From the sequence record PZ049718.1: a DNA stretch of 3,634 nucleotides. One strand, written 5' to 3'. The notes beneath the pieces were generated by a model. The model was not told the origin of the DNA and ran no database searches. It worked only from the letters and a program-made list of their open reading frames with translations. The stretch is from a phage. This document shows positions 1 through 3,634 of this stretch, piece by piece (position 1 is the first letter of the stretch; each line of letters starts with the position of its first letter). Position numbers and translations under genes: made by a program.

Positions 1-1015
1 CCGCAGTGGCGGGAATGCGCCCGAGGCGTACCGTTCCCCTGCCCTCTCGCGCATTAATTTGATCGACCACGGCCATCAGTCGATCGGCACCTAGGCGCGG
101 GGCGGCGGCGAACAGGTCACCAGTGAATTCGCCTCGCTGCCGCAGATCCATCAGCAGCACCTCGGCTTTGCTGTAGGCGTAGCCATGCCGGTAGATCGCT
201 TCAAGCCCGCGCACGGCTGCAGCGGCGAGCACGCGAGTGTCGTCGGTCGGGTACGGCAGAGGGCAGCTGATGGCGTTCGCGTATCGCGGCTGGTTGGGGT
301 TGTGCATGCCGGTACGGATGGCAACCTGCAGCGCGCCGGCCAGACTTTGCTGGGAGCGCAGCTTCTCGGCGGCCTTGGTAACGTAGGCCACGACCGCCTC
401 GCGGATCGGTGCGATGTCGCGCAGGCGGCTGCCAAACATTTTCGAGGAGCAGATCATCTGCCGGGGCGGTACCGCCTCCTCCAGCTCAAGGCAGGAGATT
501 CCATGCAGCTCGCGGGCGGTTTTCTCCAGCACCACGCTGAATTGCTTTCGCAGCGATGCGGAATCGTACTGCGCTAGGTCCCAGGCGGTCTGGATGCCCA
601 GCGGGCGCAGGCGGGTAGTCAGGCGCCGGCCGACGCCCCACACTTCGCTCACCTCGGTCATCTTCAGCAGCCGGTCGCGTCGCTCCGGGTCGCTTAGGTC
701 GATCACACCGCCGGATTTGCGCCAGGTCTTGGCTGCCCAGTTGGCGAGCTTAGCCAAGGTCTTCGTTGGCCCGATGCCCACGCCAACCGGTATGCCGGTC
801 CACCGCAGCACACGCTCACGCGTCTCATACCCTAGCGGCACCAGGTCGCCGGTTATCCCCGTCAGGTCGGCAAACGCCTCGTCGATGCTGTACACCTCGA
901 TTCGCAGGGAACATTCCCTCGATGACGTCGTCATCACCCTGGCGCTCATGTGTCCGTTTATGTGTAATAGAAAGTCAATAAGAACCGGGCCATGCTCGCC
1001 CTTGGAGCTTCTCAT
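1..1015 (-). CDS. umuC: Y-family translesion DNA polymerase, UmuC/RulB family (Pol V catalytic subunit), 5'-truncated remnant. Recognisable homology covers about 2-955; the N-terminal ~85 aa are replaced by unrelated sequence; the 3' end continues past position 1. Probably a disrupted, non-functional gene.
   Basis: Minus-strand translation reads ...HMSARVMTTSSRECSLRIEVYSIDEAFADLTGITGDLVPLGYETRERVLRWTGIPVGVGIGPTKTLAKLANWAAKTWRKSGGVIDLSDPERRDRLLKMTEVSEVWGVGRRLTTRLRPLGIQTAWDLAQYDSASLRKQFSVVLEKTARELHGISCLELEEAVPPRQMICSSKMFGSRLRDIAPIREAVVAYVTKAAEKLRSQQSLAGALQVAIRTGMHNPNQPRYANAISCPLPYPTDDTRVLAAAAVRGLEAIYRHGYAYSKAEVLLMDLRQRGEFTGDLFAAAPRLGADRLMAVVDQINAREGRGTVRLGRIPATA and continues off the edge. It matches E. 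coli UmuC motifs recalled from memory: YSIDEAF (active-site Asp-Glu), the GIxxTKTLAKLAN helix-hairpin-helix, VWGIGRR, and the C-terminal LNAKEGRGT. It is absent from the ORF track because its stop lies beyond the left edge. The same frame has an in-frame stop at 1070-1072 and a first in-frame ATG at 1013-1015, but UmuC similarity begins only near 955. The symbol is used in the family sense; rulB, mucB or impB cannot be told apart from sequence alone. Confidence 0.85.
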   Translation of the reverse strand, partial: MRSSKGEHGPVLIDFLLHINGHMSARVMTTSSRECSLRIEVYSIDEAFADLTGITGDLVPLGYETRERVLRWTGIPVGVGIGPTKTLAKLANWAAKTWRKSGGVIDLSDPERRDRLLKMTEVSEVWGVGRRLTTRLRPLGIQTAWDLAQYDSASLRKQFSVVLEKTARELHGISCLELEEAVPPRQMICSSKMFGSRLRDIAPIREAVVAYVTKAAEKLRSQQSLAGALQVAIRTGMHNPNQPRYANAISCPLPYPTDDTRVLAAAAVRGLEAIYRHGYAYSKAEVLLMDLRQRGEFTGDLFAAAPRLGADRLMAVVDQINAREGRGTVRLGRIPATA

Positions 1016-1464
1016 ACCCAACCGGTATGGCTGTAGCTTCTGAGGAGATCGCCGTCGCTCACCGGATCATCCGGTCATCCTGTTAGTAACCGGTCAAAGC
1101 TGATCTGTTACATCGAAGGCGGACACCTGTCCATCGACAACACCCCTGCCGAGCGGTGAACCGCCCTCCCATGTACATATGACCAAAACGTCGCCGTTAT
1201 CCTACCGTTCTGTCATGCCTACCCACGACGGAGTATTGACGGTCTCCGTCCTATAACATAGCTTTTCCGAAAGGCGCTCAAGTACATATCGTCATGTGCA
1301 TACGAGCCTCGTGTCGTTAAAAGAAATGGTTGGTGCCGCATGAAAGTGCTCTTCATGATGCCGTTCGGCGTGTCGAGCTTCTCCGCCCCCATCAAGATCA
1401 AGGCTTCGTCTTGGTGTTAGTGCCAGATGCACGTCACCTTGCGGTGCAGGAATGGAGTGTGAAC

Positions 1465-1827
1465 ATGAAAGCAGAAACGGAATCGCGGATTTTTTCGGTG
1501 GACGAATATGTCCGTCCGTCTAACGGCGAACCGATCCGTTCAGTTGTTCTGGAGACCAACGATTCTGTCGTTGTAGTTTGGCACGCCTACCCTAGGCAGG
1601 AAATAGCTGCCCATGTCCATCCTCACGGCCAAGATACTTGGACGGTTATCTCAGGTGAGGCCAAGTATTATCAAGGCAACGGCGTAGAAATTCATCTTAA
1701 AGCTGGAGATATTGCCATTGCAAAACCTGGGCAAGTACATGGTGCCGTGAACTCTGGTCCAGGACCTTTCATATTTGTCTCCGTGGTTGCGCCGGGCAGT
1801 GCAGGTTTTGCGTTATCTGAGAAATAG
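1465..1827 (+). CDS. Cupin-domain protein (cupin_2-type small beta-barrel, probable metal-binding), 120 aa
   Basis: This is the in-frame inner start of track ORF 1330..1827. The ATG at 1465 is preceded by GGAG at 1454-1457 (7 nt spacing); the longer upstream extension has no ribosome-binding site. Translation MKAETESRIF...AAHVHPHGQDTWTVISGEAKYY...KAGDIAIAKPGQVHGAVNSG carries both classical cupin motifs: HxH(x)3-4[E/Q/D](x)6G as H50-V-H52...G64, and G(x)5-6PG(x)2H(x)3N as G81...P88-G89-QV-H92-GAV-N96. Confidence 0.8.
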   Translation: MKAETESRIFSVDEYVRPSNGEPIRSVVLETNDSVVVVWHAYPRQEIAAHVHPHGQDTWTVISGEAKYYQGNGVEIHLKAGDIAIAKPGQVHGAVNSGPGPFIFVSVVAPGSAGFALSEK

Positions 1828-1850
1828 GCGAAAGGCCTGAGAGGAACCTG

Positions 1851-2414
1851 ATGAATACACGAGTATTTACGTTCGCTGGTGGAGAAACGGGGGTTTGGCG
1901 CGTTGTTGCGATGAATGCCGTGGCAGGAGCCCCTCTCCCTGGAATCCCACGGCTCAACGTAGCCGCTGGCTCTGTTTCGCCGCAGCCTCCGGGCACCAAA
2001 TGGCTCCTTCGCGGGATAACGAGTAACGAGCGCTATGTCGTGCGTGAAGAGAAGGATCGTCTCGTGGCGAAGCAGCCAAGCTTGGGTCGAGCAGAGGCTA
2101 CCTGCGCCGCCCTGATCCCTATCCGGAAAAACCCCTCATGGTGGGGACTGTCTCAAGACGAACGCCGGAAGATTTTTGAGGAACAGTCCCGTCACATTCA
2201 CATCGGGCTCCAATATCTCCCTGCTGTGGCCCGCCGCCTCCACCATTGTCGGGACCTGGGCGAGAACGAACCCTTCGACTTCTTGACTTGGTTCGAATAT
2301 TCCCCGTCTGATGAGACGGCCTTTAACAGGCTTCTGGCCGAACTCCGAGCCTCGGTGGAGTGGCAGTATGTCGACAGAGAAATCGACATCCGGCTAGTGC
2401 ATGAGCCGGCCTAG
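1851..2414 (+). CDS. cld: Chlorite dismutase family protein, short clade-2 (Nitrobacter/Klebsiella-type) Cld-like haem enzyme, 187 aa; probable chlorite O2-lyase
   Basis: Track ORF 1851..2414. The ATG is preceded by AGAGGA at 1841-1846 and lies 23 bp after the cupin stop, so the two genes are probably co-transcribed. Translation contains hallmarks recalled for the Cld family: LIPIRK followed by the adjacent Trp pair W97-W98, then SRHIHIGLQYLPAVARRL with a candidate proximal His115 (2193-2195) and distal Arg128 (2232-2234) 13 residues apart, the same spacing as the His/Arg pairs in characterised Clds, followed by FDFLTWFEY. Length and lack of a signal peptide fit the short cytoplasmic clade-2 enzymes. 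The family call rests on memory of motifs, not a search. Confidence 0.75.
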   Translation: MNTRVFTFAGGETGVWRVVAMNAVAGAPLPGIPRLNVAAGSVSPQPPGTKWLLRGITSNERYVVREEKDRLVAKQPSLGRAEATCAALIPIRKNPSWWGLSQDERRKIFEEQSRHIHIGLQYLPAVARRLHHCRDLGENEPFDFLTWFEYSPSDETAFNRLLAELRASVEWQYVDREIDIRLVHEPA

Positions 2415-2558
2415 CATCAGGTTTAACTTCGATCTACGTGCGGCACACTCCTGCGACACCCGCAGCCCAGCAAAACCCCGAAAAATCTAGTGTGTCGCAT
2501 AACTTAGGAGTAACGCGACAGGTATGTCTAGCGAGCCACTAGTCGCTTAAGAACTTTT

Positions 2559-3634
2559 CTACTTATAGCCTCCTCTTTCTCTCATCGATCTCCTCGGCAT
2601 CCTGCCGTCTAGAGCCGGCACATTGTCCAGCTTTCGAATGAGGCTCTCCAGCTTTTCCAAGTCGCCCTCGGCAATGGCTCGCTCGTCGGGAGTTAAAGGC
2701 ACGGCCTCCAAGTACCGTCCGATAGACGATTTGCTTTCCAATGCTTGGGCCCTTGCGCTGGCTTTCGGCAAGTTGAAGTCACACCCCGCACAGGCCATGC
2801 GATGTGGGCAGCTGCTCCAGAAGGGATTTGAACAATACGAGTCGCCCAAGTCATAGAAGGTGTAGGGGGCATCTGAATGGCGAACAATTACGTCATGATC
2901 GATCAAAACGGAGACCATATGGGCCATTTGATCGGCTTTAACGAAGGATGCTGCCAGCTTGGTAGGCCGAATTCGAATGTAATGCAAAGTCGAATTCGGC
3001 GAGCTATGTCCCGACCACTGCATTAGCTCGATCAGCGACATGCCCTGAGGGACGCTGGCGAGCGCCGTCACTGCGGAGGCACGTCCCCGGTGGCTGGTGA
3101 TTCGCCCGCGACTGTCCTCCAGTGGCACACCCGCCTTGGCGCATAGCATTGGAATGATGGTGCCATTAATGACACTGGAGCCTATGCGCTTGCCTCGAAA
3201 CTGAAATAGGTAGCTAACTTTTTCCCCGGTTCGCTCATCCAGCAAAGCGGCCTGGTTAGCAGGCCTGTCCTCCAGCCAGGCGTCAATGCGCTCCTTCACG
3301 ACCACCGCTACAGGTTTGACGAAAGCTTTGAACGTCTTGCTGGCAGGAATATCGAGATAGCATAAAGTTTTTGCTGGAACGATGGTCCCATCCTCGTGTA
3401 CCACATCATTGGTCTGAGGATGCGCGCATCTTTTATCCAAGCGCATGATTTCATTGCTGCGCAAACCAGCGTGCGTCCACACTACAGCAATGGCTTGAAC
3501 CATCGACAGCGGATAGTGAATCTCCGAAAGCAGATCACTACGCTCAAGATTTAGACTCGCCCAAATCAGCTTGAGCCAGGTCGAGTCATCAATTACCCGC
3601 GGGTTGATACCCGAGTTGAATGTCACGGATCGCG
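2559..3634 (-). CDS. Tyrosine-type site-specific recombinase/integrase, partial (N-terminal core-binding domain lies beyond the right edge), with a ~139 aa extension after the catalytic Tyr
   Basis: Track ORF 2559..3626. The listed start is a GTG and the frame stays open to the window edge, so the gene is 5'-partial. The catalytic signature is complete: Arg-I in VWTHAGLRSNEIMRLD (R56), HxxR in SHRGRAS (H179, R182), the second His/Trp in QWSGHSS (H207) and the nucleophilic Tyr in TLHYIRI (Y216, plus-strand 2979-2981). Only ~50 aa precede Arg-I within the window, consistent with a missing N-terminal domain. Stop codon TAG at 2559-2561. Confidence 0.9.
   Translation of the reverse strand, partial: RSVTFNSGINPRVIDDSTWLKLIWASLNLERSDLLSEIHYPLSMVQAIAVVWTHAGLRSNEIMRLDKRCAHPQTNDVVHEDGTIVPAKTLCYLDIPASKTFKAFVKPVAVVVKERIDAWLEDRPANQAALLDERTGEKVSYLFQFRGKRIGSSVINGTIIPMLCAKAGVPLEDSRGRITSHRGRASAVTALASVPQGMSLIELMQWSGHSSPNSTLHYIRIRPTKLAASFVKADQMAHMVSVLIDHDVIVRHSDAPYTFYDLGDSYCSNPFWSSCPHRMACAGCDFNLPKASARAQALESKSSIGRYLEAVPLTPDERAIAEGDLEKLESLIRKLDNVPALDGRMPRRSMRERGGYK

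Follow-up and report, generated by a model that had tools for sequence, protein, structure and literature searches.

A chlorite dismutase-carrying element probably integrated site-specifically at the Tyr77 codon of umuC/rulB

Genes and features of the window

The stretch of phage DNA analyzed here (sequence record PZ049718.1, 3,634 nucleotides; "the window") opens with a minus-strand fragment of umuC/rulB that spans codons 78 to ~395 of 418, plus 1-2 nt of the Tyr77 codon at 956-957, and whose C-terminus continues beyond the left edge (Table 1). To its right, a cupin-domain gene and a chlorite dismutase gene (cld) lie on the plus strand and converge on a minus-strand recombinase gene, which runs past the right edge and is complete in L001 and L003 (compared loci are given as L numbers). 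The cupin, annotated as WP_071534424 in all copies, represents a protein subfamily whose linkage to Cld is reported to be the tightest of all (PMC9751292). The chlorite dismutase matches PDB entry 9gtj_A over residues 1-187 (E = 4e-128) and the dimeric Clds 5k8z and 3qpi at E ~1e-58.

Table 1. Features of the window, with strand and the evidence or detail recorded for each
Feature	Position	Strand	Evidence or detail
umuC/rulB 3' fragment (DNA polymerase V catalytic subunit)	1..957	-	Pfam, BLASTP, alignment
Four differences from the L021 allele	906..950	-	+A 906, +TG 923-924, A/G 925, G/C 950
Insertion junction	956..959	.	target's last base 957, element's first base 958
Cargo-side terminal arm TTATGTGTAAT	958..968	+	alignment across relatives
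Element-derived leader MRSSKGEHGPVLIDFLLHI(N)	958..1015	-	ATG at 1013-1015
Conserved non-coding terminal region	958..1090	+	aligns over ~130 bp with Klebsiella relative L006
IS66-family transposase gene remnant	1085..1299	+	only the tail ...LICYIEGGHLSIDNTPAER and its stop
Cargo gene 1: cupin-domain protein, 120 aa	1465..1827	+	Pfam Cupin_2, E = 2e-13
Cargo gene 2: clade-2 (dimeric) chlorite dismutase, 187 aa	1851..2414	+	Pfam Chlor_dismutase
721-aa tyrosine recombinase (WP_011914409), C-terminal 358 codons	2559..3634	-	Pfam Phage_integrase
Catalytic signature of the 721-aa recombinase	GLRSNE Arg 3450-3467; HRGR 3081-3092; GHSS 3000-3011; LHYI Tyr 2976-2987	-	

The homology to umuC on the minus strand stops inside the Tyr77 codon, at base 957; the sequence permits the T at this position to be assigned to either side, and the last umuC-derived base is 956 if the T belongs to the element. 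The minus-strand frame reads ...LLHIN-GHMSARVMTT... across the junction. Pfam assigns IMS (profile positions 74-146 only), IMS_HHH, IMS_C and DUF4113 to the remnant; the match to IMS (Y-family polymerase) starts at position 74 of 148, the His of HMSARVM, and none of positions 1-73 is matched in the UmuC frame. Homologues of 418 aa align with the frame from Gly78 onward (87-89% identity; 89-91% for the closest proteins in BLASTP), and in full-length homologues Gly78 is preceded by ...SSNYELY77. The first-pass annotation had placed an abrupt junction at about 950-960, which is here refined to 957/958, at UmuC residue 77/78; by alignment HMSARVM corresponds to residues 79-85 instead of 85-90, and ~230 bp of umuC are missing, not ~260 bp. 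Its statement that no UmuC N-terminus is encoded to the right was borne out by translation of the three minus-strand frames of 958-1250, none of which contains it, and by tblastn of three UmuC N-termini against the window, which gave only spurious matches (best E = 0.22). The change in base composition that it had noted is likewise real, GC falling from 0.63-0.69 at bases 1-900 to 0.50-0.55 at bases 1000-1800.

In megablast searches the identity switches at 955-957: 12 plasmids are 100% identical rightwards, none of which matches window bases 1-954. Flanks diverge directly to the left of TTATGTG in 21 distinct contexts, and the same insertion nucleotide is found in 20 distinct umuC alleles from Pseudomonas, Stutzerimonas, Atopomonas and Pseudidiomarina. 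Because an identical element end meets the same codon position in all 20 alleles, the junction is not a matter of chance, and we take the break at 957/958 to be a genuine boundary of a mobile element of 4.8 kb.

This element measures 4,843 bp (4,843/4,844) and is 100% identical in L001, L003, L004, L005, L011, L018, L022 and L026; from base 958 the window is identical to it for as far as the window extends. The precise breakpoint that had been ascribed to foreign DNA is thus the end of a discrete unit found unchanged in many unrelated contexts. The unit begins TTATGTGTAATAG and ends GCATTCCACCTAA-CTTAAT. Its cargo-side arm, TTATGTGTAAT, forms an imperfect inverted repeat with TTAGGTGGAAT, the recombinase-side arm outside the window; relatives from Klebsiella (L006) and Pseudomonas syringae (L029) keep the cargo-side arm as TT(A/G)TGTG(T/G)AAT. 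These short terminal repeats were spotted by eye, and alignment among relatives bore them out; a generic inverted-repeat finder run on the element did not report them. The IS66 remnant has lost ~340 bp relative to the Klebsiella relatives by alignment, its region is 85% identical to ~480 enterobacterial plasmids by megablast, and the corresponding ORF of L006 matches Pfam DDE_Tnp_IS66.

The far end, the small recombinase gene, the 5' part of umuC and umuD all lie outside the window and are read from the identical copies. In complete copies the far end adjoins umuC codons 1-77, with umuD beyond; the 5' fragment is present at the far end of L001, L003, L015 and L026. The missing part of umuC, with umuD beside it, had been expected at the far end of the element and is indeed seen there in the complete copies elsewhere. 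Canonical CTGT-N8-ACAG LexA boxes lie upstream of umuD in L003, L015 and L026; none was found upstream of umuD in L001. Complete copies also encode a second recombinase, a 339-aa XerC/D-like protein, after whose gene the overlapping 721-aa gene comes. The gene of the 339-aa protein runs in the direction of rulAB, and its start codon is 60 nt from the element end in L003, a distance outside the window and carried over from the 100%-identical copies, and 62 nt from the end in pPP1-1 of P. syringae pv. pisi. The 339-aa protein scores 95 bits against an NCBIfam XerC/XerD cut-off of 330, and 65 and 36 bits against integron-integrase models with cut-offs of 265 and 435, respectively. The recombinase pair, 83% (339-aa) and 80.9% (721-aa) identical to the pPP1-1 pair, is catalytically complete and carried in every copy examined.

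The element-derived leader is in frame with the umuC remnant and creates a fusion ORF, for which the next in-frame stop upstream is a TGA at 1067-1069 and not, as first annotated, a stop at 1070-1072. Databases annotate this ORF as a 361-aa 'DUF4113 domain-containing protein', and BLASTP and alignment show that its 361-aa homologues share the element-derived 20-residue leader MRSSKGEHGPVLIDFLLHIN. Homologues that seem to 'begin' at this point carry the same insertion and leader and are not intact proteins with a natural start here, in agreement with the earlier view. In practical terms, a 361-aa "DUF4113 protein" starting MRSSKGEHGPVLIDFLLHIN can be annotated as umuC truncated by the cld element. 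The fusion is probably fortuitous, because a TGA (read by eye) closes the leader frame in the Klebsiella relative L006.

A search of the plasmid collection and the protein database gave no record identical to the window's umuC allele. The nearest is the flank of L021, a 2.9-kb metagenome-assembled contig, with 952 of 954 aligned bases identical (99.8%); the nearest proteins reach 91%. All differences between the window and L021 fall within 52 bp of the junction and include a compensated +1/+2 frameshift; in the protein the differences place SSRECSL for LEGMFP and His for Gln79. The claim that insertion, not point-mutational decay, had created the breakpoint therefore holds as regards the insertion, and is qualified by these four small differences beside it.

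Occupied and empty target alleles

The comparison with an uninterrupted allele, proposed earlier as the way to define the crossover, is provided by a plasmid umuC that is known both occupied and empty and that, when empty, reads straight across the site. The empty plasmid alleles L027 and L028 read TCGCTCT-ACCAAT-CGCTCAGC. With slashes marking the junctions, the occupied forward copy L003 reads CTCT/element/ACCAAT and the occupied reverse copies L004, L005 and L011 read ACCAAT/element/CGCTC, so that, on comparison of occupied with empty alleles, target bases are neither duplicated nor deleted by insertion. The element is thus found in both orientations, at two insertion points exactly 6 bp apart, or formally 4 bp apart given the ambiguity of the T at 957. 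The 6 bp of the target always adjoin the cargo-side arm, and a 6-mer of the element, CTTAAT here and CTTACT in relatives, always adjoins the recombinase-side arm. The element is multi-copy in four genomes; CTTAAT is present in every copy, including copies collapsed to single contigs in the multi-copy genomes.

The 6-bp rule was tested independently on a relative whose recombinase is 58% identical. The intact Pantoea allele reads T^ATCATA^GTCTCAGC, the reverse-orientation insertion L031 reads CTTACT/GTCTCAGC and the forward insertion L034 reads CACATAA/ACCACAGTCTC. Together, the two orientations and the empty sites indicate a crossover region of 6 bp. The target arms have no evident similarity to the arms of the element. 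In-situ inversion of the forward copy L003, worked through by hand for the element alone and for the element with its 6-mer, did not reproduce the junctions of L004, L005 and L011, and these reverse-orientation copies are, as judged from their junctions, independent insertions.

A proposed mode of integration and its alternatives

At 957/958 the window very probably meets the cargo-side end of an integrative, site-specific element of 4,843 bp, inserted in the Tyr77 codon (T^AC) of umuC/rulB. In the mechanism that we propose, the two arms and the 6-bp spacer would form an 11-6-11 core site, which resembles dif, and strand exchange would effectively occur at only one boundary of the 6-bp central region. 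This could be either a single strand exchange resolved by replication or an exchange whose outcome is strongly strand-biased. Single strand exchange resolved by replication is the known pathway for CTX phage and integron cassettes, and its expected product has the structure seen here, with the 6 bp of the target on one side and the 6 bp of the element on the other. Joined ends, circular or tandem, were sought in metagenome contigs, with CTTAAT and then with any 6-nt spacer, and gave zero matches.

In the prevalent orientation, which is that of the window, there appears to be no space for a separate promoter in front of the recombinase genes, which would then be read from the LexA-controlled umuD-umuC' promoter, and movement would be SOS-induced, as gene order suggests. 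Reverse-orientation copies do not have this umuD-umuC'-recombinase arrangement. Since umuDC/rulAB is common on conjugative plasmids, targeting umuC may also allow an element that lacks transfer genes to travel with plasmids. Tentatively, the two-recombinase umuC elements (339-aa XerC/D-like plus ~720-aa) might even constitute a distinct, mechanistically uncharacterised transposon-like family, separate from SEs, GInts, RITs and Tn554; this possibility would entail crossover at one 6-bp boundary in the Tyr77 codon by single or strongly biased strand exchange, a target and an element without homology, and SOS control. The same recombinase module carries chlorite dismutase, CBASS defence operons, fluoride-resistance genes and type III effectors as cargo, and is hosted by Pseudomonas megaplasmids and by plasmids of Klebsiella, Enterobacter and Pantoea.

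An alternative route to the same junctions is copy-out in the manner of SEs and Tn554, in which six bases flanking one end leave with the element and, on re-insertion, become a 6-bp footprint that varies, at the opposite end of each new copy. [quoted passage not shown] We nevertheless consider copy-out improbable. The 6-mer is constant here and nearly the same in relatives only 58-81% identical, whereas hops from umuC to umuC should have left umuC-derived 6-mers; no counterpart of Tfp or Srap/TnpC is annotated in the element; neither recombinase has BLASTP similarity to IntA, Tfp or IntB of the SE in L004; and the polarity mirrors that of SEs, the 6 bp of the target lying beside the cargo end here and beside the integrase end in SEs.

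That host XerC/XerD moves the element through dif-like ends, its own recombinases being passengers or accessory factors, is more doubtful still. The joined ends, ATTCCACCTAA-CTTAAT-TTATGTGTAAT, do have the 11-6-11 layout of dif and match 9 of 11 bases of the XerD arm of E. coli dif, and the small recombinase is XerC/D-like; against this, integration is in umuC and not in dif in all of >20 cases, the element always brings its own catalytically complete recombinase pair, the small recombinase scores far under the XerC/XerD cut-offs, and the flanks of the target are unlike Xer binding arms. Least credible is that there was no insertion and that the junction is an assembly chimera, the endpoint of a deletion or rearrangement, or a frameshifted contiguous umuC. 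The indels and substitutions clustered within 52 bp of the junction could be consensus errors at a repeat boundary, as this explanation would have it; yet the junction geometry is the same in >20 independent assemblies, complete plasmids included, and neither the plasmid allele known in both states nor the frames to the right of the junction, none of which encodes the UmuC N-terminus, fits with it.

Relation to known elements in umuC/rulB

Integron-like elements carrying type III effectors (T3SE ILEs) are known in rulB of P. syringae, from the avrPpiA1 region of pv. pisi and from plasmid A of pv. tomato DC3000 (Arnold et al. 2000; Jackson et al. 2011, via Rhodes et al. 2014, PMC4542609). [quoted passage not shown] The cld element shares with T3SE ILEs the target gene and, in pPP1-1 (L029), the very nucleotide, T^AT GGC GAC. 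The order rulA - rulB' - integrase - large recombinase - convergent cargo - rulB 3' part is also common to both, as are the split of rulB/umuC into a short 5' and a long 3' fragment and the terminal arms; the 6-bp spacer is nearly the same. They differ in cargo, which is a type III effector in T3SE ILEs and here a cupin and a chlorite dismutase with an IS66 remnant, and in hosts, the cld element being found, unlike T3SE ILEs, in P. aeruginosa megaplasmids, Stutzerimonas and other environmental pseudomonads. An identity of 81-83% between its recombinases and those of the P. syringae pv. pisi element places the cld element, as a new cargo variant, in the known rulB "integron-like element" family; the type III effector gives the T3SE-ILE subtype its name and is not a defining part of the mobility module. 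The exact crossover point and end sequences are hereby fixed for a rulB ILE subtype whose integration site had been left open.

ILE-FH1, ILE-FH4 and ILE-FH5 (Rhodes et al. 2014) and the SE-type int-int-hp-hp tmexCD-toprJ elements are likewise tyrosine-recombinase elements specific for umuC/rulB, with adaptive cargo and movement between chromosome and plasmid. Where the cld element has two recombinase genes, these elements have three genes of the recombinase fold, accompanied by a small fourth gene or by tetR. The ILE-FH insertion point is a GAT triplet, unlike that of the cld element, and the SE-type element of L004 forms a second foreign junction 67 bp downstream, at the S-I-D codons. The 6-bp footprints of SEs vary (PMC10214605), in contrast to the constant spacer seen here. 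Neither the SE core genes intA, tfp, intB and srap nor GInt ginABCD are present, the rest of the 4.8 kb being cargo and the IS66 remnant; assignment as an SE like its tmexCD3 neighbour was rejected, since BLASTP of both recombinases against SE IntA, Tfp and IntB gave nothing.

The pairing of an ordinary with a large recombinase also recalls Tn554 of Staphylococcus (TnpA, TnpB, TnpC). No TnpC-like gene is annotated here, the Tn554 spacer is carried over from the flank whereas that of the cld element is constant, and the cld hosts are Gammaproteobacteria. With Xer/dif and integron attC x attI recombination the element shares the 11-6-11 core layout and an XerC/D-like small recombinase; it differs in having its own recombinases and a umuC target, and no attC-like folded site was identified. 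An integron was rejected on the integrase scores, far under the cut-offs, on cargo lying on the opposite strand and on the lack of cassette structure, and a Xer-exploiting element (IMEX) was rejected on the umuC target in all cases and the two encoded recombinases.

A literature search found no paper naming the cld element; Barnum and Coates 2022 give its proteins only as Cld-linked 'genetic mobility' subfamilies. That umuC/rulB is an established hotspot for recombinase-borne elements is not overturned by these results. What the junction adds is that the cupin and cld pair, linked to detoxification of chlorite and reactive chlorine, moves as an identical 4.8-kb unit, shared by the chromosomes of Pseudomonas and Stutzerimonas and by their large plasmids, both clinical and environmental, and that hundreds of plasmids from Klebsiella and E. 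coli retain a fossil copy that is 85% related.

The break in umuC and its exact position

The minus-strand frame that runs from the left window edge (in sense, GHMSARVMTT...IEVYSIDEAF...; in reverse order, ...RIEVYSIDEAF...MTTVRASMHG) carries the Pfam domains IMS, IMS_HHH, IMS_C and DUF4113 of a Y-family polymerase. Its nearest database proteins are 89-91% identical (BLASTP), and full-length UmuC homologues of 418 aa are 87-89% identical to it by alignment. The first-pass annotation had placed an abrupt loss of UmuC similarity at about 950-960, and the break is real: the Pfam IMS match starts only at profile position 74 of 148 (the His of HMSARVM), similarity starts at Gly78, and the break falls at 957/958. 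Two accompanying positions required correction. The umuC frame upstream reads MRSSKGEHGPVLIDFLLHIN, without UmuC similarity, and is closed by TGA at 1067-1069, not 1070-1072; the UmuC residue at the break is 77/78, not near 85-90. As had been reported for 961-1140, the UmuC N-terminus is absent from all three translated minus-strand frames, here over 958-1250, and tblastn of three UmuC N-termini against the window gave a best E of 0.22. The reported shift in base composition was also reproduced, with GC falling from 0.63-0.69 left of 900 to 0.50-0.55 across 1000-1800.

In the 418-aa homologues the sequence is ...VVCFSSNYELY77-G78QMSARVMTT..., with which the window aligns from Gly78 onwards; by this alignment the final whole umuC codon is therefore 953-955 (Gly). 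Positions 956-957 hold the two closing bases of codon Tyr77, and 958 is the first base of the element (the T at 957 is common to both sides and formally ambiguous). In a megablast of window 1-1400 against 72,556 plasmids, 12 Pseudomonas and Stutzerimonas plasmids were 100% identical from base 955, 956 or 957 rightwards, and none of them matched 1-954. Flank comparison gave TTTATGTGTAATAG... as common to all contexts, with divergence directly to its left.

The umuC flank is near-identical to that of a metagenome contig (L021), at 952 of 954 aligned bases, with all four differences within 52 bp of the junction. The indels at 906-924 form a compensated frameshift, through which SSRECSL in the window replaces LEGMFP, and the variant stretch 906-950 resembles other umuC alleles (e.g. 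cctcgatgac in L010). These variants could stem from early decay as a pseudogene, from conversion between occupied sites in paralogues or from a consensus error at the repeat boundary. Within the element end (958-1015, minus strand), an ATG lies in frame with the umuC remnant (proteins P0001 and P0008), and consequently databases hold a 361-aa "DUF4113 domain-containing protein" that starts MRSSKGEHGPVLIDFLLHIN and lacks the UmuC N-terminal 77 residues; its cluster, P0008, comprises 39 member sequences on 54 contigs. In the Klebsiella relative (L006) a stop closes the equivalent frame.

The inserted element and its sites

The first-pass annotation attributed the break to insertion of foreign DNA, and that reading is right: an identical 4,843-bp element occupies the same nucleotide in 20 distinct umuC alleles, where its cargo-side end adjoins the reverse complement of (Y)G-D-M-S-x-R-V-M, and empty sites are known. 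Judged from sequence, the element belongs, with its cld cargo, to the two-recombinase "integron-like elements" of rulB/umuC, and the junction is its cargo-side end. All complete copies examined (L001, L003, L004, L005, L011, L018, L022 and L026) share the 4,843 bp, counted from the TTATGTG end, at 100% identity, and the window matches the element base for base over its 2,677 bp. The far end, outside the window, reads ...GCATTCCACCTAA-CTTAAT in the complete copies. The missing 5' part of umuC was sought there and found: codons 1-77 (...FSSNY-x-L-) adjoin the far end, with umuD upstream. For the window, the same far-end structure is predicted from these identical copies. Relative to the Klebsiella version (L006 7554-8201), the Pseudomonas IS66 fragment has lost ~340 bp.

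Features of the element, its flanks and compared loci
Feature	Location	Remarks
Differences from the L021 umuC flank	906; 923-924; 925; 950	+A; +TG; A/G; G/C
Terminal region	element's cargo-side end	~130 bp, conserved
IS66-family transposase gene remnant	1085-1299	decayed; between element end and cupin gene
Cupin gene	1465-1827	
Chlorite dismutase gene	1851-2414	PDB 9gtj full length, E=4e-128; dimeric clade-2 enzymes ~1e-58
721-aa tyrosine recombinase	strand opposite cargo	C-terminal 358 codons in window; Arg, His-x-x-Arg, His, Tyr motifs
339-aa XerC/D-like recombinase	overlaps 721-aa gene	start codon 60 nt from element end; seen in copies elsewhere
~373-codon gene	L003 25096-26217; L027 523-1644; L004 18624-19745	
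Type III effector	L029 5381-6211	P. syringae pv. pisi
CBASS operon	L030 9236-13548	nucleotidyltransferase, ThiF/E1-like, MPN, SAVED
crcB-gpmA-eno-usp and other genes	L031 9232-15487	

A scan for the terminal 31-mer, with one genome per species, found 20 loci, spread over Pseudomonas, Stutzerimonas, Atopomonas and Pseudidiomarina; with the plasmid loci these gave 21 distinct flanks. P. abietaniphila, P. pseudonitroreducens, Pseudomonas sp. GW6 and S. chloritidismutans hold several copies per genome, and in some multi-copy genomes the element stands as its own contig of ~4.85 kb. Two to three or more different umuC paralogues are occupied within single genomes of P. abietaniphila (L012, L014, L019, L020), Pseudomonas sp. 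GW6 (L016, L022, L024, L025) and P. pseudonitroreducens (L009, L013, L018). In multi-copy genomes the element appears to fill every umuC copy available.

One plasmid backbone family includes the empty allele (L027 and L028; TCGCTCT-ACCAAT-CGCTCAGC) together with the window orientation (L003) and the opposite one (L004, L005, L011). Comparison of these uninterrupted alleles with the occupied ones shows that insertion adds exactly 4,843 bp, target bases being neither duplicated nor lost.

Crossover geometry and a proposed mechanism

In the umuC sense (junctions marked by a slash), L003 reads CTCT/ATTAAG...CACATAA/ACCAATCGC and L005 reads CTCTACCAAT/TTATGTG...CTTAAT/CGCTC. The insertion points of the two orientations are thus separated by 6 bp (T^ACCAAT^C). 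Either way, the target 6-mer lies beside the cargo arm, TTATGTG, and CTTAAT, which belongs to the element, beside the recombinase-side arm. In-situ inversion was considered as a link between them; worked through by hand, inversion of the element alone or with the 6-mer fails to reproduce the junctions. As neither turns one orientation into the other, they represent independent insertions.

The 6-bp rule was also tried on a distant Pantoea relative, with a large recombinase 58% identical. The intact allele (L033) reads T^ATCATA^GTCTCAGC; the reverse-orientation insertion (L031) reads CTTACT/GTCTCAGC, exactly 6 nt downstream, and the forward insertion (L034) CACATAA/ACCACAGTCTC. The arms, TTATGTGTAAT and TTAGGTGGAAT, form an imperfect inverted repeat. 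Both they and the spacer are conserved among relatives, the spacer being CTTAAT in the element and CTTACT in P. syringae, Klebsiella and Pantoea. Joined, the ends would form an 11-6-11 site, whose possible resemblance to dif is a lead; a search for the circular joint in metagenome contigs found none.

The aligned alleles show that insertion is site-specific and non-duplicative and takes place at one edge of a central 6-bp region; the two 6-mers are inherited asymmetrically, and the element spacer stays constant. The two element-encoded tyrosine recombinases would catalyse the reaction. Strand exchange may be effectively confined to one strand, because the target and element 6-mers are non-homologous, yet only one of two possible product types is seen; this could reflect either a strong bias in outcome or a single exchange that replication resolves, a route known from CTX phage and integron cassettes. 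Excision would be a simple reversal of insertion, which would explain why the spacer never changes. SEs and Tn554 take the 6-mer that flanks the donor along to their next site (PMC10214605; bioRxiv 10.1101/2022.09.22.508988), whereas here the element's own spacer is retained.

An SE-type tmexCD3-toprJ1 element adjoins the element in P. aeruginosa pPae-WC20-001-01 (L004, about 24,905-26,420), with unrelated core proteins. There umuC has been hit twice, once by the element in the Tyr77 codon; the second junction, which may or may not be that of the SE-type element itself, is 67 bp deeper in umuC, at the S-I-D codons, and beyond it are further foreign DNA, an ISL3 element and the SE-type int-int-hp-hp module with tmexCD3-toprJ1. 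Thus umuC has at least two separate hotspots for unrelated recombinase systems.

Relatives and recombinase expression

As rulB/umuC is an established insertion hotspot, a mobile element there is biologically unsurprising; the nucleotide-level crossover geometry and the cargo breadth of the family, drawn from comparison, go somewhat beyond the literature found. Rhodes et al. (2014) showed that three-recombinase "integron-like elements" actively integrate at a GAT triplet in the rulB gene of pWW0, and summarised older P. syringae "T3SE ILEs", noting the integration site of that class as not established (PMC4542609). Among the protein subfamilies with the tightest linkage to Cld, Barnum and Coates (2022) listed the element's cupin, both its recombinases, the 73-aa umuC stub and umuD; they noted identical Cld proteins across genera, leaving element boundaries undrawn (PMC9751292).

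With the 721-aa protein, tblastn returned 578 plasmid records, the closest non-identical one being P. syringae pv. pisi pPP1-1 (L029), ordered rulA - rulB' (82 codons) - integrase - large recombinase - type III effector - rulB 3' part. Its recombinases are 83% and 81% identical to the element's, and its junctions lie at the matching T^AT GGC GAC position. In more distant two-recombinase members the cargo is a CBASS anti-phage operon in Klebsiella (L030), a crcB-eno-gpmA fluoride-type cluster in Pantoea (L031) and other genes in L032, and all three also adjoin umuC or umuD. In about 480 enterobacterial plasmids an 85%-related, IS26-truncated copy of the cargo end adjoins, at the same codon, a samB/umuC stub; the literature presents this copy only as an "IS26-cld-IS26 unit" (PMC7319535).

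When the element has its prevalent orientation, a gap of 60 nt that contains nothing but a ribosome-binding site separates its recombinase genes from the truncated umuC' ahead of them, and in L003, L015 and L026 these genes lie downstream of umuD and canonical LexA boxes. This arrangement makes SOS-dependent recombinase expression plausible, as has been proposed for P. syringae elements (PMC4542609). No canonical LexA box was found in the umuC 5' stub region of L001. Just beyond that stub, the P. aeruginosa AR439 megaplasmid (L001 25339-33501) carries a mer operon along with another integrase pair, which differs from the element's (617 aa and a 538-aa hypothetical protein). The Stutzerimonas/Pseudomonas plasmids of rep_cluster_1516 have a hypothetical gene of ~373 codons between umuD and umuC, which is unusual for a umuDC operon.

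Follow-up and report, generated by a model that had tools for sequence, protein, structure and literature searches.

How a truncated umuC gene comes to lie beside genes for a cupin, a chlorite dismutase (Cld) and a tyrosine recombinase is the question raised by a 3,634-nucleotide stretch of DNA (PZ049718.1), the whole of which we refer to as the window. A first-pass annotation of the window had proposed an integrase-carrying element, similar to an integron-like element (ILE), within a rulB/umuC hotspot. The parts on which that proposal was built, namely a truncated umuC/rulB, a leader of lower G+C content, cargo genes and a tyrosine recombinase, are all present where they had been placed (Table 1), and the proposed start at position 956 lies within one base of the true junction, with the T at position 957 being shared by target and element. 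The comparisons described below make it very likely that the window shows one end, the one next to the cargo, of an integrative element of 4,844 bp that inserts site-specifically and belongs to the rulB/umuC ILE family, namely to its two-recombinase, effector-type lineage, which was first encountered with avirulence and effector genes of Pseudomonas syringae.

Table 1. Features of the window, with positions counted from its first nucleotide.
Feature	Position	Strand	Evidence or remark
3' part of umuC/rulB (Y-family polymerase V subunit)	1..956	-	Translation, Pfam, tblastn; open at left window edge
Start of fusion reading frame	947..1015	-	ATG at 1015-1013 inside element, in frame into umuC 3' piece
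Crossover nucleotide, single T (A in umuC sense, middle base of Tyr codon)	957..957		Empty-site and flank comparison
Non-coding cargo leader, 52.6% G+C	957..1464	+	No ORF with family match, no Rfam match
Distal core arm TTATGTGTAAT (putative core-site role)	958..968	+	Comparison of ends in loci L001, L018 and L049
Cargo gene 1, 120-aa cupin WP_071534424	1465..1827	+	Pfam Cupin_2, E 2e-13; PDB 3H8U, E 3e-70
Cargo gene 2, 187-aa dimeric lineage-2 chlorite dismutase PaCld WP_026084028	1851..2414	+	Chlor_dismutase; PDB 9GTJ
Inverted-repeat site TGTCGCAT-N12-ACGCGACA in Cld-recombinase spacer	2493..2520		Comparison with locus L006
3' 1,076 bp of intL (C-terminal 358 of 721 residues)	2559..3634	-	Translation, Pfam Phage_integrase, 24-sequence alignment

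A discrete element within a tyrosine codon of umuC

The G+C content changes from 65.3% in positions 1-956 to 53.9% in positions 957-3634. Identity of 100% to 11 Pseudomonas/Stutzerimonas plasmids begins sharply at 955-957 (Megablast), and a segment of exactly 4,844 bp is 100% identical between two unrelated plasmids. Because identity starts sharply, the 4,844 bp are shared and one end sequence abuts 23 flanks, the boundary is not a chance shift in composition. The window from position 957 onward is one end of this element, in which the distal end is followed by the 508-bp leader, the cupin gene, the Cld gene and the gene for a 721-aa tyrosine recombinase (IntL). In full copies, the region beyond the window encodes a 339-aa XerC/D-like recombinase (IntS), and a further 60 bp lead to the other end, which lies 2,166 bp past position 3634 in every full copy examined. 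The left junction is seen directly, and we infer the window's own right junction from identical copies. Read in the sense of umuC, the arrangement is umuD, umuC codons 1 to ~85, the 60-bp element end with its core arm and Shine-Dalgarno sequence, intS, intL and the spacer, then Cld and cupin on the opposite strand, the leader, the 11-bp distal arm and the remainder of umuC. Hosts of the element include P. aeruginosa megaplasmids, the PA7 island RGP63, Stutzerimonas and other pseudomonads.

The umuC 3' piece starts with the last base of the Tyr codon in an SSNYxLY-GD motif and continues G-H-M-S-A-R-V-M...IEVYSIDEAF. Positions 2-949 (-) encode a UmuC fragment free of stops and frameshifts that matches IMS (profile positions 75-146), IMS_HHH, IMS_C and DUF4113 (Pfam), and in other loci residues 62-397 of pWW0 RulB align to the equivalent 3' fragment (tblastn). 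Approximately 85 N-terminal residues are absent, the loss of which probably inactivates polymerase V. The fusion frame that enters this piece from within the element reads MRSSKGEHGPVLIDFLLHIN-GHMSARVM..., and RefSeq calls the equivalent fusion ORF a 'DUF4113 domain-containing protein' with a start 61 nt inside the element. The first-pass annotation had suggested a search for a second junction and a umuC 5' fragment, and both were found in identical copies of the element: the piece at the recombinase side corresponds to RulB residues 9-85 in loci L008, L011, L013, L014 and L015, and to residues 41-85 in loci that have a further element upstream.

Copies of the element that are 100% identical are bordered by 23 different sequences on the left and 13 on the right, and 21 of the 23 left flanks meet the element at the same nucleotide of the Tyr codon. 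That at least 23 different umuC alleles contain it at 100% identity suggests that its mobility is recent or ongoing. When the left flank, one T and the right flank were joined, the reconstructed empty site was matched contiguously and without mismatch (642/642) in four megaplasmids, which are unoccupied sisters of the P. aeruginosa megaplasmids; 64 records cover at least 80% of this site in one piece. An inserted copy thus accounts for 4,843 bp and one shared base, and the target is neither lost nor duplicated. The first-pass annotation had proposed a test for a circular intermediate and a restored umuC; an unoccupied site exists in silico, and the circular junction predicted for the element was absent from the JGI metagenome contigs searched and from every fetched locus. 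Insertions also occur in reversed orientation (loci L002/L019, L036 and L037); such reversed cases are few and lie 5 nt from the usual site, and a third position in umuC serves as the target of more distant relatives. Taken together, these findings explain why clinical Pseudomonas genomes contain a truncated umuC beside an unusual group of genes.

Two recombinases and the lineage of the element

The first-pass annotation was right that a tyrosine recombinase is present, but the element encodes two rather than one. The intL stop occupies 2559-2561 (-) and the frame runs past the right window edge; the full gene lies at 13605-15770 in locus L001, where it overlaps intS by 4 nt and where intS starts 60 bp from the element end (16786 to 16846). 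The catalytic R, HxxR, H and Y are present in both proteins and are invariant in IntL over 24 homologues (R422 at 3459-3461, H545/R548, H573 and Y582 at 2979-2981), and on the basis of these residues both recombinases look catalytically complete. IntL also contains a Cys/His cluster, C631-C648 (2781-2834). Searches of Pfam and NCBIfam placed IntL in no family beyond the generic Phage_integrase domain, and its predicted structure, which is moderately confident (mean pLDDT 69), gave no significant structural match.

Comparison with published rulB elements, as the first-pass annotation had recommended, revealed a close counterpart on plasmid pPP1-1 of P. syringae pv. pisi (NZ_CP034079), where rulB is interrupted, at the same codon, by a 4,245-bp element that carries a type III effector and has the same termini, A(T/G)TAAGTTANGTGGAATGC ... 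CACATAAA. Amino-acid identity is 81% for IntL and 83% for IntS, and 60-61 bp separate the pPP1-1 junction from the first recombinase. The sections of PMC4542609 on such elements place the start of the first integrase gene about 60 bp away from where the truncated rulB' ends, and summarise both a 4.3-kb avrPpiA1 insert in rulB (Arnold et al., 2001) and the term 'T3SE ILEs' (Jackson et al., 2011). Because the recombinases are 81-83% identical and the junction (T|A of the Tyr codon) and the 60-bp spacing are the same, the element is, by sequence, a member of this effector-type ILE lineage. Further common traits are umuC split into 5' and 3' pieces, conserved ends, a similar size and a gene order of intS-intL followed by convergent cargo, with cupin and Cld on the + strand of the window and intL on the - strand. 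In contrast to effector ILEs, the element carries a cupin and an active chlorite dismutase rather than a type III effector or avirulence gene, and it occurs on chromosomes, islands and megaplasmids of P. aeruginosa, Stutzerimonas and other non-phytopathogenic pseudomonads; furthermore, it encodes two integrases, whereas the summaries of effector ILEs within that published account mention one.

The first-pass annotation had also called for a survey of the same recombinases with different cargo at the same umuC position, which yielded a type III effector, a CdiBA system, a metallophosphatase-containing gene pair, DUF5677 and an AAA protein. Effector cargo is a trait of the first examples and not of the mechanism. 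Relatives carry many other cargos, and the effector-type ILE lineage extends well beyond plant pathogens.

The ends of the element suggest how insertion could occur. In the inferred circular junction, TTATGTGTAAT and ATTCCACCTAA, the latter from the end outside the window, form an 11-bp imperfect inverted repeat with a 7-bp spacer, and the terminus CACATAAA is kept in relatives. We propose that IntS and IntL would act jointly on a circular-form core site, ATTCCACCTAA-CTTAATT-TTATGTGTAAT, with GCGCTGT-A-YGGCGAC, a conserved stretch of umuC, as its recombination partner. There is little resemblance between the attP arms and the umuC target, and in this model the exchange point would be fixed at the distal-arm boundary with spacer homology essentially unneeded. 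The homology between element junction and target is minimal.

The position of the insertion also has possible consequences for expression. A TAA stop lies directly at the junction, an AGGGGG motif precedes the intS ATG, and, in four simple insertions, umuD is preceded at a distance of 32-33 nt by LexA boxes (CTGT-N8-ACAG). An element in the usual orientation would supply a stop codon right after the cut Tyr codon and place intS-intL behind the LexA-controlled umuDC promoter, such that DNA damage would switch on the recombinases; the umuDC promoter may therefore offer a built-in SOS switch for such elements. This coupling would not be obligatory, because the reversed insertions cannot use the umuDC promoter. 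We consider it possible, if somewhat doubtful, that the element exemplifies something broader, namely a large, never-defined IntS/IntL family characterized by a umuC Tyr target, fixed crossover, SOS coupling and cargo swapping. Relatives of IntS/IntL occur in Gamma- and Alphaproteobacteria on chromosomes, ICEs and IncF/megaplasmids, and their cargos comprise effectors, CDI toxins, Ni/Co and fluoride resistance, the metallophosphatase-containing gene pair and chlorite detoxification. Under such a family definition, crossover would occur at a fixed arm/spacer boundary without spacer homology, which would point to one defined strand exchange that replication then resolves; the element would hijack the LexA-controlled umuDC promoter, thereby coupling its own recombination to DNA damage; and cargo would be swapped at a hotspot just downstream of intL.

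Transposons of the Tn554 family encode tandem small and large tyrosine recombinases (TnpA and TnpB) together with TnpC, and their target is att554/radC. They insert at a preferred site in either orientation without target duplication and have asymmetric ends. By description, the element resembles this family in its overlapping genes for a small (339 aa) and a large (721 aa) recombinase, its asymmetric ends, its insertions in both orientations into a target that is not duplicated, and a junction barely homologous to that target; in addition, a distant link between Tn554 TnpC and GinD has been noted for GInt elements (PMC5385486). However, the set is incomplete, with no third, TnpC-like gene, IntL is tied by Pfam/NCBIfam to the generic Phage_integrase domain only, the target is umuC, and the hosts are proteobacterial, with no staphylococcal or other Firmicute genus among the ten commonest genera of tblastn matches, which extended to 27 rarer genera. 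A Tn554-like site-specific transposon is thus an improbable description of the element.

Membership of the effector-type lineage is also distinct from membership of the ILE type for which mobility is established by experiment. The sections of Rhodes et al. (2014; PMC4542609) on ILE-FH1, FH4 and FH5 report experimentally mobilised elements with three recombinases, inserted 123 bp into rulB, and the equivalent GInts have three tyrosine recombinases and a small fourth gene, ginD (Bardaji et al., 2017; PMC5385486). Like the element described here, which is known from sequence alone, these are tyrosine-recombinase elements that split rulB/umuC; the recombinase end is conserved, the variable cargo follows immediately on the last conserved gene, the far end is short and poorly conserved, and there are no obvious terminal repeats. 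Moreover, they occupy the very same umuC genes in loci L001, L005 and L042. Within those genes, however, the two types are neighbours, each forming a unit with a junction of its own. The FH ILE/GInt type inserts at codon 41 (GAT) with 118-119 nt between the junction and the xerD start and includes a small fourth gene (tetR-like/ginD), whereas the element inserts at codon ~85 (Tyr, pWW0 RulB numbering) with 60 nt before intS and has two recombinases and no fourth gene, with cargo following the intL stop. No blastp match was found between IntL and the 538-, 617-, 576- and 679-aa proteins of the FH ILE/GInt type, and profile comparison with their recombinases gave E values of 0.31 and 0.21 (hhalign). 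On recombinase number, insertion codon, spacing and absent sequence similarity, we rejected this assignment as highly unlikely; the ILE classification of the first-pass annotation holds at the level of the family, with the effector-type lineage in place of the mobilised three-recombinase type. Two unrelated recombinase systems use different codons of umuC and often co-occupy it.

The notion of a true integron, or of a cassette mobilised by insertion sequences (IS), draws on a weak match of IntS to the integron-integrase model TIGR02249, on short repeats of 15 bp around extra cargo in one variant (a single case) and on an enterobacterial cupin-Cld copy bracketed by IS26. IntS reaches 65 bits with TIGR02249, whose cut-off is 265, and scores higher with the XerD and XerC models, although below their cut-offs too, which argues against an IntI-type integrase. 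Furthermore, no attC-like repeats were found in the window, nor was a transposase, IS or attC-like site found inside the 4,844 bp, and IS26 flanks the truncated enterobacterial fragment only, which leaves this alternative with very little probability. Least probable of all, and rejected, is the absence of any mobile element, in which plasmid or island backbone with a decayed umuC beside unrelated genes, or a remnant of a prophage-type integrase, would account for a window that alone displays one junction, umuC pseudogenes being common on plasmids: the shared 4,844 bp, the identical ends in 23 different umuC alleles, the exact empty site and the intact frame of the umuC fragment all oppose it, no phage genes were found in the gene content of the loci inspected, and no tRNA is present in the window, which speaks against the tRNA-targeting phage integrase that the first-pass annotation had named as a refutation.

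A cupin and an active chlorite dismutase as cargo

The Cld encoded by the element is identical at 187/187 residues to PDB 9GTJ, the PaCld enzyme that is active and whose crystal structure has been solved (PMC12525007), and this identity is the basis on which Cld is assigned to the dimeric lineage-2 chlorite dismutases. The cupin belongs to a subfamily linked to Cld in 1,487 genomes (PMC9751292). No sigma-70 consensus promoter for the cargo was detected in the leader, which presumably holds the cupin/Cld promoter and from which both genes would be expressed. For the host, the cupin and Cld cargo probably serves as protection from chlorite or related reactive chlorine species, and the distribution fits selection by chlorine-based oxidants, as Barnum and Coates (2022) argued from co-occurrence alone. 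An active chlorite-detoxifying enzyme and its partner cupin travel on a compact element.

The first-pass annotation had considered a cupin and Cld to be undescribed as cargo of such elements. Table 1 of Barnum and Coates (2022; PMC9751292) lists WP_011914409, WP_011914410, a cupin, a DUF4113 polymerase and umuD as Cld-linked genes, and that study did not read the arrangement as an ILE in umuC. The cargo is therefore new for ILEs as such, but its link to exactly these integrases was already tabulated. Overall, the result is largely ordinary, in that the element adds new cargo to an already described ILE family and does not overturn current understanding.

One variant of 7.4 kb (locus L006) has 2.5 kb of additional cargo, and its breakpoint (2509|2510) falls within the TGTCGCAT-N12-ACGCGACA site. 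The 17-nt pattern of this site is unique in the window and occurred in 0 of 200 shuffles.

A related cupin-Cld module is found in enterobacteria, where window positions 1085-2650, which span leader, cupin, Cld and the final 90 nt of intL, have a counterpart of 91% identity, including the leader portion 1085-1464 at 91%. In Klebsiella and E. coli plasmids, this module is a truncated fragment between IS26 copies, without the recombinases or umuC junctions, and it corresponds to the KpCld context with the PDB 3H8U cupin (Barnum and Coates, 2022). The decayed copy is present in about 500 enterobacterial plasmids.

Ends of the element and its umuC target

The first-pass annotation described a truncated umuC/rulB followed by a lower-GC leader, cargo genes and a tyrosine recombinase, and it proposed an integrase-bearing element in the rulB/umuC hotspot. 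That observation is confirmed, and its interpretation is supported with the refinements presented below. The umuC fragment opens at ...G-H-M-S-A-R-V-M...IEVYSIDEAF, which indicates that ~85 N-terminal residues are absent, and G+C content drops from 65% to 54% across the break between fragment and element. By megablast against plasmids, positions 955/957-3634 are 100% identical to 11 plasmids of Pseudomonas, Stutzerimonas and related Pseudomonadaceae, and similarity to these plasmids stops at the break, with none further left. The left 954 nt have only two partial plasmid matches (85%), and the fetched loci match short stretches only (<=93-99%).

Features of the window
Feature	Position	Strand	Description
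umuC/RulB-type Y-family polymerase fragment	1-956	minus	C-terminal ~317 residues; stop-free translation, family match
umuC fusion frame	947-1015	minus	ATG at 1015-1013
Leader	right of umuC break		non-coding, 508 bp
GTACAT-type palindrome	1168-1181		CCCATGTACATATG
GTACAT-type palindrome	1279-1289		CAAGTACATAT
Cupin gene	1465-1827		120 aa
Chlorite dismutase (Cld) gene	1851-2414		187 aa
Inverted repeat	2493-2520		TGTCGCAT-N12-ACGCGACA; breakpoint 2509|2510
Tyrosine recombinase gene (intL)	to right window edge	opposite to cupin/Cld	last 358 codons

The extent of the element was apparent from NZ_CP029096 (L001) and NZ_CP071948 (L002), which have exactly 4,844 bp in common at 100% identity within unrelated surroundings. 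The ends of this shared unit are constant, TTTATGTGTAATAG... and ...CCACCTAACTTAAT. Its recombinase-side end lies beyond the window and was therefore read from identical copies, which contain the remainder of the 721-aa IntL, then IntS, a XerC/D-like recombinase of 339 aa whose gene shares 4 nt with intL, and finally 60 bp of terminal sequence. Thus, the single tyrosine recombinase of the annotation corresponds to IntL, but the element encodes a second one. The identical copies also revealed the umuC 5' fragment that the annotation had expected at the other end. Directly past the recombinase end in L001, the umuC-sense translation reads ...NDGCIIARSREAKALGLKMGDPYFKVKRFLDQRGVTAFSSNYALY and then meets a stop supplied by the element. 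With pWW0 RulB as the tblastn query, residues 9-85 adjoin the recombinase end in five loci (L008, L011, L013, L014 and L015), and residues 62-~400 adjoin the cargo end in all loci.

We counted 23 distinct left flanks and 13 distinct right flanks of the identical element across plasmids, chromosomes and species-representative genomes, and the junction falls at one and the same nucleotide in 21 of the 23 left flanks. In umuC sense, this canonical junction is ...GCG CTG T | A | Y GGC GAC ATG..., with ambiguity limited to the middle base of the Tyr codon. Carriers include P. aeruginosa PA7 (island RGP63), S. stutzeri, S. chloritidismutans, P. mendocina, P. abietaniphila (several copies), P. pseudonitroreducens and Atopomonas. 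No tRNA is present in the window; an unrelated phage integrase with a tRNA attachment site nearby would have spoken against the annotation.

An empty-site query of 642 nt was composed of the L001 left flank, one T and the right flank. This query was found in one piece in 64 records, and four P. aeruginosa megaplasmids contain it uninterrupted at 100% identity, which indicates that insertion adds 4,843 bp while the target is neither lost nor duplicated. The empty site is the strongest in-silico support that the unit may move as a whole. A umuC restored by loss of the element would read ...GCGCTGTAYGGCGAC..., and the predicted circular junction, ...CATTCCACCTAACTTAAT(T)TTATGTGTAATAG..., had 0 matches in a metagenome scan and was absent from all fetched loci.

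In P. abietaniphila and P. pseudonitroreducens, the element was assembled alone with 3-7 nt of consensus flank in contigs of 4,848 bp (L022) and 4,854 bp (L034), and several different umuC alleles terminate at its distal end (see also L021, L023, L031, L032 and L033), a pattern indicating that a single genome has several copies, each in its own umuC paralogue. The fusion frame begins at an ATG inside the element and continues in frame into the umuC 3' fragment; RefSeq labels its product 'DUF4113 domain-containing protein'. Because the N-terminal portion of the catalytic domain is missing from this predicted product, polymerase V function is probably lost.

Relationship to other rulB-inserted elements

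A tblastn search identified an IntL homologue, 81% identical, on pPP1-1 (NZ_CP034079) of P. syringae pv. pisi. The order there is rulA, an 82-aa rulB', a 336-aa integrase 61 bp later, a 713-aa recombinase, a type III effector gene on the strand opposite to the recombinases, and the rest of rulB. The pPP1-1 element is 4,245 bp long, with junctions GCGTTGT|AGTAAGTTAAGTGGAATGC... and ...CCACATAAA|TGGCGAC, as compared with GCGCTAT|ATTAAGTTAGGTGGAATGC... and ...CACATAAA|CGCCGAC in L001. Rhodes et al. place avrPpiA1 in a 4.3-kb rulB insert (PMC4542609), and our description of effector integron-like elements (ILEs; Jackson et al., 2011) follows the summary in that paper. The likeness in recombinases, layout and junctions, which answers the comparison with published rulB elements proposed in the annotation, indicates that the window element is a member of the effector-type ILE lineage with other cargo.

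The other published occupants of rulB, the ILEs of Rhodes 2014 and the GInts of Bardaji 2017 (PMC5385486), contain three recombinases and a small fourth gene; such elements insert 123 bp into rulB at GAT and have a stretch of 118-119 nt ahead of xerD (PMC4542609). Assignment of the window element to this type was rejected based on its two recombinases, different umuC codon and distance of 60 bp to intS. The large recombinases of the two types have no blastp similarity and a profile comparison E of 0.2-0.3. We also observed that umuC is often doubly occupied, with a three-recombinase ILE/GInt-type element at codon ~41 (NDGC) and the two-recombinase element at codon ~85, such that just residues 41-85 are left between them (L001, 16847-17000 and beyond; L005, 13165-23203; L004, L006, L007, L009, L010 and L042). 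These three-recombinase neighbours within the same umuC often carry mer genes or the sulP-usp-dksA-sdiA set known from ILE-FH1.

Beyond the ILE papers, the literature searched contained no description of the two-recombinase umuC element as such. We conclude that the window element is a known kind of element with new cargo, the proteins of which are already characterised, and that it extends known biology without being a surprise. The family may merit dedicated study for its two recombinases, fixed umuC codon, insertion in both orientations, frequent sharing of umuC with GInt-type elements, and broad range of cargo and hosts.

Recombinases and the site of exchange

Both IntS and IntL contain the residues R, HxxR, H and Y. 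In IntL, these residues are invariant across 24 homologues together with C631, C639, H641, C645 and C648, which probably form a zinc module. Sequence comparison of IntL to solved structures returned nothing relevant, and its AlphaFold model, of mediocre quality (mean pLDDT 69), had no significant Foldseek match, the best in the PDB being the lambda integrase core (E 0.14).

When the element ends are joined, they form ATTCCACCTAA-CTTAATT-TTATGTGTAAT, in which 11-bp arms matching at 9/11 positions surround a 7-bp spacer, and the joined arms of pPP1-1 match at 10/11. This arrangement is consistent with the core-site layout of tyrosine recombinases. All observed junctions fall at the distal-arm boundary, with a single base common to element and target. 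Repeats within 940-3634 were short chance-like pairs only, with no arm-type repeat family. A few insertions are reversed (L002, 12001/16844; L019, 3585/8428; L036, ~5983), with a junction 5 nt further into umuC (TAC CAA T|CG CTC). Among them are a divergent 'YQS' allele from the plasmid backbone of P. aeruginosa/S. stutzeri and one Pantoea relative, and L026 joins the 'YQS' allele to the distal end in the other direction (9131). The 5-nt shift would be expected from two exchange points a few bp apart in a quasi-symmetric target. The umuC near-palindrome CGCTGTACGGCG was set aside as a recombinase core because its centre is the canonical junction and not the midpoint of the orientation-specific junctions.

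In the usual orientation, the cut Tyr codon is followed immediately by a TAA or TAG from the element, the intS ATG has an AGGGGG motif ahead of it, and umuD has LexA boxes 32-33 nt upstream. These features support a putative read-through from the SOS promoter into intS-intL, a proposal that the Rhodes et al. summary attributes to Jackson et al. (PMC4542609); the recombinases would thereby be transcribed from the LexA-controlled umuDC promoter.

Cargo of the window element and its relatives

The Cld matches PDB 9GTJ, an active, dimeric P. aeruginosa Cld solved at 0.99 A (PMC12525007), at 187/187 residues, and the cupin matches PDB 3H8U (E 3e-70). The cupin subfamily is listed as the closest genetic partner of Cld (1,487 genomes), and the same table links Cld to WP_011914410 (XerD family), WP_011914409 (integrase), a DUF4113 polymerase and umuD (Barnum & Coates; PMC9751292). 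Both accessions are the proteins annotated in L001, so the link of Cld to recombinases and umuD is already published. The suggestion that cupin and Cld are new as ILE cargo thus holds in part: the Cld-cupin-integrase link had been tabulated, but the association with recombinases and umuC had not been interpreted as an ILE inserted in umuC.

A scan of 900-2700 for promoters and terminators found no promoter-like site and nothing above shuffle expectation, and thus no cargo promoter; Rfam families had no match in the window at E<=1. The leader palindromes, which lie 5' of the cupin gene and are spaced 109 nt apart, could be operator sites. Window 1085-2650, with leader, cupin, Cld and the terminal 90 nt of intL, has a 91%-identical counterpart in ~500 Klebsiella, Escherichia and Enterobacter plasmids, where IS26 copies flank it (e.g., L016, 6001-7465); this counterpart is the truncated remnant of a related element.

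As the annotation had anticipated, related recombinases are accompanied by other cargo, and each of the loci listed below adjoins umuD/umuC. Next to the exact IntL, no other cargo was found (cupin-Cld in 10/10 contexts). IntL homologues form 181 generically named clusters in the protein database at E<=1e-20, spanning Pseudomonas, Enterobacterales, Sphingomonads, Falsirhodobacter, Methylomonas and others.

Related elements with other cargo
Locus	Source	Cargo
L004	pUM505	AAA protein, 1,680 aa; 474-aa protein
L005	pPniHBP1_1	DUF5677 and others
L006	P. aeruginosa	7,355-bp variant, added MFS, TetR, DUF6118
L049	Logan assembled sequencing-run contig	metallophosphatase; 684-aa protein
L050	Pseudomonas sp. 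R76, within ICE	CdiB/CdiA
L035	Enterobacter IncFIB plasmid, 58-61% identity group	Ni/Co efflux genes; canonical junction
L036	Pantoea plasmid, 58-61% identity group	crcB-eno-gpmA cluster

The extra DNA of L006, 2.5 kb between Cld and intL (10660-13166), is bounded by 15-bp repeats, TGTCGCG(TTAC/AAAT)TCCT, one copy of which lies in the inverted repeat of the window. This internal site may serve to capture cargo or may be the scar of a deletion; GATTTTGCTGTT is found again 3' of intL in L050, and a metagenome scan for cargo variants at the site gave 0 matches.

Recombinase pairs 34% identical to IntL also adjoin umuC in an IncFIB/FII plasmid of K. pneumoniae (L037, 5900-6010), at a third umuC site (...EAK|ALGIKMG, near codon 50), where the recombinase-side arm TTATTTGGAAT resembles TTAGGTGGAAT of the window element. 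The pPATH plasmids of Pantoea agglomerans contain several UmuC fragments beside XerC/XerD, an MFS transporter and an epoxide hydrolase, which were called 'unique' genes (PMC10425158) and look like another uninterpreted member of the element family. In several P. aeruginosa assemblies (L038, L039, L043, L044 and L047, 1-7000), the occupied umuDC operon directly adjoins a BREX defence cluster (BrxA/B/C, BrxR, methylase), a location that suggests a larger island to which this umuDC would itself belong.

Follow-up and report, generated by a model that had tools for sequence, protein, structure and literature searches.

Background

Integron-like elements (ILEs) that reside in rulB/umuC genes and carry type III effector genes have been described in Pseudomonas syringae (Arnold and Jackson; PMC4542609, PMC5424326). 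ILE-FH1 and ILE-FH4, which also reside in rulB, have tetR in addition to three recombinase-like genes (Rhodes et al. 2014, PMC4542609); elements of the ILE-FH kind sit 123 bp into rulB, where their insertion creates a GAT repeat (PMC4542609). Related classes of elements are the GInts (PMC5385486) and the strand-biased circularizing elements, SEs (PMC10214605). Regarding the cargo discussed here, synteny of cld and cupin with 'UV resistance genes' has been noted in P. stutzeri A1501 (PMC3735179), and cld and cupin have been reported to be statistically linked with a UmuC fragment of 73 aa (PMC9751292); neither PMC3735179 nor PMC9751292 defines the element itself.

We analysed a stretch of 3,634 nucleotides from a phage sequence record (PZ049718.1), hereafter the window, in which about 500 bp of non-coding DNA (959-1464) precede a cupin gene and a chlorite dismutase family gene (cld). 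With a probability of roughly 0.78, this leader is the non-coding DNA just inside the integrase-distal end of a 4,843-bp element and is built as a mosaic instead of an array of recombinase sites. The element resembles the P. syringae ILEs in its target gene, its two-recombinase module, its ends and its insertion point at a Tyr codon; its integrase gene starts about 60 bp from the truncated rulB', matching the literature, and the large recombinase of the effector element on pPP1-1 of P. syringae pv. pisi is 81 % identical to that of the cupin-cld element. It differs in cargo, with effectors in P. syringae compared to cupin-cld and an IS66 relic here. The end sequences, the 6-bp spacer and the insertion in both orientations that we report below are not described in the P. 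syringae ILE papers (PMC4542609, PMC5424326).

Extent and content of the element

To define the boundaries we compared five contexts, followed by relatives from plasmids and GTDB genomes. Copies 100 % identical to the window from 955-957 onward are found in different umuC genes on 12 Pseudomonas/Stutzerimonas plasmids. The element starts at base 958, and the identity begins already at 955-957 because the flank bases agree by coincidence. The leader thus lies at an element end, as the earlier note had proposed from the letters of the window. The umuC genes occupied by identical copies number at least 10, and these copies occur in either orientation and across genera; several assemblies hold stand-alone contigs of 4,847-4,854 bp that consist of the cupin-cld element alone. 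From these sequence comparisons we infer that the element is mobile. Two slightly longer elements (L055 and L018) have the same leader as the window, while the umuC flank of the window itself was found in none of the loci fetched.

The features of the window are as follows.

1-957, minus strand: umuC/rulB-like Y-family polymerase gene, 3' part (Pfam IMS, IMS_C, IMS_HHH, DUF4113)
958-978, no strand: integrase-distal element end, TTATGTGTAATAGAAAGTCAA (consensus of 24 distinct ends)
979-1044, no strand: stretch common only to the Klebsiella-type cupin-cld module (about 82 % identity in the alignment with L002)
1045-1084, plus strand: IS66-family transposase relic, piece 1 (tblastn, and Pfam on the Klebsiella-type homologue)
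1085-1167, plus strand: IS66-family transposase relic, piece 2 (tblastn, weak Pfam match, L002 alignment)
1168-1305, plus strand: upstream region common with the Klebsiella-type variant (alignment)
1306-1450, plus strand: lineage-specific stretch, absent from the Klebsiella-type variant
1451-1464, plus strand: cupin ribosome-binding region with GGAG at 1452-1455, common to all cupin variants including the integron cassette
1465-1827, plus strand: Cupin_2 domain gene, cargo (Pfam PF07883, E=2.2e-13)
1851-2414, plus strand: chlorite dismutase family gene, cargo (Pfam PF06778, E=1.1e-7; annotated so in 12 identical plasmid copies)
2559-3634, minus strand: 721-aa tyrosine recombinase gene, 3' half (annotation of identical copies; Pfam Phage_integrase)

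The complement of 1-957 encodes the C-terminal three quarters of a UmuC/RulB-type polymerase, and the window from 958 on corresponds to the left part of an element whose content is cupin, cld and two tyrosine recombinases of 339 and 721 aa. Of the large recombinase gene the window contains only the 3' half, and the gene order is taken from identical full copies. In those copies the 721-aa gene extends past the window; next comes the 339-aa gene, which starts 61 bp from the other element end. The core genes between the cargo and the integrase-proximal end are two. Both recombinases match Pfam Phage_integrase; NCBIfam has no model for the large one. With insertion at a fixed position in umuC and a XerC/D-like integrase followed by a large recombinase, the cupin-cld element, judged by sequence, appears to belong to the two-recombinase, rulB/umuC-targeting integron-like elements.

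A conserved end of 21 bp and a fixed insertion point

The integrase-distal end starts with TTATGTG(G/T)AAT at base 958. At the other end the sequence is GCATTCCACYTAA+CTTAMT; here CTTA(A/C)T stands between GCATTCCAC(Y)TAA and the flank. Bases 958-969 form a terminal inverted repeat with this other end (TTAGGTGGAATG), and 970-978 are a conserved subterminal stretch. The inverted repeat is imperfect and covers the outer 11-12 bp.

Across 24 distinct integrase-distal ends we obtained the 21-bp consensus TTATGTGGAAT.gAAa.tCAA, with conservation at background level past position 21. Among about 24 distinct relatives with other cargo, 958-978 is the sole conserved part of the distal end. The terminal repeat (positions 1-11) served as the search pattern for the ends of relatives, and therefore the independent evidence consists of positions 12-21 and the flank reconstruction described below. 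Relatives whose large recombinase is 52-93 % identical have nothing in common past 21 bp at this end, and in the P. syringae pv. pisi relative only about 150 bp separate the distal end from the effector gene, with none of the motifs flagged in the window. Arm-type repeats conserved among the relatives were not found. The limit of conservation at 21 bp and the short P. syringae leader place the recombinase site at the extreme left edge and indicate that the palindromes of the leader are not features of the family. We consider 958-978 a putative site of recombinase binding and crossover.

The insertion point is the Tyr codon of the UmuC motif FSSNYxLY, with umuC cut after the first base of the codon. 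For 22 independent insertions (9 with cupin-cld and 13 with other cargo), removing everything from the six bases beside the integrase-proximal repeat up to and including the distal repeat restores the in-frame motif FSSNYxLY(A/G)DMSxRVM. Insertion is thus precise and duplication-free, and this Tyr codon is each time split behind its first base. In the window, the target's own six bases are 952-957 (GTCCGT) and adjoin the element. In two insertions of opposite orientation (L005 and L010), the insertion point is displaced by exactly 6 bp, with the result that the distal repeat is always the one next to the six bases of the target. The 6 bp at the integrase-proximal end are constant per clade (ATTAAG, AGTAAG or AGTTAG).

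These observations are compatible with a scheme in which strand exchange would occur at the border with a 6-bp target spacer. Mobility would be served by 958-978 alone, through the terminal inverted repeat and the short subterminal stretch, presumably bound by recombinase, and the predicted circle junction would be ...ATTCCACCTAA-CTTAAT-TTATGTGTAAT... We raise tentatively, as a reading that we would not bet on, that the 21-bp end stands for a widespread and mechanistically uncharacterised class of two-recombinase elements using a single fixed border of a 6-bp spacer at the UmuC Tyr codon. The element keeps its own 6-bp spacer on the integrase-proximal side and the target's spacer on the distal side, and it can insert in either orientation. 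By analogy with integron attC x attI recombination, this spacer arrangement and the use of either orientation suggest the exchange of one strand resolved by replication, rather than the footprint-carrying route of Tn554 and the SEs.

A second variant of the leader

Only one other variant of the leader exists in the collections searched, in the cupin-cld module of about 480 Enterobacterales plasmids, mostly from Klebsiella. This Klebsiella-type module has a distal end of its own (TTGTGTGGAATAG), located in a remnant of samB/umuC, carries the same cargo and retains the last ~90 bp of the large recombinase gene before it is truncated, which together indicate a fossil of the same kind of element. 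A metagenome scan with an invariant block of the leader (see below) returned the two known leader variants only, plus IS26/IS insertions in them.

The identity between the window and L002 is 82.5 % over 958-1083 and 83.7 % over 1084-1310, close to the identity of 78.5 % at the third codon positions of cupin between the two variants, suggesting that the leader evolves roughly neutrally. With two leader variants only, these conservation tests are low in power. In place of positions 1306-1450 the variant has about 55 bp, which match the 5' portion of a cupin cassette carried by a class 1 integron on P. aeruginosa pHS18-89. Homology among all versions of cupin resumes at 1451, just 5' of GGAG.

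A decayed IS66 gene in the leader

Positions 1045-1167 read as a decayed and internally deleted IS66-family transposase gene. Piece 1 translates as GDRRRSPDHPVILL, where intact genes have GGPPxxPV(I/V)LF, and piece 2 as SNRSKLICYIEGGHLSIDNTPAER, after which come a stop and a frameshift. Compared to the Klebsiella-type variant, the window has a deletion of about 335 bp between the two pieces. In that variant, a 215-aa ORF upstream of cupin contains an IS66 transposase domain by Pfam. Once frame-patched, this homologue matches positions 101-262 of 284 in Pfam DDE_Tnp_IS66 with E=5.8e-25. By tblastn with an Azotobacter IS66 transposase, piece 2 has 14/23 identities to residues 422-444, and piece 1 matches too. 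The window fragment alone matches profile positions 238-266 at E=0.016, below the family cut-off; as this match is weak, the IS66 assignment rests on the ~84 % DNA identity to the variant.

We found none of the features of an intact IS66 (tnpA, tnpB, terminal repeats, 8-bp duplication), only internal fragments with stops, frameshifts and deletions. Since an internal fragment is all that is left, with tnpA, tnpB and ends missing, this is a relic and not an element. As for terminal repeats, the ends were not identifiable in the intact Azotobacter copy either. The right end of the IS66 might conceivably lie in 1168-1305, where a stretch GGCGCT(C/T)A(A/G)GTAC is only vaguely like an IS66 end of the GTAAGCGCC type. 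Further to the left, 979-1044 may be more of the relic. These bases are absent from family members other than Klebsiella-type cupin-cld. The IS66 match can be extended into them only by a weak gapped tblastn alignment that is not significant alone, and the Pfam match starts at GGPP.

Taken together, the leader beyond 978 would be made of hitch-hiking and cargo DNA and would not be part of the mobility machinery. In this mosaic, the IS66 relic (~1045-1167) is followed by ~140 bp common to both variants, ~145 bp specific to the lineage and the cupin ribosome-binding site.

Motifs flagged in the leader

The earlier note had drawn attention to several short repeats in the leader, and all of them are present, two with corrections. 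The palindrome ACCGGA-TCA-TCCGGT at 1061-1075, described as 6-3-6, is actually a 7-1-7 arrangement, ACCGGAT-C-ATCCGGT, and the repeated CCGGTCA lies at 1090-1096 as given and at 1071-1077 instead of 1072-1078. We confirm GACGGAG-N10-CTCCGTC at 1227-1250, with TTGACG of its loop at 1236-1241, the 8-bp palindrome ATGTACAT at 1171-1178 and the recurrence of GTACATAT at 1173-1180 and 1282-1289. A further inverted repeat, CATACC-N5-GGTATG, is found at 1013-1029, within the stretch 979-1044.

How far these motifs exceed chance was estimated with 2000 dinucleotide shuffles of the leader region, in five tests whose P values are uncorrected. For inverted repeats with arms of at least 6 and a loop of at most 12, the leader has 6 windows (4 distinct sites) where the shuffles lead one to expect 1.4 (P=0.017); arms of at least 7 give P=0.076. 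The other values are 0.85 for the 8-bp palindrome, 0.27 for a 7-mer direct repeat within 30 bp (CCGGTCA) and 0.56 for an 8-mer direct repeat within 150 bp (GTACATAT). The flagged motifs are therefore real but weakly above chance, in agreement with the caution, already voiced when they were flagged, that each of them is short enough to arise by chance. The mild enrichment of short inverted repeats (P=0.017) may nevertheless point to some function of the leader motifs.

The palindrome at 1061-1075 and the first CCGGTCA lie in piece 1 of the IS66 relic and the second CCGGTCA in piece 2. The palindrome ACCGGATCATCCGGT corresponds to the codons S-P-D-H-P-V of the relic. At its position the Klebsiella-type variant has CCACCAAATCTTCCGGTC, so the palindrome is specific to the lineage of the window. 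Neither it nor CCGGTCA is kept in this closest variant, where the sequences are ACCAAATCTTCCGGT and AACTGGTTA; CTGGTTA takes the place of the second CCGGTCA there, and the distance between the two positions is ~335 bp greater. Of what the earlier note had hoped an alignment with the other end and with related elements would reveal, the terminal inverted repeat was found, but the flagged motifs are not conserved. They would be by-products of decaying DNA, with the repeat at 1227-1250 as a possible exception.

A candidate promoter for cupin-cld

A candidate sigma-70 promoter can be drawn across the repeat at 1227-1250, with TTGACG (1236-1241) as -35, a spacer of 17 bp and TAGCTT (1259-1264) as -10. 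In a hexamer scan, the same TTGACG is the top -35 in both leader variants, whereas the -10 differs, with TAGCTT (8/12) here and CATAGT (9/12) in the variant. We regard TTGACG in the loop as the putative -35 of the cupin-cld promoter; it is the best candidate in the leader and plausible as such.

It is conceivable that 1211-1264 goes beyond this and forms a regulated promoter-operator for cupin-cld, where a repressor or activator, perhaps one responsive to chlorite or reactive chlorine, would act on the inverted repeat that spans the -35. Besides the shared -35, this idea draws on a 36-bp run (1211-1246) that is invariant between the variants amid DNA otherwise 84 % identical and that extends over the left arm and loop of GACGGAG-N10-CTCCGTC and most of its right arm. 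The single change in the right arm (C to T) still permits a G-T/G-U pair, and on one metagenome contig an IS has inserted at the equivalent of 1212/1213, leaving GACGGAG-N10-CTCCGTC and TTGACG still beside cupin-cld. Against these points, an identical run of 36 bp at 84 % identity has an estimated chance probability of ~0.09 and is not significant alone. The -10 boxes are poor and unlike between the variants, owing to a 2-bp indel, and a stricter sigma-70 promoter scan found no promoter. Furthermore, the element is devoid of a regulator gene, and the cupin integron cassette works without the 1211-1264 region. We therefore view a regulated operator with some doubt, and a chlorine-stress-responsive operator in the block 1211-1250 as a lesser possibility.

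Recombinase arm sites and other functions

A different reading takes the two palindromes (1061-1075 and 1227-1250), along with the short direct repeats, as arm-type or accessory recombinase sites comparable to the arms of phage attP. In its favour are the position of the motifs less than 300 bp from the element end, the mild enrichment of short inverted repeats shown above and a hairpin at 1061-1075 that is stable in DNA form (z=-3.3). Yet the relatives with large recombinases 52-93 % identical are alike over 21 bp only at this end, the ~150-bp leader of the P. syringae relative has no such motifs, the 1061-1075 palindrome is IS66 coding relic that is missing from the closest variant, and the CCGGTCA copies are ~335 bp further apart there. 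Arm sites are on this evidence highly improbable. The expectation of a recombinase site in the leader agrees with the putative site at 958-978, while the flagged palindromes fall outside this 21-bp conserved end.

The absence of a convincing ORF from 959-1464 holds: what exists are ORFs of 30-60 aa on the minus strand, the longest having 60 aa (1219-1401), and an in-frame TTG extension of cupin from 1330. Six-frame translations of 1168-1470 matched no Pfam family, an Rfam search of the leader returned nothing at E<=1, RNA folding of 1166-1464 was no better than that of shuffles (z=+0.19), and a scan for terminators gave matches at chance level only. The length of the untranslated stretch (190-500 nt) and the existence of these two ORFs could suggest a structured regulatory RNA or a small-protein gene, but with the Rfam and folding results against an RNA, no Pfam match, and both ORFs crossing a segment missing from the other variant, this is the least credible explanation of the leader and we give it next to no weight.

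Significance and comparison with known systems

For annotators, the preferred reading as a mosaic means that the leader comprises an element end, a dead IS66 gene and the DNA upstream of the cargo, which is mostly a negative result. The analysis does supply exact boundaries, TTATGTG(G/T)AAT and ATTCCACYTAA+CTTAMT, and a target, the Tyr codon of FSSNYxLY in UmuC. These give a simple rule to find small elements that move cargo between the genes of SOS polymerases on plasmids and chromosomes. Cargo of the family includes chlorite detoxification, type III effectors, CBASS defence and others, and the cupin-cld module of ~480 Enterobacterales plasmids can now be recognized as a fossil of such an element.

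The element is not an integron. With the integron-integrase model, for which the cut-off is 265 bits, the small recombinase reaches 65 bits, and no attC-like sites bound cupin-cld in the element, a true cupin cassette existing elsewhere.

Compared by features, the element is similar to Tn554 of Staphylococcus and the SEs in its strict target, its duplication-free insertion and its imperfect terminal inverted repeats, and also in having an asymmetric 6-bp sequence beside one end (PMC10214605). Unlike them it has no TnpC/Srap-like third gene. Transposition with a travelling footprint, as in Tn554 and the SEs, is not what we observe, since the integrase-proximal 6 bp are constant within a clade and the target's 6 bp are always distal. 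In tblastn against plasmids, there were no staphylococcal matches among the top genera listed.

With ILE-FH, GInts and SEs the cupin-cld element has in common that it is site-specific, non-conjugative and driven by tyrosine recombinases, and ILE-FH also targets rulB. Those systems have three or four conserved core genes, for two recombinases, a protein with the recombinase fold and a small auxiliary protein, compared to two here. Assignment to the three-recombinase ILE/GInt/SE group was rejected on the basis of the two core genes and of BLASTP, which showed no similarity to a neighbouring three-gene element (E=0.29 and E=1.7). The two kinds of element do meet on plasmid pPae-WC20-001-01, where an ILE-FH-type element adjoins the cupin-cld element; unlike ILE-FH, the cupin-cld element has its insertion point in the Tyr codon near residue 78 and makes no repeat.

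Insertion orientation and copies of the element

Two plasmid loci carry the 4,843-bp element in opposite orientations within one and the same umuC (L004, about 8002-12846, and L005, about 8002-12845), and a third locus with this umuC and this element, L013, was included in the comparison. The insertion points of L004 and L005 differ by exactly 6 bp. The integrase-distal repeat is always adjoined by the 6 bp of the target, in either orientation.

We also observed entire contigs of 4,847-4,854 bp (L014, L015 and L016) in three Pseudomonas assemblies that consist of exactly the element plus a few flanking bases. The occurrence of such stand-alone contigs suggests that the element is present in multiple copies per genome or as a free circular form.

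Other multi-recombinase elements are found near the cupin-cld element on the same plasmids, namely at 14416-18678 of L005, encoding proteins of 392, 576 and at least 455 aa, and at 22051-25501 of the plasmid locus L001, with genes of 617 and 538 aa. In L005 this neighbour adjoins the umuC that the cupin-cld element interrupts. On two contigs from metagenome-assembled genomes, of Acidobacteriaceae (L033, 8771-8910) and Sphingomonas (L034, 8076-8215), a family member's proximal repeat has, 125 bp upstream, a distal-type repeat followed by CTTAGA. The arrangement may reflect a tandem or nested insertion.

Relatives of the element

Four further loci (L007 to L010) have both recombinases and the ends in common with the element and differ greatly in cargo. 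They carry a type III effector, a CBASS defence operon, a TcdA-like glycosyltransferase with an ABC exporter, and crcB/enolase fluoride-resistance genes.

The Klebsiella-type cupin-cld module is related to the element and has decayed: its own distal end lies in a samB/umuC remnant, its IS66 relic is longer, and of the large recombinase gene it retains only the final ~90 bp. The module is widespread, being found in K. oxytoca pKOR-5873 (L002, 4538-6480) and about 480 other Enterobacterales plasmids. On one metagenome contig (L110, 2612-4300) its leader is interrupted, at the equivalent of window position 1212/1213, by an IS with a 472-aa transposase, and an intact IS66-family transposase gene lies 3' of cld.

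History of the cargo genes

At third codon positions the window and the Klebsiella-type variant are 78.5 % identical in cupin (1465-1827) and 92.6 % identical in cld (1851-2414). This much greater divergence in cupin suggests that the two cargo genes differ in their history.

Cupin is also found without cld, as a gene cassette of the class 1 integron of P. aeruginosa pHS18-89 (L085, about 5950-6500), where the cassette order is qnrVC1-cupin-arr-2-dfrA. The cassette cupin is 96 % identical to window positions 1451-1827, the match starting at base 1451. In the Klebsiella-type module, about 55 bp 5' of cupin match the 5' part of this cassette.

Follow-up and report, generated by a model that had tools for sequence, protein, structure and literature searches.

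A clade-2 chlorite dismutase and a small cupin as probable cargo of a umuC/rulB-targeting integrative element

The phage sequence record PZ049718.1 contains a cupin gene followed closely by a chlorite dismutase (cld) gene, and the locus raises three questions: whether the Cld decomposes chlorite, what moves the pair, and what the cupin contributes. The whole stretch of DNA analysed here, 3,634 nucleotides, is referred to as the window (Table 1). A first-pass annotation, made from the letters alone, had described two plus-strand genes 23 bp apart, each with its own Shine-Dalgarno sequence, in foreign DNA of lower GC content next to a recombinase gene. These features were all found. A GGAG motif precedes the cupin ATG by 7 nt, a GAGGA motif precedes the cld ATG by 5 nt, and RefSeq annotators called the two genes alike in identical DNA. 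The GC content is 53.9% in 956-3634 versus 65.2% in the umuC part (1-955). The neighbouring gene, a Pfam Phage_integrase match, is convergent with cld, stops at 2559 and extends past the window end. The umuC piece lacks ~78 N-terminal codons, its break falling after the TA of a Tyr codon in the motif SSNYxLY–G(D/H)MS (at the dash); it matches NCBIfam UmuC (E 1.9e-96, profile positions 79-389 covered) and Pfam IMS, IMS_C and DUF4113. This umuC flank differs from that of PA7.

Table 1. Features of the window, with strand and the basis of each assignment.
Feature	Position	Strand	Basis
umuC 3' part (DNA polymerase V, Y-family)	1..955	-	translation, profiles, junction analysis
Left part of the element, 2,678 bp	957..3634	.	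100% identity to plasmid copies
IS66-like short remnant (translation ending in KLICYIEGGHLSIDNTPAER and a stop)	1085..1159	+	translation; resemblance only
Two GTACATAT copies, 1173-1180 and 1282-1289	1173..1289	+	conserved in Klebsiella version
Cupin gene, 120 aa, from its ATG	1465..1827	+	Cupin_2 profile, 3H8U match
Spacer, 23 bp, with the cld Shine-Dalgarno GAGGA	1828..1850	+	sequence
cld gene, 187 aa	1851..2414	+	identical to PaCld; PF06778
721-aa tyrosine recombinase gene (WP_011914409.1), 3' 358 codons	2559..3634	-	translation, Pfam Phage_integrase

The product of ORF 1851-2414 is PaCld (WP_026084028.1, PDB 9GTJ; 100% over 187 aa, E 3.6e-128 in a PDB search), with no difference at the protein level. 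PaCld is a dimeric clade-2 (lineage II) enzyme whose 0.99 Å crystal structure assigns His115 as the proximal histidine and Arg128 as the distal arginine (Nokas et al., FEBS J 2025, PMC12525007). Both residues are found in the ORF, so that the proximal His and distal Arg picked out in the first-pass annotation are borne out by the structure of the identical protein. Arg128 also aligns to Arg127 of CCld, the residue mutated in variant 7OUA. O2 evolution from chlorite by PaCld has been measured at pH 5.5 (kcat 1145 s–1, KM 1.01 mM, kcat/KM 1.14e6 M–1 s–1; PMC12525007). Since the window Cld is identical to the assayed PaCld, it is a true chlorite-decomposing clade-2 Cld, of the type that had been proposed. 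It also aligns over its full length with dimeric Clds of 183-188 aa, has the short clade-2 form (~180-190 aa, without the clade-1 N-terminal domain) and lies close to the validated clade-2 enzymes CCld (5K8Z) and NwCld (3QPI; E ~1e-57 to 1e-59).

The profile searches proposed earlier placed both proteins above the Pfam cut-offs, and for the Cld the match to PF06778 (Chlor_dismutase) was modest (32.1 bits vs a cut-off of 25, E 1.1e-7) and spanned just the C-terminal half, while NCBIfam profiles assigned it to no family. On these two observations the ORF might be read as HemQ (coproheme decarboxylase) or another non-dismutase Cld-family protein working in heme metabolism. That assignment has next to no probability and is already refuted by the published assay: the identical protein produces O2 from chlorite at ~1e6 M–1 s–1 and carries the distal Arg128, and its similarity to CCld and NwCld (E ~1e-58) argues in the same direction. 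The HemQ branch was accordingly rejected. The chlorite-decomposing Cld is a cytoplasmic, dimeric, heme-b enzyme converting chlorite to chloride and O2, as measured for the identical protein, and its role in hosts that do not respire (per)chlorate is likely to be chlorite detoxification, as judged from a 95%-identical Klebsiella enzyme and the literature. Nitrate reductases that act on chlorate, or chlorine-based oxidants, would be the source of the chlorite. The paper on PaCld mentions neither the cupin neighbour nor a mobile element (PMC12525007).

That the pair is integrase-mobilised cargo, as had been suggested, is supported by the flanking DNA. From 955-957 to 3634 the window is 100% identical to 12 Pseudomonas and Stutzerimonas plasmids, and in complete copies the shared unit is a constant 4,842 bp (TTTATGTGTAATAG ... 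CCACCTAACTTA), starting at window position 957. Beyond the window end it comprises the rest of the 721-aa recombinase gene (full length in L001 and L003), a 339-aa XerC/D-like integrase gene and a 58-nt right arm; the two recombinase genes are in tandem with a 4-bp overlap. The identical unit was found in 14 loci, flanked by at least 9 different umuC alleles that are all cut at the same codon. The insertion point, after the TA in SSN(Y/F)xLY, is shared by the window, L001, L003, L010, L011, L013, L014, L016-L018 and the Pseudomonas syringae plasmid pPP1-1. In L003 the split umuC could be rebuilt from a 78-aa N-terminal ORF ending SSNYSLY and the 3' part. Stutzerimonas chloritidismutans AW-1 carries two copies of the element, and two genome contigs have the length of the element. 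We infer mobility of the element from the identical copies in at least nine umuC alleles across genera, the AW-1 copies and the element-length contigs. The vehicle of the cupin-cld pair would be a site-specific integrative element of 4.84 kb, an "integron-like element" (ILE) of the kind that targets rulB/umuC. Its XerC/D-like 339-aa and its 721-aa tyrosine recombinase would insert it after the Tyr-codon TA of the conserved SSNYxLY motif. Such an insertion would split umuC and leave its 3' half abutting the cupin-side element end, the arrangement in the window; the putative junction of an excised circle would read …CTAACTTA[A] / TTTATGTG… (the slash marking the joint). A search for terminal repeats of the element, inverted or direct, gave none, and an NCBIfam profile search assigned the 721-aa recombinase to no family. 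Two insertions are reversed and displaced by 4 bp, so that the mechanism of recombination is defined only in part.

Among known mobile systems, the element closely resembles the two-recombinase ILEs that carry type III effectors (T3SE ILEs) in P. syringae (Jackson et al. 2011, as described in Rhodes et al. 2014, PMC4542609). The fixed-site insertion into rulB/umuC and the order of integrase and large recombinase are both found in the window element. The full order is also the same, namely rulA/umuD, a rulB' 5' fragment, an integrase of ~336-339 aa, a recombinase of 713-721 aa, cargo on the opposite strand and the rulB 3' part. Against the rulB insert of pPP1-1 from P. syringae pv. pisi, the backbone shows 73% identity across 3.2 kb, and the 339-aa and 721-aa recombinases share 83% and 81% of their residues with their counterparts. 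Both elements have conserved ends and sit at the same insertion point. The distance from the element end to the integrase ATG is 58 nt, which matches the ~60 bp given for T3SE ILEs (Rhodes et al. 2014, PMC4542609). The differences lie in cargo and hosts: where pPP1-1 carries a type III effector, the window element has cupin-cld and an IS66 remnant, and elements of the window type occur in P. aeruginosa, Stutzerimonas and other pseudomonads.

Two other groups of elements were compared. The three-recombinase rulB ILEs (ILE-FH1/4/5, PAGI-5, RGP63; Rhodes et al. 2014, PMC4542609) and GInts (Bardaji et al. 2017) use the same rulB/umuC hot-spot, with a GAT at the insertion point that is a few bases off the site used here, carry fitness cargo and in some records adjoin an element of the window type (e.g. 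with mer genes in L001). They have three or four recombination genes instead of two. BLASTP of the two element recombinases against the trio module in L002 gave no similarity, and a direct relation was rejected. The tandem small and large tyrosine recombinases and the lack of inverted repeats also resemble Tn554. Membership was considered and not adopted: the element has neither an annotated nor an otherwise visible tnpC-like ORF, and Staphylococcus is absent among the 40 recombinase homologues listed, which were sampled across the ranking of 578 plasmid records.

A Klebsiella pneumoniae plasmid locus (KpCld-type Cld WP_001097412.1; cupin WP_001348195.1, structure 3H8U) has the gene order and 23-bp spacer of the window, with Cld 94.7% and cupin 89% identical, and this type of locus was found in 473 plasmid records at 90-95% DNA identity. 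It has retained the umuC junction of the window and an element end related to that of the window. In contrast to the window element it is decayed, with a longer IS66 pseudogene upstream and only the 3' end of the recombinase gene, cut by IS66 and IS26, and it moves inside IS26-bounded plasmid segments, not via its own recombinases. Its reading as the decayed sister of the window element is an addition of the present survey. A modest further point is that, with a umuC/rulB ILE as vehicle and the Klebsiella locus as its fossil, cargo of clinical plasmids is tied to an effector shuttle of plant pathogens. Another kind of vehicle is represented by the ISAde1 (ISPsy30-like) and ISIde3 (ISPa38-like) transposons, in which a clade-2 cld adjoins a Cupin_2 gene from the family of the window cupin (Clark et al. 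2013, PMC3735179). The same arrangements were recovered here as cld-137 bp-cupin (L040, L042, L044) and cupin-160 bp-cld (L038). These units differ from the window in gene order and spacing, in having a Cld just 63-64% identical, and in relying on DDE transposases (Tn3 family) instead of tyrosine recombinases.

We asked how constant the pairing is. Recurrent cupin-cld pairing, a gene-neighbourhood check proposed in the first-pass annotation, was readily observed: the pair is present in 538 plasmid records, well above chance, in three arrangements (cupin-23 bp-cld, cld-137 bp-cupin and cupin-160 bp-cld). The 23-bp spacer keeps its length in every copy and variant of the window unit, with the same spacing in 14 genome loci and in the Klebsiella version. 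Viewed from the cupin side the picture is different. A cld lies within 6 kb of the cupin in 18 of 80 species-level loci and is absent from 62 (48 of which are flanked on each side by 1.5 kb of sequence or more); similarly, none of three sampled cupin homologues has a cld neighbour. We conclude from the 62/80 loci that the coupling is facultative when viewed from the cupin side, an observation added by the present survey. The suggestion that the cupin depends on Cld, for instance by using Cld-made O2, is weakened by the same count.

The linkage could partly reflect co-hitchhiking on mobile DNA. Taken to its limit, the cupin would be an unrelated passenger that adjoins cld through cargo accretion, with no functional link. 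To this reading we give a minor though appreciable share of probability. The 62 loci without cld nearby are in its favour, as are the cupins alone on Tn3-family transposons (12 loci) and in other, varied contexts, and the published counts (1,487 cupin-linked genomes, with 1,591 entries of the cupin subfamily vs 8,790 Cld entries in the same table; Barnum & Coates 2022). Mere accretion fits less well with the recurrence of adjacency in at least three orders or spacings on three kinds of mobile element, with its persistence in divergent sequences (cld 63-64%, cupin 70-80% identical to the window's) and with retention of the 23-bp spacer in the 89/95% and 89/94.7% variants. Moreover, cld is the most frequent non-overlapping neighbour of the cupin (the 18 loci above), and the clustering coefficient of the cupin is the lowest among non-Cld subfamilies in the published network (Barnum & Coates 2022). 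Other recurring neighbours in the 80 loci were mobile-element genes and a few lineage-specific ones (SDR, ECF sigma with anti-sigma, urea-type ABC transporter), and no conserved neighbour beyond these and cld was found.

The partner had been described as a His-rich metal-binding cupin; the profile and alignment data agree with a His-rich cupin, for which metal binding is predicted. The protein matches PF07883 (Cupin_2; 50.1 bits vs a cut-off of 27.2, E 2.2e-13) and is ~89-90% identical to the uncharacterised Klebsiella structure 3H8U (E 2.8e-70), on which a literature search found nothing. Profile and model agree on a single-domain Cupin_2 beta-barrel. The AlphaFold model (pLDDT 86) has 3H8U as its top structural match, followed by the minimal cupins 1V70, TM1459, KdgF and archaeal PMI; beyond these generic minimal cupins, the fold search gave no functional lead. 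In an alignment of 19 homologues His50, His52, Gln56, Asp57 and His92 are invariant. The acidic position of cupin motif 1 (canonical HxH...E) is occupied by the invariant Gln56, followed by Asp57, and His92 is the histidine of motif 2. The protein may be a small metal-binding enzyme or protein, with His50, His52, Gln56 and His92 invariant. Its conservation is very strong, as the best homologues, which include Pseudomonadota and one cyanobacterium, are 68-83% identical. In three loci a homologue neighbours genes for an ECF sigma factor and for an anti-sigma factor of the zinc-finger type, an arrangement in favour of a stress role.

Many cupins are dioxygenases. Some sources label the homologues "quercetin dioxygenase-like cupin", and tight linkage of the two genes would suit an O2-making and O2-consuming couple, in which Cld supplies a cupin dioxygenase acting on an organic substrate, as in the co-substrate idea of the first-pass annotation. 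We regard this as improbable, as the cupin is mostly found without cld, the 120-aa protein is a minimal barrel without a substrate-specific lid whose nearest folds are generic, and genes of a substrate pathway are absent from the 4.84-kb element. [quoted passage not shown] In the perchlorate reduction genomic island (PRI) of Azospira, a cupin mutant has a fitness defect specific to chlorite stress, although that cupin (Dsui_0153) may belong to another subfamily. A bolder idea, which we hold only tentatively, is that the ~118-aa cupin is a defence enzyme in its own right, spread by horizontal transfer and directed at chlorine oxyanions or reactive chlorine species; it may, for example, remove HOCl or ClO2, or repair a chlorination product. 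If so, Cld would be one among several optional partners, and chlorine-based disinfectants would be the selective force behind the spread of the cupin on clinical plasmids and transposons.

Taken as a whole, the explanation that a umuC/rulB element of the ILE type carries a true Cld, with the cupin as a stress accessory, is in our judgement probably correct. The first-pass annotation is right in all observed details and sound in its interpretation, without being novel: the cupin-cld pairing and its mobility on mobile elements had been published (Clark et al. 2013, PMC3735179; Barnum & Coates 2022, who list cupin-linked cld in 1,487 genomes of 40 genera), and the structure and kinetics of PaCld are also in print. 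Functional coupling of cupin and Cld is a hypothesis, one already put forward in the same two papers. Outside (per)chlorate respirers cld is a marker of exposure to oxidised chlorine, and its spread on Klebsiella, E. coli and Pseudomonas plasmids is relevant to how well bacteria tolerate chlorate, chlorite and chlorine-based disinfectants. The cupin is among the uncharacterised genes most strongly linked to Cld and also travels widely without it; it should therefore be tested as a stand-alone stress protein and not solely as a Cld helper.

Within the window, the two genes are probably co-transcribed, because the spacer is only 23 bp and no terminator was detected. Just two terminator-like sites were seen, one within the cupin reading frame and one at the umuC junction, no more than in shuffled sequence, and a simple scan for sigma-70-type promoters gave none upstream of the cupin. 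The translation of the IS66-like remnant resembles the C-terminal IDNNxAER region of IS66-family transposases; a Pfam search with it gave no match. A longer, frameshifted IS66-like ORF occupies the matching position in the Klebsiella locus L004. Close homology to the enterobacterial version starts at this remnant. Upstream of the cupin gene, GTACATAT occurs twice versus 0.03 matches expected by chance, the first copy sits inside the palindrome ATGTACAT, and both copies are kept in the Klebsiella version; judged from the sequence, they may be a candidate operator or promoter-region element.

Four coding features are present in the window, and everything described from the sequence in the first-pass annotation was confirmed: the genes, a 23-bp spacer between cupin and cld, Shine-Dalgarno sites upstream of both ATGs (GGAG for the cupin, GAGGA for cld), a recombinase, and a drop in GC from 65.2% in the umuC part to 53.9% in the remainder.

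Coding features of the window
Feature	Coordinates	Strand	Basis
umuC, 3' three-quarters	1-955	-	NCBIfam UmuC, E 1.9e-96, from profile position 79; Pfam IMS, IMS_C, DUF4113
Cupin gene, 120 aa	1465-1827	+	Cupin_2, E 2.2e-13
cld gene, 187 aa	1851-2414	+	Chlor_dismutase, 32 bits (cut-off 25)
Tyrosine recombinase, C-terminal half	2559 to window end	-	Translation and profile search

Cupin and cld are probably co-transcribed; simple scans identified no promoter or terminator in the window. GTACATAT occurs twice upstream of the cupin (1173-1180 and 1282-1289, 109 bp apart), where chance predicts 0.03 occurrences; the copy at 1173-1180 falls inside the palindrome ATGTACAT, and both copies are kept in the Klebsiella version of the locus (see below). 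Judged from the sequence, the paired sites may be regulatory, serving as an operator.

The window Cld is identical across all 187 residues to PDB 9GTJ. This is PaCld, a dimeric heme-b clade-2 Cld with a structure at 0.99 Å, in which His115 is proximal and Arg128 distal (FEBS J 2025, PMC12525007). Both residues are present in the window protein, as are Lys93, Trp97 and Glu170, and Arg128 aligns with the Cyanothece Cld position altered in the Arg127 variant 7OUA. The candidate distal arginine is therefore assigned in the structure of an identical protein, and the Chlor_dismutase profile score, above its cut-off, places the product within the Cld family. Chlorite decomposition, proposed initially from these residues, has been published for PaCld by O2 evolution assay (kcat/KM = 1.14 × 10^6 M-1 s-1, pH 5.5; PMC12525007). 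These results demonstrate the Cld chemistry; chlorite detoxification is presumably the selected trait.

Earlier literature already covers the enzyme, its pairing with the cupin, their mobility and the hypothesis of a functional coupling. Previously it has been reported that cld-like genes of a type-II subclade associate with Cupin_2 genes and mobile elements, and that the Pseudomonas PK pair is syntenic with a P. stutzeri A1501 region of "phage-associated, UV resistance genes"; a functional cupin-cld connection was put forward there as a hypothesis (Clark et al., 2013, PMC3735179). Barnum & Coates (2022) found the cupin together with Cld in 1,487 genomes from 40 genera, and in 90% of the neighbourhoods whose identical Clds are common to several genera. 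Their Cld-linked subfamilies include the cupin WP_011914407, the recombinases WP_011914409 and WP_011914410, a 73-aa umuC fragment, umuD and a DUF4113 polymerase, which are the very proteins of the window's locus. The initial interpretation, a mobile cupin-cld module for chlorite or reactive-chlorine detoxification, is supported, and the remaining value lies in the function of the cupin and in recognising that a umuC/rulB integron-like element (ILE) is the vehicle.

From 955-957 to its end, the window matches 12 plasmids of Pseudomonas and Stutzerimonas with 100% identity. Comparison of 14 loci defined a constant 4,842-bp unit, TTTATGTGTAATAG…CCACCTAACTTA, that carries cupin, cld and, on the opposite strand, genes for a 721-aa recombinase and a 339-aa XerC/D-like integrase, which overlap by 4 bp; no terminal inverted repeats of the element were found. 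Every flank is a umuC-type gene interrupted within the Tyr codon of SSNYxLY|G(D/H)MS, just behind its TA (window junction 955/957); nine or more distinct alleles are represented, and the same codon is interrupted in rulB of the P. syringae plasmid pPP1-1. Both umuC halves are retained downstream of umuD in S. stutzeri S116, and S. chloritidismutans AW-1 has two element copies. These observations demonstrate site-specific placement of the element. In two of the compared loci (L002 14000/18842 and L009 5492/10334) the element is inverted relative to umuC and the junction is offset by 4 bp; another (L012 5492) has the usual orientation, yet the 4-bp-shifted junction. The shifted junction, CTCTA^CCAA^TCGCTC, hints at a ~4-bp overlap or coupling region transferred between sites. 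Two draft contigs (L008, 4,848 bp, P. abietaniphila; L015, 4,854 bp, P. pseudonitroreducens) consist of the 4,842-bp element plus 3–9 flanking bases and nothing else, as expected if the element is circular or present in several copies. In the umuDC operons that the element targets on Stutzerimonas and Pseudomonas plasmids, a 373-aa AAA-domain protein is encoded between umuD and umuC (19096-20217 in L003, a locus in which the split umuC could be reconstructed).

The rulB insert of pPP1-1 (P. syringae pv. pisi) has end sequences and insertion point in common with the element; the two backbones are 73% identical over 3.2 kb and the recombinases 83% and 81% identical, and a type III effector occupies the position of cupin-cld. 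In the element the integrase gene begins 58 nt from rulB', against ~60 bp in effector-carrying rulB ILEs (Rhodes et al., 2014, PMC4542609, citing Jackson et al., 2011). By this sequence comparison, the element matches the description of effector-carrying rulB ILEs. The better-studied three-recombinase ILEs share the hot-spot with the element, and no BLASTP similarity was detected between the trio module of L002 (392, 576 and 679 aa) and the element's recombinases. [quoted passage not shown]

The pair was also found at 90–95% DNA identity in 473 plasmid records, and Klebsiella is the most frequent genus among all matching records (382 of 538). One plasmid of the 90–95% group encodes a Cld 94.7% and a cupin 89% identical to those of the window, and the 23-bp spacer is retained. 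Upstream in the Klebsiella locus, what remains of umuC meets a sister element's left end at the same junction, and a longer IS66 pseudogene follows; downstream, the recombinase gene is reduced to its 3' end, followed by IS66 and IS26. The remnant umuC, sister-element end and truncated recombinase indicate that this locus is a decayed relative of the window's element. Upstream of the window's cupin, a short remnant resembling an IS66 transposase (1085-1159, plus strand) has a longer frameshifted counterpart in the Klebsiella plasmid locus (L004 5587-6201); the short piece gave no Pfam match, so its assignment to IS66 is by resemblance alone.

The cupin shares ~90% sequence identity with 3H8U, deposited by structural genomics for a K. 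pneumoniae MGH 78578 protein annotated as uncharacterised. Its AlphaFold model (pLDDT 86) matched 3H8U best, then the generic minimal cupins TM1459, KdgF and archaeal PMI, and these fold matches indicated no specific function. Homologues are unusually conserved (best matches 68–83% identical; those with organism names are mostly Pseudomonadota, plus the cyanobacterium Synechococcus sp. NIES-970), with His50, His52, Gln56, Asp57 and His92 conserved without exception across 19 aligned sequences. A mutant of a cupin gene in the Azospira perchlorate island, possibly of another cupin subfamily, had a fitness defect limited to chlorite stress. We infer that the window's cupin is a reactive-chlorine accessory.

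Neighbourhoods were surveyed around the cupin (one genome per species, best 80 loci kept, cld counted within 6 kb). Cld was still the commonest neighbour, yet was found in only 18 of 80 loci, so the cupin-cld link is real but facultative. Fourteen of the 18 are the window unit or its 89/95% variant, three have cld, 137 bp, then cupin, and one has cupin, 160 bp, then cld. The other 62 loci are cld-free (48 of them flanked on each side by 1.5 kb or more), and none of three further cupin homologues had a cld neighbour. The recurrent pairing that had been anticipated is thus borne out by these 18 loci and the 538 plasmid records. The cld-free loci weaken the proposal that the cupin depends on O2 supplied by Cld.

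In three loci (L028 6359-7321, L068 and L076) genes for an ECF sigma factor, a zf-HC2 anti-sigma factor and a Cys_rich_CWC protein directly adjoin the cupin; this redox-stress type of module fits a stress role of the cupin. In 12 loci the cupin rides on a Tn3-family transposon that also has a nucleotidyltransferase gene; elsewhere it occurs with SDR oxidoreductases or, in methanotrophs, a urea-type ABC transporter. As a Tn3-family passenger (L032, L034-L039, L046, L050-L052), it adjoins a toxin-antitoxin-like nucleotidyltransferase and a resolvase, with cld only in L038. In Piscinibacter defluvii, a second, distant cld-like match (L042 8843-9163, 32% identity) lies 2.5 kb downstream of a cld-cupin pair and may be part of a chlorate-reduction cluster.

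Follow-up and report, generated by a model that had tools for sequence, protein, structure and literature searches.

Gene content of the locus

The stretch of DNA analysed here, referred to as the window, is 3,634 nucleotides long (sequence record PZ049718.1). It encodes the C-terminal part of a large tyrosine recombinase, two cargo proteins and the 3' part of an interrupted umuC gene, and it includes one end of the element. The features are listed below in window coordinates.

1-955, minus strand: 3' portion of umuC/rulB, the interrupted target gene, which starts ...G-H-M-S-A-R-V-M and runs off the window
956-985, no strand assigned: right end of the element, which reads ...TTCTATTACACATAAA[C] on the minus strand and repeats the left end imperfectly in inverted orientation
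1465-1827, plus strand: cargo gene for a cupin-domain protein of 120 aa (PF07883, E = 2e-13; annotated in locus L001)
1851-2414, plus strand: cargo gene for a chlorite-dismutase-family protein of 187 aa (PF06778, E = 1e-7; annotated in L001)
2559-3634, minus strand: 3' 1,076 nt of a tnpB-like large tyrosine recombinase gene, encoding the C-terminal 357 aa and the stop codon (ORF and translation)

The recombinase ORF (2559-3626, minus strand) stays open up to the window end and terminates with a TAG codon at 2559-2561. A full-length copy of the gene was identified at L001 13605-15770 (WP_011914409.1), with 100% identity over window positions 955-3634. The complete protein has 721 aa, the first 364 of which lie beyond the window. 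The first-pass annotation had pointed to the region immediately upstream as a place to look for additional recombinase genes, and one was found there. A TnpA-like small recombinase of 339 aa (L001 15767-16786) is encoded just outside the window in the same orientation, its gene sharing 4 nt with the start of the large gene; the pair is Tn554-like. The small gene lies ahead of the large one in nearly all of the 80 species loci, and in essentially every locus of sufficient length.

The element junctions were compared in 11 copies, with L009-L011 as element-length contigs. The element comprises 4841 bp and consists of the two recombinase genes and the cupin and chlorite-dismutase-like cargo. Its left end, outside the window, reads TAAGTTAGGTGGAATGC. 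At the right end, megablast identity to plasmid copies begins at 955-957, where the flank differs, and one base of the junction varies (C or T). The stop codon of the large gene is separated by 145 nt from the convergent cargo gene, and a scan of the window for internal repeats returned nothing meaningful. Identical 4841-bp copies occur in umuC alleles, species and plasmids that differ from one another; together with the element-length contigs, these copies are indirect evidence of transposition. Hundreds of plasmids from Klebsiella, Escherichia, Enterobacter and Pseudomonas carry the umuC-targeting family.

Domain organization of the large recombinase

Residues are numbered along the 357-aa fragment (window 2562-3632, minus strand). 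The numbering of the first-pass annotation begins at an internal GTG, and its Y216 is Y218 here. The fragment divides into five parts.

2979-3632, minus strand: catalytic domain, residues 1-218, up to the catalytic Tyr218 assigned by alignment (codon 2979-2981; PF00589, conservation, pLDDT and Foldseek)
2865-2978, minus strand: linker, residues 219-256, comprising the helix that usually follows the Tyr (223-235) and a stretch of low confidence and variable length (pLDDT, homologue indels)
2757-2864, minus strand: predicted Cys-knuckle/beta subdomain, residues 257-292, with the motif Y-C-x7-CPHRMAC-x2-C-x-F (translation, invariance, predicted strands)
2628-2756, minus strand: predicted acidic antiparallel helical hairpin, residues 293-335 (pLDDT, charge)
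2562-2627, minus strand: variable C-terminal peptide, residues 336-357, followed by the stop codon (alignment, low pLDDT)

The Pfam tyrosine recombinase domain PF00589 covers residues 34-222. Conserved in an alignment of 62 homologues are R58, K99, H181, R184 (nearly invariant), H209 and Y218. The large recombinase thus has the complete R-K-H-R-H-Y set, and Y218 is, on this alignment, its catalytic tyrosine. The AlphaFold2 model has pLDDT values above 90 over the catalytic domain, and in Foldseek searches the residues up to ~230 match XerA, XerH and Cre. The N-terminal part of the large recombinase is more variable than the C-terminal half (32-56% versus 53-74% identity at the same loci).

The C-terminal tail and its conservation

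Translation of the minus strand confirmed that 139 residues separate Tyr218 from the stop codon, as had been noted from the sequence. Also confirmed was a cluster of four cysteines within this tail, with the spacing C-x7-C-x5-C-x2-C and the motif YC-x7-CPHRMAC-x2-C (codons 2781-2834); the translation of window positions 2781-2837 (minus strand) is YCSNPFWSSCPHRMACAGC. A tail of this kind could in principle arise by read-through if a frameshift had occurred or a stop codon had been lost, and a sequencing frameshift that hid an earlier stop had been raised as an objection to the annotation. We found no support for such an artefact. The tail sequence is 100% identical in ~11 plasmids and at least 8 genomes, identical sequence recurs in many independent assemblies, the aligned homologues stop at the same place as the window protein, and hundreds of homologues keep the length and the motifs. 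The identical copies and the homologue ends exclude an earlier stop, and the probability of an artefact is negligible.

All four cysteines (C267, C275, C281 and C284) are invariant among the 62 homologues, which span 42-94% identity, and so are H277, R278 and A280. The proposal of a metal-binding knuckle, for which conservation of the cysteines had been suggested as the check, is compatible with this result. Within the hairpin, the turn P-L-x3-E is conserved in the same set (P312, L313 and E317). The variable end peptide, which takes the form VPTPxGxTPR in many relatives, is missing from the enterobacterial clade. Among contigs from one genome per species, CPHRMAC[AVI] was found in 548 confirmed relatives, and a search with a profile of the tail matched 1378 protein clusters (clustered at 50% identity). 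Among the 150 matches listed, the tail is always C-terminal in full-length members (~700-800 aa). On this pattern of conservation, the cysteine cluster is more than a chance occurrence.

Neither the tail alone nor the full protein matched a Pfam or NCBIfam family beyond PF00589, apart from sub-threshold matches to XerA and GmtZ. No relative was identified in sequence searches of the PDB with the single sequence or with the tail profile. In the searchable literature we found no mention of the Cys4/hairpin domain and none of the cysteines of Tn554 TnpB.

Predicted fold, charge and metal binding

AlphaFold2 places strands at residues 265-267 and 287-289 of the tail and helices at 293-310 and 315-335. 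Values of pLDDT are 76-91 over the tail core in a model of the tail alone and 83-94 over the hairpin in the model of the 357-aa fragment, and values below 50 are limited to linker residues 223-256. Thus, the tail is predicted to form a folded module behind a flexible linker, with a beta/Cys knuckle followed by an acidic hairpin. Structure prediction had been named as a way to distinguish a real domain from a disordered extension; together with the conservation, it bears out the view that the tail is a genuine extra domain that ends in a helical hairpin, with predicted disorder confined to the linker. Mean net charge across the family is -2.7 for the hairpin, approximately neutral for the Cys segment and +5.3 for the catalytic domain.

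The four invariant potential metal ligands sit in a compact segment that is predicted to be folded. Most likely, the four cysteines chelate one structural metal ion, for which Zn2+ is the default expectation. As an alternative to zinc, an iron-sulfur cluster like those of many DNA-processing enzymes, with the tail as a module for sensing redox state or DNA, was considered because four invariant cysteines fall within ~18 residues at a spacing of x7/x5/x2. The cluster loop of EndoIII and MutY, C-x6-C-x2-C-x5-C, is the mirror image of this spacing, and the C-x2-C-x5-C unit recurs in AddB, Cas4 and Dna2. However, Pfam, NCBIfam and PDB searches returned no similarity to Fe-S families, and we know of no Fe-S tyrosine recombinase. 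The spacing also varies widely in related families (x6/x11/x2 in the IntB and x17/x5/x2 in the Tfp proteins of the SE elements described below), which is more typical of structural zinc. We therefore consider an Fe-S cluster improbable and retain a structural metal site as the preferred interpretation.

Relationship to TnpB of Tn554 and Tn558

TnpB proteins of the Tn554 family belong to staphylococcal and enterococcal transposons, which according to the literature have a target other than umuC. As a Tn558 reference we used a complete tnpA-tnpB-tnpC locus (L086) recovered by scanning metagenomes with a published Tn558 primer; two scans of viral contigs with Tn558 primers gave no match. The TnpB encoded at this locus has a tail with NGYC-x8-CPHANAC-x2-C followed by a hairpin. 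BLASTP of the full window protein against it gave 23% identity over 355 aa (E = 9e-5), in an alignment that spans the cysteine cluster, and the small recombinase matched Tn558 TnpA with E = 1.7e-18. The tail profile matched Tn558 TnpB in hmmsearch (E = 4e-6), and in hhalign it matched a profile of 45 TnpB-family tails with E = 1.5e-5 and a probability of 79% (reversed control, E = 0.15). The form C-x8-C-x5-C-x2-C is kept in 89 of 102 full-length TnpB homologues from Firmicutes, cyanobacteria and Chloroflexi. By these comparisons, the tail is homologous to that of Tn554-family TnpB.

The two systems have in common a large recombinase that is encoded directly after, and overlapping, a TnpA-type gene. 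Their catalytic domains are homologous, and ~135-140 aa follow the catalytic tyrosine in both. Also shared are the G-Y-C ... C-P-H-x2-A-C-x2-C cluster with its helical hairpin and the lack of a Pfam model for the tail. They differ in the first cysteine pair (x7 in the window protein versus x8 in TnpB) and at the N-terminus, where the window protein is longer (721 versus 630-639 aa). The element studied here, unlike Tn554, has proteobacterial hosts and targets umuC. The first-pass annotation had called the tail unusually long for a tyrosine recombinase. This does not hold for the family, in which, judging by the alignments, it is the normal C-terminal domain of TnpB-type large recombinases, those of Tn554 and Tn558 included.

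A further difference from Tn554 and Tn558 is the lack of tnpC (DUF6262). No match to it was found in any small ORF of the element or in the tail segment, and the same applies to Klebsiella copies. Relatives that lack TnpC already count as Tn554-related (PMC3414803). The missing third gene could be explained if the tail were a fused equivalent of TnpC, Srap or GinD, given that the element has no TnpC-like ORF and that TnpC is a helical protein whose size, ~120 aa, is close to that of the tail. Against this, Tn554/Tn558 TnpB carries the same tail alongside a separate TnpC. The tail also lacks a match to DUF6262, the family to which TnpC belongs, and its profile did not align with TnpC (E = 0.029, no meaningful alignment). 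Moreover, Tn554-related elements without TnpC have been described, and TnpC has been argued to be dispensable (PMC3414803). The co-occurrence of tail and TnpC in Tn558 largely refutes a fused TnpC, which we reject as very unlikely.

Insertion sites and target choice

The target is the DNA-repair gene umuC/rulB. Its interrupted part in the window encodes IMS, IMS_HHH, IMS_C and DUF4113 domains, and in most of the 80 species loci the small recombinase gene has the 5' 76 codons of umuC on its upstream side. Insertion is at the same codon, between ...NYxLY and GDMS..., both in the 11 identical copies and at ~55 loci that have diverged. The umuC junctions compared showed no flanking direct repeat, and no Tn554-style 6-bp footprint could be demonstrated at them.

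It had been suggested that the tail might determine specificity for umuC. In this case it would be a DNA-binding zinc finger that selects umuC or recognizes the element ends, and the large recombinase would be a target selector similar to TnsF of Tsy and Tn6022. Cys4 knuckles commonly bind DNA, insertion at one umuC codon across dozens of species is an extreme site specificity, and in Tsy a large TnsF-like recombinase with zinc fingers picks the comM target (PMC10293859). However, the invariant tail residues are shared by clades with other targets. In Acetobacteraceae, a sister clade with the same invariant motif occupies a uvrD-like helicase gene; on an E. coli plasmid, a copy with these residues adjoins parAB; and Tn554-family TnpB carries the motif as well. 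The occurrence of the same tail in the helicase-inserted clade therefore indicates that the tail does not encode umuC specificity. In addition, the tail is neutral to acidic whereas the catalytic domain is basic, and the zinc fingers of TnsF are N-terminal; here, the variable 364-aa N-terminal region would be the better candidate for reading the target. Judging by the distribution of the motif, the tail does not depend on which gene is targeted, and we do not think that it is the reader of umuC. DNA recognition of the targets or ends by the tail is accordingly an unlikely explanation in our assessment.

Proposed role of the tail

We propose that the tail is a family-defining feature of TnpB-type recombinases, a metal-binding Cys4 module for assembly or regulation of a TnpA/TnpB complex, and assign this interpretation a probability of about 60%. 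The 721-aa protein would work with the co-translated TnpA-like recombinase of 339 aa, and the pair would constitute the transposition module of a compact 4.84-kb element that is site-specific for one umuC codon. A folded module of ~100 aa would be tethered to the catalytic domain via the flexible linker, with a small beta/knuckle containing metal-chelating Cys4, the acidic antiparallel hairpin and a variable end peptide. It may hold or position partner subunits in a heteromeric TnpA/TnpB synaptic complex, and this positioning could control which ends pair or are cleaved. Related families argue for a structural or assembly function that would not depend on catalysis. We infer here that the tail binds a metal, which metal this is, and that it serves in assembly or regulation; assembly (or oligomerization) or regulation appears the most plausible role for the tail.

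A more far-reaching possibility is that Cys4 knuckle and hairpin form an ancient, unannotated metal-binding domain of all multi-recombinase large subunits (TnpB, SE IntB/Tfp, the actinobacterial proteins and the umuC family). Such a domain might act as a switch for synapsis and directionality or strand bias, in the manner of the zinc ribbon and coiled coil of large serine recombinases, or might carry an Fe-S cluster and thereby link transposition to the state of the cell. We consider this extension doubtful; if true, it would provide the missing mechanistic handle on heteromeric recombinases.

The need for two recombinases and the contribution of the large one are unsettled in the field (PMC3414803, PMC10214605). 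Elements of the Tn554 type and related two- and three-recombinase elements move cargo of clinical importance, such as the contexts of erm(A), fexA, cfr and optrA and, in the case of SEs, tmexCD-toprJ. The Cys4/hairpin domain common to Gram-positive TnpB and the proteobacterial family is a concrete target for mutation, and CPH-x2-AC-x2-C is a sequence signature for annotating such elements. For the window itself the result is mostly a clarification, in that the tail carries nothing special on umuC.

Comparison with other multi-recombinase elements

Tandem Tn554-related elements of Actinobacteria encode an "abnormally long" recombinase (611-828 aa) together with one of normal size (PMC3414803). 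By description they resemble the window element in combining a long and a normal recombinase without TnpC. The N-terminal extension of the long recombinase has been described, and the Cys-rich C-terminal tail goes unmentioned (Van Houdt et al., 2012, PMC3414803). Actinobacteria (Nonomuraea, Solirubrobacteraceae and Streptomyces plasmids) also encode homologues that are 42-45% identical to the window protein and have the same cysteine motif.

Integrative elements of the strand-biased circularizing type (SEs) have the gene order intA-tfp-intB-srap (PMC10214605). They likewise pair an ordinary with a large tyrosine recombinase, and they are site-specific and often inserted in umuC/rulB (tmexCD-toprJ elements). 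In contrast to the window element, in which the two recombinase genes overlap, SEs have tfp between these genes and a separate srap; an ORF similar to srap/DUF6262 was sought in the window element and none was found. The SE-type IntB encoded in L001 ends in GHGWC-x6-C-x11-C-x2-C and a hairpin, and Tfp ends in C-x17-C-x5-C-x2-C. Alignment of the window family with SE IntB by hhalign is collinear through the four cysteines and statistically weak, both for the tail alone (E = 0.018) and for catalytic domain plus tail (E = 0.0024, 295 collinear columns). The rulB "integron-like elements" of Rhodes et al. (2014) are probably SEs as well. These elements and the "int-int" elements of tmexCD-toprJ were considered as the same module as the window element and set aside, as they appear to be SE-type (int-hp-int-hp or three recombinase-like genes). 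Membership in GInt or the rulB integron-like elements requires three consecutive recombinase-like genes at one end of the island; the 4841-bp element holds two.

Tsy requires both catalytic activities, forms a circular intermediate and inserts at one conserved comM site (Faure et al., 2023, PMC10293859). By description, Tsy and TnsF resemble the system studied here in having two recombinases, the large one with zinc fingers, and a DNA-repair or competence gene as target. They differ in the N-terminal position of the TnsF zinc fingers and in the additional HTH protein that Tsy needs. In Pantoea vagans, plasmid pPV989-94 has an element in umuC, R4', that is known there by annotation and differs in its cargo (PMC5971314). 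Homologues ~70% identical to the window protein are present on Pantoea plasmids and chromosomes, in exactly the R4' arrangement.

In large serine recombinases, a C-terminal Cys4 zinc ribbon with an antiparallel coiled-coil hairpin governs synapsis and directionality. The tail of the window protein resembles this arrangement by analogy, as a C-terminal Cys4 module combined with a predicted antiparallel helical hairpin.

Gene content of the window

The window carries the following features:

1-955, minus strand: UmuC/RulB Y-family polymerase, 3' two-thirds (IMS, IMS_HHH, IMS_C and DUF4113 domains)
1465-1827, plus strand: cupin protein gene (Pfam domain match)
1851-2414, plus strand: chlorite-dismutase-family protein gene (Pfam domain match)
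2559 to window end, minus strand: tyrosine recombinase, C-terminal 357 residues, start beyond the window (ORF and translation)

Rightward from 955-957 the sequence is 100% identical to several Pseudomonas aeruginosa and Stutzerimonas plasmids (megablast), whereas the umuC flank differs; thus, 955/956 marks a mobile-element boundary. Only 145 nt separate the recombinase stop from the convergent cargo gene. The chlorite dismutase (Cld)-family protein (1851-2414) is short (187 aa), matches the Pfam model over the model's C-terminal half only (positions 89-183/189), and may lack chlorite dismutase function. Its gene and the cupin gene form a two-gene unit.

The full-length copy of the large recombinase has 721 aa (WP_011914409, plasmid NZ_CP029096). 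The first-pass annotation had pointed upstream for an additional recombinase gene, and one is present, encoding a 339-aa XerC/D-like recombinase (WP_011914410); its stop and the start of the 721-aa gene overlap by 4 nt.

A conserved C-terminal domain

The catalytic tyrosine is Y218 (codon 2979-2981; numbering of the 357-aa fragment, two above that first used), preceded by R58, K99, H181, R184 and H209, which are conserved in the homologue alignment. Coverage by the Pfam integrase model stops at residue 222, and 139 residues lie between Y218 and the TAG stop at 2559-2561. Translation and stop position agree with the long tail and four-Cys cluster originally described; the cluster, translated from 2781-2837 (minus strand), reads YCSNPFWSSCPHRMACAGC. 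An earlier stop hidden by a frameshift had been considered, and none was found. Many independent assemblies contain the identical sequence, and homologues terminate at the corresponding position, which indicates that the stop is genuine.

In 62 homologues (42-94% identity), C267, C275, H277, R278, A280, C281 and C284 are invariant, so the cysteine conservation on which the cluster's interpretation had depended holds for all four; many of the remaining tail positions are conserved too. A one-genome-per-species collection contains 548 confirmed relatives with the exact peptide CPHRMAC[AVI], and a tail profile search returned 1378 clusters at 50% identity. Among 150 matches listed, the match forms the extreme C-terminus in full-length members (about 700-800 aa). 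No entry in Pfam, NCBIfam or PDB covers the tail, and fold searches returned generic helical hairpins only.

AlphaFold2, run on the 357-aa fragment using the homologue alignment, is confident for the catalytic domain (pLDDT >90) and for the tail, and assigns low confidence to the linker (223-256). In the tail it places strands 265-267 and 287-289 on either side of the Cys cluster, plus a hairpin of two antiparallel helices (293-310 / 315-335, pLDDT 88-94). The tail modelled alone agrees with this model. It is thus predicted to be folded rather than disordered.

A complete Tn558/Tn554-type comparison locus, recovered from a metagenome via a published Tn558 primer, encodes tnpA (361 aa), tnpB (639 aa) and tnpC (121 aa). 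The tail of this TnpB after the catalytic Tyr is about as long as that of the window protein and reads ...ALPNGYC-x8-CPHANAC-x2-C-x-F..., after which comes a helical hairpin; Pfam coverage stops at residue 511, so this tail is likewise unannotated. The proposed comparison with Tn554-like systems was decisive: the window-family tail profile matches this TnpB tail at E=4e-6. In BLASTP the 721-aa protein aligns with TnpB at 23% identity across 355 residues (E=9e-5), an alignment that spans the Cys cluster, and profile-profile comparison of the tail with 45 TnpB-family tails gives a probability of 79% (E=1.5e-5; reversed control, E=0.15). Full-length TnpB homologues were compared from Firmicutes (including the 630-aa staphylococcal Tn554-type cluster), cyanobacteria and Chloroflexi, and 89 of these 102 keep the spacing C-x8-C-x5-C-x2-C. 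These sequence comparisons indicate that the long tail, first thought unusual, is what large tyrosine recombinases of the TnpB type normally have as their C-terminal domain.

Possible role of the tail

We favor a structural metal site combined with a role in assembly or regulation. The four invariant cysteines lie in a compact segment predicted to be folded, and they are kept across families that share only ~23% identity; both favor this reading. Zinc would be the default metal. Sequence alone cannot distinguish it from an Fe-S cluster held by the same cysteines, but the spacing varies in related families and no Fe-S family signal was found for the tail.

The reading of a structural metal site with an assembly or regulatory role is also favored by charge, with a mean of -2.7 for the acidic hairpin, a neutral Cys segment and, by contrast, a basic catalytic domain (+5.3). 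Further points are the flexible tether, including the post-Tyr helix, that joins the tail to the catalytic domain, and the constant presence of the small partner recombinase. In other tyrosine recombinases the post-Tyr helix is swapped between subunits. Further, in a module of the strand-biased circularizing integrative element (SE) type on a P. aeruginosa megaplasmid (L001), the catalytically inactive recombinase-fold Tfp and the large IntB end in four-Cys clusters, then helices, which also favors this reading. Their profile alignment to the window family is collinear at all four cysteines, although statistically weak (E=0.018 for the tail alone, 0.0024 for catalytic domain plus tail).

The tail had been suggested to recognize the umuC target. 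Against this, the invariant motif also occurs in an Acetobacteraceae clade inserted in a uvrD-like helicase gene, in Tn554-family TnpB with yet another target, and in an E. coli plasmid copy that adjoins parAB. In addition, the N-terminal half of the large recombinase diverges far more between clades than the C-terminal half, and would be the better candidate for target reading. Thus, what stands of the extra-domain proposal is a real, conserved and probably metal-binding domain in a Tn554-like multi-recombinase system; its unusualness and umuC specificity do not.

The element, its insertion site and its relatives

An identical 4841-bp unit was found in 11 copies, with the left boundary ...TA[T] / TAAGTTAGGTGGAATGC... 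and the right boundary ...TTCTATTACACATAAA[C/T] / G.... It measures exactly 4841 bp between AAGTTAGG... and ...CACATAAA (window 955-957; L001, L005-L012, L034), its ends are imperfect inverted repeats, and it is 100% identical across different species and umuC alleles. The right-junction base is C or T independent of the left flank; by analogy, this may be a crossover-region or 'footprint' effect as in Tn554 and SEs. Stand-alone element-length contigs (4847-4854 bp) in three Pseudomonas assemblies (L009, L010, L011) suggest that the element is either present more than once per genome or abundant as a circle. The element encodes the two recombinases and the cupin/Cld-like pair, nothing more.

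At 80 species loci, from Gamma- and Alphaproteobacteria and from Acidobacteria, umuC codons 1-76 come first, then the small and next the large recombinase, variable cargo and the umuC remainder, in that order; a Klebsiella plasmid with restriction-modification cargo has the same order. Insertion is always at the Tyr codon of N-Y-x-L-Y / G-D-M-S. The opposite orientation at the umuC site occurs in L008 and L064 (also L004, a Klebsiella plasmid). In Methylomonas/Methylobacter loci (L037, L039, L041-L043), a second copy of umuC codons 1-76 abuts the 3' part downstream of the element; full-length umuC appears to be restored, with a 76-codon fragment left upstream of the small recombinase gene.

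The Acetobacteraceae sister clade has a tail identity of 53-55%, and its recombinase pair splits a UvrD/Rep-like helicase gene into N- and C-terminal halves (L084 2244-9955, Komagataeibacter; L076-L083). Here a second DNA-repair gene serves as target. The cargo there is a RecD2-like helicase. Cargo in L002 (Klebsiella pY9645-166) is a type II restriction-modification system, and a 46%-identical relative (L004 9502-14431) carries WYL-domain and Mov34/MPN/PAD-1 proteins; umuC elements may often be loaded with defense-type cargo. The small recombinase gene of pY9645-166 is in two ORFs (L002 4315-5319), an apparent frameshift pseudogene beside an intact large gene, and this copy is probably immobile.

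Window 1085-2650 matches ~470 enterobacterial plasmid records (Klebsiella, Enterobacter, Raoultella) at about 91% identity, covering the cupin and Cld-like genes and, of the recombinase gene, the final ~90 nt only. What these plasmids carry is a truncated remnant of the element's right part, and it is widespread. In L001 (16787-17400 and 17339-25501), the umuC 5' fragment beside the element is itself truncated, and beyond it lie a mer operon and the SE-type module (tfp, 538 aa; intB, 617 aa; a srap-like gene, 117 aa, that matches DUF6262 weakly). Thus, two unrelated multi-recombinase elements accumulated at one umuC locus.

Relationship to known transposons

The Cys4-plus-hairpin tail, as a conserved domain shared with Tn554 TnpB, appears undescribed in the searchable literature. 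It helps annotation and offers a good handle for experiments, rather than being a surprise of kind. An umuC insertion delimited by a phage integrase together with a site-specific recombinase was noted descriptively in Pantoea vagans (PMC5971314).

For the small recombinase, the match to TnpA has E=1.7e-18. The Tn558 TnpC is DUF6262, and no ORF or tail segment of the element matches this family. The tail was considered as a fused TnpC and rejected, as in Tn558 the tail coexists with a separate TnpC. The element has no tnpC-like gene. TnpC influences orientation in Tn554 (PMC3414803), and the family here, with loci in both orientations, lacks it. Tandems related to Tn554 but devoid of TnpC, with one "abnormally long" recombinase, are known from Actinobacteria, and their description argued that TnpC is dispensable (PMC3414803). 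The Cys motif is shared by actinobacterial homologues of the window protein. We conclude that this recombinase and its element represent a new member of a known group, the Tn554-related tandem-recombinase transposons; it is proteobacterial, targets umuC and lacks TnpC.
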